From an uncultured archaeon (GTDB lineage Archaea; Thermoplasmatota; Thermoplasmata; Thermoplasmatales; Thermoplasmataceae): 64,000 nucleotides of DNA. Position numbers and translations under genes: made by a program. The stretch spans positions 2,016,001 through 2,080,000 of the forward strand of contig CP009479.1 of NCBI GenBank assembly GCA_000965745.1. The letters run 5' to 3'. Under the pieces are notes generated by a model. That model ran no database searches, was not told the DNA's origin, and saw nothing but the letters and a program-made list of their open reading frames with translations. Numbering within the stretch: the stretch's first letter is position 1; the number at the start of each line of letters is the position of its first letter. Positions 1-64,000 of the stretch are shown here, one piece after another.

Positions 1-157
1 CCGGCACATCCACAAAAACATCTATTGTGGAATACAGGTGGATCTCACGCTCCCCTCTCCTTATAATAATAGGATAAAGAACACCTTTGACTCCAACTTT
101 CTGTATGGCCATTGGAATGTCAGGCTTTGTTCCCTGAACATCCGGATATTTGATCAC
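1..157 (-). CDS. mptA: GTP cyclohydrolase MptA/FolE2 family, 5' part (runs off the window start)
   Basis: Not in the ORF track. Manual translation from GTG at 157 gives VIKYPDVQGTKPDIPMAIQKVGVKGVLYPIII...IDVFVDVP, the typical FolE2/MptA N-terminus (PDVQ, KVGV, VDxP); abuts the pfdB stop. Confidence 0.8.
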   Translation of the reverse strand, partial: MIKYPDVQGTKPDIPMAIQKVGVKGVLYPIIIRRGEREIHLYSTIDVFVDVP

Positions 158-523
158 TTATTGTGCCCCTTTTCCCGACTCCTGGTATTTCTGCTTGATG
201 GTGTTCTCTATTTCCTTGTATTTGTCTTCCAGGTTTTTCTGCTGTTTTTCCAGGGTCTTTACTCTAATCTCGCTGAGCTCCTTCTGTTCAGAAAGGTCGT
301 CTATGATCTTCTTCTTGTTATCGACTTTGTAAAGGACAGATCCAACACTCTTGTATACAGGGGTATTTTCTTCCACACCTTCAAGTTCCTTCAGCGTTTT
401 TTCTATCTCTTTGATTCTGGCATCCAGCTGGTATCTCTGTGAAGCAACCTGCTCGATTTGAGACTCAAGCTGTTGCGCCTGCCTGATTTGATTCTGGATA
501 TAATTACTTAAATTCTGATCCAA
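158..523 (-). CDS. pfdB: Prefoldin beta subunit
   Basis: Coiled-coil 121 aa with VYKSVGSVLYK hairpin motif; follows Pcc1 as in the usual archaeal gene order. Confidence 0.93.
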   Translation of the reverse strand: MDQNLSNYIQNQIRQAQQLESQIEQVASQRYQLDARIKEIEKTLKELEGVEENTPVYKSVGSVLYKVDNKKKIIDDLSEQKELSEIRVKTLEKQQKNLEDKYKEIENTIKQKYQESGKGAQ

Positions 524-754
524 TTATTCTACCTCCTCAAATATCTTGTCAACTATGGTAAGCCACCTTGTGAGTGAGCCAATTGACGCTCTAAGCGATA
601 CAGTATCAGGGGCTTCTATATAAATGTAAAAATTATCAGCGTCCTCCTCTATTCTTGTAGAGGATCTGCCAACATCTTCTTTCAGGTCCGGGGTTATTGA
701 ATTGATATGCCCTTTGAATTCAGATTTTGGGAACTTTATCCTTACACTGAACAC
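524..754 (-). CDS. pcc1: KEOPS complex subunit Pcc1
   Basis: 76 aa, IEAPDTVSLRASIGSLTRWL matches Pcc1 (I.A.D..SLRA..NS.LR); adjacent to pfdB. Confidence 0.85.
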   Translation of the reverse strand: MFSVRIKFPKSEFKGHINSITPDLKEDVGRSSTRIEEDADNFYIYIEAPDTVSLRASIGSLTRWLTIVDKIFEEVE

Positions 755-877
755 AACCGTGCATTATCCGGAGGGTAATTAATCAAGCGGTGGGCGTGGC
801 CGGTTGACACTTGATGTATCTGCATACACACCTGCAGCTACAGTTAAGTTAATATCGCGTGCTCAGGATATCTGCAT

Positions 878-1513
878 ATGTTTGAACCTGTTACTAAGAA
901 AATATTCAGGTGGGGGACGGTCGATCCTGAAATATCCATCATGATTTACGGCCACCTGCTTGTCAAGAATGGCTCTTCAGTTCTGGTAGACCCTCCCGCT
1001 GTTCCCGGGCTGGAAAAGATGGCAACAGTGCTTGGAAAACCGGAAGCAGTAATCATGACGAACTTCTCTCACACCAGGGGATGCGTGAAGGTTTCCAACA
1101 CCCTCGGGGTGCCATTGTACATACCTGATGTCCGGGGTTCCAGCGAACTGAAGCCGGAGGAGGAGATAAGGATTCATGGGCTTGGGGCTGGAATAAAGTA
1201 TGGTGAAAAAACGGAAATGCCGCTCGGACTGAAGGCGCATTACATTCGTGCTGAAATGCCGGACGGAAAACTATCAGTTGAGGAGATGGCCCTTCTGCAT
1301 GATGATTTCCTTGTTGTAGGGGATTCAGCATGGGGAATAGACGGGAAGCTGAACATATTCCCGACCGGTGTTAAGAAAGACGAGAAAGGAGAAATGGCTG
1401 AATCAACGCGGAAGGCTCTTGTTCCGGTAATCCGGAAGACAGGTGCCACCGGGCTTCTCTCCGGCCACATGGAGGATATAACAGAAGGCCTCCAGGGCAT
1501 GGTTGGCAAGTGA
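878..1513 (+). CDS. Metallo-beta-lactamase-fold protein with degenerate metal motif
   Basis: VLVDPP, MTNFSHTRG (variant of THxHxDH), LVVGD, LLSGH. Confidence 0.6.
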   Translation: MFEPVTKKIFRWGTVDPEISIMIYGHLLVKNGSSVLVDPPAVPGLEKMATVLGKPEAVIMTNFSHTRGCVKVSNTLGVPLYIPDVRGSSELKPEEEIRIHGLGAGIKYGEKTEMPLGLKAHYIRAEMPDGKLSVEEMALLHDDFLVVGDSAWGIDGKLNIFPTGVKKDEKGEMAESTRKALVPVIRKTGATGLLSGHMEDITEGLQGMVGK

Positions 1514-1589
1514 GGTGATCTGTTCACACCTCTGTCGGAGACTTTTGTACCAAGCGAAACCTTAAAGTTTTGAACAGCGTTAAGGGGTC

Positions 1590-1664
1590 GGGCTCGTGGC
1601 CTAGTATGGATAAGGCACCGTCCTTCTAAGTCGGTGATCGGGGGTTCAAATCCCTCCGGGCCCG
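1590..1664 (+). tRNA. tRNA-Arg(TCT)
   Basis: Cloverleaf GGGCTCG/CGGGCCC acceptor, anticodon loop CTTCTAA, T loop TTCAAAT; TATA-like CTTAAAG about 28 nt upstream; CCA not encoded. Confidence 0.93.
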
Positions 1665-1677
1665 CTTCCTTTTATTC

Positions 1678-2565
1678 TCATGGATCGAATGATCCTTGGC
1701 CGTTCAGCTCAACGTTTGTGTAGAACAGTTTCTTTCTCTTTGGAATCCGCCCTTCCGGCCTGCCATTCATATTGCTGTATTCTTCAGTGAATGAGGGGGG
1801 TCCGAAAATATCGAGCAGCCCGTCATGTTTAAAATCAAGGCTCATAAGGTACTTTCCTCTTATTTTTCGAAGCAGACTGCCGATATCTTCAAAATCTTTC
1901 CGCCCGAAATTGTAGTCATACCAGCCCTTGCCCGGGTATGGCGGATCAAGATAGAAAAAAGCATTGCCAGAATCATACCTGGTCATAAGTTCCCTGAAAT
2001 CCAAGTTCCTTATCTCCCATGACTTGGCTCTCCTCTGGACACTGAAGATAATTTCCATGGTCTTTTCCAGGTATCTGAAGACCGATTTTTCCCTTGATGT
2101 GCCGTAAGTATTGCCCATACCCCCGAAACTTGTGCTGAGGTTGAAAAGTGTGCGCATTGCCTTTTTGAAATCTGCATTTTCCGGCAGCACTGCAACTTCT
2201 TTATTGTCGCGATTCCCATGAGAACTGAGAACTTTATCGAGAACCAGGCCCCCATCCTTCCTGATGTAATCATTGAAGCTGGCAGAATCGATGCCGTCAC
2301 TCTTTCTCTCAATTTCTTCCAGGAAACTTGAAAGGAAGTCTGTAACTCCTTCAGGGGTTCTCCGGACAACTTCAAAAAGGTTGACCAGGTCCGGGTTGAG
2401 GTCATTATAGATCGTGTGCTGCGAGTCCACATTGAGGGAAACAGCCCCCGATCCGCCAAACACATCAACAAAGATTTTACATCCTGATCTGGCATAAATT
2501 TCCGTTATCTGCGGGAGCAGGGCAGTCTTAGCGCCGGGATACTTTATGAGTTTTAGGTAGGGCAT
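1678..2565 (-). CDS. Dam-like (D12 class) N6-adenine DNA methyltransferase, orphan
   Basis: YPGAKT, VDVFGGSG (motif I), NDLNPDL, YLDPPY (motif IV); no neighbouring endonuclease. Confidence 0.9.
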   Translation of the reverse strand: MPYLKLIKYPGAKTALLPQITEIYARSGCKIFVDVFGGSGAVSLNVDSQHTIYNDLNPDLVNLFEVVRRTPEGVTDFLSSFLEEIERKSDGIDSASFNDYIRKDGGLVLDKVLSSHGNRDNKEVAVLPENADFKKAMRTLFNLSTSFGGMGNTYGTSREKSVFRYLEKTMEIIFSVQRRAKSWEIRNLDFRELMTRYDSGNAFFYLDPPYPGKGWYDYNFGRKDFEDIGSLLRKIRGKYLMSLDFKHDGLLDIFGPPSFTEEYSNMNGRPEGRIPKRKKLFYTNVELNGQGSFDP

Positions 2566-2699
2566 TTACTCTGGTTCTGGCATTCAATTATGCGTATTAT
2601 ATTTAGCAGGTGAATCCATCGATTCTCATGGGGATCCAACCATTTTTAGAAACTTCTTAACGCTTATATACAGGACAGTAGCTAGCCAGAGGTTGAAGC

Positions 2700-4667
2700 A
2701 TGGCTGAGAAGGTTGGAATTGTTGGCGCGGGGACCATGGGTCACGGGATCGCGGAATTATGCGCTATCTCAGGATACGATGTTGTATTGGCAGATGTTGG
2801 CCATGAAATTCTCGAGAAGGCAATGGAGAAAATTCGCTGGAGCATCGGGAAACTGGAGTCGTCACGAGCCCTGGTTGAAAACCCCGGCATCATTCTTTCA
2901 AGGATAAGAACAACAACAGAACTGCGGGAACTGGCTGGCTCGAAGTACATAATAGAAGCTGTCAAGGAAAAGATAGAGGTCAAACGGCAGGTATTGCGCA
3001 AACTCGATTCCCTGATGGGGCCCGAATGCATTTTCTTCTCCAACACTTCAACGATCCCGATCACCGAACTGGCATCAATGACTGGCAGAGAGGAAATTTT
3101 CGCAGGCCTTCATTTCTCAAATCCGCCAGTTAAGAACCCTCTTGTTGAGGTAATCAGGGGAAAGAAGACATCGGCCCGGACGGTGGGTGAAGCCAGGTCC
3201 TTTGCCATCTCCCTCGGAAAGGAAGTCATAGTGGTGGATAAGGATCTGCCAGGCTTCCTGGTGAACAGGCTTAACGACAGGCTTTTCACGGAAGCGTTGC
3301 TGATGCTGGGCGAAGGCGTCACATTCCGGGAAATTGACGCGCTCCTTAGGTTCCGCATGAATTTTTCAATGGGAGTATTTGAGCTGATGGACTTCGTTGG
3401 AATAGACACAGTCCTTAACGCAAAGACTGAAATGATCGGCCATGGGTTTAACACATCGCCCTCTGAAAAACTATCCGGACTGGTGGAAAAAGGTATGCTT
3501 GGAATGAAGACCGGGAAGGGGTTTTACAAGTACCAGAAACCGAGCGTGTATTCCAGGCCACTAATCCAGCCGTCTGGCAGGATGTTCAGGGTCAACCCGG
3601 TAAGGCTGTTCGCAACGGTCATCAATGAAACAGCATGGATGATCAGGAACAAAGCCGCTTCTCCGGATGATATTGAGAAGGCAATGCTTCTTGCCATGAA
3701 CTGGCCGGAAGGCCCGCTTTCCATTGCAGATCGGCTTGGCATCGATAACATTGTGGGGGAACTTAACAGTCTTCACTCATCGACAGGCGAGTCACGGTAC
3801 ATTCCGGACTCACTGCTGCTTGAAAAACAGCGGCATGGCGATAACGGACTGCTTTCAGGAAAAGGTTTCAGGGAATGGCCCTTTGCAAGCGAAGACATCG
3901 GGCCGGTGAAATTCCAGAGGATCGACAGTTTCGCCCTTATAACTTTGAACAGGCCTGAAAAGCTAAACTCACTTTCAGAGGAGTTGTGGTCTGGGATTAG
4001 AATTGCTCTGGAGAAAGCATTGCAGGATCCAGACATCAGATCCGCCATAATAACGGGAGCAGGCAGGGCATTTTCCGCAGGGGACGATATTCAGATGATG
4101 AGGTCCTGGAAAGGGTCTGCCGATGCGAAAAGATGGTTGGACAAATATGCATCACCGCTCATCGATCTTCTTGCCTCATTTCCCAAGCCTCTGATATCAG
4201 CAGTAAACGGGGTGGCTTTCGGAGGTGGAGCTGAAATTAATCTCCTCTTTGATGTCGTAGTGGCAGCAGACAGTGCAGTATTCTCATTTTCAGAAAGCCT
4301 CATAGGCGCAATGCCGCCGATAGCATCTTCATTCGGGATCGCAGTCACTGGCAGAAGGCTCCTTCCGTATCTTCTCACAGGCGACTGGATGGCGCCGGAG
4401 AAGGCAAAGGAGCTTGGTCTGGTTGATGTTGTGACAGATGACGAAATGACATTAATGGTGGCAATGGAATATGCAAACAGGCTGTCCAGGGCGGCCCCGC
4501 TTTCCATTCAATCAATAAAATCTGTGGCAAACCTCCACAGAACAGGCGTCCAGCCGGAAGCAAGATTTTCCCAGAACGAACTGATAATTCTTTCTTCATC
4601 TGAAGACTTTGCTGAGGGGCAGGAGGCATTCCTTTCAAAAAGGAAGCCGGTGTGGGCCGGGCGGTAA
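2700..4667 (+). CDS. 3-hydroxyacyl-CoA dehydrogenase / enoyl-CoA hydratase fusion
   Basis: GAGTMGHG, SNTS, GLHFSNP, PGFLVNR, then crotonase LNRPEKLN, AFSAGDD, GVAFGGG. Confidence 0.93.
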   Translation: MAEKVGIVGAGTMGHGIAELCAISGYDVVLADVGHEILEKAMEKIRWSIGKLESSRALVENPGIILSRIRTTTELRELAGSKYIIEAVKEKIEVKRQVLRKLDSLMGPECIFFSNTSTIPITELASMTGREEIFAGLHFSNPPVKNPLVEVIRGKKTSARTVGEARSFAISLGKEVIVVDKDLPGFLVNRLNDRLFTEALLMLGEGVTFREIDALLRFRMNFSMGVFELMDFVGIDTVLNAKTEMIGHGFNTSPSEKLSGLVEKGMLGMKTGKGFYKYQKPSVYSRPLIQPSGRMFRVNPVRLFATVINETAWMIRNKAASPDDIEKAMLLAMNWPEGPLSIADRLGIDNIVGELNSLHSSTGESRYIPDSLLLEKQRHGDNGLLSGKGFREWPFASEDIGPVKFQRIDSFALITLNRPEKLNSLSEELWSGIRIALEKALQDPDIRSAIITGAGRAFSAGDDIQMMRSWKGSADAKRWLDKYASPLIDLLASFPKPLISAVNGVAFGGGAEINLLFDVVVAADSAVFSFSESLIGAMPPIASSFGIAVTGRRLLPYLLTGDWMAPEKAKELGLVDVVTDDEMTLMVAMEYANRLSRAAPLSIQSIKSVANLHRTGVQPEARFSQNELIILSSSEDFAEGQEAFLSKRKPVWAGR

Positions 4668-4678
4668 AACTCTCTGGG

Positions 4679-4996
4679 CTACTCGGGCTCCTTTTCAGTT
4701 CCCTCTTTTTCTTCAGCTTTTTCGTGTTCCTTTTCTATCTCTTCTTCATTTATGATGTAGTAGAAATCTGATTGCTTGCCGTCAAAAATAAGCCTTTCTA
4801 TTATCTTCGCATCTTTCTTAAGGTCTCCAAGTACCCTGATAACAAGGTCCTTGTCAGGAATGTCTGTTTCATATGCGATCTCTGATGAGGTGAATGCCCT
4901 GTCTTTGTTTGTGTAGAGGAAGAACACTATCGATTCCATGGACTCCATGTACTTGTCGGTCCTCTGCTTGAAGAAACTGTCCTTTTTAATGGGCAT
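4679..4996 (-). CDS. Hypothetical protein, possible winged HTH with acidic tail
   Basis: AFTSSEIA...VIRVLGDLKKDAKI...FYYI pattern resembles a wHTH. Confidence 0.55.
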   Translation of the reverse strand: MPIKKDSFFKQRTDKYMESMESIVFFLYTNKDRAFTSSEIAYETDIPDKDLVIRVLGDLKKDAKIIERLIFDGKQSDFYYIINEEEIEKEHEKAEEKEGTEKEPE

Positions 4997-5048
4997 CCGA
5001 CATCAATTATTCTGAGCCTTAATAATTATTTCTCGGTATGGCACGGAA

Positions 5049-5576
5049 TCAGGCGATTAAGTTAACTGAACCCATAGAGGAATCCGTCGAAACATCAATA
5101 AGTGAAATTCTGGAGATATAGGATTGACCGTTTGATTCTGTGAATATTATGGAGCTTGAAGAGGTCAGGAAACCACTGGCCCCGGAATACTGGACAGTGA
5201 GGTTCCCTGCAGTTCCATTGAATACTGTCATTGCACCACCTGGGGCCTGTTCGACCGAAAGCAGTGAGAATGAATAAACACCGGTGTTGCCCATCGTGAC
5301 CTGCACCTTGACATCATCTATCGAAACATTGTTGCTGACATAAGTCACAGATAAGGTATAAGACCCATTGATAAGGGAATTCTTCTGGGATGAATTGTTC
5401 ACCACCTTGATAGAAGCCGTGGGAGAAGGGTGAGGCAATCCGCCAAAATAGCTTCCCAGAACAGTATAAACTGACGCGGCAAGGGTAACAGTGATGGCTA
5501 TAAGCAGCACAGTCCCGATAATGGGGCTCACCGCTTTATCATTCTTGTACACTGTTTCCTTCATCCGGATAACCAT
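5049..5576 (-). CDS. Archaeal type IV pilin (class III signal peptide)
   Basis: DKA|VSPIIGTVLLIAITV prepilin cleavage motif followed by a Ser/Thr/Asn-rich beta domain. Confidence 0.88.
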   Translation of the reverse strand: MVIRMKETVYKNDKAVSPIIGTVLLIAITVTLAASVYTVLGSYFGGLPHPSPTASIKVVNNSSQKNSLINGSYTLSVTYVSNNVSIDDVKVQVTMGNTGVYSFSLLSVEQAPGGAMTVFNGTAGNLTVQYSGASGFLTSSSSIIFTESNGQSYISRISLIDVSTDSSMGSVNLIA

Positions 5577-5717
5577 ACAACAACCGTTGTATTATTATTT
5601 TTTCGCATGGACAGGAGTGAATGCGAAAAGGGAAATCCCACAGTGTGCCCCCATGAATATGGTTGCAAATCAAGCGTTATATATTTCGTGGCAATTCAGA
5701 AAAATCGGTTTTCGTAT

Positions 5718-6953
5718 ATGCCATATGAATATGCAGTAAGAAATCTGGACAGGAGGGTGTGGTATCTCAGTCTCGCCAGATTCATAAGGGCAATGGGCAG
5801 GGTTTCGTCATTCATTTTCCTGCCTCTGATCTTTGTGGCTGTGTACAACGTATCGTTCCTGGTTACAGGGCTTATACTCGGTGTGGCAACTCTTATACAG
5901 GCTGTCTTCCAGTATTTTTCCGGGATGTGGACCGACAGGGTAGGGCGAAGGATATTTCTGATAGTCATGCCGGTTCCGGTCATAGCTCTCTATTTTCTGA
6001 TGTACTTCATCGTATCAGATCATCTGCCATTCTACTATCTTGCGGCAGCATGGTACGGAACAATGATGGCAAACGCAATTCAGTTCCCGGCAATACAGGC
6101 TGCAGTTGCCGACCTTACTTCGGTGAGCTACAGGCTCTCCGGCTTTACTGTCTTGAGGGTTATGGCAAATCTTGGAGCAGCGGTTGGGCCTATTCTCGGC
6201 GGATTTCTTTCCATATACGGATTCCAGCTAATATTCCTCCTGGCAGGGATATCCACTGTTGCTGAAGTGTCCATACTGTACCTGTATGTCAGCGAAACCT
6301 ATTTCCCCCTTGATCCTTCGCCGGGACCGCATATAAAAGAGACCAAATTCGCGTACAGGGACCATTTTTTCCTTATTTTCACGATTGCAGGGATATTCTG
6401 GGGTTTCTTTTTGAGGCAGAATGGCCCCGCACTTACTCTTTATGTGTTCGACCTTCAGAACCTGCCTGTTCTGGATCTGGGGTTCATTTACGCCCTGAAC
6501 GGCACTCTGGTTGTTGCCCTCCAATTTCCGATACTGAGGCTGATCTCAAGGATCAGCACTCCTGTAATGTGGAGATCCGCAGGCGTGATTTTCTATGCTG
6601 CCGCATTCATCCTGCTGGCAGTTTCGAACCAGTTTCTCCTGTTCCTGCTGGTGATGGCAATAATGACCATAGGTGAGGATTTTGTTGCACCTACTACACA
6701 AACCATAATCACAACACTAGCTGCAGTTAACCTGAGGGGGACCTACATTGGCGTTTATAATCTCTATTCAAGCATAGGCAGGTTCTTCGGGGCTTTCATC
6801 GGCCTGGCCATGCTCTACTTCTTCAGAAACATAACCTCGAGCTTCTGGGTCTACGTCGCAATAGGGACGCTCGCCGTATCACTCTGGTATTTCTTGCTTA
6901 ACAGGCCTTTTATCAAGAGAATGGACGGCTCAGAGGAGACGACTGCAACTTAG
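5718..6953 (+). CDS. MFS transporter
   Basis: Motif A GMWTDRVGRR, about 12 hydrophobic segments; start moved from 5607 to ATG 5718. Confidence 0.88.
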   Translation: MPYEYAVRNLDRRVWYLSLARFIRAMGRVSSFIFLPLIFVAVYNVSFLVTGLILGVATLIQAVFQYFSGMWTDRVGRRIFLIVMPVPVIALYFLMYFIVSDHLPFYYLAAAWYGTMMANAIQFPAIQAAVADLTSVSYRLSGFTVLRVMANLGAAVGPILGGFLSIYGFQLIFLLAGISTVAEVSILYLYVSETYFPLDPSPGPHIKETKFAYRDHFFLIFTIAGIFWGFFLRQNGPALTLYVFDLQNLPVLDLGFIYALNGTLVVALQFPILRLISRISTPVMWRSAGVIFYAAAFILLAVSNQFLLFLLVMAIMTIGEDFVAPTTQTIITTLAAVNLRGTYIGVYNLYSSIGRFFGAFIGLAMLYFFRNITSSFWVYVAIGTLAVSLWYFLLNRPFIKRMDGSEETTAT

Positions 6954-6998
6954 CCAAGCAAAATTTTAATATGTGTATTATCACATACAATCTCAAAA

Positions 6999-7023
6999 CA
7001 TAAGTGCATAATATGTACTTATG
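6999..7023. promoter_or_regulatory. 12-bp-arm inverted repeat (operator or hairpin) between two MFS genes
   Basis: CATAAGTGCATA-A-TATGTACTTATG (one mismatch); a second palindrome TATGTG-N6-CACATA lies at 6970-6987. Confidence 0.45.
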
Positions 7024-7085
7024 ATCATCAGCCCCAATTCCTGCTTGTTAAGGAATATCTGGCAAAATTTTATATATTTTAGAGC

Positions 7086-8369
7086 ATGGTATGGATATTG
7101 ACGGATCTCGAAGGTAATGGTTCGAACAGAGTCGACAGCTTTATTACTGGCTTGTCTTCAGTTAACTTTGTCTTTGCATTCGCAATGAACCTTTTCAATT
7201 TCACCATACTTTACCTTCTGAGTGAATCGGGCATACCGGTGATATACGGTGGCCTGGGTATATCGGCCGGGCAGGCAATCCTGCTGTTTGCCGTTTTGCC
7301 CATGGGAAGGCTCATTGACAGAGGGAGGTCCTACATTCTCATGGCAACCGGGGCTGTTCTTTACGCAACTGTTCTTATACTCATATTCTTCACGTCATAT
7401 GCAGGGATTGCAGTCCTGGGGGCGGTACTTGCAGCTCTGGTGGCCGCTGTTCTGGTGTTCCAGAACATGTTCAAGTCCTCGCTTTCATCCTTCGTTGCCA
7501 AGGCGGTCAAGGCAAACATAATGGGCCGGAGCTATTCCAGGATAATATGGATGGAGACTGCCGGAGGCACGCTTTCCTTCTTCCTTGTTTACTTCGCTAG
7601 CAGCTACGTATCTATCCGACTGGTGTATCTGTTGATTGGTGTGATACTTCTTGCAGTTTCTGTATCGTCATTCACTTTCCTGACAAGGGAGAACAGAAAG
7701 GCCCTTAAACTGGATGAGAGCAGGGTCGTCAGGCCATCTTTCGCCGAAAGCATCAGGGCACTGATGAAAAGGGGGAGGTTCACCACTTCTCTCCTTTCTG
7801 TTAAGGTCCTGATGTCCGTAGGAGTGCTCGGTTTTTCTTACTTCTATCTCATAATAGGGAAGGGCCTTGGCGTCAGCGCTTACCTGTCTCTACTGATCCT
7901 CGGGGCAGCGAATGCCATAGGAATCGCATGGGGGGTTATTTCGGAAAGATTTGTGTCGAATCACCCGAACTGGGGGAAGTCGTATATTATCATAATGGCA
8001 CTTCTCGATGTTGTCTCGTACATCCTTATTCTCGCGTCCCTCCACAATGGAAACGTGTACCTGTTTCTTGCAGCACCGATTATAGGGAGTCCTGGCCCAT
8101 TCCTGATTCCAGGTGCACTCGCGTACGAGGTGAAGGTTGTGGGAAAAGAGAACAGGGGACTGTTCTCAGGGATACAGAGAACACTGACAGGCATTCCAGC
8201 TATCGCTCTTGGAGCCCCCCTGACCTATCTATTCACAGTAAACCCGTTTTATATGTGGAGCATCATAGTTGCCTCATCTCTCGCTACACTCGCATTCAGC
8301 CTGGCCATCCCCTCGAGGAAGTATCTTGAGGAGGAGTATGGGGTCCCGGAATCATCGGCTTCACAATGA
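7086..8369 (+). CDS. MFS transporter
   Basis: GRLIDRGR motif, multiple TM segments. Confidence 0.85.
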   Translation: MVWILTDLEGNGSNRVDSFITGLSSVNFVFAFAMNLFNFTILYLLSESGIPVIYGGLGISAGQAILLFAVLPMGRLIDRGRSYILMATGAVLYATVLILIFFTSYAGIAVLGAVLAALVAAVLVFQNMFKSSLSSFVAKAVKANIMGRSYSRIIWMETAGGTLSFFLVYFASSYVSIRLVYLLIGVILLAVSVSSFTFLTRENRKALKLDESRVVRPSFAESIRALMKRGRFTTSLLSVKVLMSVGVLGFSYFYLIIGKGLGVSAYLSLLILGAANAIGIAWGVISERFVSNHPNWGKSYIIIMALLDVVSYILILASLHNGNVYLFLAAPIIGSPGPFLIPGALAYEVKVVGKENRGLFSGIQRTLTGIPAIALGAPLTYLFTVNPFYMWSIIVASSLATLAFSLAIPSRKYLEEEYGVPESSASQ

Positions 8370-8385
8370 CGTCTTGAACCTGCTG

Positions 8386-9738
8386 TCACTTGAAGAACCT
8401 TATCCTGACAACAGGCTCGTCCCTATCTTCCCTGAGTGCGTAGTAAACTACAATGCTGACAAGTATAAGTCCTACCCCCAGGCTCAGCGCAATTCTCGGG
8501 AACCCGAAAAAGAAAACCACTATAATGCCGATTCCAGCTACCGCCAGGTAAGGAAAAAGAGGCATTTCAAACACGTTTTTTATCTGTATCCCGGATTCTT
8601 TCAGAAATGCCCCATATTTCTCGGGATTGCGCCTGTGCCTTCTTATCTTCATCAAAGAGAAGCCCGTGAGAAGGTAGCTGAAGAGTATGCCGAAGTTGCT
8701 TATCGCCGCAATTATGTATATGTTTCCGGAGAATATGATGACGCTTCCAAGGAGTGCAGTAAGCAGAACTGCTGTAACAGGGGCCTTCCTTGTTTCCGTC
8801 CTTCTCCTGAAGAGTGCCGGGAGCAGGCCATCCTCAGAAAGCTGGTACACCAGCTGCGAGCCGGCTATGATCATTGCGAGTGTGGCTGAAACGGTTGCAG
8901 CCAGTGCTGCAAGATCCACAAGATAAAAGAGCCACAGTGGGCCATGGGAAGCAGTAAGGGCATAGCTAAGAGGATCTGCAACATATCCGAATACTCCAGA
9001 GGGGACCATTGAGAGAAGTGCCAGGGTCACCATGATGTATAGGACAAGGCTGATCACTACTGCCGCAATAATGGCCTTCGCAGCTGTTCTCCCGCCTCCC
9101 TTTATATTGGGGGTCATTGTAGCAATAGACTGGAAACCGGCATAAGCAAACATCGCAATTACACTTGCTGAGAATATGCCCGGTACGCCTCCCGTTACGG
9201 GGGTCGAAATGTTTGCTGCAAGTTCCTTTCCAAAAAGCAGAGCGAATATGATGAATATCACAAGCACGCCAACCTTGAAGGCTACAATGAAGAGGTCCGC
9301 CCTGGCAGCTTCTGATATTCCTTCGAGATTCACACCTATGAGGGCAGCGATAAGCATTATGGCGAATATATAGTGGTACATTGCGCCGGACAGGTTCAGC
9401 ATGGATGCCAGGTAGGAACCGAACCCGAGGGATATTGCAGAAACGGAAGCGACGAAGCTAAGGTAGAGGGATATGCCGGTAATGAAGCCAAGCTCACTCC
9501 CAAAGGCGGTGTATACATATGAGTATGAAGCACCTGAAGCATTGGGAAGGGAACTGGAAAGCTCCCCCATCTCAAAAGCAAGTACTATGGCAACGAATCC
9601 TGTCAGCATGAAAGCAAAGAGAGCCCCTGTCCCTGCCAGGTTGATCATGGTTCCGCTCAATACGAATATTCCCGCACCTATAATGCCGCCAAGCCCAACA
9701 GCGAGTGCTCCCGCAAAACCCACCTGCTTCAAAGCCAA
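8386..9738 (-). CDS. APC family amino acid permease
   Basis: GGIIGAGIF, EMGELSS..P.ASG.Y.Y, FAYAGF motifs. Confidence 0.92.
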   Translation of the reverse strand: MALKQVGFAGALAVGLGGIIGAGIFVLSGTMINLAGTGALFAFMLTGFVAIVLAFEMGELSSSLPNASGASYSYVYTAFGSELGFITGISLYLSFVASVSAISLGFGSYLASMLNLSGAMYHYIFAIMLIAALIGVNLEGISEAARADLFIVAFKVGVLVIFIIFALLFGKELAANISTPVTGGVPGIFSASVIAMFAYAGFQSIATMTPNIKGGGRTAAKAIIAAVVISLVLYIMVTLALLSMVPSGVFGYVADPLSYALTASHGPLWLFYLVDLAALAATVSATLAMIIAGSQLVYQLSEDGLLPALFRRRTETRKAPVTAVLLTALLGSVIIFSGNIYIIAAISNFGILFSYLLTGFSLMKIRRHRRNPEKYGAFLKESGIQIKNVFEMPLFPYLAVAGIGIIVVFFFGFPRIALSLGVGLILVSIVVYYALREDRDEPVVRIRFFK

Positions 9739-9890
9739 ACCCCGGAATATATCTGCTGTTGACTGATAAACGTATGCAGGAGTCTTCAGGGAGGGGCATT
9801 GATAGCTTTATCAACAATTATTCACGGCAACAGGCTATTGATTTCATGAAAATTGATAATGTATTTTAACTGGTTTGCCGTATTTTTAAT

Positions 9891-10181
9891 ATGGGGCTTT
9901 ATGTTCTATTAGTTAGAATGACGGAACAGGGAAAACGTCACATACAAGAGGCGTTGGAGAAGAGGGAGAAGGTCATGGAATTTATCAAGAAAGAGGGTGG
10001 AAACCCGCAAACGGTTCTAATGACATTCGGAAGGTATGATGTTATAGAAATACTGGAATTGCCCAGTGATGAAGTGGCAATGAAACTTTCCATAAAAGGT
10101 GCGGAAACCGGCGATGTCAGCATTGAGACCCTGAGGGCATTCACTGTCGATGAGATGCAGTCACTGGTTTCATCACTCTGA
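9891..10181 (+). CDS. GYD domain protein
   Basis: T.QG, FGRYDV, ETLRAF motifs. Confidence 0.85.
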   Translation: MGLYVLLVRMTEQGKRHIQEALEKREKVMEFIKKEGGNPQTVLMTFGRYDVIEILELPSDEVAMKLSIKGAETGDVSIETLRAFTVDEMQSLVSSL

Positions 10182-10293
10182 CCCATTTATCTAAAATACC
10201 CTATAATTACCCTTTTTTACTACTCTCCAGGCAAGGCTGGTCCGGCACTTCAATAGTTCGGTATAGTACTTATTAACGGGACTTTGTACAATC

Positions 10294-10833
10294 ATGAGAT
10301 GTAATATGGCACAACGAGGGGAAACCAAGAATCCGGGATCAAAACAGGTCACGGTTATGCAGATCGGCTTGGAAGAAGATATAAGAAGACATTCCACCGA
10401 TTTGCTGAACAAGCTATTGAGTGATGAATTTACATTATATCTCAAGGCCAGAAAATACCACTGGAACGTGAGCGGTCCAATGTTCAATGATCTTCACAGT
10501 TTCTTTGAAATGCTCTATGAGGAACTTAACCTGATCGTTGACGAAGTTGCCGAGCGTGTGAAGCAACTTGGAGGCAACGCAGAGGGGACAATGAGCGAAT
10601 ACAAGGACAGAACAACCATAGAGGAGGATCCCGGAGTGTACAAATCTGACAGGGACATGATAGAAGGCATGCTCATCGGGTACGAGTCGATCATAAAAGG
10701 GATAAGGAACAACCTGGGCGAAACCGAGGAGCACAAGGACGAAGGAACTGCGCACTTCCTGGTGGATATAATGCTGAAGCACGAGAAAAAGGCATGGATG
10801 CTTCGGTCACTGCTTCAGGGCTGGAAACAGTAG
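10294..10833 (+). CDS. dps: Dps DNA-protection / ferritin-like protein
   Basis: KYHWNVSGPMF..LH, DEVAERV..LGG, HEKKAWML. Confidence 0.95.
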   Translation: MRCNMAQRGETKNPGSKQVTVMQIGLEEDIRRHSTDLLNKLLSDEFTLYLKARKYHWNVSGPMFNDLHSFFEMLYEELNLIVDEVAERVKQLGGNAEGTMSEYKDRTTIEEDPGVYKSDRDMIEGMLIGYESIIKGIRNNLGETEEHKDEGTAHFLVDIMLKHEKKAWMLRSLLQGWKQ

Positions 10834-10842
10834 AAACCATGC

Positions 10843-10872
10843 TGTTGAAATATAACTTCAACACCTTTTTTT
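10843..10872 (+). terminator. Hairpin plus oligo-T terminator after dps
   Basis: TGTTGAA-N7-TTCAACA followed by a T run. Confidence 0.55.
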
Positions 10873-11066
10873 AATTATGAAAGGGCTACAATCCATCTGA
10901 AGGGCCTTCTAGCCCTCCAGCAGAATACCAGAAAAAAGCTGAAAACTATCTGGGCCTGCAGACTAATGAAGTATACTGGGTTTATGTTCCCGGACGACAA
11001 TGACTGATCGCAATTACATCTTCAGGGACAATAAAGAGAGAGCGCAGGAAGGTTAAGGCAAATCGC

Positions 11067-12413
11067 TCACGAATTCTCCTTTGCCATTTTCTTGACCAGC
11101 ACATCGGCCGCCACGCCCAAGGGCTCCCATGCAGGGGCAAATGGCGGGGAGTACGAATAGTCTATCCCGGTCATGTCCTCCACAGTAAGGCCTGCATAGA
11201 GCGCTGCTGCCGCTACATCGATCCTTTTTGCCACGCCCTCTTTCCCGAGCATGACACAACCCAGCAGCCTGTGGGTCTTCCTGTCACCGACCAGCTTTAT
11301 CCTCAGTTCCTCTGCACCGGGATAGTATGAAGCTCTGGAAGAGGCTGTTATTGTAGAGGAGACGGGATCAAAACCCGCCTCCATGGCTTCTTCCTCGTTG
11401 AGCCCGGTCCTGGCAACGTTAAGAGAAAAAACCTTGACAACTTCGGTCTTCGTTATGCCCTTGTACTCAATGTTTCCACCCGCTGCATTGGTTCCAGCGA
11501 TCCTGCCGCTCCTGTTAGACCCCGTTGCAAGTGGGAAATATATCTCCATGCCCCCGACCCTCTCGTAAGTTGTGGCAACGTCGCCTGCCGCATATATGCC
11601 TTTGATGCTTGTCTGCATCGTTCTGTCCACCTTTATTGCTCCCCCTGAGTCCAGGGCAATTCCTGATCCAGAAGCAACCTCACTGTTCGGCACCACACCC
11701 ACCGAGAGGAAAACCATATCTGCGCTGGCCCTGAAACTGCCGCTCTTGACGGAGATACCTTCTCCGGAAGATTCGTCAACAGCCTCAACTGGCGAATTCA
11801 GGTGAACCTCTACCCCTTTGGAGGTAAGCTCTTCTACGATCATCTCAGAGAAAGCACCATCAAGTCCCCTAAGAACTTTCCCGGACCTCTGGAATATAGC
11901 AACATGAATGCCACGCGATGCAAAGGCTTCTGCCATTTCCAGGCCTACATAGCCTGCGCCCACGATGATAACCTCCTTCATTCCGTTGATATTGCCCATG
12001 AGCGTGTTCAGGTCGTCAAGGTTCCTCATGGTGTATACAAGCTTCTTTCCCTCAAATATACCGGGGATTCTCGGCCTTGCCCCGGTAGCTATGACCAATC
12101 TGTCAAACTTGTCAGTACTCTCTTTTCCGTCCGACAGAACCACTATCTGCTTTCTTTCGGGCATGATCTTTGTTACCCGGCTTCTAACCCTCACATCTAT
12201 CCTTCTTTCATCTCTGAATTTGGACATGGGGTAGTGGAGCAGCTCATCGAATTCCTCAACCTCGCCGCTAACGTAGAAGGGAATTCCACACGCAGAGTAA
12301 GATACAAAATTGCCCGCTTCATAAACTACAACCTCGCTGTCAGGCAATGCCTTCCTCGCCCTTGATGCAGCGCTCATGCCCGCGGCATCACCGCCAATAA
12401 CCACAATACGCAT
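11067..12413 (-). CDS. CoA-disulfide reductase / NADH oxidase family flavoprotein
   Basis: GGDAAGMSAA, SYSACG redox Cys, GAGYVGLEMAE, IYAAGD, YSPPF. Confidence 0.9.
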   Translation of the reverse strand: MRIVVIGGDAAGMSAASRARKALPDSEVVVYEAGNFVSYSACGIPFYVSGEVEEFDELLHYPMSKFRDERRIDVRVRSRVTKIMPERKQIVVLSDGKESTDKFDRLVIATGARPRIPGIFEGKKLVYTMRNLDDLNTLMGNINGMKEVIIVGAGYVGLEMAEAFASRGIHVAIFQRSGKVLRGLDGAFSEMIVEELTSKGVEVHLNSPVEAVDESSGEGISVKSGSFRASADMVFLSVGVVPNSEVASGSGIALDSGGAIKVDRTMQTSIKGIYAAGDVATTYERVGGMEIYFPLATGSNRSGRIAGTNAAGGNIEYKGITKTEVVKVFSLNVARTGLNEEEAMEAGFDPVSSTITASSRASYYPGAEELRIKLVGDRKTHRLLGCVMLGKEGVAKRIDVAAAALYAGLTVEDMTGIDYSYSPPFAPAWEPLGVAADVLVKKMAKENS

Positions 12414-12731
12414 GTTATCCCATTCACAATATCCGATGGGTGTATAAAACCAAAATCATGCCGGAAAATCAATTCCAACAAGGTGTCTTCAACATGGACC
12501 CTCGGTAAATACATCAGTCAACTTGAGAGCGTGTTGTTAGGGTTCACCAATCGGGCTGAAATTATGGCAAAAACGAGAACACTTCTCTGCCTTATGCGGA
12601 ATCAATAAAAATCCATGATTTCAACCGCTGGAAAATTCCCGGGTTTTTCCGTCCTACCCGTAACGTAGCATGATACACATCCTTAAATGTAAGGGGTAGC
12701 AAATATTACTTAAGAGGAGCTTTACAAACTC

Positions 12732-13865
12732 ATGCTGAACCGTAACGCGGCGGATTTTGGGCAGAAGCCACTGCTAGTTTTCTGGGAAACAACCAAATCA
12801 TGCGACCTTTCCTGCAGGCATTGCAGGGCATCAGCTATCAAGGAGCCATTGCCAGGAGAACTGAATTATGAAGAATCCCTCAATCTCCTTAAGTCCATAA
12901 CTTCCTTCGAAAAACCATACCCGAGGTTAATCATAACCGGTGGGGACCCGCTGAAGAAGGAAGGGCTTCTAGACCTGCTGGCAGAGGCCAGGGAGATCGG
13001 CATATCTGCATCCATAACTCCAGCAGTCACTGAAAGGCTTAAAGAATCTGTTATAGACAGCCTCACCGATGTGGGTGTAAGGTCTTACGCCTTGAGCCTG
13101 GATGGTTCAACACCTGAAAGCCATGATGGGTTAAGGGGAGTGGAAGGGACATTCCGCAGGACTCTTGAGGTAATGGACATGCTGATAGAGAAAGGCCTCT
13201 CGGTTCAGGTGAATACGGCAGTAATGAAATCCAATGTCAACGAGCTTCCGCGGATCCTAAATCTTCTTTCAAACAGGAAAATCTCTACCTGGGCACCTTT
13301 CTTTCTCATAAGGACCGGAAGGGGAAACGAACTCGAAGACCTTTCTCCTGAAGAGTATGAAGACGTAAACAACTGGATGTATCTCGCATCAAAATACGGT
13401 GTAAGAGTCAGGACCGTTGAATCGCCCATATTCAGGAGAATAGTTCTCCAGAAGGAGCAGGGGATGAGATACCGGGGAGGAGACCTTTACAGGCAGCTGA
13501 AATCTGAAACCATGAGGCTCATGAGGGTTCCGGGAAAGAGAAGCAAGAGTTACTTTGTCGGTTCAAGAGACGGCTCTGGAGTGATTTTCGTCTCACACGA
13601 CGGATATGTTTCACCTAGCGGTTTCCTGCCACTTCAGATGGAAAACGTGAAAGACAAGGACCTGGCCAGCATCTACAGGGACAACCCTGTGCTAAGGGCT
13701 ATCAGAACTCCTTCCAGGTATAGCGGGAAGTGTGGTGTGTGTGAATTCAACATCATTTGCGGCGGTTCAAGGGCAAGAGCATACTACCACACTGGCGATT
13801 TACTCTCTTCTGATCCGTCATGCGTCTACACGCCAAGAAAATACAAAGCAGTGGAAGCTTCATGA
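12732..13865 (+). CDS. Radical SAM/SPASM protein (TIGR04053 / AhbCD-NirJ-like)
   Basis: WETTKSCDLSCRHCRA CxxxCxxC, TGGDPL, C-terminal CGVCEF..ICGGSRARAY...DPSC. Confidence 0.88.
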   Translation: MLNRNAADFGQKPLLVFWETTKSCDLSCRHCRASAIKEPLPGELNYEESLNLLKSITSFEKPYPRLIITGGDPLKKEGLLDLLAEAREIGISASITPAVTERLKESVIDSLTDVGVRSYALSLDGSTPESHDGLRGVEGTFRRTLEVMDMLIEKGLSVQVNTAVMKSNVNELPRILNLLSNRKISTWAPFFLIRTGRGNELEDLSPEEYEDVNNWMYLASKYGVRVRTVESPIFRRIVLQKEQGMRYRGGDLYRQLKSETMRLMRVPGKRSKSYFVGSRDGSGVIFVSHDGYVSPSGFLPLQMENVKDKDLASIYRDNPVLRAIRTPSRYSGKCGVCEFNIICGGSRARAYYHTGDLLSSDPSCVYTPRKYKAVEAS

Positions 13866-13872
13866 AGGTGCT

Positions 13873-14460
13873 TCAGAAATAGGTCGTGGAAATCTTCTCG
13901 AAGAGTTCTTCTATCCTGTCCTTTATGATCCTCAGGTCTTCAGCAATGTCAGGAAAAGCTCTCGAATAAGTGCTGAAAAGGAAATTCACTAGTTTAAGGG
14001 CCAGCTTTACTATTCTTTCAACAGCCTCTCTTATCATTCCACCCTTAAAATCCCTGTTTGCACCCAGTTCGAGCCTGCTATCATCAGCGTCCTTTCCAAG
14101 GATTTTCTCAAGAGGGTCTTCGAACCCTGCATAGATGACCTCGAAATCACTGGCGTCGGGAAACTCCCTGAAAACGTATTCGGAAAGACCAATTCCCTTC
14201 CCGACTACTATGTTAATTTCTCTGGAATCGACAGACGTGATCCTCCCGTCGGGAAACTTCACATTGACTTTTGCATCCTCGAATATGGGCCTGTCGAACT
14301 CTTTTATCTTCTTCTCTACCCTATCCCTCAGGTCCACAAACTGCTTCAGCTCTATCTTCCCACTGATAGACCACACCTGATCTCTCAATGAAACAGCCTC
14401 CTTGTAGCTGTTTGTTACCCTGATGCGTTCTGAAATATAGTCTGCGCTGTTGAAGGACAT
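13873..14460 (-). CDS. Hypothetical protein
   Basis: 195-aa ORF with normal codon pattern, no recognised motif. Confidence 0.6.
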   Translation of the reverse strand: MSFNSADYISERIRVTNSYKEAVSLRDQVWSISGKIELKQFVDLRDRVEKKIKEFDRPIFEDAKVNVKFPDGRITSVDSREINIVVGKGIGLSEYVFREFPDASDFEVIYAGFEDPLEKILGKDADDSRLELGANRDFKGGMIREAVERIVKLALKLVNFLFSTYSRAFPDIAEDLRIIKDRIEELFEKISTTYF

Positions 14461-14733
14461 ATAGTCCCGTAATCATGGAATCAGGATTATTTATCGTCAC
14501 GATGATAGACACATCAGGATTTCGTTTCACAATATACACATTTATATGCATCCCGGGCAGTCCATGAGGCACCTGAAAGCCAACCAACTTACTCCCGAAC
14601 CTGATTAACTTCATTTGCCAGCAATGAAGGGCATAGCTAAGACGCCTGCAAAAATAATTAAGAACCTCCCGCCCGTTCCAATCCTGAAAAAATGGATTGT
14701 TATAATCTATGAGCGCAGGAGTTCACAAAATTC

Positions 14734-15951
14734 TCATAGAGTTATTTCTTCTTCAGGCTTTAGCATGGGCGCATCAACAGTTACCGACTTCGGGTATTTT
14801 ATTCCAGCTCCCGTGTTGAGGGCAACAACGCGTTCATTCTTGTCTATCCACCCGTTGTCGACCAGCTTCCTGATCCCCGCTATTGTCGAGGCGCCCTCAG
14901 GGCTCACAAACAGCCCTTCATTGTGCCCCACCATTGCCTGTGCCTCAAGAATCTCTTCATCTGAGACTGAGAGCGCATATCCGCCGGTCTCATAGAGGGC
15001 ATCCAGCACAAGGAAATCGCCCAGTGACTTGGGAACGTTCATGCCAAAGGCTACGGTGTAGGAATCCTCCCACAAATCACTCTCCCTTCTCTTATTTTTC
15101 CAGGCATCCACAATAGGTGCACACCCTTCAGCCTGGACCGAAACAAGGCGAGTGTTTGCGTCATCGATCCAGCCAACTTCCTTGAGCTCCTTCATGGCTT
15201 TGTGTATCCCTATTAAGCCAAGCCCTCCCCCGGTTGGGTACAGTATAACATCGGGAGGTTTCCAGTCGAGCTGCTCCATGATTTCATACCCCATGGTTTT
15301 CTTCCCTTCAAGCCTGTATGGTTCCTTGAGTGTTGACACTTCAAAGAGCCCGTACTTCTCACAGAGTTTTCCAACGATGACTCCTGCATCATTGATCCTG
15401 CCGTCAACTAGATATAGGTGTGCCCCGGCAGCAGTGCATTCTGATCGTGTGATCATTGGGGCATTATTTGGCATGACAACATATGCGCCAAGGCCTGCTT
15501 TTGCGCTGTAAGTTGCCCAGGCAGCCCCTGCATTGCCGTTTGTAGGTATCGCTATGTTGGATATTCCAAGCTCCTTTGCCTTGGAAACTCCTGCAGCGGC
15601 TCCCCTGGCCTTGAAGGTGCCGGTCGGGTTGAGGCCTTCATTCTTGATCATCAGATTGTTGAGGTGAAGTTTTTCTCCAAGGGAGTCCATCTCGAGAAGA
15701 GGAGTGTAACCTTCTCCAAGTGTTACAATGTTTTGAGGGTCAGCAACAGGAAGAAACTCGCTGTATCTCCACATGTTACCATCCCTTCTCGAAATTTCCT
15801 GCTTGTCTGCGTTCTCTTTCAAACCTTCAACGTCGTACATTGCCAACAATGGCGAACCGCATGTACATAGGTTGTTGACCTTCATTGCATCATATTTTTT
15901 CGAACACTTTGGACAATACAAGTGGTCAACATAACTGAATCTCTTGTCCAT
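14734..15951 (-). CDS. thrC: Threonine synthase
   Basis: KNEGLNPTGTFKARG PLP-Lys motif, EGKKTMGYE, YPTGGG; start moved to ATG 15951. Confidence 0.9.
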   Translation of the reverse strand: MDKRFSYVDHLYCPKCSKKYDAMKVNNLCTCGSPLLAMYDVEGLKENADKQEISRRDGNMWRYSEFLPVADPQNIVTLGEGYTPLLEMDSLGEKLHLNNLMIKNEGLNPTGTFKARGAAAGVSKAKELGISNIAIPTNGNAGAAWATYSAKAGLGAYVVMPNNAPMITRSECTAAGAHLYLVDGRINDAGVIVGKLCEKYGLFEVSTLKEPYRLEGKKTMGYEIMEQLDWKPPDVILYPTGGGLGLIGIHKAMKELKEVGWIDDANTRLVSVQAEGCAPIVDAWKNKRRESDLWEDSYTVAFGMNVPKSLGDFLVLDALYETGGYALSVSDEEILEAQAMVGHNEGLFVSPEGASTIAGIRKLVDNGWIDKNERVVALNTGAGIKYPKSVTVDAPMLKPEEEITL

Positions 15952-16198
15952 GCTATTCCTACACAAAGATACTATTTAACAGTTGTTCAGCATTTAAATA
16001 CGTGGCATTCCGGAATATTACCAGTAGTGAGCGACATTTTTCGACGCTGTTTTTGTTAAAATTGAACTAAGTTGGTATATGAATTTTAGCACTTTGCCTG
16101 AAAATTAAATTTCAAAAGTTTCCCCGTACGTTTAATAATATATTTATTGCTCTTTCATTGGCATTTGTGTGAATAAACTGTAATTTTTATATGATATC

Positions 16199-16810
16199 TT
16201 GCAATTTTTGCCTGTGGCAACATACAGGAAGAACAGGGGGTCGGTGGAAAATACCGTCAGAAACTATCTGAGGTCCAATATGAATGCGTATTCTATGCTG
16301 AAAAGTGGTGCAGCAAATATAAGCAAGCTGAGCAGGGACATAAGGCGGGAACACGCAGACCTCAGCATATCGAGCATAAGATATTCGCTGAACAAGATAA
16401 TGGCAGAACCTTCCGGAAACAAGTCTGACCTTTCGAAGGTGGACAGGCTGATTGCACAAAGCAAGATTACGCTGCAGGATAAGATAACTGTCCTGACAGC
16501 AAATTCACCTGCCAGGGTCAACTACATATCTGCAACCTACCTGACAGACTCAGTTGTTTATATCGTGGACGAAACCAAGGAAGGCAGGCATCTAAACGAG
16601 CCAGAGATTGTCGCTGAGAGAGATGTAAGCCTTCTGCATATTTTCTCGTCAAGAGACATTGAAAAGGTTCCGGGTTTCGTGATGAGGATAACAGAACGCC
16701 TCTTCTCTGCTGGAATAAACATTCTGCAGCTCATATCATGTGCCAATGAAACAATAATCGTAGTGAGAAAAAGTGACGGGATAAAGGCCTATGAAGCGCT
16801 GGTTGGCTGA
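16199..16810 (+). CDS. Putative regulator, N-terminal HTH-like region plus C-terminal ACT domain
   Basis: G..N.SKLSR.I N-terminus; PGF...I...L...GINI.QLISC..ETII ACT motif. Confidence 0.75.
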   Translation: MQFLPVATYRKNRGSVENTVRNYLRSNMNAYSMLKSGAANISKLSRDIRREHADLSISSIRYSLNKIMAEPSGNKSDLSKVDRLIAQSKITLQDKITVLTANSPARVNYISATYLTDSVVYIVDETKEGRHLNEPEIVAERDVSLLHIFSSRDIEKVPGFVMRITERLFSAGINILQLISCANETIIVVRKSDGIKAYEALVG

Positions 16811-16828
16811 ATTAGCAACTAACGGTGA

Positions 16829-18157
16829 TTATCGGTCGAGCAGCTTCCTGGCTTTCCCGATTAGATCCTCCCGTGCACGGATTATCTCTTTAATCCCCGA
16901 TTCAACGGAATCTTCAACAGCCCTAATATCAGATTCGTCCACTGAAAGGATGGAACCGGGCTTTATCTCATCAAGCTTTTCTCCTTCAAGGATTCTCTTC
17001 CCAACCTGCGAATAGGAGTCTTTCCATGATGCCCCGAGGCTGAACATTGCCTTTGCGTTTGCTGTTGCGTATGAAGAATTCTTGATTGATAACCCCGCTG
17101 CCCCGGAATTAACAGTAAGCCCTGAAAAGAAATCAGGAAGCGGATCGAGTATCATCTTTACTCTTTGGAATATATTGACCAGTATTTTCTTTGAAATCTG
17201 AAAATCCCTGTGGTAACCGGACGACTTGTTCGCAACCATCCCAAGCAGCGAGTTGAATTTTCCAATGATCTCGCTTGTGTAGCCCTGGACCATCTCGAGG
17301 AAATCCGGGTTTCTCTTGTTTGCCATCAGTGAACTGCCGGTGACGAACCCTTCCGGAAGTGTGAACAGTGGCATCTCATCTCCTGAGAACATTATGAGAT
17401 CCTGGGAAATTCTGGAAATATTGAGCAGCAGCTTGAGGAGAGGGAATACAAGATCTACTTCGTCCATCCCGCGCCTGAGGGAAAGGTATTGCGGATTTTT
17501 TTTCACAGCCTTCAGTCCCAGAAGTTCTGAGACGCCATTGAAGTCGGCGTCACTCAGGCTTCCAAATCCAGATCCGTAGCCGAACGGGACATGATCAATG
17601 CTTCTGGAAACCTGTTCCAGGCTCTCTGCAGATTCCTTGAATATCGCAGCAAAATAATCGAAGTACGATTTGACGGAAATCACCATCCCCTGCCTGTAGT
17701 GCGTATAGCCTGGCATCTCGCCACTTACTTCATCTCTCTTCTTCAGAAGCTCTTTGGATATCTGCAGGGACAGTGAGGCTAACCTAAGGAGCTCGAACCT
17801 TCCGTAAAGCAGGATGTCAGTATGGATCTGCTCATTTCTTGAGAGGAACATCCTGAGATTCTTTCCAGCTTCCCCGGCTTTCTGAAGAACATAGTTCTCA
17901 ACGTTGCCGTGTACATCTTCAAGCTCTTTTTTCAACACAATTTTTGCATCGAGAAGTGAAAGCAGGGCAGATATGATTTTTGCACTATCCTCCTTTGGAA
18001 GAAGATTCTGCATGTGCATCTGCACCTGGTAAGCTAACAGGGCAAGTACTTCATACTCCAGGAATACTCTGTCTATGACTACGTCTTCATCAACCATTAG
18101 GTTGTCAATATCAGAAGGGAGTTCCTTGGAAGCCCCCCCGCTCCAGATTTTAGTCAT
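16829..18157 (-). CDS. argH: Argininosuccinate lyase
   Basis: EDVH, SRNEQ, MPGYTHYR, GSSLMANKRNPD; ATGA overlap with argG. Confidence 0.93.
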   Translation of the reverse strand: MTKIWSGGASKELPSDIDNLMVDEDVVIDRVFLEYEVLALLAYQVQMHMQNLLPKEDSAKIISALLSLLDAKIVLKKELEDVHGNVENYVLQKAGEAGKNLRMFLSRNEQIHTDILLYGRFELLRLASLSLQISKELLKKRDEVSGEMPGYTHYRQGMVISVKSYFDYFAAIFKESAESLEQVSRSIDHVPFGYGSGFGSLSDADFNGVSELLGLKAVKKNPQYLSLRRGMDEVDLVFPLLKLLLNISRISQDLIMFSGDEMPLFTLPEGFVTGSSLMANKRNPDFLEMVQGYTSEIIGKFNSLLGMVANKSSGYHRDFQISKKILVNIFQRVKMILDPLPDFFSGLTVNSGAAGLSIKNSSYATANAKAMFSLGASWKDSYSQVGKRILEGEKLDEIKPGSILSVDESDIRAVEDSVESGIKEIIRAREDLIGKARKLLDR

Positions 18158-19380
18158 GTCTGATTCTTACTGCTCAGTATCCTTTCTAATTTCTTATTCC
18201 TTACTCTTGCTGTATTCACTGTCTGATTCCCGAATATGCTGATGAACCCTTTCGCCATTGATTGGTCAAATGTATCCTGTTTTCCATACGTGGAAGTTTC
18301 AAAGTTGTAAAGGGAATTCTGGCTCTCAATCCCTGCCACAGAGCAAAGGCCCTTGTCGAGAATAAGCCTTACTTCTCCTGTAATTGGTTCATTAACACTT
18401 TCCTCAAAGGCATTTATATGCGTCATCACAGGGTCGAACCAGAGCCCATTGTAGACCAGGTCTCCCCATTTGGCATCCATTGCTTTTTTGATGTCCATTT
18501 CTTCCTTGTTGAGTGTAATTCTCTCAAGGGCCTTATGTGCAGCCAGTAGAACAACCGCGGCAGGGCATTCATAAAATTCACGGCTCTTGATTCCTGTGAC
18601 TCTGTCTTCCAGATAGTCTATTCCGCCGATTCCTCTCTGCCCGGAAATTGAGTTTAGCCTGGAAACTATGTGCCTGATGTCCAAATCTTCATTGTTCAAT
18701 GTGACGGGAAGCCCTTGGGAGAACCCAATCTGAACTTCGGCCTTAACCTCCCTTACGAGATGAGGAGGTACAACCCAGGAGTAAGCATCATCCGGGACCG
18801 GGAAAGCAGGATTCTCCAGGTCTGATCCTTCTACCGAACGCCCCCATAGGTTCTCGTCGGTGGAGTACTTCCCGCCCTGTTTTACAGGGATGTTGTTTGC
18901 AAGGGCAAACTCCACTTCCTGATCACGGTTGAGCCCCCAGTCCCTCACCGGGGCAATTACTTCAATATCATCGTTTAAAGCTTTGATTGAAACTTCGAAT
19001 CTTACCTGATCGTTACCTTTGCCAGTGCAGCCGTGAACTATCAGATCACAGTCATATTCTTCCGCGAAACGCACTGCTTCAAGAGACATTAGCGGCCTTG
19101 CGATGCTTGTTGACAATGGATAAATACCCCCATAGAGCCCGTCTGATTTGATCTCTCTTGAAATGTATTCAGCTGCAAATTTTTTCTTTACGTCTTCAGT
19201 GATTACGTCAGTTGCACCTAAATCCCAAGCTTTTCCGGATATCGCCTTCAGGTCATTCTCTTCCTGCCCAATGTCCAGTGTGAGGGTCAATACATCCATG
19301 CCGAGCTTTTCCTGCAGCATTTTAAGCATTACTGAAGTGTCAAGGCCTCCAGAGTAAAGAAGAAGGGCTCTCTTTGCCAT
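18154..19380 (-). CDS. argG: Argininosuccinate synthase
   Basis: YSGGLDTS, HGCTGKGNDQVRFE, DENLWGRS, KSREFYE. Confidence 0.97.
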   Translation of the reverse strand: MAKRALLLYSGGLDTSVMLKMLQEKLGMDVLTLTLDIGQEENDLKAISGKAWDLGATDVITEDVKKKFAAEYISREIKSDGLYGGIYPLSTSIARPLMSLEAVRFAEEYDCDLIVHGCTGKGNDQVRFEVSIKALNDDIEVIAPVRDWGLNRDQEVEFALANNIPVKQGGKYSTDENLWGRSVEGSDLENPAFPVPDDAYSWVVPPHLVREVKAEVQIGFSQGLPVTLNNEDLDIRHIVSRLNSISGQRGIGGIDYLEDRVTGIKSREFYECPAAVVLLAAHKALERITLNKEEMDIKKAMDAKWGDLVYNGLWFDPVMTHINAFEESVNEPITGEVRLILDKGLCSVAGIESQNSLYNFETSTYGKQDTFDQSMAKGFISIFGNQTVNTARVRNKKLERILSSKNQT

Positions 19381-19420
19381 AATGCTGGAGAGTTGCCTTA
19401 TATTAAATATTTTTTAGTAT

Positions 19421-19469
19421 TATTGTCAAAAATACTATCATATTGTCATTATAGAAACTTATATTGTGA
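19421..19469. promoter_or_regulatory. Three phased direct repeats TATTGT(C/G)A upstream of argG
   Basis: Copies at 19421, 19441 and 19462 (20-21 bp period), just beyond the argG TATA region. Confidence 0.4.
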
Positions 19470-19628
19470 ATATTTCAACATTAACTGATGAAATAATTGT
19501 GCTTATATCTCACCTGTTACCTTTCGAAGGAAACTCTAACGCCTTCCTCAATAAAACGCACTTTGTTCTATCCATGGCAAACACTCTGGCACGCCTCCTG
19601 CAATGTCTGGGATATAATTTCCGGCATC

Positions 19629-19874
19629 TCATCCCGGATGGATTTTCAGGAATCCTTCTATTAGAGCTGCCACATTTTTGTTCTGTGGGCTTTATCGATA
19701 AAACATTTCATCATTCTTTTCGACATTGCCTTTCTATCAGAAGTATGAAGCTACTCCCCGAACCAAATTCATGCAGGCTGCGAGTTGATACGCCACAAGG
19801 TTCTCAGCCATTTTTGAAGCTTTTTCCATGCCGTCAATTGTAGAAATAACAAGCCCATTCGTGCAAACATATTC
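19629..19874 (-). pseudogene. Degenerate remnant of an AAA_14/DUF4143-type ATPase C-terminus
   Basis: One frame reads EYVCTNGLV...KASKMAENLVAYQLA...SYF**KGNVE, resembling KxYxxDxGL...GxLxENxVAxEL...YYW...EVD, with several stops. Confidence 0.4.
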
Positions 19875-19967
19875 TGATTAGATGTTTAGGTGAAATGACC
19901 TGTGGGATAGGGGGCAACTCCGGCACTTTATTCGATTGGGAATGTGCAATTTGAGGGTTTTAAAAAG

Positions 19968-20000
19968 GTTAGATTTACCTAATAGTTATATAGGTCTAAC
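19968..20000. promoter_or_regulatory. Palindromic operator overlapping the marR-MFS promoter
   Basis: GTTAGA...TCTAAC inverted ends, built of two TTA(G/T)-N6-CTAA boxes, directly upstream of the MarR start and covering TTATATA. Confidence 0.55.
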
Positions 20001-20017
20001 TAATATACCCCAATCAG

Positions 20018-20539
20018 ATGAATAAGGACTCGTATCACTCCATCGATAAAGACATTTCTGCTGAAAAATCACAGATTGTCAACGAGATATTTACTGCTTG
20101 GGAGAGCCTGGTATCGGAGATTATCTCCTATCACTCAAAATCCCTGAAATACGAGCGTCTCAAGCTACCGAGTTTTTTCATCATGAATTACCTTTACAGG
20201 AATGGGCCCCAGAATCTCTCGGTTCTCGCCAACCTGGCCGGGGTATCAAAACCCACTATCACGAGCATAGTGGACAATCTCGAAAACCACGGCCTGGTAG
20301 CCAGAACAAAGGACACTGTTGACCGGCGGAAGCTGGCAGTTGACATAACCCCGTTGGCGGGAGAGAAGATGAAAAGGATCTTTTTCAGCAAAGACGACGT
20401 GAAAACAGAACTTGCCAAAGCTCTGAGCAGTGATCAGCTCAATGCATTCAGGGAATCAATCTGCGTTCTTGGAACTATAGTACGCAGCGTCTCTGAAAAG
20501 AAACTGACCACAATGACAGAAGGTGAAGAAAATTACTGA
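20018..20539 (+). CDS. MarR family transcriptional regulator
   Basis: LA...GVSKPTITSIVDNLE..GLV.R......DRR. Confidence 0.92.
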   Translation: MNKDSYHSIDKDISAEKSQIVNEIFTAWESLVSEIISYHSKSLKYERLKLPSFFIMNYLYRNGPQNLSVLANLAGVSKPTITSIVDNLENHGLVARTKDTVDRRKLAVDITPLAGEKMKRIFFSKDDVKTELAKALSSDQLNAFRESICVLGTIVRSVSEKKLTTMTEGEENY

Positions 20540-22046
20540 ATACGATGAGAATGGTTTCTCTACAAAGTACGACTCTAAATATGCCCGGACTGTAATGATT
20601 ATCCTGGCAATGCTGGTGATTGTTGTGATGTATGTTGAGGGGATGCTTACGCCATCTCTTCCATCTATTGCCGGTGATTTTCACGTTACAATTTCCCAGG
20701 TAAGCCTGGTGCTTTCCACTTACCTTGTAGGAGGGGTCGCTTTTACCCCTATTGTGGGTAAACTTGGCGATATATACGGAAAGAAGAAGGTACTGACAGC
20801 AATCCTGTTCATATATCTGGCTGCGGTATTTGTAACTGGATTTTCCCCCAACTTCACCTTCATGGTTGTATCCAGAACCATACAGGGAGTGGGCATGGCG
20901 ATAATGCCATTGGGCATGAGCCTTGTCAGGGAAGAGTTTCCAAGGGATCTTGTGCCGAAAGCACAGGCCCTTATTAGCGCAATGTTCGGGGCAGGTTTTG
21001 CAATCAGCCTGCCGCTGGGCTCCTTAGTCTCAAATGACTTCGGGTGGAGGGTGACCTATCACACCGCAACACCTTTTGTTTTTATTCTGGCAATCGTAAC
21101 TATATTCGTAATCAAGGAATCTAGATTTAAGAGACCGGAAACAAAGATAGACATCGTGGGGGCAACTTTACTCAGCACTGTCCTCGGGCTCTTTGTTTTT
21201 GCTCTTTCCGAAGGCCCTACATGGGGATGGACTTCAACCGGCATTTTGGCCCTGTTTATAATCGGGGCCATTCTGATGGTGCCCCTGGTAGCTTACGAAA
21301 GGGGGTACACAAGGAAGAAGGGAGAGGCGATTGTGAACTTCAAACTGCTATCGGAAAGAAATGTTCTGGTTGCCAATCTGGCCCTGAGTATATCCGGTAT
21401 GGCGATGTTCCTTTCCATGCAGGCCCTGACATACAGGCTGGAGCTTCCGGTCCCTGCGGGGTTCGGCAAGTCCATAGTTGATACAGGGCTTTCTCTGGTT
21501 CCATTTGCCATAGGCGTCCTGGCGATGGGGCCTGTAACTGGGGCCCTTGTCTCCAGGACAGGGGTAAAACCCCTGGCAATACTTGGTGCTGTCCTTTCTG
21601 CGGTAGGATTTTTCATGCAGGCAACATTGCCCGGCTATACCGGCATCTTGATCTATGAGTTCATCACGGGTGCAGGCCTTTCGCTGCTCAACGGATCAAT
21701 GATAAATTTCGTTGTTCTTACTGTCCATCCGAAGGATATGGGGCTGGCCACTGCCATGAACGGAACATTCAGGAGCATGGGGAGCGGCATAGGCGCACCT
21801 GTTGCGGGATCACTGATGTCAACATTCACAGCATCGTTTGTGATAGGTGTCGGCGGCGGGCTCACAATAACTAGACTTCTCCCGTCGCATCTGGCTTTCA
21901 CCTATACTTTCTTAGCAGCATCGGTTGCGTTTATGGTCTCTGCAATCGTGATACTCTACGGTAAGGAGGTACTTGGAAGAGGACAGTCCAGGGTTAGGGC
22001 AAGCAGCAGGAGTGAGCTGAAAGCTGAGGATGCTCCGGCACAATGA
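20523..22046 (+). CDS. MFS drug:H+ antiporter (DHA2-like)
   Basis: GKLGDIYGKK, RTIQGVG, FGWR; overlaps marR. Confidence 0.92.
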   Translation: MKKITEYDENGFSTKYDSKYARTVMIILAMLVIVVMYVEGMLTPSLPSIAGDFHVTISQVSLVLSTYLVGGVAFTPIVGKLGDIYGKKKVLTAILFIYLAAVFVTGFSPNFTFMVVSRTIQGVGMAIMPLGMSLVREEFPRDLVPKAQALISAMFGAGFAISLPLGSLVSNDFGWRVTYHTATPFVFILAIVTIFVIKESRFKRPETKIDIVGATLLSTVLGLFVFALSEGPTWGWTSTGILALFIIGAILMVPLVAYERGYTRKKGEAIVNFKLLSERNVLVANLALSISGMAMFLSMQALTYRLELPVPAGFGKSIVDTGLSLVPFAIGVLAMGPVTGALVSRTGVKPLAILGAVLSAVGFFMQATLPGYTGILIYEFITGAGLSLLNGSMINFVVLTVHPKDMGLATAMNGTFRSMGSGIGAPVAGSLMSTFTASFVIGVGGGLTITRLLPSHLAFTYTFLAASVAFMVSAIVILYGKEVLGRGQSRVRASSRSELKAEDAPAQ

Positions 22047-22325
22047 GTCACCTCATCTCATTTTTTTCCACTACTCGCAAAATCACAGTGGTTGGCAAGA
22101 GTCAACCAATTTTGCCATTCAGCTCATCTCCTTTAGAACTGCACGTCATGTGCAGCCCAAGCGAGTTGATATGAAGAGTCCGCGCATCTCGGACATCGTG
22201 AATGGGTGTGGCCGATTTGTTCTCCTCCTGCATTCCTGGAATGTTTCCTTCATGCTCTCACCCCGAGAAGCTGGAACCCTCATCAAACAATTTAGAATCA
22301 AAAGTTGAGGAAAAACTTAATAATA

Positions 22326-22399
22326 TGGGCTCGCCGGGATTCGAACCCGGGTAATCGGCTCCGAAGGCCAACAGGATATCCTAGCTACCTCACAAGCCC
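22326..22399 (-). tRNA. tRNA-Arg(TCG)
   Basis: Reverse complement GGGCTTG...TTGGC CTTCGGA GCCGA...CCGGG TTCGAAT CCCGG CGAGCCC A; TTTTAT about 28 nt upstream. Confidence 0.93.
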
Positions 22400-22446
22400 A
22401 CTGATGATATGTTAACGAACAATAAAAGCCGTACGCTCCAAGCAAG

Positions 22447-22680
22447 CTAAAGTGTTGTCTGGACCTCGTTGCCCTCCGGAAACATAATACTGGAAAGCCC
22501 TGTTGAGTCCAGGTAATCGAAGAAGTCGTAAACGGGCTTGTTTTTTCCTTTCCCGGTTATGTTGACCACTGACTTGAAGTTGAAGCACAGCCTGCACTTG
22601 GTTATAAACGCAGAATGAAATGTACAGTTTCCATCATTGTGGTAGATGCAGTTCTGCTCAACACTTCTGTCTCCTGTCAT
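22447..22680 (-). CDS. Small Cys/His-rich protein
   Basis: CIYH-x4-CTFH-x6-CRLC; start overlaps the upstream stop (ATGA). Confidence 0.65.
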   Translation of the reverse strand: MTGDRSVEQNCIYHNDGNCTFHSAFITKCRLCFNFKSVVNITGKGKNKPVYDFFDYLDSTGLSSIMFPEGNEVQTTL

Positions 22681-25295
22681 GTTATCGACGTATTCTCCGC
22701 AAAGGAATTGAATGCATACTTAAAATTGTTGGGTATTATCTCGAGCATCTCCTTCATCTCCGGTATTTCTCCGTACTTCCTCTTCAGCGAAAGGAAAACA
22801 ATAGTCTCCTTATACAGCCTGACCAGATTTATTGTGCTCCTCTCATCCTTTGACAGGCTTTTGACATGCCCCATGAATTCATCTCTGCTTACCCTGCCAG
22901 CCATGCAGCTGATTTCCAGGGCCCTGATAAGATAGTCATATTTCCTTACGCCTGTATCAGGTGGGGGGCAACTCTCGAGGTACTTTTCAAGTCCTGCTTC
23001 ATCACCCTGGTAGAACAGGACCAGCCCCTTGTGTACGATGGACATCAGGACGCCATACCTTTCCCCCATGTCTGCTGCCCTTCTAATGCAGATGTCAGCA
23101 GCGTTGTTTGCGTTTTCAAAGTCTCCCCTGAAAACAAAAAATATTGCTGCCATGGAGTAGAAAATTGGAAGGAACTCTTCATCTTCGGGCAACTCCTCGA
23201 GAAACAGTGACGGCAGAATATCGCTCTTTTCCCCAGTAACGAGTTCATGGGAAAACTCCTTCATTGCGTACGCTATCTTGTACAGTTCTCCATCCTTGTT
23301 TCTGTTAACCGCTTCAAGCGCCTTCTCAGAAGCTTCAAGCGAGCTCCTGACTTCGAGTTCATTAAGGTAAAGAATAGACAGGAATCTAAAAAATCTGTAC
23401 TTCAGGTCATTACGGTCTGCAAGTTCAACAAGTTTTATTGCTGACGGAATGTAGCTTCTGACTTCATCCACTCTTCCGGTTATGTAGTAAGTTTCGGCGA
23501 GGTTGTAAGTCGAGTAGGCCCTGGTTACCAGGTCTCCCGTGAGGTATGAGTTCTCAATAAGCTCATTGAATATTCCGATTGCTTCACTATACTCCCCTTC
23601 GTAGCTCTTCAGAATTCCTATGTTGTTGAGATTCTTGGCAGCGTTTCCCAGAAGCCCAAGGCTTCTATTGATCTCAAGCGATTCCTCGTAAAATCTCATC
23701 GCTTCCCCATGCCTGAAGGTTTCAAGGCACACATTTCCCAGAATATTCAGTGCCTCAGCTTCTTTGCCACTGTCTCCTGCAGTTTTCAGAATGTTTCTGG
23801 CCTTGTCCGTTATTTCATACGCCGAAGCGTACTCCCTCTTTTTGAGAAGCACCGATCCCTTTGCGAGATAAAGAAGCCCTATTTCTGTATCACTAACTTT
23901 TTCTGAAGCGCCTATCTTTTCTATCAGCTCAAGAGCAGACGAGTACTCCCCTCTATGTGTGTTAAGCCTTGCGAGGCTTATCTTTGGCACTATCTCACTG
24001 GGATGTTCCGATATTATCCCCTCATAACAGGCAGAAGCCCCCTCTGCCTCACCCAGCAACTCTAGAGCCTCACATCTTGTTAGCGACGCTGTGACTGAAT
24101 ACGTCATCTTTTCAGCTTTCTCCAGGAAGTCGGTAAGGAAGTCTATAAGTGACCTGAGTGAGGCAAATTTGGAGATTATGGAACTGCCCTGTTCTTCTAT
24201 GATCCTCCCGATGTATTCTATCTCTCCTTTCTGCAGCAGTATGTACAGCTGCATCTGAAGCGGCAGTTCGACGAAAAGGTCGCTCTTGCTCATGGTATAG
24301 TATATCTGAAGCTTGCGGGTGTTGGACATCCTGCTCAATATGAAGTCCCTTATCCTGTAGTTTGAGATATCATATTTCAGACCTTTCTCCGAAACCACCC
24401 CGGACTTTTCAAGCTTGCTGAGTACCTTCAGCATATCCGTGTCGTCTACGCCAGCTAAACGGCCAAGCCTCGTGTATGTTGTTTCCTCCTCTATGAGAGC
24501 CAGGAGTTCTGCGACAAAAGCCTGTTTCTCAGTAAGCTCAGAAAGGATCCTTTCATAGTGTATCTCAACTGCCTGAGGGATCGGAAAGAATCTGTAGACA
24601 ACATCGTCAACCTCCTTTTCCCCGTTTATGATTCCGTGATCTTCGTAGTACTGCAGCGTGTATTTCAATGTGTTTATGTTTCCGTCCACTACCCTGAACA
24701 AATCGTTGACAAACCGGTCGGGGAGGTTGTATCCGTTTATTCCGAGAAAAAACCTGAAATCGTCGACTTTCATTTTTTCAAGATGTATGGTCTTGACCTG
24801 CTCTTCAGTCTCGAGGAGCTGGAGAAAACGCCTGCTAAGCCTGCTGCTTTCTACAAAATTTGTTGTGAAAGACCCGATAAGTTTGAAATTATACTTCTTC
24901 GTGAGACGGGAAAGATACAGGAAGAAATCCCTGGACTCATCTGAAACGCTTTCCAGCCCTTCTGCGATTATTACTGTACTTCCCGAATCATCTCCCTTCA
25001 GGAGTTCTATGTAACCGTTCATCAATTCCTCAATATTCCGGTTCCTGAACTCATCAAACGCGTCATTAAGGATTTCATTGAAAAGATGGTATCTTGAAAG
25101 CTCCGTCTTCAGGTAGCTTGAGCCCCTGAAAAATTTAATGCCCTCTGGCTGAAGTCTATCGCGCAAGTAGCCTATGGTCTCTGTCTTGCCAAAACCCTCA
25201 GGAGCTACAAGCACGTAGCTTGTACCCTCTTCTTTGGAAGGAATTTCCTCCTCAAGTTTTTTACAGGCATCTACATAGGATGTGCTTCCATCCAT
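22677..25295 (-). CDS. STAND-like NTPase + wHTH + TPR protein
   Basis: APEGFGKT Walker A variant, degenerate Walker B (IIAEGL), DGN in place of GxP, wHTH (LSKLEKSGVV), TPRs (ALNILGNV, NLNNIG, YNLAETY). Confidence 0.75.
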   Translation of the reverse strand: MDGSTSYVDACKKLEEEIPSKEEGTSYVLVAPEGFGKTETIGYLRDRLQPEGIKFFRGSSYLKTELSRYHLFNEILNDAFDEFRNRNIEELMNGYIELLKGDDSGSTVIIAEGLESVSDESRDFFLYLSRLTKKYNFKLIGSFTTNFVESSRLSRRFLQLLETEEQVKTIHLEKMKVDDFRFFLGINGYNLPDRFVNDLFRVVDGNINTLKYTLQYYEDHGIINGEKEVDDVVYRFFPIPQAVEIHYERILSELTEKQAFVAELLALIEEETTYTRLGRLAGVDDTDMLKVLSKLEKSGVVSEKGLKYDISNYRIRDFILSRMSNTRKLQIYYTMSKSDLFVELPLQMQLYILLQKGEIEYIGRIIEEQGSSIISKFASLRSLIDFLTDFLEKAEKMTYSVTASLTRCEALELLGEAEGASACYEGIISEHPSEIVPKISLARLNTHRGEYSSALELIEKIGASEKVSDTEIGLLYLAKGSVLLKKREYASAYEITDKARNILKTAGDSGKEAEALNILGNVCLETFRHGEAMRFYEESLEINRSLGLLGNAAKNLNNIGILKSYEGEYSEAIGIFNELIENSYLTGDLVTRAYSTYNLAETYYITGRVDEVRSYIPSAIKLVELADRNDLKYRFFRFLSILYLNELEVRSSLEASEKALEAVNRNKDGELYKIAYAMKEFSHELVTGEKSDILPSLFLEELPEDEEFLPIFYSMAAIFFVFRGDFENANNAADICIRRAADMGERYGVLMSIVHKGLVLFYQGDEAGLEKYLESCPPPDTGVRKYDYLIRALEISCMAGRVSRDEFMGHVKSLSKDERSTINLVRLYKETIVFLSLKRKYGEIPEMKEMLEIIPNNFKYAFNSFAENTSIT

Positions 25296-25372
25296 CCTTG
25301 CACTAAGAATATTGTTTTATTAATATTTTTTTACCAATATGGTGATTTAAATTTCTTGATGGACGCTTTTCA

Positions 25373-26116
25373 TCAAATTTTAACACGCCTGCCCGAGTCG
25401 GTCAGTTTGGTTACTCCGAATTCACGCATCCTACCTATGGATTCTATATCAAAAACCGGACCGTCCCTGCAGAGCTGGTAACCGTCCACTGAACATGAAT
25501 CGCAAATCCCGATACCGCACTTCATTAGCCTCTCAAGGGAAAATTCTGCTTTCACATTTCTGCCTTTCAGGTAGTCATGGACAGCTTTAAGCATTTTCTC
25601 AGGGCCGCACACATAAAGCATGCTGAACCTTTCAAGGTCCATCGACCTGAGTTGGTCTACCGGAGTACCTTTCACCCCTGCCGATCCATCATCTGTAACC
25701 CTGAAAATCCGTTCCCGTTCAAATTCATCATCGAAGAGGAGCTCCTTTTCATTTCTGGCAGAAACTACCGCCGAAGAATTCAGGCTGATTAGCGGCCGTA
25801 GGGAAGCCATGCCTGTCCCGCCCCCTACCAGGAGAACTTCCCCCTCTGCAGGCGTGAATGAATCGCCGTAGGGTCCGCGGAAGAACAGCCTGTCCCCGGG
25901 TTCCAGGTTCCTGAGTGCCTTAGAGGTTGGCCCATATTCTTTCACTGTTATGGCCTTTGTCCCTTCAGTGATGGATAGGGACATGGGTATTTCACCTACA
26001 TCAGGAAGCCACACCATGACGAACTGTCCCGGTTTTACAATCTGATCCCATTCGAAGTATAGCGTGGAAACCAACGGGGTTTCTTCTCTCTTGCCCGTGA
26101 CAGCAACACAGATCAT
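25373..26116 (-). CDS. pyrK: Dihydroorotate dehydrogenase electron transfer subunit
   Basis: PGQFVM, RGPYG, GGGTG, CGPE, CGIGICDSC...C.DGPVF. Confidence 0.93.
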   Translation of the reverse strand: MICVAVTGKREETPLVSTLYFEWDQIVKPGQFVMVWLPDVGEIPMSLSITEGTKAITVKEYGPTSKALRNLEPGDRLFFRGPYGDSFTPAEGEVLLVGGGTGMASLRPLISLNSSAVVSARNEKELLFDDEFERERIFRVTDDGSAGVKGTPVDQLRSMDLERFSMLYVCGPEKMLKAVHDYLKGRNVKAEFSLERLMKCGIGICDSCSVDGYQLCRDGPVFDIESIGRMREFGVTKLTDSGRRVKI

Positions 26117-27018
26117 CCCGATATCGCCACCCCTATGAGTTCATCGATCCTATCGACCTTCTCTCTGGCCATGAAATCGTTTATTTGGCCATTAACCAAG
26201 TCGAAAACTCTCCTGCCATGCCTGAAAAGTGCTGTTCCGATTTGTAGCGCTGAGGCACCGGCCATAATGTACTCAATTGCATCATAGCCGGTTTCAATTC
26301 CGCCTACGCCAACTATTTCCTTTCCGGTTTCCTTCTTCACCTCGTAGACATATCTTATCCCCACGGGCTTTATCGCACTTCCCGAAAGGCCTCCATACCT
26401 GTTGCTCAGCACAGGCTTTCTGGCATTGATGTCTATGGACATACCCCTTACCGTGTTTATCAAAACATATGCGTCCGCTCTTTCTGCAGCCTTTGCAATC
26501 TCAAGCATGTTGCTGACATTGGGGCTCAATTTGGCAAACAGCGGTACACTGATCTTCTTCTTGATCTCTGTAACTATTTCTTCAACAAGTGACGCATCGC
26601 TGCCCACTTCGGTTCCGAAACCCTCCACGTGCGGGCATGAAAGGTTCAGTTCAACGCCGGAAACCGAGAATTTTTCCATCTTTTCTGCCAGGTTCACAAA
26701 ATCTTCTACAGTAGATGCAAAAATGCTTCCAATTACTGGTTTTCCAGCAGTCAATGCGATTTCTATCTCTTCTCCGAAACTTTCAATTCCCGGATTGGCT
26801 AGCCCCACCGCATTAAGGAGGCCACTGTCAACTTCTGCTATGACAGGAGGCCTGTATCCTGCCCTCTCATCAATACCTATAGACTTTGTAACAACGGCTG
26901 CTGCACCCTCTTCCATAATTCTCCTCATGGTGTAGCCGTTTTCATCAAGTATACCAGATGCAAGGATTAGGGGATTCTCAAGCTCAAGCCCTGCAATCTT
27001 CGCTGAAATGTCCGGCAT
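26113..27018 (-). CDS. pyrD: Dihydroorotate dehydrogenase class 1B catalytic subunit
   Basis: NAVGLANPG, ELNLSCPH, KLSPN, GGLSG.AIKP. Confidence 0.95.
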   Translation of the reverse strand: MPDISAKIAGLELENPLILASGILDENGYTMRRIMEEGAAAVVTKSIGIDERAGYRPPVIAEVDSGLLNAVGLANPGIESFGEEIEIALTAGKPVIGSIFASTVEDFVNLAEKMEKFSVSGVELNLSCPHVEGFGTEVGSDASLVEEIVTEIKKKISVPLFAKLSPNVSNMLEIAKAAERADAYVLINTVRGMSIDINARKPVLSNRYGGLSGSAIKPVGIRYVYEVKKETGKEIVGVGGIETGYDAIEYIMAGASALQIGTALFRHGRRVFDLVNGQINDFMAREKVDRIDELIGVAISG

Positions 27019-27120
27019 GTATCACTAACCGGAAGTCGATCCCTACAGTTTATTTAAATTCAATTGTCCACAGGGCACCCCCAATGCAGATATGGCCTTA
27101 TGGCAGGCCCGCCGGTAAGT

Positions 27121-27612
27121 TCAGTATTCTGTGGGCATGAAATCGGGAAAGCCTTCGAGAACAACATACCCTTTCTTCTCGAGTGCTCCCCTGTAAAGGT
27201 ACACCTTTTCAAACGGCAGGTCAACCATCCTGTTGCTGAGGTAGTATTTTCCACCATTTTCAGAAAAAATTCTGCAGCCGCTCATGTTTGCATAGTTCAT
27301 CACAAGGTCTTCCGTTACGGTGAGGAAATCCCTGATCACGCGATCAGGCAGGTTGCTGCTGATTACCACTCTGGAGGCACCTGAAACTATGCTGTCAACA
27401 AGATCAGCAGTCCGTTCTGGGAAGCTCATTACAGTAATTTCGAAGAACTTAGAAAGCTCGTTGTAGAGTTTCAGGTTGTATGCACCTTTATTCAGGCCGT
27501 CCAAATCTATGACAAAGAGCTCTTCCTCATCCTCAAATTCAAGCAGGGTTTTAGCATTGACGAACCCTGTAATCTCCTTGTTGTCCAGGACTACACACTT
27601 AACTGTTTCCAA
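27121..27612 (-). CDS. Truncated HisA/HisF-related TIM-barrel protein
   Basis: LFVIDLDG, GASRVVISS resemble HisA half-barrel motifs. Confidence 0.6.
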   Translation of the reverse strand: METVKCVVLDNKEITGFVNAKTLLEFEDEEELFVIDLDGLNKGAYNLKLYNELSKFFEITVMSFPERTADLVDSIVSGASRVVISSNLPDRVIRDFLTVTEDLVMNYANMSGCRIFSENGGKYYLSNRMVDLPFEKVYLYRGALEKKGYVVLEGFPDFMPTEY

Positions 27613-27825
27613 CCCGGAATTATGGTACCTGTTCTAATAACATTATTCATCAAGTTTGCCTTCATGTCATCTATTGTCACTGAAAATAAAAATACAGAGC
27701 AGTTGATTTGAGCGTTGCAAACAGTCCTAGTTTGGCATGGCTCATACGAAAAATTGCTTTTTATTATGGTGTAATAACTATGATCCATGGGAAATATTAT
27801 ATTCTGTTAAGTTAATATATCGAAT

Positions 27826-28644
27826 GTGCTTGCAGACTCTCGAACTTACAGGCTCAAATTCACCAGGGTTCTGATCCCGATGGCAAGTGGCGGGAAATCA
27901 AGAAGAGTCCTGGATATTGCCTATGACATGGCGTCTGTGCATGATTGCGAAATCACTGCCTTAACAATAAAGGATGAAGTCCATGATATGGCATGGAGCG
28001 AAAAGGTTGCACGTGTGACGGAAGCCTACAGGGAAGGCAAGGACAAAGGGATAAAAGTTGTCCCCAAGATAAGAACCAGGGGGTCTGTCAGGGAATGCAT
28101 CACCGATGAGGTTAATGCCCATGCCTACAGCATGGTAATGCTTGCAGCAGGAAAAAGGTCACCTCTGTCAGCATCCATTTTCGGCGGAATCGGAGACCAC
28201 GTCCTGAAGAACTCAAAAATACCGGTCATCGCCGCGAGCGTGTCAGATACCAGCTATCCCTACAGAAGCATCTTTCTTCCAGTGTCCGAGAACGTGAACA
28301 CCCGGACTGCGGTTTCATTCGCACTCAACCTGAAAATAGCAACTGGTGCGAAACTCTACCTTGCTGACCTTAGAGGATATGACACCAAGATAAGGCACGG
28401 GTTCAAGCTTCTTTTCGACCATTTTGAGGAGATGCTTGAAAGGTTTGGCAGGGATATCGTTGTCATTAAGGGTGGATTTTCAGAAACTCTCAAGGAAGAG
28501 CTAAAATCACTCTCAGAGAGGCTTTCTCCTGATGCCACAGTGCTTGGGGTCCGATCTGACACATCGGGAAAAATCAGGATGAGTTCCAACGTTAAAGCCA
28601 CGATAAAGGAGAACCCGGGTGACACAATTCTGATAAAAAAGTAG
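27826..28644 (+). CDS. Universal stress protein (tandem Usp domains)
   Basis: RVLIP, IFGGIGDHVLKNSKIPV, SIFLPV. Confidence 0.85.
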   Translation: MLADSRTYRLKFTRVLIPMASGGKSRRVLDIAYDMASVHDCEITALTIKDEVHDMAWSEKVARVTEAYREGKDKGIKVVPKIRTRGSVRECITDEVNAHAYSMVMLAAGKRSPLSASIFGGIGDHVLKNSKIPVIAASVSDTSYPYRSIFLPVSENVNTRTAVSFALNLKIATGAKLYLADLRGYDTKIRHGFKLLFDHFEEMLERFGRDIVVIKGGFSETLKEELKSLSERLSPDATVLGVRSDTSGKIRMSSNVKATIKENPGDTILIKK

Positions 28645-28657
28645 AGGTGACTGCATA

Positions 28658-30205
28658 TTACTGCAATCTCTTGCCCATGTATGGGCCTACTCTCTCATAG
28701 CCCATTCTTCTGAAATATTCCCTTACTCCTATCCCGCTTATTACAAGGATTCTTCCCAGGCCATATTCTTCCCTGGTGATTCTTTCAGCCTCCGCCATAA
28801 GAAGGCCTCCGAACCCTTTATGCTGCCACCTGCCTCCAGCCTTGTCCCCTACCGGGACGACGCTGCCGAACACTTTTATCTCCCTGATCACGGAAGAATC
28901 TGCCATTTCTTTCCTGTGTGCGCTGTCAGAAGGGATTCTAAGCCTTACAAATCCCACTATCCTGTTATCCTGCGTTTCATATGAAATGAATATCTCTTTC
29001 CCGCCACTCGCTTCATAATTTCTCCGTCTCAGGGCTGGTTCCTCCCCCATCTCAGGTACACGGCCAATTTCACGGGACCTCATTTCCATAGTGTTGATAC
29101 CGAGTTCATTCAGCCTGTCATCAACCATGTTTCGTATGTCGCTCCTCTTGACCCCGGACTCGATAAACTTGACAGGAATGTCCCTCTGCATCCTCTGCAC
29201 TCTGATCCAGGGAGGCATATTCTTCATGAAATAGGTAATGAGATCCACGGCGCTATCAGTATCCAGCGGCATGTATTTCCCCTGCTTCCACATCCTGTAT
29301 ATCGCTGTGCCCTTGACAACCAGCGTTGGGTAAATCTTCAGCATGTCGGGCCTGTAGGCGGGATCCTTGATCATAAGGTCGAAGCTTTTCTTGTCATCTT
29401 CAATTGAGGCTCCAGGCATCCCCGGCATCAGATGATACACCATCTTCAGGCCCGCGTCCCTTGAGAGCTGCGTAGACTTGACAATCTCTGCTATGCCATG
29501 TCCCCGCCCATTCTTCCTCAATATCCTCTCTGATATATTCTGGACTCCAAGCTCAACTTTTGTTGCGCCATATCTCAGGGAAAGGTCAATCTCCTTCTCA
29601 AAAAACCAGTCGGGTTTCGTCTCTACTGTCAGACCGATGCATCTGCGTCCAGCACCCTCGTTCTGAAGGATGGACTCGTCAAGCGTGTTTGATATGCTCA
29701 TGTTCATGCCGTCCAGGCATCCCTTAACAAATGACTCCTGGTACTCCCTGGGCCTTGCAGTGAATGTTCCGCCCATTATTATCAAATCAACTTTGCTGGT
29801 ATCATGGCCTATGGTATCAAGCTGCTTCAGCCTGTTGAACACCTGGTTGTAGCCATCGTAGCCGTTGCTCCTCCCTCTCAGGGCGGCAGGCTCATATCCG
29901 GTGTAAGCTTGCGGGGAATTGTTTTCGAGCCCTCCCGGGCAGTATATGCACTTGCCGTGAGGGCACCTGTCCGGAGAGGTCATGGCGGCAACAACTGCAA
30001 CTCCGGATATTGTCCTTGTGGGTTTAATTCTAAGAAGATCAAGATACTGTTCATCGAATTCAGCAGAGTTAAGGATTTCAACATCACCGGGGATATAATC
30101 AAGATTATACCGCTTCGCCAGCTGCATTTTTCTGGACTGAAGCTGCTCCTTTGTCTTTACGTTCCCGGTCCTGATTTCGTGGACTATCTCTTCATAAAAG
30201 TCCAT
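28658..30205 (-). CDS. elp3: tRNA uridine(34) acetyltransferase Elp3
   Basis: RTISGVAVVA, CPHGKCIYCPGG, ETKPD, LKIYPTLV, QHKGFG, ISGIGVREY. Confidence 0.96.
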   Translation of the reverse strand: MDFYEEIVHEIRTGNVKTKEQLQSRKMQLAKRYNLDYIPGDVEILNSAEFDEQYLDLLRIKPTRTISGVAVVAAMTSPDRCPHGKCIYCPGGLENNSPQAYTGYEPAALRGRSNGYDGYNQVFNRLKQLDTIGHDTSKVDLIIMGGTFTARPREYQESFVKGCLDGMNMSISNTLDESILQNEGAGRRCIGLTVETKPDWFFEKEIDLSLRYGATKVELGVQNISERILRKNGRGHGIAEIVKSTQLSRDAGLKMVYHLMPGMPGASIEDDKKSFDLMIKDPAYRPDMLKIYPTLVVKGTAIYRMWKQGKYMPLDTDSAVDLITYFMKNMPPWIRVQRMQRDIPVKFIESGVKRSDIRNMVDDRLNELGINTMEMRSREIGRVPEMGEEPALRRRNYEASGGKEIFISYETQDNRIVGFVRLRIPSDSAHRKEMADSSVIREIKVFGSVVPVGDKAGGRWQHKGFGGLLMAEAERITREEYGLGRILVISGIGVREYFRRMGYERVGPYMGKRLQ

Positions 30206-30317
30206 CCAGGTTGGAATGCTTGAGATTATTAAACCCTTTTGAGAGGTCTGGATGAAATATGCTGTTGATCATGGAGGTGTGTGGAAGATTTTAATCAGCA
30301 GCAGCTTATCATGGAAC

Positions 30318-30806
30318 ATGGGGCTGGATATATCTGAAATTGAAGTGAATAAGCCTGATGACACGAACGTTATAGTGGGATATTCCCATTTTATCAAGAC
30401 TGTCGAAGACCTTACTGAAATTGTCAGGACCACTGCACCCGAAGCAAAGTTCTCTGTAACGTTTTCTGAGGCATCAGGCCCAAGGCTTGTCAGGTTTGAG
30501 GGAAATGACAGTGAACTAGTAGAATATGGGATTGAAAACATCAAAAGGATTGCATCTGGGCATACTTTCATGATTATTTTGAGGAATGCCTTCCCGATAA
30601 GCATACTCAACGCATTGAAACTGTGCCAGGAGGTCGGCACCATCTATGCTGCGACCGCGAACCCTTTGAAGGTGCTTGTTGCCAGGGGCGAGGATGGAAA
30701 TGGTGTTATAGGCGTTATTGATGGTGGATCCCCACTTGGTGTTGAAAGCGAGGATGACAAGAAGAAAAGAAGGCAGTTCCTGAGAGATATAGGTTACAAA
30801 GGATAG
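30318..30806 (+). CDS. Adenosine-specific kinase / DUF355 family protein
   Basis: SHFIKTVEDL, EASGPRLVR, GH.F, ATANP, GVIDG.SP, ends LRDIGYKG-TAG; start moved to ATG 30318. Confidence 0.9.
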   Translation: MGLDISEIEVNKPDDTNVIVGYSHFIKTVEDLTEIVRTTAPEAKFSVTFSEASGPRLVRFEGNDSELVEYGIENIKRIASGHTFMIILRNAFPISILNALKLCQEVGTIYAATANPLKVLVARGEDGNGVIGVIDGGSPLGVESEDDKKKRRQFLRDIGYKG

Positions 30807-30877
30807 GACCCGTAGTGTAATGGATATCATTCAGGCCTCCGGAGCCTGCGATCCGGGTTCGAATCCCGGCGGGTTCA
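30806..30877 (+). tRNA. tRNA-Arg(CCG)
   Basis: GGACCCG/CGGGTTC acceptor, CAGGC CTCCGGA GCCTG anticodon arm, CCGGG TTCGAAT CCCGG; G1 is the G of the upstream TAG stop. Confidence 0.93.
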
Positions 30878-30958
30878 TATTATAGGCGCAAATCAACAAG
30901 TTAACCTGTTGAAACTGATAGAACTGTCTGGCAATCTTTATTTATCGATGTTCAATCG

Positions 30959-32299
30959 ATGATCATGTCGGAAATCAAGACCGTGAATCCATTCACTGAA
31001 GAAGTTCTGGAAACTTACAAAAGCGAGTCTCTTGAAGATATCCAGAGGAAGGTATCTTCGATAAGGGATGCACAGGCTGAATGGAAAAAGGATATAGAAG
31101 AAAGACTCAATTATTTCAAGAAAACTCTCAAGCCAAATTTTGAAAGGAACCAGGAAGAGCTTGCAAAGCTTATGACCAGTGAGATGGGAAAGCCCATATC
31201 CCAGAGCAGGGCTGAAGTAAAGAAGTCCATATCGCTTATAGACTACCTAATCGGGAATTCAAAGAATTTTCTTGAAAATGAGCAAATCGGGACTGAAGCA
31301 ATGGACAGCCATGTGAGATTTGACCCGCTTGGTGTCATAATGTCAATTGAACCATGGAATTTTCCTTCGTGGCAGGTAGTGAGGGCAGTGATGCCCGCAT
31401 TAATGTCAGGAAACGGCGTGATACTCAAGCATGCTTCGCAGGTCTCCGGAACCAGCCTGAAACTGAAGGAAATCTTTGACACCCCGTTGTTTGACTCAAC
31501 GATAACAAGGGGGGAGACTGCAACATCAGCGATAAAGTATGTCGACGGCATAGCTTTCACGGGATCGACTGAAGTGGGACAGAAAATAGCAGCTGAGGCT
31601 GGAAAGGAACTCAAGAAGGTGGTCATGGAGCTCGGTGGATCGGACCCATTCATAGTGATGAAATCAGCAGACTTGGATTATGCTGCAAAAAATGCCACTT
31701 TCGGCAGGCTTCAGAATAACGGGCAGAGCTGTATTGCGTCGAAACGGTTCATTGTACAGGAAGAAGTCTACAATGAATTTTATGAGAAGCTAAAGGATGA
31801 ATTCAGCAAGGTCCGGATTGGAGATCCAATGGATTCTGGAACGTTCCTCGGGCCATTGTCATCATCCTCGCAGAGAAGCACGGTGCTGAAGCAGGTGGAT
31901 GACCTGTCAGGCACATCGGAAATAGAGTATCTTGGTGAAAAGTCCGGAAACATAGTTCCTCCAACGTTAATCCGAACGGATGTTAGTTATCAGGACGAGA
32001 TATTCGGGCCGGTTGCAATTGTGAAAAAATTCAGGAAAGACTCAGAAGCCGTGAGGATGGCGAATGAGACGCCGTACGGCCTGGGTTCTTCTGTATGGGC
32101 AGACCCGGATGATGCAAGGGGCATTATCCCAGATATTAACGCCGGAATGGTATTTGTGAACAAAGTTGTATCTTCAGATCCAAGACTGCCTTTCGGAGGA
32201 GTGAAGAAGAGTGGGTTGGGCAGGGAGCTTTCAAGGTACGGATTGCTGGAATTCACAAACATAAAAACAGTATGGATTGATGGGAAGTCTGGAAACTAA
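30959..32299 (+). CDS. NAD(P)-dependent aldehyde dehydrogenase (succinate-semialdehyde DH-like)
   Basis: PWNFP, FTGS, MELGGSD, GQSCIA, EIFGP, PFGGVK.SG. Confidence 0.92.
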   Translation: MIMSEIKTVNPFTEEVLETYKSESLEDIQRKVSSIRDAQAEWKKDIEERLNYFKKTLKPNFERNQEELAKLMTSEMGKPISQSRAEVKKSISLIDYLIGNSKNFLENEQIGTEAMDSHVRFDPLGVIMSIEPWNFPSWQVVRAVMPALMSGNGVILKHASQVSGTSLKLKEIFDTPLFDSTITRGETATSAIKYVDGIAFTGSTEVGQKIAAEAGKELKKVVMELGGSDPFIVMKSADLDYAAKNATFGRLQNNGQSCIASKRFIVQEEVYNEFYEKLKDEFSKVRIGDPMDSGTFLGPLSSSSQRSTVLKQVDDLSGTSEIEYLGEKSGNIVPPTLIRTDVSYQDEIFGPVAIVKKFRKDSEAVRMANETPYGLGSSVWADPDDARGIIPDINAGMVFVNKVVSSDPRLPFGGVKKSGLGRELSRYGLLEFTNIKTVWIDGKSGN

Positions 32300-32390
32300 A
32301 GCATATTCGACCCCCTCATTCCTCCATATTCTGTGAATCCAAAACTACAAAAGTTCAAATTGCAATGTAGTTATCAGTGGTTGTGGCGAA

Positions 32391-32936
32391 ATGACTCAAA
32401 ATCAAGAAGTTGCGGTTCTTGGAGGCGGCTGTTTCTGGTGCACAGAGGCAGTCTTTCAGGAGATTGAAGGTGTGGTTGACGTGGACTCCGGATATGCCGG
32501 TGGCCATACTGAGAACCCTTCCTATGAGGAGGTATGCACAGGAAATACAGGACATGCCGAAGTGGTTAAGGTGACTTTTGATCCAGCGGTGATATCATAC
32601 AAGGACATTCTCGAGGTATTTTTTTCCATGCACGATCCAACCTCCCTCAACAGGCAGGGAAATGACATTGGCACTCAGTACAGGTCTGTCATCTTCTACA
32701 TGGATGAAGAACAGAAAAGAACAGCCGGGGAAAAAATATCTGAGATGGAACAGGGCGGCGAATACAAAAAACCAATAGTCACGGCAGTGGAAAAATTCAG
32801 TGAGTTCTACCAGTCTGAAAATTATCATAAAAACTACTTCAAGAACAATAGCAATGCAGCATACTGCAGGCTGGTCATATCACCAAAAGTGGAGAAGTTC
32901 AAAAAGGCACATACGGCAATCATCAGAAGGCCATAG
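32391..32936 (+). CDS. msrA: Peptide methionine sulfoxide reductase A
   Basis: GGCFWC, GYAGG, TGHAE, RQGND.GTQYRS. Confidence 0.97.
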   Translation: MTQNQEVAVLGGGCFWCTEAVFQEIEGVVDVDSGYAGGHTENPSYEEVCTGNTGHAEVVKVTFDPAVISYKDILEVFFSMHDPTSLNRQGNDIGTQYRSVIFYMDEEQKRTAGEKISEMEQGGEYKKPIVTAVEKFSEFYQSENYHKNYFKNNSNAAYCRLVISPKVEKFKKAHTAIIRRP

Positions 32937-33025
32937 CTAAATCAGTGTTTGCTACAAAAATGCGAGTCCCCATTCTGCCGGCAATTGCAGGATTTAGCCT
33001 GCCCTGAAAAGTGAGATTTCGAGGA

Positions 33026-33466
33026 TCAGAATTTCCTGCACTCCAGCAGTTCTCCCACAGCAAGTGCTGCAGGATAGAGTATGACCTCCTCTATCTCTAT
33101 ATGGTGCTTCAATTCCCCAATCAACTGTGAAATGTTCTTGTCTTCATGGCTGTATTCATCGTCAATCTCTGCTATCAGTTTATTCATCTGGGCGTGCTCA
33201 TTCAACATGTTGTCATATTCCTGCCTGAACCCATCCCATGCCCTTTGAATGTTCAGCACATCCAGGAGCCTCTTGCTCCCCTCTCTGCGAGACAGATAGT
33301 CAATAAGGGGAATCACAGTCTCTTCTTCCCTGTCAAGATGATAACTGAAAATTGTCAGGACATTTTCAAACAATCTCCCGAATCTGTCTGATCTGCCGGT
33401 AAGTGCCTGCATCTCTTCGAGAAGGTAGGTGTGTTCTCTATCAAGAAAAGACCTTCCACTTTTCAT
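33026..33466 (-). CDS. Hemerythrin-domain protein
   Basis: EH, H...EE, EH, HIEIEEVILYP. Confidence 0.8.
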   Translation of the reverse strand: MKSGRSFLDREHTYLLEEMQALTGRSDRFGRLFENVLTIFSYHLDREEETVIPLIDYLSRREGSKRLLDVLNIQRAWDGFRQEYDNMLNEHAQMNKLIAEIDDEYSHEDKNISQLIGELKHHIEIEEVILYPAALAVGELLECRKF

Positions 33467-33637
33467 GCTTACAATTATGATTTCGTGGATTTGTAGTTGA
33501 TCCCGTATATTTACGGTAATAATCTGTCGAAATAGTCATCCTGAAAACTAAAGATAAGTGGGATAATTCATCATAATCATGCACATAAAAGCAAATAATT
33601 CACAAAAATTCATTAGTAACTCAGTTTATCCAACCTC

Positions 33638-34204
33638 ATGGTCAAAGTCACGGACTCTATAAATGTGATAGTGAGGGAGAATCTCATCTATTCCCTGATG
33701 ATAAACAGCGGATTGGCCAACTACACGAGCCTGGCACGTAAGATCCAGAATCAGGTGGAATTTGTAACCGGAAAGAAGGTAAAAATCAACACGATAGTGA
33801 AGACGCTCACTTCGTACAGGTCAAAGGAAGTAGACTCCAACGCCATTGAAATACTCAAAAAATCCAACCTGTCCGTTGAATACAAGTATACCGAAGGTTA
33901 CTTTGACAGCATGAAAGAAGTGGGTGACAATGCAATGCTCGTTGTCCGGGAGGCAGGAAGATATAAGTGCATCATGAAATCTGACGACACAAATGACCTT
34001 GCAATGATTCGCATTATTCTTCCAAGTGAATCCGCAGGGGAACCGGGAATTACACTTCTTCTTACAGAATACCTGAACATTTTTGGGATTGATGTCAAGA
34101 ACATCTACAGGCTTGACACGGAGATCTGGCTTATCGTGAACGTTGATCAGGCAGGCCAGATCACCGACAGGATAAGCAAACTCCTGTATAGTTCAGAAAT
34201 GTGA
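33638..34204 (+). CDS. Putative regulator with ACT-like C-terminus (paralog of 16199-16810)
   Basis: GLANYTSLARKI N-terminus; EPG....L...GI ACT-like end. Confidence 0.7.
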   Translation: MVKVTDSINVIVRENLIYSLMINSGLANYTSLARKIQNQVEFVTGKKVKINTIVKTLTSYRSKEVDSNAIEILKKSNLSVEYKYTEGYFDSMKEVGDNAMLVVREAGRYKCIMKSDDTNDLAMIRIILPSESAGEPGITLLLTEYLNIFGIDVKNIYRLDTEIWLIVNVDQAGQITDRISKLLYSSEM

Positions 34205-34240
34205 ATTATAATCAGATTTATGAAAATATTATAAACAATT

Positions 34241-34254
34241 ATGTGATTTCACAT
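34241..34254. promoter_or_regulatory. Perfect palindrome in front of tauE-like gene
   Basis: ATGTGA-TT-TCACAT between the TTATAAA box and ATG 34264. Confidence 0.45.
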
Positions 34255-34263
34255 CGAAGTCCA

Positions 34264-35052
34264 ATGATTATAACCATAGCCCAGCTTGTTCTATCGATGA
34301 TTTCAGGTGTAGCAGTTGGTTTTACTCTGGGGCTTATCGGAGGCGGCGGATCAATTCTTGCAATACCCCTCCTCATTTATTTCGTTGGAATACACAACAC
34401 TCACCTGGCGATAGGAACAACTGCCCTTGCTGTGGGTGTAAATGCATATATCAACTTTTTTTCGCACAGGAAGCGTGTAAAGATCAAAATGAATGTGGGG
34501 ATAATATTCTCCCTCATTGGGGCAGCAGGGGTTCTATTGGGAACCACGATTGGGCTGTTAACAGAAAGCAGCCGCCTGCTTCTTCTTTTCTCTTTTCTCA
34601 TGATAGGAGTAGGATTTTTCATGTATATGGGAAAAAAAGGTCATTCAATTCACAAGGAGCCTCAACCAGAAAAAAAATTGAAGAAAAACCTGGGGAAAAT
34701 CAGCGGGTCCTCTTTGATGACAGGTTTTGCATCGGGGTTTTTCGGCATTGGGGGCGGTTTCCTGATCGTTCCTGCATTGATGTACTCCACGAAAATAAAC
34801 ATAAACGAAGCTATCGGTACATCCCTTCTCGTGGTGGGATCGTTCGGGATTCTTACTGCAATAAGGTATGGTATCGCAGGGAACCTGTTGTATTCAGTAT
34901 CCCTCTTCTACATTATTGGCGGGATTTTTGGCGGCATATTCGGTTCGAGAATTTCAACCGGGATGGATACATCCAGGCTGAAGAAACTCTTTTCCATTAT
35001 AATAATAATAGTGGGCATCTACGTTATGTTCAGGACATTGGGATTCCCATGA
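34264..35052 (+). CDS. Sulfite exporter TauE/SafE family
   Basis: GLIGGGGS..P, AIGT, GFFGIGGGFLIVP, AIGTSL; start moved to ATG 34264. Confidence 0.9.
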   Translation: MIITIAQLVLSMISGVAVGFTLGLIGGGGSILAIPLLIYFVGIHNTHLAIGTTALAVGVNAYINFFSHRKRVKIKMNVGIIFSLIGAAGVLLGTTIGLLTESSRLLLLFSFLMIGVGFFMYMGKKGHSIHKEPQPEKKLKKNLGKISGSSLMTGFASGFFGIGGGFLIVPALMYSTKININEAIGTSLLVVGSFGILTAIRYGIAGNLLYSVSLFYIIGGIFGGIFGSRISTGMDTSRLKKLFSIIIIIVGIYVMFRTLGFP

Positions 35053-35091
35053 GGCAAGGAGGGGGCGGAATGAGGAAAAGTGTCTTCCCCT

Positions 35092-35580
35092 CTACTCATC
35101 GTCTTCTATCATTTTCCCGTAGACGCTAACTACTTCCCTGTACCCGATTCCTTTGTAGAAGCCGAGAGCTATGAGGTTCAGCGAAGGAAATTCTGCAGTT
35201 ATGAGTCTTATCTTCCTTTCCTTCAGTATCCTGTACAGTTCATCCATAAGCAACTTGCCCGTATTCTTTCTCCTGTATTCGGGCATCACGTAGAATTCAA
35301 CGATTCTCGCCTCATACTTTGGCTTGTAGTACAGCCGTGTGTGTATGTCCACCTTGACAAGGCCAACTACCTTGGATCCTGCTTCTGCAACCAGCACTAT
35401 GTATCTGTCCCCGTCACTGAGCGCCTCATTCAAATGATCTCTGAAGTCGCTCTTGGACTCTTCCGCTACATTGAATATGCTGTCAAACTCAGCATTAAGC
35501 CTTTTCAGTCTTATTACCTGATCAAGAGCGGCATCCAGGTCCTCTGCTTTCATCCTTCTTATTACAATGTTTTCAGTCAT
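35092..35580 (-). CDS. GNAT acetyltransferase
   Basis: FYVMPEYRRKNTGK, N..ALGFYK.IGY; overlaps the malic enzyme stop. Confidence 0.88.
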   Translation of the reverse strand: MTENIVIRRMKAEDLDAALDQVIRLKRLNAEFDSIFNVAEESKSDFRDHLNEALSDGDRYIVLVAEAGSKVVGLVKVDIHTRLYYKPKYEARIVEFYVMPEYRRKNTGKLLMDELYRILKERKIRLITAEFPSLNLIALGFYKGIGYREVVSVYGKMIEDDE

Positions 35581-36922
35581 TCTTCCTTACCCCCGGTAAT
35601 GGTTTTACTAGATTCCTGTCAAGCAAATCCATGTAAATGTTTCTGTTTTCCTGTATAATCTCACTTGCTATATCAAAAAATTTCTGCTTAGTGCCGGTTT
35701 TTCTCGCCAGCTTCATTTCAACTGTTTTGGAAGCGACTGCTGACGCCACGCTGGGGTACAGCTCCCAATCTTCCATTGTGGGGACAATATTGTCTGGTGT
35801 CGGGTCCTCTATGAAGTTTGCAATCTCATTAGACGCTGCAACCATTACCTGAAAATTAACCCCTTTTGCGCGGGCGTCCAGAACACCACGGAAAACTCCG
35901 GGAAAAACCAGGCTGTTGTTAATCTGGTTTGGATAATCGCTCCTGCCCGTGGCAACAATTTTTGCACCGGACTCCTTTGCAGCATCAGGCCATATTTCCG
36001 GCACCGGGTTGGCAAGTGCGAAGACTATTCCATCCTTCTCCATGGCCTTGATCCAGTCACGCTTTATTGTATCTGGTCCCTGTTTGGCAGCCGATACAAC
36101 AACATCGCTACCTTTAATCGCCTCCGGGATGCCTCCTTTAACCCTGTCACCGTTGGTCTTGAGGGCGAGCTGGTATTTTAGGGGGTTGTTGATCATCAGA
36201 ACATCCATGTCTTCACGTTCGGGCTCAAGGATCCCCTTTGAGTCTACGAGTATTATGTTCTTTGGGTTGAAGCCCGCCGCATCCAGCAGGAATGCCGCAG
36301 CTATATTTGCTGCTCCAGCACCTACAAACGTGACCCTGGCGTCCTCCATCCTCTTGCCGACCAGCCTTAGAGAATTGATGAGCCCGGCAAGAATGATTGA
36401 GGCAGTACCGAGTTGGTCGTCGTGCCATACGGGTATGTTGAGTGCTTTCTGCAGGGTCTCGAGGATAGTAAAACACTTAGGAGACTCTATGTCTTCCAGA
36501 TTATAGCCGCCAAATGAAGGCTCAAGTGCTTTTGCTACCGAAATAAATTCCTCCTGGGACTTAACCCTGATCGGAATTGGGACAGCGTTTACTCCTCCGA
36601 AGAAGTTGAAGATCAGGGCCTTTCCCTCCATCACGGGCATAGCAGCTTCAGGGCCAACATGCCCAAGCCCGAGAACACGGGTTCCATCCGTCAGTATGGC
36701 AACCGAATTCCACCTTCCAGTCAATTCAAAGGACAGATCTTTATCTGAGGCTATTTTAGTTGAAACAGCTGCTATTCCAGGGGTGTACCAGTATGAAAAA
36801 TCATCCAGATGCCTTACGGGAACCTTGGGGACCACTCTCACCTTGCCTTTGTAATATTCTGAATACTCGATCGCGAGCTTATTGTATCTCTCTGTTCTCT
36901 CAAGGTCCTCCATGAAGCTCAT
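35573..36922 (-). CDS. NAD(P)-dependent malic enzyme
   Basis: YTPG, TDGTRVLGLG, PVMEGKA, NLEDI, HDDQLGTA, ANPVPEI, ATGRSDYPNQINN. Confidence 0.95.
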   Translation of the reverse strand: MSFMEDLERTERYNKLAIEYSEYYKGKVRVVPKVPVRHLDDFSYWYTPGIAAVSTKIASDKDLSFELTGRWNSVAILTDGTRVLGLGHVGPEAAMPVMEGKALIFNFFGGVNAVPIPIRVKSQEEFISVAKALEPSFGGYNLEDIESPKCFTILETLQKALNIPVWHDDQLGTASIILAGLINSLRLVGKRMEDARVTFVGAGAANIAAAFLLDAAGFNPKNIILVDSKGILEPEREDMDVLMINNPLKYQLALKTNGDRVKGGIPEAIKGSDVVVSAAKQGPDTIKRDWIKAMEKDGIVFALANPVPEIWPDAAKESGAKIVATGRSDYPNQINNSLVFPGVFRGVLDARAKGVNFQVMVAASNEIANFIEDPTPDNIVPTMEDWELYPSVASAVASKTVEMKLARKTGTKQKFFDIASEIIQENRNIYMDLLDRNLVKPLPGVRKND

Positions 36923-37082
36923 AGAGATATCGTTTCAATTCTAATAATATTTCCCGGAACTGTCTTACGGCTACACCTTGAGAATAATTAAATGAAACTC
37001 TCACGGAATTCTAATCAAGAGACCAGTTTGCACCTCGGCATAATAAAAAAAGTTGATATGCCGAAAAATGATGGGCCGTCAG

Positions 37083-38036
37083 ATGGAACTTGATAATGTG
37101 AAAATCAACTGGGCTCCCATTCTGGAGAGCCAGATCTCATCGCTGGAGGAAAAGTTCCCGGGAAGGGGAATAAGAGAAACCTTCAACAAGATAATCGAAG
37201 ACCTGAACGAAAACAGGATCAAATCCAGGCTGATTATGTCCAATAAGGAGCCGGCCGGTTATGCTTATTATGTCATGCCCGAGAGCATGACAGACAGAAT
37301 CCTTGGCAACGTTGGCTTTGTAGACGGTAAGTTTGCATCCGGGGAAAGGGCAGAAAATCTTCTGGGATGGCTTCTCAACGAGTCTAAGTCTATGGGCCGG
37401 TTCGCGATGATAAATGACATCTTCAACGGCACGGAAGAATCTTCAAGAGTTCTTGAAAAGATGGGATTTGGAAGGATGGAAAGGTCAATGATGGAGATTC
37501 CGCTGAAGGAAGTCCCGGAATCGGACCCTGTTGTCCCCGAAAGATACAGGGTTGAAAGCCTCAACAACATGAATATCGAGGAATATCTTTCTGCACAGAT
37601 CTCTGCCTACCAGGGGTCAGAAGATGAGCTGCTCTTCTCCACCAAAAAGGAAGAGCAGGTAGCTTTGGCAAGATCCATATTCGAAGGGAACTACGGAAGA
37701 GTTGTGACAGAAGTTTCAAGAATTGCACGCTACGATGGCAAGCTTATGGGTGCATGCATTGTGACATCCGGAAAATCGGGCACGGAAACGCCGGGGTATC
37801 CCCTCATAATAGATGTCTTTGTGGGGAAAGAACACAGGGGAAAAGGCATAGCCAGGGCAATGCTTCTTGAAACCCTCAGAAGAGCCAAGGTGGCAAACTT
37901 CAACACAATGTACCTGTGGGTGAACATGAAAAGCAAGGCTAGAGGCCTTTACGAGTCAATAGGTTTCATGGAGAGCAGTTTCCCGAGAGAAATTATTTAC
38001 TACGCCGGACTGGAGGCACAATCAGATGGCAACTGA
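37083..38036 (+). CDS. GNAT acetyltransferase (tandem, C-terminal domain intact)
   Basis: VFVGKEHRGKGIA, ARGLYESIGF; start moved to ATG 37083. Confidence 0.8.
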   Translation: MELDNVKINWAPILESQISSLEEKFPGRGIRETFNKIIEDLNENRIKSRLIMSNKEPAGYAYYVMPESMTDRILGNVGFVDGKFASGERAENLLGWLLNESKSMGRFAMINDIFNGTEESSRVLEKMGFGRMERSMMEIPLKEVPESDPVVPERYRVESLNNMNIEEYLSAQISAYQGSEDELLFSTKKEEQVALARSIFEGNYGRVVTEVSRIARYDGKLMGACIVTSGKSGTETPGYPLIIDVFVGKEHRGKGIARAMLLETLRRAKVANFNTMYLWVNMKSKARGLYESIGFMESSFPREIIYYAGLEAQSDGN

Positions 38037-38966
38037 AAGTGCGGTCAGCGCCAGGGGAATGATGTAGTTGTCATCCAGCGGATACTGCGTTGCGCTTTCA
38101 ACTATTGCCCCTACCAGTGCGTAAAGTATCCCCAGGTATCCTATGACAAAGAAGCCGAATACTGCAGAAAGTGCGAAAAGGGCCAGAAATCCACCCACTG
38201 ATTTCCTTTTGTTGAAGAACAGTGGCCATGTTTTCACATTCACACCTACAATTGTGGCAGCCGAATCTCCAATTACGAGAACAAATAGCACGATGTAGAG
38301 AACGCTCAGTGAATTTATTATGGCGAATGCAAGCAATATTCCAGATGCAAACCAGATTGAGCCTATCCCGAGAGGTGTATCCTCTCTTTCGAATGACCAC
38401 AGGAAATCGCCAATAAGATTCTTCCTGTGAAGGTAGAAATAATTCCCTACAGCATAGAGGACAAGTACGCTTACTGTTATCACAATTCGTGAGTTCTCAA
38501 CCCCCTCTATAAACAAAAGGGCAAGTATAAGGACTCCAACAACAGATTGGAGGTAGTCCCTGTAGATTTCCTTCTTTTTGATCTTCCCACGGCCTGAGTC
38601 GTTGTCATGGGTATAGGATTTAAGCCTCTTGTCAAACATCATCGTCAGTATTATCGCCGTGGAGATTGACACATCTATTGAAATCCATATGAGATCGGAC
38701 TGGAATTCATATCCTGCAAAAAGGACAATGGCCACTTCTGCGACGAATGCGCTGAAGAAAGTCTGGGTGTACATGTATGCGGCTGAAATCAGGGACAGTA
38801 TGTATACGGGAAAAACTATCAGGGAGTGGGCGAATAAAAAAATAACAAGGAGTACTGGAATTGAATATATATAAAGCCTTATAAATCTGGCCCTATCTTC
38901 AATAAGTGTTATTGAAACAGAAAGAACAGAAACTGCTATCCAGAGATATTGAAAATAGTCCAGCAA
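38022..38966 (-). CDS. Dolichol/phytol kinase-like membrane protein
   Basis: GDSAATIVG, KRKSVGG, LDDN..IP. Confidence 0.8.
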   Translation of the reverse strand: MLDYFQYLWIAVSVLSVSITLIEDRARFIRLYIYSIPVLLVIFLFAHSLIVFPVYILSLISAAYMYTQTFFSAFVAEVAIVLFAGYEFQSDLIWISIDVSISTAIILTMMFDKRLKSYTHDNDSGRGKIKKKEIYRDYLQSVVGVLILALLFIEGVENSRIVITVSVLVLYAVGNYFYLHRKNLIGDFLWSFEREDTPLGIGSIWFASGILLAFAIINSLSVLYIVLFVLVIGDSAATIVGVNVKTWPLFFNKRKSVGGFLALFALSAVFGFFVIGYLGILYALVGAIVESATQYPLDDNYIIPLALTALSVAI

Positions 38967-39047
38967 TTTATCTCGAAATCCTTACGTTTCTTGATATAAA
39001 AATCTATGGTGTAGCCGCACCTTGCACACCGTCTGAGAAGAAAGCAA

Positions 39048-39401
39048 TCACCTGATATACTCCACTAATGCTATGAGCCCTGCTATCAGAACTATAATGC
39101 TGGATATTACATAGAGTCCCCCAACAAAATAGAATCCAAGTACTGCGGAAACAATCAGCAGCACTCCCCCGATAGCGGCATCCCTTCTGGCGGTGCCGGC
39201 TGAAATTATCGAGAACAGGCCGAATACAATTCCCAGGATTCCGGAAATGAATGAGCCTACGGGGATGTAGTGAAACAGATGGACAAGTGTTGACACACTG
39301 GCGAAGAGCAGGTACAGAATACCAAGTATTACCCCTATCACTCCACCAAGATATCCGATTCTGGAACCACTTGGCGACCTTCTTGAACCTTTGCTAGCCA
39401 T
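39048..39401 (-). CDS. Small 4-TM membrane protein
   Basis: Gly-rich hydrophobic helices. Confidence 0.7.
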   Translation of the reverse strand: MASKGSRRSPSGSRIGYLGGVIGVILGILYLLFASVSTLVHLFHYIPVGSFISGILGIVFGLFSIISAGTARRDAAIGGVLLIVSAVLGFYFVGGLYVISSIIVLIAGLIALVEYIR

Positions 39402-39542
39402 CTTTCAGGAATGATCAGATGGATATAAAACACATTTGGTACAGATATCCAGAATTACATTAATTTCAACACTACAGATCAAATGGAAAATGGTGTAAGT
39501 ATATCTACTGAGTGTCGATAGGGACAGGCAGGGTGCAAACAG

Positions 39543-40109
39543 GTGAAAATAGTTTCATTTATAGGAGAAAGCCATAACAAAGTGAGTGATTACAGTATTC
39601 ACAAGCTCCTTGAACTTATTAAGGGCATGAAGCCCGCCAGGGTAATTATAACCATGGACCCCAACGCAGTTCAAACATCCGGCGGGTACTCTGAAAAGCT
39701 TAATGATATTACCAAAGACTCCAATATCTCCGGCCTCATAACGTTTGCCAACGCGGATGAAACAAAATATTACAGGAAGAGGGCCGAGTTCTTCGAAAAA
39801 TACGCCACATCAGCTGAAACAGTGGTAAAGAAAAACATACTCGAGATGATTGAGACTACAATACACTCTTACCTTGAAGGGTACTGGAAAGATTATGAAA
39901 CGGTGAACTCAGAGGTTACGGATGAACTGTTCAGGGCAAAACACAAGCTTATTTCATCAATGTTCTGGGAAGTGGAGCGGGAAACATGGAATGCTCTGCT
40001 TGAAGAAATGGCGGGCAACATCGAAAGCCTTTCCCCGGGGGCGGATGATGTCATACTCGTTGACGTTGAGAAAAGATACTGGCTTCTTGAGAGAATGGAA
40101 AACAACTGA
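39543..40109 (+). CDS. Hypothetical protein
   Basis: 188-aa ORF with normal codon pattern; function not recognised. Confidence 0.65.
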   Translation: MKIVSFIGESHNKVSDYSIHKLLELIKGMKPARVIITMDPNAVQTSGGYSEKLNDITKDSNISGLITFANADETKYYRKRAEFFEKYATSAETVVKKNILEMIETTIHSYLEGYWKDYETVNSEVTDELFRAKHKLISSMFWEVERETWNALLEEMAGNIESLSPGADDVILVDVEKRYWLLERMENN

Positions 40110-40192
40110 TCGTCACTCCATAAAGGTTTTTATGCAGAATCGCAATCAGAGGCAAAGTATATGTTCCAAGCAATGATGGAAGGTATAATAAA

Positions 40193-40570
40193 ATGACAAT
40201 ATTTCAGGGTAAAGGAAGAAAAAAGGAAACAGGCGGGAAACTGAAACAGTCCAGGGCAAAGAGAAGATATGAACTTGGCAGGGAGCCTACCATGACTAGA
40301 ATTGGTGAGGATTCACGCAAGGTTCAGAGAGGCTATGGAGGCAACACAAAGGCAATCCTCATGCTGGGATCAGAGGCAAACGTCTACGATCCGAAATCAA
40401 AGTCAACCAAAAAAGCAAAGATTGTTACTGTAAAGGAGAACCCAGCCAACCCGCACTATGTCCAGAGAAACATACTCAACAGGGGAACTGTGATTCGGAC
40501 TGAGGCTGGCGAGGCAAGGATAACATCAAGACCGGGCCAGGATGGCATAATTAACGCAGTTCTTCTATGA
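40193..40570 (+). CDS. rps8e: 30S ribosomal protein S8e
   Basis: TGGK....R.KR.YELGR, NPAN..Y..RNI...G, SRPGQDG. Confidence 0.97.
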   Translation: MTIFQGKGRKKETGGKLKQSRAKRRYELGREPTMTRIGEDSRKVQRGYGGNTKAILMLGSEANVYDPKSKSTKKAKIVTVKENPANPHYVQRNILNRGTVIRTEAGEARITSRPGQDGIINAVLL

Positions 40571-40821
40571 CCTTTACTTTGTATACTCAATATTTCAACC
40601 CTAAAATATCCCGCTCCAAGGGCAGGAGAATTAAGAAATCTGCAGCCGAGAATTTTACTGATCAGAAACTTCACGAAATCCTTAGATCCATCAACGCAAA
40701 ATATGAAATCAGGGATGCCAGGTACCCACGGGTTCCGTGGGAAGAGGCAAAAATGTTTGTAGTCGAGTCAAAACTCAAAAAGTCCACAGTCATTAAGATG
40801 ATTGAGAGAAAGCTGTCCTAA
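40567..40821 (+). CDS. srp19: Signal recognition particle protein SRP19
   Basis: LY.QYF....SRSKGRRI, YPR.PWE; usual position after rps8e. Confidence 0.9.
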   Translation: MTFTLYTQYFNPKISRSKGRRIKKSAAENFTDQKLHEILRSINAKYEIRDARYPRVPWEEAKMFVVESKLKKSTVIKMIERKLS

Positions 40822-41807
40822 TTCTTCTTTCTCTTCTTGACTTCATAATACCATAATGGGTGTTTTAGCCATTCCTGGTTGCAAAGTGTGTCGTCACCTT
40901 TGTAGCAGATATGGTTCGCCTGCAGAGTCGCACACTTTGGCGGAGAGTACTCGACTCCGGAAATCTCCCCGGTTATATGCTTGACCTGATATTCAGTTGT
41001 TCTCGGGTCAAAATCAGGTGCGGTCTTGAACTGCTCAGCTATGTTTTCACCCTTCATGCCAACTTTGTGGAGAAAGCTTGCCAGTGTCAGTCTTGCTATG
41101 TGCGGAAGGTTTACCCCATCGTGAAGCTCTTTCAGGTACTCCTTGATGCAGGGGGGGAAAAGCTTGAAATCTATCTCCCCGAGTTCCATGGTCTTCTTTG
41201 CATGGTTCTCCCTGTACAGCTTCTTCATTCTCTGTGCGAACTCAGACCACTCGCCCAGTATCTCACGTGCTGAAGAGACGTCAATCCTGTCCACAATTTC
41301 AAAGGTTCTCGCAACAAAATGCTCCCTTATGACCTTTGCAACAGTCTCCTGAACTGCGTAGACAAGACCGCCCCTTACGGCCTGGGATCTGAGCCTGTAC
41401 CGGGACCCGCTAAGCCTTCTGGTGCTTCTCAGGAACTCTTCCACCGGAATGGAAAACAGGCCATCAGTAACATCATAAGTTACACCTATCCCAACCTTTC
41501 CCGCATACTCTTCCACATCTTCCGGGTTCTCTTTTCTCAGAGAATTCTCAAGATAATCCCTCTGCTGGTTGATCACTCTTGCAGTCAGGACACTTTCGTC
41601 TATGGCCGCAAGGATCCAGAGGGCCAGCCTGAATGCGTCATTGCCTATCCCGGGTGAGATTCCCCTTTCCTCAACGCTCCTTGCTATGAATTCCTCTGCC
41701 TCATTCCTGATCCGTGAGGCCGATGAGTCATTAGAGTTCAGAATGAACTCTATTTCTGAAGGCTTTGTAAACGATTTTTCATCCGGTATTATGAGGGAAG
41801 GTGTCAT
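40818..41807 (-). CDS. priL: DNA primase large subunit
   Basis: FPPCI, LPH.AR..LASFL, PDFD...TEYQV.HI, YSPPKC Fe-S domain. Confidence 0.93.
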   Translation of the reverse strand: MTPSLIIPDEKSFTKPSEIEFILNSNDSSASRIRNEAEEFIARSVEERGISPGIGNDAFRLALWILAAIDESVLTARVINQQRDYLENSLRKENPEDVEEYAGKVGIGVTYDVTDGLFSIPVEEFLRSTRRLSGSRYRLRSQAVRGGLVYAVQETVAKVIREHFVARTFEIVDRIDVSSAREILGEWSEFAQRMKKLYRENHAKKTMELGEIDFKLFPPCIKEYLKELHDGVNLPHIARLTLASFLHKVGMKGENIAEQFKTAPDFDPRTTEYQVKHITGEISGVEYSPPKCATLQANHICYKGDDTLCNQEWLKHPLWYYEVKKRKKN

Positions 41808-42889
41808 CAGGAAACTTCTATCAGATCATACGTGGGTGCACTTGTAATTTTCTCGAATCCGTTCTTTTTAACAATCACGTCATCCTCTATGCGGACTCCT
41901 CCAAACTTTGGAATGTACACCCCGGGCTCCACCGTTACAACCATATTGGTTTTGAGGATGAAGTCCAGGTTTCTTCCAAGTGCGGGGTGATCATGGACAT
42001 CCATTCCAAGGCCGTGGCCAAGGCTATGTATGAACCTCCCCTTGTACTTGGTGTCATCAATGATTTTTGATGCTATTCCGTCCAAATCCTTTCCGTTTGC
42101 CCCGTCCTTTATCTCCTTCATGCTCTCTTCCTGGGCATTCCTGACAACTTCATACATATCCTTCTGCTCCTGGCTCGCCCTGCCAAAGACCACGGTCCTG
42201 GTTATGTCAGAACAGTACCTTTTGTACAGTGCGCCGTAGTCCATCAGCACAAAGTCACCCTTTTTCAGTTTAACATCATGGGGGCTGTAATGCGGCATGG
42301 AACTGTTTGCGCCAAAGGCTACTATTGTACTGAAAGAAGGCTCAGAAGCTCCCGCCTTCATCATCTCATAGGCCATTTCTGCTGCCACCTGGGCTTCGGT
42401 TATGCCTTCCCTGAACCTGTCCAAAATTGTGGGCAGGATCTCACTCCCAATCTTTGCCGCTTCCCTGAGCTTCTTGAGCTCTTCCTCCGATTTTATCTTC
42501 CTTGCTTCCGAAATTGAGCTGGAGACATCTATGAACTCTTTATCAGGAATTATCCTCAGCAGTTCCTTGTACAGGTCCATCGTGAGAGATGAGTAGTTGA
42601 GCCCTACTGTGTTCACGTCCTTGAACTCTTCCTTCAGGATATCCCTCATGCCGTTCCTCGAATCGTATACCACAACTTCGTGGCCGGTATCCCTGGCAAC
42701 TTCCTCCTCAAGGGAGGAGGTTATGATCTTGAGATCATCTTTCGTAGCTATGACTGCAGACCCCTCAAAGGAACCGCTTTCGGCTCCAGTAAGATAGAAG
42801 AAGTTCTTGTCAATCGAATTGCCTCCGCCGTTCAGAATCAGTATGGTTTCAGCTTCTCTGGCAAAGGTGAATAAATTCTCATAGCTCAT
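41807..42889 (-). CDS. pepQ: Xaa-Pro peptidase (M24)
   Basis: PHY, D.G...YCSDITRT, HSLGHGLG..VH, TVEPG.Y, GVRIED. Confidence 0.92.
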   Translation of the reverse strand: MSYENLFTFAREAETILILNGGGNSIDKNFFYLTGAESGSFEGSAVIATKDDLKIITSSLEEEVARDTGHEVVVYDSRNGMRDILKEEFKDVNTVGLNYSSLTMDLYKELLRIIPDKEFIDVSSSISEARKIKSEEELKKLREAAKIGSEILPTILDRFREGITEAQVAAEMAYEMMKAGASEPSFSTIVAFGANSSMPHYSPHDVKLKKGDFVLMDYGALYKRYCSDITRTVVFGRASQEQKDMYEVVRNAQEESMKEIKDGANGKDLDGIASKIIDDTKYKGRFIHSLGHGLGMDVHDHPALGRNLDFILKTNMVVTVEPGVYIPKFGGVRIEDDVIVKKNGFEKITSAPTYDLIEVS

Positions 42890-42959
42890 GAACCATAAGG
42901 TTGAGACAAAATATAATCATTCTCCAATCGCCGGATTATCGTGCCCAAAGTGTATGGCG

Positions 42960-44036
42960 TCAGAACTTTGCCTTTAAGTCCCTCATCTTGATAGCACGCC
43001 TCATCCGGTTAATCCTGATAGGTAGAGGTGGGTGGGTGATGCCGCCCGAAGCTTGGACTGGTGTCAGATTGAGATAGTTTGTCTTAAGAAGTGCGTTTAC
43101 TGCGGCTTCCTCTGTCTGGAACCTAGATGCAAACATATCAGCCTGCAGTTCATACCCTCTCTTTACGGCGGGGACAAGTGCGGGTATGCCCAGGATGAAG
43201 AGGAATATGCCTGCCTGTGTCAGGAGGGCAGAGGCCAACTCATTTGAAATATAGAGGTAGGAGAAGAACATGACCGCAGACGCAAACAGAAGGAAGAATG
43301 TCAGTGCGAGAGTCTTCAGGTTGTGCCTGTAGATCACATGCCCCAGCTCGTGGGCAAGTATCACCAGCGCCTCATTCTCAGTGAGGTTCTCGAGCAGGTA
43401 ATCAGTCACATACACTTTATTGGACAGTATTCCGGTGCAGTATGCATTTGCCACTTTCATTTTCTTCTCCGGAACAATGCGTATCGTGAATTCCGGCATG
43501 CTGGTTGAGCTTGCAATATGAGAAACACCGGATCTGATAACTTCAGACTGTATCTGGGTGGACATTTTCTCGTATCTAACAAATCTTGGGCTGTAGACGC
43601 TCAGGATGAATGACACCACTATGAATGCTATAACCACGGAAAAGAATTCAATCTGGTTGAATCCCCTGTAAGTTTCCACCAGTACGAATATCAGAACCGT
43701 AAGTACTATTGAAGCCATCCTTATCGTATACATGGAGTAATCTGAATGAATGATATAATAACCAAAACTGACAGTAAGCTCCCTGTATCTCTTCTCCGTC
43801 CTGTATCTTGCGAATATTGCCACAAGAACAGTTGCTATGTATATCGCAACAGAAAGGCCGAGCAGCAATACGCTCTCAATGAAGAATATCCAGATTATCA
43901 GCAGTACAGCAGGCATAAGGAAGAGGAGGATTGAAAAGGGCCTTGTGGCTCCTTTAAGGTGCTGGATATAGTCGATGGACCTCTTTTCCAGCTCATCGTA
44001 TTGAGGAGGGTTTGCACGGATAAGATCCTCTATCAT
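42960..44036 (-). CDS. M48 family membrane zinc metalloprotease
   Basis: NAY, LAHELGH, E.QAD, THP; start moved to ATG 44036. Confidence 0.88.
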   Translation of the reverse strand: MIEDLIRANPPQYDELEKRSIDYIQHLKGATRPFSILLFLMPAVLLIIWIFFIESVLLLGLSVAIYIATVLVAIFARYRTEKRYRELTVSFGYYIIHSDYSMYTIRMASIVLTVLIFVLVETYRGFNQIEFFSVVIAFIVVSFILSVYSPRFVRYEKMSTQIQSEVIRSGVSHIASSTSMPEFTIRIVPEKKMKVANAYCTGILSNKVYVTDYLLENLTENEALVILAHELGHVIYRHNLKTLALTFFLLFASAVMFFSYLYISNELASALLTQAGIFLFILGIPALVPAVKRGYELQADMFASRFQTEEAAVNALLKTNYLNLTPVQASGGITHPPLPIRINRMRRAIKMRDLKAKF

Positions 44037-44148
44037 GATTATTATACCCGGAGCCGGCTTAAAAGTGTGTACCCATCTCTTTATGGCCTCAGTTCCATGG
44101 ACGGCAAAAAAAGGCAATGCCTAAATTCTGGTCATTAATCATGATCCT

Positions 44149-44778
44149 GTGCTCTTAACGGAAATGTTCGAAAGCATCCAGGGCGAGGGCCCCCTGATCG
44201 GGGTGCCGATGATGTTTGTCCGGACAAACAGATGTAACCTCAGATGCAAATGGTGTGACTCAACCTACACCTTCCAGGGTGGCCAGGAATACATGCTCGA
44301 GTATGTTCTGGACAAGGTTTCCAAGTCCAGAAGCGAATGGGTATGCTTCACCGGGGGAGAGCCACTGTTGCAGAGGGATGCCCCGGAATTCGTCCGTGGT
44401 GCAGTAAAGGCGGGCAGGAAGGTCCTGATTGAGACCGGGGGTTCAATATCCATTGCCGATTTCGTCCGGATTGAAAACACAGTCATAGACATGGACATCA
44501 AGACGCCATCATCTGAAGAGCAGGAAAGCCTGGACAGGAAGAACCTGGAACTGCTGAGGAGCACAGACTATGTCAAATTTGTAATATCAGACGACCGGGA
44601 TTTTGATTACGCCGTTGATTTCCTCGGCAATCTTGGGAAAGATACGCAGGTTGTGTTTCAGCCGGCATGGGGCTCAAGCCTGAAGGAGCTCACCGAAAGA
44701 GTCCTCAAGAATAACCTGAATGTGAGGGTGCTGCCTCAACTTCACAAACTGATATGGGGGGAGATACCTGGGGTCTGA
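44149..44778 (+). CDS. queE: 7-carboxy-7-deazaguanine synthase (radical SAM)
   Basis: SIQGEG, CNLRCKWCDS, TGGEP, PQLHK. Confidence 0.92.
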   Translation: MLLTEMFESIQGEGPLIGVPMMFVRTNRCNLRCKWCDSTYTFQGGQEYMLEYVLDKVSKSRSEWVCFTGGEPLLQRDAPEFVRGAVKAGRKVLIETGGSISIADFVRIENTVIDMDIKTPSSEEQESLDRKNLELLRSTDYVKFVISDDRDFDYAVDFLGNLGKDTQVVFQPAWGSSLKELTERVLKNNLNVRVLPQLHKLIWGEIPGV

Positions 44779-44810
44779 TTTTATAGATATTCGGCATTGC
44801 TGGTGCATAC

Positions 44811-46076
44811 ATGACTGATGTCGCGATTTCGGGCAGGTTCTATTACCAGGGGAGATTCAGGGACCTGACAGTTGGGGTAACAAACGGGATAATATCAGAA
44901 ATCAAGAAGAACCTGAAGGCACAGGTGCATTATTCGGTGGAAGGCGGAATTTTACCGGGTTCAACCGATACACACGTTCATTTCAGGGACCCCGGGGAAA
45001 CTGCGAAGGAAGACTTCTCAACAGGATCGGCAGCTGCTGTTTACGGGGGAACAACCACAGTATTGGACATGCCGAACAACAGGCTGCCAATAGTGGATTA
45101 CGACCGATTTTATGATAAAAAGGCTGCAATCAGGGGGAGATCATACTGCGATTACGGCCTTTACTCCCTTTTTACAGGCGGCAATGCCCAGGTTCTCAGC
45201 AAAGAGAGCATAGCATTAAAGATATATCTGGGGGGAAGCACAAATTCAACCGGACTTGCTTCCATACCCCAGGATCAGATATCAAAACTTCGAGAGGAGG
45301 GTTTCAGGCTCGTTTTTCATGCAGAATCTGATGAATGCCTTGATAGAAACAGAAGGGAGGTGCATTCTCTCGCTGATCATGACCTGTCCAGGCCCGAAGC
45401 TTGTGAGAAGATGGCAGTGGACTACGTGGCATCCCTGAAGTACCCGGATAAAACTGTCACACACATTAGCAGCATGGCATCATTGGCGGACATAAAGTCA
45501 AGGGATTTCAAGATCGAAGCTACACCACACCATCTGCTTCTCAATGAGGCCATGGGCCTTGGCCCTAAAGGAAAGGTCAACCCACCACTGCGGTCAAAAG
45601 ATACCCAGCTCAGCCTGCTAGAAGCGTACGCCGGAGGCAGAATCGACGTGGTTTCTTCCGATCACGCGCCGCACACGGAAGAGGACAAGGATGGATTCGA
45701 GTATGCAAAATCAGGGATAATAGGTGTCGAAACCAGGCTTCCCCTGATGCTCGCACTTGTAAAGAAAGGAATTGTCCCGATGGAAGTGTTTTACCGTACA
45801 GTAATAGAGAATCCACCCGCAAATTTCGGAATCAAAAAGGGGAAGCTTGAGATCGGTTATGTCGCAGATTTCTTCTCGGTGAAGCTCTCCGAAATGCAGA
45901 AGATCAACGAGAACCGCCTCCATTCTAAGAACAGCTTCAGCCCCTTTGACGGGTTCGATGCAGTTTTCCCTGAAAATGTTTTCATCAGGGGATCACCGGC
46001 ACTGGAGAACGGGGAATTGCTTTCTGACAGGCAGGGATTGTTCCTGAACGACATTAAAGGAGCCCGAAATGCCTGA
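44811..46076 (+). CDS. pyrC: Dihydroorotase
   Basis: DTHVHFRDPG, DMPN, HAE, HIS, KVNPPLR, SDHAPH. Confidence 0.9.
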   Translation: MTDVAISGRFYYQGRFRDLTVGVTNGIISEIKKNLKAQVHYSVEGGILPGSTDTHVHFRDPGETAKEDFSTGSAAAVYGGTTTVLDMPNNRLPIVDYDRFYDKKAAIRGRSYCDYGLYSLFTGGNAQVLSKESIALKIYLGGSTNSTGLASIPQDQISKLREEGFRLVFHAESDECLDRNRREVHSLADHDLSRPEACEKMAVDYVASLKYPDKTVTHISSMASLADIKSRDFKIEATPHHLLLNEAMGLGPKGKVNPPLRSKDTQLSLLEAYAGGRIDVVSSDHAPHTEEDKDGFEYAKSGIIGVETRLPLMLALVKKGIVPMEVFYRTVIENPPANFGIKKGKLEIGYVADFFSVKLSEMQKINENRLHSKNSFSPFDGFDAVFPENVFIRGSPALENGELLSDRQGLFLNDIKGARNA

Positions 46077-46734
46077 AGATGTCTATGACGCCCCTCCCAT
46101 GGGATTCGTCTGAGATGTACTCACACTCCTCTTTAATGCTGTCAGTAGCATTTGCCACAGTTGCTTTCCTGACCGGAACCTCGTACATCGCATAGTCATT
46201 GTCAGAATCTCCACACACCAGGACTTCATCCTTGCCCAGGCCGAACATTTCAATGAGCTTTCTTATCGCGAAAGCCTTCGTCTGCCCCTTGCTCATGATG
46301 TGCCATGCGTATGTGCTGTCAACTATTTCGACCCTGTTCAGCCATTCGCCGGGTGTCCTGGCAATCTCGTTCAGCATAGCTTCCCTATCTGCAGAAAATG
46401 CAACAGAAGTTTCTCTCCACCTGTTGGTCAGAATCTCACTTATGCTTGCCCTGTTTTGAAGGTACTTAAAAAACTTCAGTGGAACTTCCTTCGTGAAAAA
46501 CGTCTCAATGGAATCGTTTGAGAGGATCACACCTCCATTCTCACCGAATACTGGCCCGTTTATTCCGAGATATGTTTTAAGCGCATACATCACTGGAATA
46601 ACGTTTCCGCTCACCAGGCTTATCAGCGTTCCCCTCTCCTGCACTTTTGGAAGGGTTTCAACAACTTCGGGGGCTATCCTCCTGTCTTTTTCGCTCAGGG
46701 TTCCGTCCACATCCAGGACTACTAGCTTAATCAC
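46054..46734 (-). CDS. Phosphoglycolate phosphatase, TA0175-type HAD
   Basis: DVDGT, SGN, ENGG, GDSDND. Confidence 0.9.
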   Translation of the reverse strand: MIKLVVLDVDGTLSEKDRRIAPEVVETLPKVQERGTLISLVSGNVIPVMYALKTYLGINGPVFGENGGVILSNDSIETFFTKEVPLKFFKYLQNRASISEILTNRWRETSVAFSADREAMLNEIARTPGEWLNRVEIVDSTYAWHIMSKGQTKAFAIRKLIEMFGLGKDEVLVCGDSDNDYAMYEVPVRKATVANATDSIKEECEYISDESHGRGVIDIFRHFGLL

Positions 46735-46781
46735 TGCACGTCACATATATATAAAATTAATAATTATTCCTGTGAAACCAA

Positions 46782-47081
46782 TTGAACAAGAAGGAAATGC
46801 TCGGCATTGCGAAAGAAAGAATCAGTATTCTCCACAGAATCTCAATGGGAGAAAAAGACACTGATATTGCGTCAGCGAGAAAGCATGTGGAGATGATGGA
46901 GGCAATAGCGAAAAGAACGGACATAACCCTCCCTCCAGGAATAAAAAGATCATACTGCAAAAAATGCAAGACCCCATACGGAGCAGAAACCAGGCTCAGA
47001 ATCAAGAAAGGAAAAATCATGCTTTTATCATGCGGTTCCTGCGGTGACAGGAGAAGACTCGTTTATTCACTACACCGCTAA
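46782..47081 (+). CDS. rnp4: RNase P protein Rpp21
   Basis: IAKERI..L, KRSYCKKC, CGSCG..RR. Confidence 0.9.
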   Translation: MNKKEMLGIAKERISILHRISMGEKDTDIASARKHVEMMEAIAKRTDITLPPGIKRSYCKKCKTPYGAETRLRIKKGKIMLLSCGSCGDRRRLVYSLHR

Positions 47082-47434
47082 GGCGCCCCGAAGACCATGC
47101 AGTTGCCGGGAAAGCAAGGGCAAATGCCAGGCAATGCTTGCGCTCTTTTTCAAAACCTGAAAGGAGACAAAAAGCAGTGCTCTCTCCCTGATTTTCCTTC
47201 TGAAACAAAAAGTGAGATTGGAGTCATGTTATCCACGCAATGGCCATTACAAGGAACAGAATTAATACTGCAGGAATCATTGTATGAACGACATCTGCCA
47301 ACTCAATAAGCCGGGCACTCCAATAATTGCAGAGTCCGCATGGTCTTAATTTTGAACGTGTAAATCCCTTCCGGCGGCACAGGGCTGCAAATCCCTGTTA
47401 GAATTAGATTGGTTGATTTACGGTACGGATAGTT

Positions 47435-47686
47435 CTACTCTGAAAGTGTTTCAACCTGGAACAGAACCTTGAAACCCTCAAGGGTCGCCTGTATTTTGTC
47501 TGCAAACCATATTGAATCTTCCGTGGTGGCATTATTTCCCCATTCGTATACAAGATCCTGCTCGCCAATGACAGGCTTGAATCCCAGTGACCTGAGTCTG
47601 TTTATTACCTCGCTTGGCTTTGCCCCCTCACTTGAAAAAGTTACTTTGAGATAGGTTTTCATAGGATTCACTCGTAGATTACCCAT
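47435..47686 (-). CDS. Small hypothetical protein
   Basis: MKTYLKVTFSSEGAKPSEV...LGF...G..D..Y.W; clean ORF, true start probably the internal Met. Confidence 0.7.
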   Translation of the reverse strand: MGNLRVNPMKTYLKVTFSSEGAKPSEVINRLRSLGFKPVIGEQDLVYEWGNNATTEDSIWFADKIQATLEGFKVLFQVETLSE

Positions 47687-47758
47687 TAATATATATTCTT
47701 TTTCTAAACCAACCGCTGCGTTAAAATGCAGGTTATTCTGAAGAAAAATGATGATTAA

Positions 47759-50700
47759 TTAGTTATCATTATCCTTTGAATTCATCTTATATGGCCACCA
47801 GTTCCATTTCTTGAGGAACATCATTATTGTAGGCACGAAGAAGGGCCAGCTGATGAAAGTATCTACAATGACACCGAGTGCGAGGCCAAGGCCTATCTCT
47901 TCCATGATCCCTATGCCGCTGGTATACAACGCGCCAAAGGTGACGAAGAGAAGCATCCCAAGGGTCACAATTACACCTCCGTTTTCCTTGATGCTGAGAA
48001 GTGTTGCCTCCTCGTCGGTTGCCCCTTTCATAACCTCTTCCCTGACCCTTGTCACCATGAATATATCATAGTCCAACCCTACTGCCAGGAGGGTGATGAA
48101 GGTGAATAATGGCAGGAAGATCAGGATAGGCTCTCCCTGGCCATAGTAGATTATCAGGAAGACTGCGGAGAGTGCAGCAAGCACTGATGACACCACCATT
48201 GCAATGAGCCTTATGGGGGTGAACAGTGAACTGAGCTGTATGAGCAGTACTGCGAATATTGCAATCAGAAGGATGGGCACCATCTTGACGAATGTGGATT
48301 CAGTATACGTGTGCGCGTCATTCAGAGATTGCGTCAGACCACCAATGTAGTAGTTCTGTACCGTCCCCTGGGCGGTGGCGCCTGATGATTCCAGAGTGCC
48401 GTTTATGAGCGTTGGAAGGGTTTTTACAAAATTGCTGGCCTGATCCCGCCAGCTGACGGAAGAAAGCTGGAAATCTATGGTCGCAAAGTGTGAATCACTC
48501 CCGATGAACGAGTTTGTTTGATTCCTGTATGTTGAGTTATAGCTCGAAGGGACGGTTGAGAAATCCGGCGGCACAAATGAGCCGTAAGGGAATGTTGGGC
48601 CGTAAACCTGGGTTATCTCATTCTGGTTCATAAGCGCCTTCTCAACTGCGCTTATCTGCCCCATTTCTGTGAGGTTGTAATTTCCGTTTGAAACAAGCGG
48701 AGATGCAAATTTCATTACTATGAATCCACGATCGAAGAAGTCGCCGTTGAACGAATTGTTAACGACTTCCAGTGCCTGGATCCCACTGCTCGATGGCACC
48801 AGGTCGAAAACATTCATGCTAGTCGGCGTCTCGAAGTAAACGTAGGAAGCGAGGAAAGTTACTACGAGGAAAACTACCAGCATCTTCTTCTTGTTGTTCT
48901 TCACAACACCCGCAATCCTTGTCATGGATTTCTCGAGGGGGAATTTCTCGGCGTGCGTTATGTCGGATGGCCAGAACAGCTTTGTGCCAGTCTTTTCTAG
49001 GATTGCGATGAGGAATGTATTGGCCAGAGCTATTGAAATGCCCACGCCTATTGCGTTGGTGAGACCGGAATCGCTGAATATAGGGATATTGGAAAGCCAG
49101 AGTACAATATAGGATAGTGCAACAGTTATGCCGGATGTGAACACAGCATGTCCTGCCCACTGCCCCGCGTCGAATAAAGCTGTGGGGTTCCCGCGCCTCC
49201 TCTCCTGCCTGTATCTTGACATGATGTAGACCACATAATCGCTTGTAAGCCCAAGGATTAGTATCAGGAGCAGTGTCGGGGTGATGAATGAGATCGAGGC
49301 ATGGAACACATACTGGTAGAGGAGTCCATTGAGGCCCATCGAAAGTACTGTTGAGAACGCGAAAATAGCCAGTGGTATGAATGCTGCAACTGGTGACCTG
49401 AAGAAAAGCCCGACGATTATGATGGAAAGGGCAATCCCAATAACAAGGGCGCGAACCATTCCGTTCAATATCTCATTGCTCAACTGCTGATCAAGAGCGC
49501 TTGTCCCTGCCACATAGTAATGGCTGCTTGGAAGCATTCCGCCTGATTTAGAATAGTTGTTTGAAATATCCGTAACAGTGTTTACAACAGTAAGGCTGTA
49601 ATTTTCAGAAAAGCTCGCAATCATTATAGTGGTACTGTTGTCGTATCCAACGAACTGGTGAAACACATACGGAGTTGGAATAACCGGGTAGCTCGCGAAT
49701 GATCCATGGAGTATTTCGCTTCTTACGAGGGATTCTATGTTGTCCGTGCTGTTAAGTGCCCTGAGGAAACCTTCCAGGGTTTGACCATTGTAAGTTATCA
49801 GGGGGTTGCCCTTGAGTGTATACTTGGTCCCGTTTGCTACCATGGGGACCATCAGCTGCATTATTTGAGGGTCGGTAGCAGGCTGTCCGAGTCCGTAAAC
49901 ACTTTCAAGGAAACCATTAACTGTCAGGTTCAGGCTGTCACCAATAAATGATACCAAGGTGGAATTCGACGACAACTGGCTGGAAAATGTGCTGATTGTA
50001 TAGTTCCTGACAAAGCCCGTATAATTTGTATCCTTGTAATAGGACCCTGCTGTACCAAGGTAGGAGAAGAACGAATAATTTGCATTTATGGCATAGATCA
50101 GATCTCTTTGTTGAGGGGTATTCTGAAGCAAAGCGTAGAAGGGGGAAGTTGAATTGTGAAGTGCCCAGTTAATGGAGTCATTCATCGCGTTCTGCAGATT
50201 TGTGGGTGTATAGTATGTGTATGTGCTATTCCAGTACTGGGTGAAGTTGTTCACGTACGAAACAGCTGGTTCAGTGTATCCTGTTGAGTTTACTGTCTGA
50301 GAATACGCCAATGAGACATTTCCACCGGTGTTGGAAAAAACACTTAGATAATATGCCGGAAGTCCATAGATCAATCCAACAGTCTGGTTTACACTGTTGT
50401 TCAGTACAGTCATCTGATTATTGATCGATGAAATCAGTGAATAGGTTGAATTCAACTCCTGTTTGAGGCCTTCGGAGAAGTGGTACAAAGTGCTGTTTTC
50501 AAGGGTGAAAGCAGTGGTAATATTATCGTATCCATTTACAGTCTTGAGATAGGATGTTACGTTCTGCTCGAGGCTGATTATTCCGGCTGCCCCTTTCTGA
50601 GTTGTCACACTGGTGTTACTGGTTACAATAATGAGTGCAGACCCGTTCGAGCCAGGACCCTCAGACGATGAGAAATACTGGGTTTGAAGGTCACTTGCTT

Positions 50701-50875
50701 TCTGAGCCATGGAATTAGCAGGAACAATACTTCCCCCAAGATTGTATGAGGTGTTGCTGAGGAAAAGAGTTGATGACGGGGCAACTAGAATGAGGGCTAT
50801 AACCCAGAAAATTATAATCCCGGTACTGTGCCTAGCTGAGAATTTCGCTATTCTGCGAAACGATGACTCAAACAT
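47759..50875 (-). CDS. MMPL/RND family transporter with large Asn/Ser/Thr-rich external loop
   Basis: Two RND TM repeats (GLTSDY...RY.QE, GLDYDIF..R.REE). Confidence 0.92.
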   Translation of the reverse strand: MFESSFRRIAKFSARHSTGIIIFWVIALILVAPSSTLFLSNTSYNLGGSIVPANSMAQKASDLQTQYFSSSEGPGSNGSALIIVTSNTSVTTQKGAAGIISLEQNVTSYLKTVNGYDNITTAFTLENSTLYHFSEGLKQELNSTYSLISSINNQMTVLNNSVNQTVGLIYGLPAYYLSVFSNTGGNVSLAYSQTVNSTGYTEPAVSYVNNFTQYWNSTYTYYTPTNLQNAMNDSINWALHNSTSPFYALLQNTPQQRDLIYAINANYSFFSYLGTAGSYYKDTNYTGFVRNYTISTFSSQLSSNSTLVSFIGDSLNLTVNGFLESVYGLGQPATDPQIMQLMVPMVANGTKYTLKGNPLITYNGQTLEGFLRALNSTDNIESLVRSEILHGSFASYPVIPTPYVFHQFVGYDNSTTIMIASFSENYSLTVVNTVTDISNNYSKSGGMLPSSHYYVAGTSALDQQLSNEILNGMVRALVIGIALSIIIVGLFFRSPVAAFIPLAIFAFSTVLSMGLNGLLYQYVFHASISFITPTLLLILILGLTSDYVVYIMSRYRQERRRGNPTALFDAGQWAGHAVFTSGITVALSYIVLWLSNIPIFSDSGLTNAIGVGISIALANTFLIAILEKTGTKLFWPSDITHAEKFPLEKSMTRIAGVVKNNKKKMLVVFLVVTFLASYVYFETPTSMNVFDLVPSSSGIQALEVVNNSFNGDFFDRGFIVMKFASPLVSNGNYNLTEMGQISAVEKALMNQNEITQVYGPTFPYGSFVPPDFSTVPSSYNSTYRNQTNSFIGSDSHFATIDFQLSSVSWRDQASNFVKTLPTLINGTLESSGATAQGTVQNYYIGGLTQSLNDAHTYTESTFVKMVPILLIAIFAVLLIQLSSLFTPIRLIAMVVSSVLAALSAVFLIIYYGQGEPILIFLPLFTFITLLAVGLDYDIFMVTRVREEVMKGATDEEATLLSIKENGGVIVTLGMLLFVTFGALYTSGIGIMEEIGLGLALGVIVDTFISWPFFVPTIMMFLKKWNWWPYKMNSKDNDN

Positions 50876-50975
50876 GCAAATCCTACGGGCAATTGGAAGG
50901 ATAAAATTAAAGTTTTTCAGTTGAAGAAAATTTGAGGCATAAAGTTCTTGTTCGGTAAGGAGTTTTTAAACTGAG

Positions 50976-51923
50976 GTGCAGGGTGTGGTCATAAGCAGTC
51001 CTTATGAGGACTTTGATCTTTATACATACTTCGTTGAACTCGTGAAACAGATACCTGAAGGAAAAGTTGCATCGTATCTTGAGATCGCAAAGGCACTTGG
51101 GGACCCAGTGGCAGCTGTTTCATGCGCGTACATGCAGTCAGAGCTCAGGGAAGCGCAAAACGTGCCGCTTCACAGAGTGGTAAGGGCATCGGGAGAACTG
51201 GGTGGTTACAAGACAATTGAAGAGGTAAGGGGAGATACAGCCAGGCTGAGAGATGAGGGCCTGACGGTAAGATCCGGGAAGGTAAAGTTTGTCGATTCCC
51301 ACAGATTCACCGATTTTGAAACAGAATACCCGCTGGAAAAAATGAAGGGAGAACAGGAAAAACTCTCAGAGAGAGTGTCCATGGATGACGATTTTGACGA
51401 AGACCTAATAGGCGCGGTGGATGTCTCTTACGACGGAAGAAAGGGTTATGCCGCATTCTCATACGCTGAAGATGACGAATATATCAGCAGGAACCGGTCG
51501 ATGGATGCGAATTTTCCCTACATTCCCGGTTTCCTGTTCTACAGGGAGTACAGGTTCATAAAGCAGCTTGCCAGGAATTTCGGGGGTACCTTGTTAATCG
51601 ACGGCAATGGGCTGATCCATCCAAGATTCTTCGGTCTTGCATCAGCAACTGGCGTTTTCCTGAATAAGGCCACAATAGGGGTAGCCAAATCACTTCTCCT
51701 CGGGAGAGTCAAGCACAACTGGGTCCTTTATAGAGACAGAAAGATCGGTTATGTCCTTAACAGGAACACGATCATCAGCCCGGGGCACAGGATTTCAGTT
51801 GATTCAAGCGTTGACTTCATGATAGGGAAGTATAACCATGTGTATCCTGAGATTCTTAAGATAGCCCACAACAGTACGGTGAAGTTGAGGAGGGAGCAGA
51901 CAAAAATTCTGGAGGCCAGCTGA
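50976..51923 (+). CDS. Alkyltransferase-like (MGMT-fold) / endonuclease V fusion
   Basis: IPEGKVASY.EIA and PLHRVV (Cys absent) followed by EndoV motifs AVDVSY, PYIPG, RE, IDGNG..HPR.FGLA, IGVAKS, SPGH, AH. Confidence 0.92.
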   Translation: MQGVVISSPYEDFDLYTYFVELVKQIPEGKVASYLEIAKALGDPVAAVSCAYMQSELREAQNVPLHRVVRASGELGGYKTIEEVRGDTARLRDEGLTVRSGKVKFVDSHRFTDFETEYPLEKMKGEQEKLSERVSMDDDFDEDLIGAVDVSYDGRKGYAAFSYAEDDEYISRNRSMDANFPYIPGFLFYREYRFIKQLARNFGGTLLIDGNGLIHPRFFGLASATGVFLNKATIGVAKSLLLGRVKHNWVLYRDRKIGYVLNRNTIISPGHRISVDSSVDFMIGKYNHVYPEILKIAHNSTVKLRREQTKILEAS

Positions 51924-52342
51924 TTCGGTATTTTACTGGCACCTCATAGCATTCCATGCATCCAGCGCATTCCTTTTGTTGAACGCGTCTCCTGAACAAA
52001 GTAAAACGTGATTAACTTACAGCTGCGTCCATGCTGGACAGAAAAATGGCGGTTTTGCAGAGTCAAACTTGCAGCCTTTCACACAAACCGACATGAGTTG
52101 GACCTCATCTCTGTCTTCTCTGTGATGGTCCTGCATTACGGCATGATGTTTCCCACTGGCATGGGAACTTAACATGGCTGGGCTATTCATTATGAACGAC
52201 ATCTATGGGTTCTCAATAAAATTCTTCTAAAATAGAATCCGTGGAATAGGCACCTTCAAGGCAATGACTGCAGACTGCAGTTTTGGCAAATCAAGCTGCC
52301 CATCTCTGAGAGGGCTCGACATAGCATTGAAGTTCCCGGATC

Positions 52343-52720
52343 TCATTTCCATTCCAGAAACTTCATCCTGTTTCCGAACGGGTCGTCGACATAGAACCTG
52401 TCATCACCAGGCAATGGTTCATCTTCTTTCACGGATATGCCTTTTGCCACAATCCTCTCCTTCAACACGTTGAGATTCTTCACATGTATTGCAGGATGCG
52501 CTTTCTTAGCTGGCCTGAAATCATGGTCAATGCCTATGTGTATCTGGTTTGTACCGCATTTGAACCAGAGCCCGCCTCTCTTCTTCAGGTTCTCGGGTTT
52601 CTCAATTTCTTTCATTCCCAATACACCATGAAAGAAATCTCTGGCAACACCCTCGCTTCCCTCGAGGGCTGCTAACTGCACGTGATCAATGCCATAGTAG
52701 TCAAAACTCATCCAATTCAA
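52343..52720 (-). CDS. VOC/glyoxalase family protein
   Basis: IDHVQL, FF.GVLG, HPA, RFYVDDPFGNR. Confidence 0.9.
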   Translation of the reverse strand: MNWMSFDYYGIDHVQLAALEGSEGVARDFFHGVLGMKEIEKPENLKKRGGLWFKCGTNQIHIGIDHDFRPAKKAHPAIHVKNLNVLKERIVAKGISVKEDEPLPGDDRFYVDDPFGNRMKFLEWK

Positions 52721-52864
52721 CTCATGGTTAGATGCTTGAAGTATACAAATACATTAAGTAGAGTCCAAGCTCCGCCCACTAAATAAAATAAGAGAGATAA
52801 CTTAGCTCAATCTGCACAATTTGGGAATTTTTTAATATACTCCAAGAGTATTTAGGAAACCATT

Positions 52865-52949
52865 GCGGAGGTTGTCGAGCTAGGTCAAAGGCGATGGATT
52901 CAGGGTCCATTCCCGTAGGGGTTCGCCGGTTCGAATCCGGCCCTCCGCA
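52865..52949 (+). tRNA. tRNA-Leu(CAG), used as integration site
   Basis: GCGGAGG/CCTCCGC acceptor, ATGGA TTCAGGG TCCAT anticodon arm, long variable arm, TTCGAAT; TTTAATAT about 30 nt upstream. Confidence 0.95.
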
Positions 52950-53240
52950 TCCCTATATGGGTTTGTGCAGTTCACTACCTCCGATTTTTGACCGGAGTGG
53001 GTATTTAAAAAGGTTTTCCATTGGTCCGTGTTATCTATTGTGTCTATATCATAACCTGAGACTCTGTCTTCGTGATCATTACTTGGATTACATAAGATCT
53101 GAACACTCTCAAGACAGCTACAAGTTTTAGATGTGGAAATCTGGAACCTTATCCATAAGCACACACTAAACCAGGAAGTTTCAAAGTTATTTGATAAAAA
53201 TGAATCTTTGTGCAGATTATCAATGCATAGCGATGTACAC

Positions 53241-54326
53241 TTATGAATATATTGTTACTCCGCACATGTTGTAATTACTGTTGAGCCACCCTCCAGTGAG
53301 AAAGCCATCTTCATAGGCTCCCGGAGCAGTTTCTGGCTCATAGGTACCATAAAAGTTGCCTACATTTCCTTGGGCTAGAGGATTTGGACCACCAGTCCAG
53401 TAGTCAAACGTTTGGACAAGAAATGTTTGAACCCAGTCCCCCACGTTGTAGGGTGCATTTGTGGTATAATATGAATATTGCCCATTGGCCACAGAGGCCA
53501 AATTGAGGTTGTAGAAAGTATTAACGTTGAATTTAGGTATTTGGTCTTCGTGTTGTGTTGCGGTATCTAATGGTGCTTCTGTCATAAAAGCGGACCAAGT
53601 TGTATGCACGGTTGTTGGTAGATTCACCGTATCACTATGTGAATAACCCGATGAGTCACCCCAGTAGAATGTAATTTGATTGAAGTATCCGTTTGCGCCA
53701 GCGTTTGTAGATATCGACAAATACAGGGTGCTACCAGTAGGAACTGTAACTGCTCCTCCATTTCCGTTAGAAATACCTACATTATATGGAACACCATAGT
53801 TGTTGTTATTGTTTAAACTCAAATACTCCCACCACAGATATGCGTGATTTGGTCCAACATTTGCTGACACACTATCTGACGGATTCAATGGTACTTTTAC
53901 AGTTTTATCTGGTGATATGCTATACCCAAGCTGTATTAATCCATTATTTCCACCATGCCCACCTTCAAGACCTATCCAAGCGGACATCATCGAAATTGTA
54001 CAAGTAGCAATCGTGCTTGGGTCTTGTACTGCTTCAACATTTACATAAGAATTCACTGAAGTGAAACTGGAGCCTGAGGGAGCCCAAAATTCATAACCAC
54101 CCCAAGCATAGCTATTATAATACTGGGCCTCAGGTCCTCCATTTTTTGGAATGGGAGAAGTAGAATTCTCGTATATCGTTTGCATAGAAAATGGTCCAAA
54201 AATTTCAGAGGCGTGTTGTGAAAGAACTTTCTCCAAGGGACTGTCAGCAATTTGTGGTGCTAGGATGCTAATCACTGCGACAGCTATCAGAACAATTGTC
54301 AGAATCTTTCTGATTATATTTCTCAT
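53241..54326 (-). CDS. Secreted G1-family (eqolisin-like) glutamic peptidase
   Basis: Signal peptide, then SYAWGGY, SAWIGLEG, LIQLG (Gln), WWEY, AFMTEAP (Glu) in G1 order; start moved to ATG 54326. Confidence 0.7.
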   Translation of the reverse strand: MRNIIRKILTIVLIAVAVISILAPQIADSPLEKVLSQHASEIFGPFSMQTIYENSTSPIPKNGGPEAQYYNSYAWGGYEFWAPSGSSFTSVNSYVNVEAVQDPSTIATCTISMMSAWIGLEGGHGGNNGLIQLGYSISPDKTVKVPLNPSDSVSANVGPNHAYLWWEYLSLNNNNNYGVPYNVGISNGNGGAVTVPTGSTLYLSISTNAGANGYFNQITFYWGDSSGYSHSDTVNLPTTVHTTWSAFMTEAPLDTATQHEDQIPKFNVNTFYNLNLASVANGQYSYYTTNAPYNVGDWVQTFLVQTFDYWTGGPNPLAQGNVGNFYGTYEPETAPGAYEDGFLTGGWLNSNYNMCGVTIYS

Positions 54327-54599
54327 TATTTTTATAATATGGAAAGCTATGAAAAGTTTATTAAACATAAAAATGATGGTATTCAGTACAAAAAGGGCGG
54401 ACTAAATCCCCATCACTTTGAACATTCCCGAATAACAAGAGAATCTGTGGCCAAATTCACTATACCTACCTTGGACTTGGGGTCAACTCCCCGGTGGATC
54501 GTTTGAAAAGCTTTCAATTGAAGGAAGTATGCCTACCTACTTTGCCAAAAGGAAGTATAAAAGACTGTCCCAGCAGCATTTTCTATTGTGCCAAATAGA

Positions 54600-54926
54600 T
54601 TATGTTGTTGTACGGCTTTGCTTACTATGCCACAGTTGTCTAATTGACAAAATAATTACTATCACAGAAAAGATCAATACGAGTATAGAGGTCGTGACAA
54701 TACCTGCGGTCGTATAAAACCAGAAACTCCCAGAATAATGTGCTGGGCCCGGGATACCAGGAGTATTCGGCAGGTTGAATATATTGTACAATGCTTCGGA
54801 CCAGAATATCAGACCCAGCATCCCGGCCATCAACCCAAATATTGAAACCAAATTCCAAAATCGTAATCCTACGATCGACACCATTTTATAATAAACTAAG
54901 AGAGGATTTAACTTTAACGCTACCAA
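54600..54926 (-). CDS. Small 2-TM membrane protein
   Basis: Two hydrophobic helices; same strand as and upstream of the peptidase. Confidence 0.55.
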   Translation of the reverse strand: MVALKLNPLLVYYKMVSIVGLRFWNLVSIFGLMAGMLGLIFWSEALYNIFNLPNTPGIPGPAHYSGSFWFYTTAGIVTTSILVLIFSVIVIILSIRQLWHSKQSRTTT

Positions 54927-54934
54927 TTCCTATA

Positions 54935-55346
54935 TTAAAATGTAATATCACCATAAAAATAAGCCTTCTTAATTTCTTCATAACATGGAATGTAGTTATC
55001 AACTTGTGAACGGCCTCTATTCTTCAATATACGAAGTTAAGGCTCTATTGTTTCCTCTTGCACTTCTCCATCATTCTCCAGTAGGAATTTGAGGTAATTT
55101 CTCAACGTGAGAACGCAATATCTATGACTTCCCTGTATGGAATTAAGGTACTTTGTCAAGTCTTTAACTGTTGTAAGCCTGTATGACCTGAAATATTTGG
55201 TATAGTACTGCAATATGGCCTTTCTGTGTCCAGAGCTTGTGCTCTTTAACTCCAACCATTGTTTAAAGTTTCGATATTCATTCAATCTAATAGGTTCAGG
55301 GTCCATTCCCGTAGGGGTTCGCCGGTTCGAATCCGGCCCTCCGCAT
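54935..55346 (-). pseudogene. SSV-type tyrosine integrase fragment reading through the att site
   Basis: CGGPDSNRRTPTGMDPEP (att-encoded) then FKQWL...LRNYLKFL...EP* and, in the same frame past the TAA, LRILK..RSQVDNYIPCYEEIKKAY; catalytic domain absent. Confidence 0.75.
55295..55346 (+). repeat. att direct repeat (3' half of tRNA-Leu)
   Basis: TTCAGGGTCCATTCCCGTAGGGGTTCGCCGGTTCGAATCCGGCCCTCCGCAT, exact copy starting at the anticodon loop. Confidence 0.97.
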
Positions 55347-55492
55347 ACTATCCAAAAGAAGGGAGAGACGAAAGGGTTTCAAAATCACTTAATTCCGGGT
55401 TCCCTGAACGATTTTCGGTGATATTTAATTGTTGTCGAGGTCCTAATATATAAGTATAGGAATATAAGGGGGAGGCTATCGGGCAGATAACC

Positions 55493-55708
55493 TTATCTTA
55501 CTATGAAATAGACTATGATGATCCCTACCATTATGATCACAATGCCACTCATGACGAGTTCGATCCTTTGCACTATTCCAAAGTAGTGATACCACGAGAC
55601 CGTAAAACCTATTGAACCCGTAATTCCAGCGTAGAATAATACTACTACTGCTATTGCTCCTGCTAATCCTAATGCCCCAGCCATTATCAAACCTGCTTGT
55701 TCAACCAT
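55493..55708 (-). CDS. Small 2-TM membrane protein
   Basis: 71 aa hydrophobic ORF. Confidence 0.55.
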   Translation of the reverse strand: MVEQAGLIMAGALGLAGAIAVVVLFYAGITGSIGFTVSWYHYFGIVQRIELVMSGIVIIMVGIIIVYFIVR

Positions 55709-55904
55709 TCTGTTTCGCCTTCTTTTTTAATTACTGCGGAAATACCTATATTACGAAGTTTATACGCAATAATCTTTCATAAATATAGATTCTTCTATAT
55801 AGGAATAATACTGTAAATATATATAGTGATATTGTAGCAAAAATAACTACGAATATAAGAAATCAGATACCAATTGTTTTTATAGAAATCCTCAATGTAG
55901 AGCC

Positions 55905-56891
55905 ATGCGTAATGATAAGGTGTCGTTCTCTATGACTAAACAGGAGATACATGAGCTCGAAGCAATCAGGTTAAGATACCTATTTTCAGACAAATTCTTT
56001 CCGCCTATCCTTGACTTCAAGGACATTGTCCAAGGTATGTTGTATCTAACAAGAGTAGCGGTGGAAAAAAATCGCAACTCCTTAAGAGGTTTTGTGAATC
56101 TTTTATCTCAAAAACGTGAGCTTCCGATGGTGACACCAGATGAGTTGAGCGATGACGAAGAGGAGCAATTCGACTTCCAGAAAGATGAGGTCAGAGATGA
56201 GAAGCACCAAACAAATGAGACTACATCAGAAGATGCGAGAACCAGAAGTTATATTTTTTCTGTTAGCGAGGATGACAGGCAGAACATCAATCGGATCAGA
56301 TCACTTATTTCTGAACACTCCCGATTTCAAGACCAGATTTTCAAGGATTCTGAAATAATCAAAGGCTCAATCAATTTTGTTAGACGTCACAAGTGGAGAA
56401 ACATAGAGTTCTTCCATTACACTTACTTCGGAGCATTATATGATTTGGTGCCTATAACAATGTTAAAAATGGTATATCCTCTCGATAGTGTTCCCATGAC
56501 GAATGAAGAGGAAGCTGAGGTTGGTGAAATCGAGTTGGATAAGAAGGTCATATACAAATTTCTCGTTAAGCTTAAGAACGTTGATCCTCCCAATACCGTT
56601 GAAGAGCTATATCAATTTGTAAAAAACGGTGAACGCAGTGAATTTGCTGGTCTAAATTATGCAGAGGCTTTTCTTGGTTACTGGCTCATGTCAAATATGC
56701 TTCCATACAATACAACAATATTCTCGTTTTCATTGATGTTATCAGCTATGTCGTTGCTTGATAAAGTTGAGTCTAATGAGGCTACAACTACTTGGAATGA
56801 AGCAAAGGATAGATTCTCACTAATTCTGAATATAACCCTTGATGCGGTAGTTAATGGAAATAGTGAAAAGAATAAAGATGGAAATAAATGA
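55905..56891 (+). CDS. Hypothetical protein with two ribbon-helix-helix-like repeats
   Basis: KVSFSMTKQEIHELEAIR..DFKDIVQGML aligns with SYIFSVSEDDRQNINRIR..KDSEIIKGSI; acidic linker between. Confidence 0.6.
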   Translation: MRNDKVSFSMTKQEIHELEAIRLRYLFSDKFFPPILDFKDIVQGMLYLTRVAVEKNRNSLRGFVNLLSQKRELPMVTPDELSDDEEEQFDFQKDEVRDEKHQTNETTSEDARTRSYIFSVSEDDRQNINRIRSLISEHSRFQDQIFKDSEIIKGSINFVRRHKWRNIEFFHYTYFGALYDLVPITMLKMVYPLDSVPMTNEEEAEVGEIELDKKVIYKFLVKLKNVDPPNTVEELYQFVKNGERSEFAGLNYAEAFLGYWLMSNMLPYNTTIFSFSLMLSAMSLLDKVESNEATTTWNEAKDRFSLILNITLDAVVNGNSEKNKDGNK

Positions 56892-57225
56892 TTTATGCAA
56901 TAAATGAGACAGATTTATATGAACCGCCATCAGCGAAAAGATAGTCATTGTTGGTTTCAAGGGCTTGAATAATCTTCTCCAATGAATTAAGGGGCCAGCG
57001 CAAAGTCAGTTTTCTGGATGTTTGTATTGAAAAGAGACTATTTCGGAAAAAATTGGATCAGGAGGATTCAACGACACATAATACCTGAGCATCATTTGTT
57101 TAAGAATCCGGTAAATTATAAGGTTTTTACCTTGCTTGAACTATGCTCTTGTTTTCCACCAACGGGCTTGTAAATAAACGGCTCATTTACTCAATAAGAA
57201 AACAGATAAATGCGGGTTGTCAAGT

Positions 57226-57630
57226 TCAGTAGTCAAGAACCTTCACATCTATTTCGGCAATCTTGTCGACCCCTTTGAAATCCTGATCATTTGTTATCAG
57301 CCTGACCCTGTTCTCAGCACAGATTCCCAGAATGATAACATCCAGTTCGTTTATCAATTTCCCATTCGCCCTTAGCTTTGTATATATGTCCGCACAATAA
57401 CCTGCCGTTCTCGAAGTAAAGTCATAAACTTCAAGCTGGTTCAGGAATGACATTTGCACCTCCTTTTTGCCCTCCTGCAGATTTGATATCAAAATCCCAC
57501 GCAGAAACTCATATTTGTTGATGACAGTTATGGCGGGCGTTTCATCCAGGACATCATTCAGGGCTGCAACCACATTTTTCTGTCCATGAGCCAGACCAAT
57601 CAGTATGTTTGTGTCCAGCACGGTGACCAT
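57226..57630 (-). CDS. vapC: VapC PIN-domain toxin
   Basis: VLDTNILI, YEFLRG, D.II, LITNDQDF. Confidence 0.93.
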   Translation of the reverse strand: MVTVLDTNILIGLAHGQKNVVAALNDVLDETPAITVINKYEFLRGILISNLQEGKKEVQMSFLNQLEVYDFTSRTAGYCADIYTKLRANGKLINELDVIILGICAENRVRLITNDQDFKGVDKIAEIDVKVLDY

Positions 57631-57634
57631 ATAT

Positions 57635-57871
57635 CTACAGCTCCTTTATGTCCCTGGATTTCGAGCGTTTCCTGGCTTCTAGGACTTCTTGTTTCATTTT
57701 GCCGGCCTCTTCCTCTGAGAGTGTGGCTCCAGCGCTCACAAGGTCACGGATTGTGAGCTTCTTGCCTGATTCCTTCAGGAGTTCCCGGATAATGAAGGAA
57801 AAGGACTTGTTGTCTTTGCGTTTAGACAACTCTTCGTAAACATCATCCTGAATGGATATCACTTTCACCAT
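57635..57871 (-). CDS. vapB: VapB antitoxin (archaeal RHH type)
   Basis: MVKVISIQDDVYEELSKRK..KSFS.IIRELL, directly upstream of vapC; start moved to ATG 57871. Confidence 0.9.
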   Translation of the reverse strand: MVKVISIQDDVYEELSKRKDNKSFSFIIRELLKESGKKLTIRDLVSAGATLSEEEAGKMKQEVLEARKRSKSRDIKEL

Positions 57872-57900
57872 GCATACATATATGCATCTATACATTTAAA
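57870..57900 (-). promoter_or_regulatory. vapBC promoter and operator
   Basis: TTTAAAT box about 25 nt before the ATG; palindrome ATGCATA-CATA-TATGCAT (57870-57887) overlapping the start. Confidence 0.6.
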
Positions 57901-57953
57901 TTCTTGTCCAGATCCCTGCATAATCTTTCGCGGGAGTGTCATTCATACCCTGT

Positions 57954-57968
57954 ATCCAGCCCTCCGCA
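57954..57968 (+). repeat. Degenerate third att remnant
   Basis: ATCCAGCCCTCCGCA matches the tRNA-Leu 3' end ATCCGGCCCTCCGCA at 14 of 15, same orientation. Confidence 0.6.
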
Positions 57969-58434
57969 CTAGATTCAATAGTGCGAATCTGAAAATTAGC
58001 CAAGTACCCTATTGCATGAGCTTGAATACTAGATTCCGGAAATGGGGCTATTTTGCGGCAAGCTTATGAGACAAATAGTTGATACTAGAGAGGGTGTTTT
58101 ATGAGTGTGAACGTGACCTCATACGATGGTAACGGCCAAACATTGAGAATCTGGTGGAAAGGACTACCTACTCTATGGTAGGATGCCCCTCTGCTCACTG
58201 TCATTGTACCATCCTTATACCTGTTCATTGCCTACAAAAATTTCTTTCTCCTGACTCTTCAATGCCCGTATGTAATGGAATAAACTACCGGAAAAAAAGG
58301 AAACTTCTACAGTGAAGAATTCGTCTGATACAATGTCAGGATATAGGCTCTCACTTAATCATGGACCTTCATAGTTTTATATGAGCAATAAAGATATGCA
58401 AGAAATCTCGCCGCTTATATACTTCGCATTACAC

Positions 58435-59435
58435 TAGTGTGTTGCATAATTCCCCTGTATAATGAAATACAGGGGAACGATTTGTTGTTATGACACCACA
58501 ACAAATCACTGCAATAGGCAATAGAAGCACAAGAAGATATTGGGTTGGTTCTAACCGAAGGCATGACAGGTACAACCGATCCTTGGTGAACAGGGTTGAA
58601 GACCTCATGGACCCTTCATTCCTCATGAACTGGAAGAACCTGCTGCAGGATAACAACAGAGGAAAGAGAGGACATCCCTTCAAAACACCAAATGCGTTCA
58701 TAACATTCCTTGCGAAGCTGAGAGCACTGTACAGCGTTCCCTTCAGGTCTCTTGAAGGAATTGCCAGGGTATTCTCCAGGATCTCGGGAATCAGGACAGT
58801 GTGCTATACCAACATATTCAGGAGGATCAGGAAGATCGTGCCAACTCTTCCCCATACTGATGGGAAACCGGTGGACTGTGCCATTGATTCCACCGGTTTC
58901 AAGATCACTATCAGGGGCGATTATCTGGGTACTAAATGGAATCGCCGCAGAAGAGGATGGAACAAGCTCCATGCGGTCATCTCAATACATGATGTCTCGG
59001 TGCTCTCCTTCTCCATCACCGATGAGCATGTCCATGATGCGAAGGAGGGCAGAAAGATACTGGAATCTGTCAGGGACAGAATACTGAGGATATACGGAGA
59101 CAAGGGATATGATTCAAAGAAGATATTCAATGACTTTGGGCATGGCACAATAATACCGCCAAGGAAGAACGCCTCCACACAATCCAGGGGATCACCGGCA
59201 AGGGCTAAGGTTGTCAGACAGATCAGAAGGACATCTGAGAAGAGGTGGAAGGAATCGGTACAGTATGGGAAACGGTGGAATGTAGAGATATATTTCTCAG
59301 GTCTCAAGAGAACAATGGGTGAGGTGATCAAGGCTGTCAGGTCTGATTACATAGTTCAGGAGATCGCCCTGAAGGTGCAGTACTACAACATCATGAGAGA
59401 GATGACACATGCCTATTGAATTGTGCAACGCACTA
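58435..59435 (+). mobile_element. IS5-family insertion sequence (1001 bp), intact
   Basis: 18-bp TIRs TAGTGTGTTGCATAATTC / GAATTGTGCAACGCACTA (2 mismatches); 9-bp target duplication GCATTACAC at 58426-58434 and 59436-59444. Confidence 0.95.
58490..59419 (+). CDS. IS5-family DDE transposase
   Basis: AIDSTG, W.KLH, HD, GDKGYD, IPPRKNA, RWNVE..FS.LKR. Confidence 0.95.
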   Translation: MTPQQITAIGNRSTRRYWVGSNRRHDRYNRSLVNRVEDLMDPSFLMNWKNLLQDNNRGKRGHPFKTPNAFITFLAKLRALYSVPFRSLEGIARVFSRISGIRTVCYTNIFRRIRKIVPTLPHTDGKPVDCAIDSTGFKITIRGDYLGTKWNRRRRGWNKLHAVISIHDVSVLSFSITDEHVHDAKEGRKILESVRDRILRIYGDKGYDSKKIFNDFGHGTIIPPRKNASTQSRGSPARAKVVRQIRRTSEKRWKESVQYGKRWNVEIYFSGLKRTMGEVIKAVRSDYIVQEIALKVQYYNIMREMTHAY

Positions 59436-59483
59436 GCATTACACAAAGGTATTTTAAGTCTAAACAACTATATACTATCGGAT

Positions 59484-59951
59484 ATGCACAAACTCTTTCA
59501 AAGAATTTCTGGTTTCTTCATAAAGGAGGCAGTTATGAGTGTATATATAGTGATGCTTTTCTTGGCATTCAGCACTACATATAATCTCCCAGTATCCAGT
59601 TTCCTCACTGTGATGTTCCTCATACTCACTTCAGTTCTTCTATTGATGATACCCGTAATGGATATCAAAAGGATAAGGCACAAAATAGTTACCGGGACCC
59701 TGTTGATATTGTCCGGAACAGTAGTGACCTTATATGGCATTCTGCCTCATTTTATTGTTGCTGCCTACGATAAGTCCGTAATTGCTAAAATTGAGCCCGG
59801 TTTCCACCCCTCAACTCCAGTGCTCTTAGCCATTCCCCCGATAAGCTATTGGGTAATAGGCATCGGAGTGGTTATCTTTGTTACAGGAATGATTCTTATT
59901 GCTTCCAGGTTTGTTATATCGGAAGGTATAGAGAACTCTAGTTCTATGTAA
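59484..59951 (+). CDS. Hypothetical 4-TM membrane protein
   Basis: Hydrophobic ORF; start moved to ATG 59484 because the track's start lies inside the IS. Confidence 0.65.
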   Translation: MHKLFQRISGFFIKEAVMSVYIVMLFLAFSTTYNLPVSSFLTVMFLILTSVLLLMIPVMDIKRIRHKIVTGTLLILSGTVVTLYGILPHFIVAAYDKSVIAKIEPGFHPSTPVLLAIPPISYWVIGIGVVIFVTGMILIASRFVISEGIENSSSM

Positions 59952-60311
59952 ATGTAAGCTGTTTAATCAGTCGACTATTGACTTGCAGAACCTTGTACTT
60001 TTATAGGTCCCAGCATGGTGCTCAGGCACTATCCTTCGACTTCTAATCCGCAGTTAAAGGTTTTCAATACTCGCTCATGGCGGGAGAAGGATACACCAGA
60101 GACTGGATCAAGCTCAGCTTCCATGCCTGTCAGCTACTTCTCTTACACTCACTAATAAAATATTAAGTAGATATGTAAACCTTGAAGGGTCAAGGGAGAG
60201 GCACATCTACTCAATAAAATGGATCCCTCTAACAGCCTGGAGATGACTTGAGACCTCCAGCCACAGGACATATGGTTGTTTTCATTTCTGTAAATGCCGG
60301 ATTGGATTCCT

Positions 60312-62141
60312 TCACTCCGCTTGCTGATCGAGCTGCTCGGTTCTGTTTGGTCCATCAGGGCCGCTTCCATAGAGTTTCCTTATGTTTCGGTACAGAAGCA
60401 GAATGAAGTACGCGTTGGCCAATATTATGAATGGCAGGAGAAGAGAGCTCATGAATGATACCTTTTCTGCCTCAAGCTGGCCCAATGGGCTTGAAAAATA
60501 GTTGTATGAAAGATAGGGATTGATGAAATAGGTCAGGCTGTAAGTAAGGAAGAGATACACCACAGGTATCAGGGAAAGAAAAAATGCACTCGAATATTCC
60601 AGTTCAATGAGCAGGAGTGGGATGACCCAAATGAAATACTGCGGGTTTACGTAGTTGTATGTAAGGAAGAATACCGTAAGCACAACGATCATGTATCTCC
60701 CGGGATTGGGTTGGATCTTCCTGATAAGCAGGAAGGCAGTAAGGACGATGTAGAACGGTATGAATACATAGAGGAAGAGTGAGGGAAAGGTTTCTACCCC
60801 TAATGACCTGACAATCACCTGCCAGCTGACGCCATTTGAGGAGAAGAGCCCGAAAAATGTCGGCACTGATCGCGAGAAAAAAAGCTCTTTGAGGGATACT
60901 ATGACCGATCCGGTGAGGTAATACATTACGATGTCCGGGGACAATACGAGCAGGAACAGCCCCAGGTCGCGGACTTTCCTGCGGCTGTTCAACAGAATTA
61001 GCGGAAGCAGGAATACCGGAAAAATTTTGAAGGATGTCCCAAGCGCCGCCATGACGGCTGATGTTCCAGTCTTTCCCTGCCTTAATTCCACAATGGAAAA
61101 CAGGAGAAAGAAGGCCGAGAGCACATCAAGCTGCCCCCAGGCAATGCCAACAACCAGTACGTATGGGTTCAGAAGCCAGTACCTGTTCGCACGTGAGGAA
61201 TCAATGTAACCATTCCGCACAAGAAGGAGATAAGTTCCAACAGTGGCAGCCATCATTGGGACCTTTATCAGGGCGTAATACGGGATCAGGTATATTCCAT
61301 TCAGGGCACGCCAGGCCATGTAAGTGAAGCCGCTCACCGTGCCGGGGAAGTTGAGGAGTTCATTGCTCAGAGCTGGTAAACCAGCCAGATGGGCGGCAAC
61401 GTAGGAAAACATGCTGTAAAGAAGGTAGAGTGGCGGATATTCCCACTTCAGTGAAGGGGGGAAGAGGGCGGAGTGAACAAAGGGATTCACGCCACCATAA
61501 AGGCGTATTCCTGTCGAAATCATGAAAAAGGAGTCGTAGCGCTGGCCGAAAAGGGCAGCCAATGCAATGTATACCGGTATGAGCATTAGAAAAAGCCGGC
61601 GGTTGCTGAAATCCCATCCAATAAGCACAAGAAGGTAAAAAACCGATGTGAGCCCTATCAGTGTTTCAATGATCAATGGCCTGTTCGAATGCACAACATT
61701 CAGGTGGAATGCAAAATGTAAGGTATCGTTGAATGAAATTATTCCCACAGGATGATTGCCCAGGACCTCGGAAGGCCTGATTGTTATGAAAGCCCTGAGA
61801 TACCCGTCGTTGTACTGGTTTATCTCATATGGGTGCGTGGTTACATTGCCGGAATTGATAGATACGGACAGATTCCTCTCCAATGATTGTGGCACTTCTC
61901 CGAATATCTGGATCTGAAATGTCCCATGGTTCAATGCAGTGGACACAAGTTTTTTTGGCGTGACAGTGAGGTTGATGTCCCCGGAGTGGATATAAGCCGC
62001 GTTTTGATTCTGTAGTGAAATGGCCTCATCGGACAGTGCTGCCACGGAAACCAGAAGGACAATAAATACTACAGCTATTATCTTCCTCTGTCTTTTCAAA
62101 ATGCCCTTGAGTCCATCACTTAATCCGGACCGGAATTTCAC
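60312..62141 (-). CDS. GT-C fold membrane glycosyltransferase (GT87/PIG-M-like) with N-terminal external domain
   Basis: RYD, YPP, LLNP, WGQLD, K.FP, NPQY..W. Confidence 0.75.
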   Translation of the reverse strand: MKFRSGLSDGLKGILKRQRKIIAVVFIVLLVSVAALSDEAISLQNQNAAYIHSGDINLTVTPKKLVSTALNHGTFQIQIFGEVPQSLERNLSVSINSGNVTTHPYEINQYNDGYLRAFITIRPSEVLGNHPVGIISFNDTLHFAFHLNVVHSNRPLIIETLIGLTSVFYLLVLIGWDFSNRRLFLMLIPVYIALAALFGQRYDSFFMISTGIRLYGGVNPFVHSALFPPSLKWEYPPLYLLYSMFSYVAAHLAGLPALSNELLNFPGTVSGFTYMAWRALNGIYLIPYYALIKVPMMAATVGTYLLLVRNGYIDSSRANRYWLLNPYVLVVGIAWGQLDVLSAFFLLFSIVELRQGKTGTSAVMAALGTSFKIFPVFLLPLILLNSRRKVRDLGLFLLVLSPDIVMYYLTGSVIVSLKELFFSRSVPTFFGLFSSNGVSWQVIVRSLGVETFPSLFLYVFIPFYIVLTAFLLIRKIQPNPGRYMIVVLTVFFLTYNYVNPQYFIWVIPLLLIELEYSSAFFLSLIPVVYLFLTYSLTYFINPYLSYNYFSSPLGQLEAEKVSFMSSLLLPFIILANAYFILLLYRNIRKLYGSGPDGPNRTEQLDQQAE

Positions 62142-62316
62142 CAGTCATTATATTAATGCAGCGTAATAAATTCTGTGCAGGCATCAATGCCCTGGATCGT
62201 TTGTTCTTATCTTTTTGAATCCGGGCCACATGCCGGTAAGGTTTGAATGCGCCACCATTCCATGTCGTTCCAGGAAATACAAAAATGTGAAAAAATGGAA
62301 CCTGCATGTTCAGGCA

Positions 62317-63138
62317 ATGAGGGAAGCGAAGACTTCCGAATCTGCAGACCCGGCAGTGCCACATATTGATGTGATCATCAGGACATTCAATTCTGCAAGG
62401 ACTCTTGAGCCCTGCATGAAATCTATTGCCGCGAACATACCCTTCAGGAAAATAATCGTGGTTGACCACAATAGCACGGACTCTACCGCAGAAATTGCAC
62501 GCAAATTCGGTGCAGAAATACACACGGAAAATGTAGGCCTGGGTTACGCGACCACTTTGGGAATTTCGCATTCGGCAACGGATTACATCCTATTTGTTGA
62601 CAGCGACGTCATGATAATCAGGGATGATTTTCTCCGCGAGGCTCTCGTCAAACTCCAATCGGGGAGAACTGGGGCAATTGTTGGTACAGCAAAGGGGCAT
62701 CCATTCCTTTACGGACTCCCTCTCGGCCTTACACTCTTTCGCAGGAAAGACATGGAGGATATGAAGATCCCGGCAGAAATACAGGGCAGTGAGACTTACC
62801 ACATCAGGATGGAAGTGCGGAGACGGCGCATGAAGGTGAAGTACCTGAAGGACTCCATGATTCACAATTCAGTTTACAGAACCTTCAGGTACTGGCCAGA
62901 ATGGCAAGGTTCCCAGGTAAGGGTGAGCTCCGGGGTCAATCCATGGGAGCTGTTGTATTCATTTCTGGTAATCTTTCTCATCTTGTCAAATTCAAAATCC
63001 TTGCGTAACCTCGCCTATCTTCCAGTATTCATCGTAAAATTCCTGATAGGATACAGTAATCCCGCCAGGTGGGGGAACATGGATCGGAGAAGGCTGACAC
63101 CTCCAAGTCTCAGTCCGGATAACTTGAAATATGAATAA
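62317..63138 (+). CDS. GT2 family glycosyltransferase
   Basis: VIIRTFN, VVDHNSTD.T, FVDSD; start moved to ATG 62317. Confidence 0.9.
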   Translation: MREAKTSESADPAVPHIDVIIRTFNSARTLEPCMKSIAANIPFRKIIVVDHNSTDSTAEIARKFGAEIHTENVGLGYATTLGISHSATDYILFVDSDVMIIRDDFLREALVKLQSGRTGAIVGTAKGHPFLYGLPLGLTLFRRKDMEDMKIPAEIQGSETYHIRMEVRRRRMKVKYLKDSMIHNSVYRTFRYWPEWQGSQVRVSSGVNPWELLYSFLVIFLILSNSKSLRNLAYLPVFIVKFLIGYSNPARWGNMDRRRLTPPSLSPDNLKYE

Positions 63139-63156
63139 GGCGTAACAAGGTACGGC

Positions 63157-63366
63157 ATGAAGATCTATTCCGAGCGGTTTCCACTGAAATATCTTTTCGC
63201 CAATGAAGGAATATGCCTGGGGGTCGACACCAAAAAATCATCATACCTTCTCCTGGTGTGCAAGCATGGAATAATATTCAGGAAGAGGCCCGTGGGCGAT
63301 ACGGTCGTTGAGAACCTTGATTACAGGATATATGACATTTATGACAGCATAGCGGGTTCCGAGTGA
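63157..63366 (+). CDS. Small hypothetical protein
   Basis: 69-aa ORF in operon position between GT2 and the methyltransferase. Confidence 0.55.
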   Translation: MKIYSERFPLKYLFANEGICLGVDTKKSSYLLLVCKHGIIFRKRPVGDTVVENLDYRIYDIYDSIAGSE

Positions 63367-63408
63367 ATGCGTCAAATTTAAGAGAGGATGAACGAATATA
63401 CAATCTGA

Positions 63409-64000
63409 TTGACGACGAACGTTAATAAGGAAAGATCACTGGATCTTCTGGCAGACACAGGAAGAGTGACACTCGCCTTTGTTTCTGAAAACATGAAGGT
63501 TTATATCATCTCGAACGACTTCAGGAACAGATGGCCCTCCCACGTTCTTCGGGAAAGCAGGGCCACCCTTTTCCTGGAGGGCCGGAAGAGAATGGGAAAA
63601 GCCGGATTGATAACCTCTCCCGGCAAAAAAGATGAGATCATGAAACTTTTCCGGGACAAGTACGGGGAGGCATACACAGATCATTATTTCAGGCACCCCA
63701 GCAGGTTCATAGAGATCGATACCTCATCCCTTCCCCTTCGGGAGAAAGACGGCTATTATGGCTGGCTTGAGGACGAGTTTGACAACATAGCTGAAGAATA
63801 CGACAGGCATATCTTCGGGAACAGAGTAAATTCACTTCTGAGGGAGAGGTCAGTTGCCCTGATGAGGAGAACATTCATTGGAAGGAAAAGGCTTCTCGAA
63901 ATCGGATGTGGGACGGGTACCGAAACTCTTGAGCTCCTGAGGGACGGTCATGAAATAACTGCCACGGACATCTCAACCAGGATGATAGATCAGCTGAGAA
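63409..64000 (+). CDS. Class I SAM methyltransferase with extra N-terminal domain (runs off the window end)
   Basis: Not in the ORF track. Manual translation from TTG 63409 is open to the end: ...FRDKYG...FDNIAEEYD...LLEIGCGTG.ETL.L...TDIS..M; start uncertain. Confidence 0.8.
   Translation, partial: MTTNVNKERSLDLLADTGRVTLAFVSENMKVYIISNDFRNRWPSHVLRESRATLFLEGRKRMGKAGLITSPGKKDEIMKLFRDKYGEAYTDHYFRHPSRFIEIDTSSLPLREKDGYYGWLEDEFDNIAEEYDRHIFGNRVNSLLRERSVALMRRTFIGRKRLLEIGCGTGTETLELLRDGHEITATDISTRMIDQLR

What the first reader, a model, noticed from the sequence alone, without database searches (positions are those of the whole stretch)
30318..30877. tRNA whose first base is the last base of a stop codon: possible archaeal tRNA punctuation
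Seen: the DUF355 gene ends GGA-TAG (30804-30806) and G30806 is G1 of tRNA-Arg(CCG) (7-bp acceptor stem, then U8-A9). The other three tRNAs in the window each have a TATA-like box about 28-30 nt upstream; the matching position here is TCCTGAGAG, with only a weak GATATAG nearer. Established: RNase P cuts 5' of G1, and in animal mitochondria tRNA excision leaves UA/U ends that polyadenylation completes to UAA. Inference: if co-transcribed, tRNA maturation leaves an mRNA ending ...GGA-UA with no stop. It must then be translated before processing, rescued (aPelota) or repaired by A-tailing, which would couple this protein's output to tRNA processing.
Basis: partly seen in the sequence, partly recalled or inferred. 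Interest (0 to 1): 0.72.

Follow-up and report, generated by a model that had tools for sequence, protein, structure and literature searches.

The report
Archaeal tRNA sharing a stop codon
In a family of acid-loving archaea, a tRNA gene with no promoter of its own is fused to the tail of a protein gene, so cutting out the tRNA should clip the protein's stop codon; the messenger probably works only until that cut and is then destroyed, not repaired as in mitochondria.

Summary
Observation confirmed: G30806 is both the last base of the DUF355 (PF04008) TAG and G1 of the genome's only tRNA-Arg(CCG). The fusion is family-wide: 79 of 81 Thermoplasmataceae genomes with DUF355 have it, 0 of 13 other-family genomes. 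The 1-nt overlap is not fixed (gaps -10 x5, -2 x15, -1 x28 including Thermoplasma acidophilum and Ferroplasma, 0 x23, +1 to +31 x8). No TATA precedes the tRNA except in the two genomes with a 19-31 nt spacer. RNA contigs from four metatranscriptome studies cross the junction in Ferroplasma, with flanks uncovered. Seven more tRNAs in this genome trail protein genes. In several pairs the stop lies 10-19 nt inside the tRNA, where A-tailing cannot restore it. Best reading (0.7): the mRNA is the pre-tRNA's leader, protein is made before RNase P cuts, and the cut mRNA decays, as for E. coli secG-leuU; the overlap reflects spacer erosion. Mitochondrial-style repair is unlikely (0.1). The scan noted similar abutments before (this genome's tRNA-Ser; DPANN archaea). 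New variant of a known kind.

The parts
30283..30295 (+). BRE/TATA-like promoter of the DUF355-tRNA unit (TTTTAAT at 30289-30295, 29 nt before the ATG, so a leaderless or near-leaderless transcript)
   Evidence: PWM score 6.2 bits; median 6.7 over 30 orthologs. The start site itself is inferred.
30318..30806 (+). DUF355 / 'adenosine-specific kinase' family gene (PF04008), 162 aa, stop TAG 30804-30806; contains no CGG codon (7 AGG, 2 AGA)
30804..30806 (+). Stop codon whose third base is tRNA position 1; predicted RNase P cut between 30805 and 30806
   Evidence: The cut position is established RNase P biochemistry, not measured here.
30806..30877 (+). tRNA-Arg(CCG), sole copy in the genome, no encoded CCA, no TATA at canonical distance; acceptor stem kept by compensatory changes in relatives
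28658..30205 (-). Divergent elp3 gene (radical SAM, ELP3_N); upstream neighbour in 18 of 29 family loci. The tRNA stays next to it in genomes where DUF355 was not found.
46818..47045 (+). Rpp21 (PF04032) match, an RNase P protein subunit; machinery only, not part of the transcript
   Evidence: G000:2062818-2063045

Best explanation
One transcript starts at the DUF355 promoter and runs through the ORF into tRNA-Arg(CCG), so the mRNA is the 5' leader of the pre-tRNA. Ribosomes translate the uncut transcript and terminate on the UAG that ends in G1. RNase P then cuts 5' of G1, releasing the tRNA and leaving an mRNA ending ...GGA-UA with no stop. That fragment is degraded (exosome), and ribosomes caught on it are rescued (aPelota, NFACT/RqcH-type factor). 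tRNA maturation thus ends the mRNA's life, as for E. coli secG-leuU. The overlap itself is spacer erosion: once a tRNA depends on an upstream gene's promoter, the spacer shrinks to about 0, and because the cut mRNA is discarded anyway nothing keeps the stop upstream of the cut. SHOWN: anatomy, family-wide linkage, spacer states, lack of TATA, presence of the genes named, RNA contigs across the junction in Ferroplasma. INFERRED: start site, RNase P cut in this context, order translation-then-cut, decay and rescue of the cut mRNA.
For: (1) 79 of 81 family genomes linked, 70 of them within -2..+1; 0 of 13 other-family genomes. (2) TATA core -7.7 here, the 9th percentile of ordinary ORF ends; linked and unlinked orthologs score alike (medians -1.6 and -1.4); only the +19 and +31 spacer genomes have a TATA at -31 (6.5, 7.6). 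Other pairs show the same split: gap <=20 no TATA, gap >=30 TATA. (3) RNA contigs of four mine-drainage metatranscriptome studies cross the Ferroplasma junction (1588-2133, 1516-1999, 1945-2034, 1531-2012; stop/G1 at 1983), with no Ferroplasma cover upstream of 1516 or beyond 2133. (4) Stops 10-19 nt inside the tRNA occur in five gene-tRNA pairs, including Gly(TCC) at -15 in this genome; cut plus poly(A) gives no stop there. (5) RNase P RNA, Rpp21, Rrp41/42, pelota and an NFACT-N protein are present. (6) Precedent: RNase P separates leuU from secG and the secG mRNA then has a half-life under 30 s (PMC2241853).
Against: No start-site or 3'-end data. The RNA evidence is assembled contigs from a relative: unstranded, possibly containing DNA, only two of four bridge by the tool's 31-nt rule, and the runs were found with this gene. 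The promoter PWM is imperfect: about a quarter of the other tRNAs in this genome score below 0 at canonical spacing and use longer leaders. The strong peak at -2..+1 also fits selection for intact or repairable ends. Kin are not independent, so the p-values overstate.
Confidence: 0.7

Rival explanations
1. Mitochondrial-type punctuation with repair: RNase P makes the mRNA 3' end, untemplated purines complete UA to UAA/UAG, and the tailed mRNA is the main translated form.
For: For -1 and -2 overlaps, A-tailing does restore a stop in silico; 43 of the 48 overlapping DUF355 loci are of this type. The exosome that tails RNA in archaea is present.
Against: It fails for -10, -15 and -19 cases in five gene-tRNA pairs, including a whole genus for this very gene. 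Archaeal tails are heteropolymeric, exosome-made and found on truncated RNA (PMC1635327). The missing -3..-9 states are forced by the tRNA sequence, and the rarity of -10 can come from the conserved GYK-x C-terminus. No A-tailed loose end at the junction (contigs drop rare forms, so weak).
Confidence: 0.1
2. The tRNA has its own cryptic promoter inside the ORF 3' end, and the overlap is only tight packing of two transcription units.
For: The Lys/Arg codon run before the F/L-L-R codons gives a BRE-like A-rich stretch at about -37, scoring 7-9 bits in a few AT-rich orthologs. Internal starts near ORF 3' ends are common in Thermococcus (PMC4247193).
Against: The same scores occur in unlinked orthologs (p 0.48 and 0.67); synonymous sites mostly break the TATA; the window scores -7.7 for the core. 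Where a TATA did appear, the spacer grew to 19-31 nt. Read-through mRNA would still contain the tRNA and be cleavable.
Confidence: 0.1
3. The coupling is selected as regulation: a ribosome terminating on the shared stop melts the acceptor stem and blocks RNase P, so translation state gates tRNA release and RNase P activity sets protein output.
For: The geometry forces mutual exclusion, since a terminating ribosome covers roughly the first ten tRNA bases (own knowledge). The linkage is kept across 16 of the 17 genera that have the gene. Pop5 and Rpp30 were not found, and that pair speeds cleavage about 60-fold (PMC4919917).
Against: DUF355 has no CGG codons. An alternative ORF-tRNA helix seen in the window is not conserved (mean z +0.2 over 65 orthologs). 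Partner genes of such tRNAs are functionally unrelated. The link is lost or decoupled in some genera. Pop5 is also undetected in Aciduliprofundum, which lacks this fusion.
Confidence: 0.12

Closest known systems
E. coli secG-leuU mRNA-tRNA dicistron (Mohanty and Kushner, PMC2241853)
   Same: A protein gene followed by a promoterless tRNA; one RNase P cut makes the tRNA 5' end; the upstream mRNA then decays rapidly.
   Different: secG keeps its stop plus 14 nt. Here the cut falls inside the stop codon (or upstream of it), making a true non-stop mRNA. It is archaeal, family-wide and repeated at several loci, and the RNase P lacks detectable Pop5/Rpp30.
tRNA punctuation in metazoan mitochondria (Ojala 1981, as reviewed in PMC4394434)
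   Same: A tRNA abuts or overlaps an mRNA end with no spacer, and RNase P cleavage defines the mRNA 3' end.
   Different: There the cut product is the functional mRNA and polyadenylation completes the stop (own knowledge). Here the functional form is probably the uncut precursor, many overlaps are not repairable, and the unit is a 560-nt dicistron, not a genome-length transcript.
Archaeal tRNAs inside protein operons (rpoN-tRNA-Pro, own knowledge; T. kodakarensis tRNA-Lys in the 5' UTR of TK0306, PMC4247193; N. equitans tRNA-Val/sRNA8, PMC3491384)
   Same: A tRNA co-transcribed with another gene and released by tRNA-processing nucleases; rpoN-tRNA-Pro(GGG) is present here at +1.
   Different: The two read papers describe a tRNA upstream of its partner (release at the tRNA 3' end), with no loss of a stop codon.
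DUF355 / PF04008 family (TA1353, PDB 1RLH; PAE2307, PDB 2JB7)
   Same: The protein is a full-length, ordinary member.
   Different: Fusion with a tRNA gene was seen only in Thermoplasmataceae among the genomes searched.

Membership tests
mRNA-tRNA dicistron (secG-leuU type) | tRNA directly downstream of a protein gene on the same strand | tested here: met
mRNA-tRNA dicistron (secG-leuU type) | tRNA has no promoter of its own | tested here: met
   By sequence score only: TATA core -7.7; no excess over unlinked orthologs
mRNA-tRNA dicistron (secG-leuU type) | A single transcript spans both genes | tested here: inconclusive
   RNA contigs of four studies cross the junction in Ferroplasma with bare flanks; supportive, but contigs cannot prove one transcript
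mRNA-tRNA dicistron (secG-leuU type) | RNase P makes the separating cut and the mRNA then decays | not testable with these tools
   RNase P RNA and Rpp21 present, no HARP-length match; cleavage and decay not measured
Mitochondrial tRNA punctuation with poly(A)-completed stops | tRNA abuts or overlaps the mRNA end | tested here: met
   Gap -2..+1 in 70 of 79 linked genomes
Mitochondrial tRNA punctuation with poly(A)-completed stops | The cut always leaves U or UA in frame, so A-tailing restores the stop | tested here: not met
   Met for -1 and -2; not met for -10, -15, -19 in five gene-tRNA pairs
Mitochondrial tRNA punctuation with poly(A)-completed stops | A stable homopolymeric poly(A) tail on the functional, processed mRNA | not testable with these tools
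   Only the exosome route is known in archaea (PMC1635327; Rrp41 present); no read-level data
DUF355 / PF04008 | Full-length profile match above the curated cut-off | tested here: met
   226.6 bits, profile 1-154 of 154; 1RLH E 2.3e-66
Functional tRNA-Arg(CCG) | Cloverleaf with paired acceptor stem, kept by compensatory change | tested here: met
   7/7 pairs in 28 of 29 orthologs, with A1-U72, A7-U66 and U5-A68 variants

The most novel reading that the evidence does not exclude
Thermoplasmataceae use tRNA maturation as a built-in mRNA off-switch. A slow RNase P lacking Pop5/Rpp30 leaves mRNA-tRNA precursors alive long enough to be translated; the terminating ribosome and RNase P compete for the same few bases; each cut yields a programmed non-stop mRNA for aPelota/RqcH. 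Several genes, including the replication factor C small subunit in Ferroplasma, would be controlled this way.
Probability: 0.2. Interest if true: 0.75.

Novelty: new variant of a known kind. Interest (0 to 1): 0.5.

Why it matters
Each mature tRNA-Arg(CCG) would cost one mRNA its stop codon, giving defined, chromosomally encoded non-stop mRNAs in an archaeon. To my knowledge the natural substrates of archaeal Pelota and RqcH are poorly defined. The identical -1 overlap exists in cultured Thermoplasma acidophilum, Ferroplasma acidiphilum and Picrophilus, and natural controls exist (0, +1, -10, promoter regained), so the order of translation and tRNA processing is directly testable. It also shows how spacer-free, mitochondrion-like tRNA punctuation can arise in a free-living cell, and it points at an RNase P with an unusual subunit set. 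I did not find it described in the papers searched (10 searches; open-access library only).

Tried and rejected
(1) Exact 1-nt overlap as an invariant: rejected, nine spacer states, at least 8 overlap switches and 12 state changes on a weakly resolved 29-taxon tree. (2) Internal promoter selected in the ORF end: no difference between linked and unlinked orthologs. (3) A conserved alternative helix between the ORF end and the tRNA D/anticodon arm: seen in the window's minimum-energy fold, but no better than synonymous recodings across 65 orthologs (mean z +0.2). (4) Codon-sensing attenuation: no CGG codons in the gene. (5) HARP as alternative enzyme: only short weak PIN matches. (6) Loss of Pop5/Rpp30 as the cause: also undetected in Aciduliprofundum and other Thermoplasmata, so at most permissive, and the genes may simply be too diverged to detect. 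(7) search for related loci in genome contigs gave one irrelevant locus. (8) The sigma-70 and terminator scan is not informative for archaea. (9) Depth 45 at the junction against 54 in the ORF body (run X5) fits a mostly uncut RNA, but contig depth cannot rank parts of a gene, so it is not counted. (10) Apparent abutments at Ala(GGC) and Val(TAC) in this genome, and Lys(CTT) in Aciduliprofundum, are short spurious ORFs and were excluded. (11) Two extra DUF355 copies in G069 and G109 look like binning contamination and were left out of the counts. (12) No paper describing this architecture was found.

Full report
1. Observation. The window is part of a complete 2.23-Mb genome whose relatives identify as Thermoplasma, Ferroplasma, Picrophilus, Cuniculiplasma and Oxyplasma. 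The ORF 30318-30806 is a full-length DUF355/PF04008 gene ending GGA-TAG, with a C-terminus like that of solved homologues. tRNA-Arg(CCG) spans 30806-30877, is the only CCG reader among the genome's tRNA calls, has a fully paired acceptor stem and no encoded CCA. G30806 is shared.

2. Conservation. Among 103 family genomes, 81 gave a DUF355 match. In 79 of these the same tRNA follows at once. Distance from stop to G1: -10 in 5 (one genus; the ORF reads into the tRNA and stops at U8-A9-G10), -2 in 15 (Cuniculiplasma, whose tRNA has a compensated A1-U72 pair), -1 in 28, 0 in 23, +1 in 4, and one each at +3, +5, +19 and +31. The -1 group includes a 1,564,906-bp genome whose protein end matches 1RLH, which I take to be T. 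acidophilum, and F. acidiphilum and Picrophilus. The two unlinked genomes belong to one genus. None of 13 genomes from other families of the order is linked. The earliest-branching genus on the protein tree has -1, and overlap status changes at least 8 times on 29 taxa (backbone poorly resolved). So tight fusion is old and conserved, while the exact overlap is labile. In genera where DUF355 was not found, the tRNA still sits 90-190 nt from the start of the divergent elp3 gene, roughly where the DUF355 start lies in the window, which fits deletion of the ORF from between promoter and tRNA.

3. Promoters. A BRE-TATA matrix trained on tRNA upstream regions of three other genomes scores the DUF355 5' region at 6.2 bits (median 6.7 in 30 orthologs), 29 nt before the ATG, implying a leaderless transcript. 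Upstream of the tRNA the TATA core scores -7.7, against a median of 3.8 for the genome's other tRNAs. Linked and unlinked orthologs do not differ, and only the two genomes with 19- and 31-nt spacers have a TATA at -31. The matrix is imperfect, since some tRNAs use longer leaders, so this is strong but not final evidence.

4. Not a single case. Eight tRNAs in this genome trail a same-strand protein gene without a clear TATA at canonical spacing: Arg(CCG) -1; Gly(TCC) -15 after a 240-aa protein; Ser(GCT) 0 after a conserved 53-aa ORF; Trp +1 after eL41; Pro(GGG) +1 after rpoN; Thr(CGT) +4 after DUF1015; Met +14 after eS1; Ser(TGA) +21 after eL15. Across about 30 family loci each, Ser(GCT) is at 0 in 21; Gly(TCC) has 33 nt or more with a TATA in 24, but has collapsed to -15 in this genus and to -1 and +11 elsewhere; Thr(CGT) reaches -10 and -15. 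Censuses of complete genomes found four overlaps among 44 tRNAs in Ferroplasma, including -1 with the replication factor C small subunit and -19 with an alkyltransferase-endonuclease V fusion, three in Cuniculiplasma, none in T. volcanium (four at 0 to +4), and no credible one in Aciduliprofundum. Short gaps go with no TATA and long gaps with a TATA. The simplest history is loss of the tRNA promoter followed by erosion of the spacer until the tRNA or the protein's conserved end is reached.

5. RNA evidence. I used the Ferroplasma ortholog (same -1 overlap; stop and G1 at L011:1983). Contigs from four metatranscriptome studies cover the ORF and cross the junction: 1588-2133, 1516-1999, 1945-2034 and 1531-2012. 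No Ferroplasma-like contig covers the flanks. An 835-nt contig of another species with a gap-0-type junction extends 488 nt upstream of its tRNA match. This supports co-transcription. It is unstranded contig evidence from a relative; two of the four meet the tool's bridging rule.

6. Fate of the mRNA. RNase P RNA and Rpp21 are present; Pop5, Rpp30 and HARP were not found. Missing subunits in T. acidophilum were noted before, and POP5-RPP30 raises the cleavage rate about 60-fold (PMC4919917), so slow cleavage is plausible but untested, and Pop5 is undetected across the order. A cut at G1 leaves UA here. A-tailing would restore a stop for -1 and -2, but not for the -10, -15 and -19 cases, so those proteins cannot depend on repair. 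Archaeal tails are heteropolymeric exosome products on truncated RNA (PMC1635327). Exosome core, pelota and an NFACT-N protein are encoded. In E. coli secG-leuU, RNase P cleavage is followed by mRNA decay within 30 s (PMC2241853). Hence the best model (0.7): translate the precursor, cut, discard. Rivals: selected regulatory gating (0.12), poly(A) repair (0.1), internal promoter (0.1). Two specific regulatory hooks failed: a conserved alternative helix and CGG codons.

7. Comparison and novelty. It works like secG-leuU and looks like mitochondrial punctuation, but it fails the latter's defining repair test. What is new is that the RNase P site lies within or upstream of the stop codon, family-wide and at several unrelated genes, in free-living, culturable archaea. 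No description was found in the papers searched. Earlier scan notes, unchecked unless stated, reported the Ser(GCT) abutment in this genome (confirmed here) and a stop borrowed from a tRNA in a DPANN archaeon. Verdict: new variant of a known kind, interest 0.5.

Noticed in passing
L035:626-787 (G000:1993925-1994086): Conserved 53-aa acidic protein with no Pfam or NCBIfam match above cut-off, found in 40 of 41 family genomes (60-100% identity); its stop abuts tRNA-Ser(GCT) G1 exactly in 21 of 30 loci.
   Followed up: partly
L032:297-1019 (G000:121996-122718): 240-aa family-wide protein of unknown function; in this genus it reads 15 nt into tRNA-Gly(TCC) (ends AGVV), while most other genera keep a 33-130 nt spacer with a TATA.
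   Followed up: partly
L184 (Ferroplasma acidiphilum, G005:1665687): The replication factor C small subunit stop TAG shares its G with tRNA-Ala(CGC) G1: a second, independent -1 overlap, on a core replication gene.
   Followed up: partly
G000, G005, G027, G032, G041 (whole genomes): RNase P RNA (checked in G000) and Rpp21 present, but Pop5 and Rpp30 not found with Pfam models; Pop5 not found in 8 of 8 genomes of the order sampled.
   Followed up: partly
L020, L022, L363-L392 (Cuniculiplasma genus): tRNA-Arg(CCG) begins with A1-U72 instead of G1-C72; the A comes from the TAG stop, and position 72 changed to compensate.
   Followed up: partly
L033:302-406, minus strand (G000:227901-228005): eL41 appears as a 35-aa ORF with a conserved N-terminal extension and TTG start; followed by intron-bearing tRNA-Trp at -1..+1 in 11 of 30 loci.
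   Followed up: partly
window 28658-30205 and 30318-30877: elp3 is head-to-head with the DUF355-tRNA unit in 18 of 29 family loci, and stays head-to-head with the tRNA where DUF355 was not found.
   Followed up: partly
G000:1307298-1307447, minus strand: tRNA-Asn(GTT) and tRNA-Met(CAT) in tandem with about one base between them.
   Followed up: no
G000:1873080-1873182: ARAGORN calls tRNA-Asn with a 30-nt intron; it begins with C1 and no other tRNA-Tyr is called, so it is probably a mis-called intron-bearing tRNA-Tyr.
   Followed up: no
G000:503815-505021, minus strand: The pelota gene is followed 82 nt later by tRNA-Glu(TTC), which has its own TATA; same order in T. volcanium.
   Followed up: no
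L234 (Cuniculiplasma, G032:537994): The DUF1015 ORF runs 38 nt into tRNA-Thr(CGT), the deepest overlap seen.
   Followed up: no
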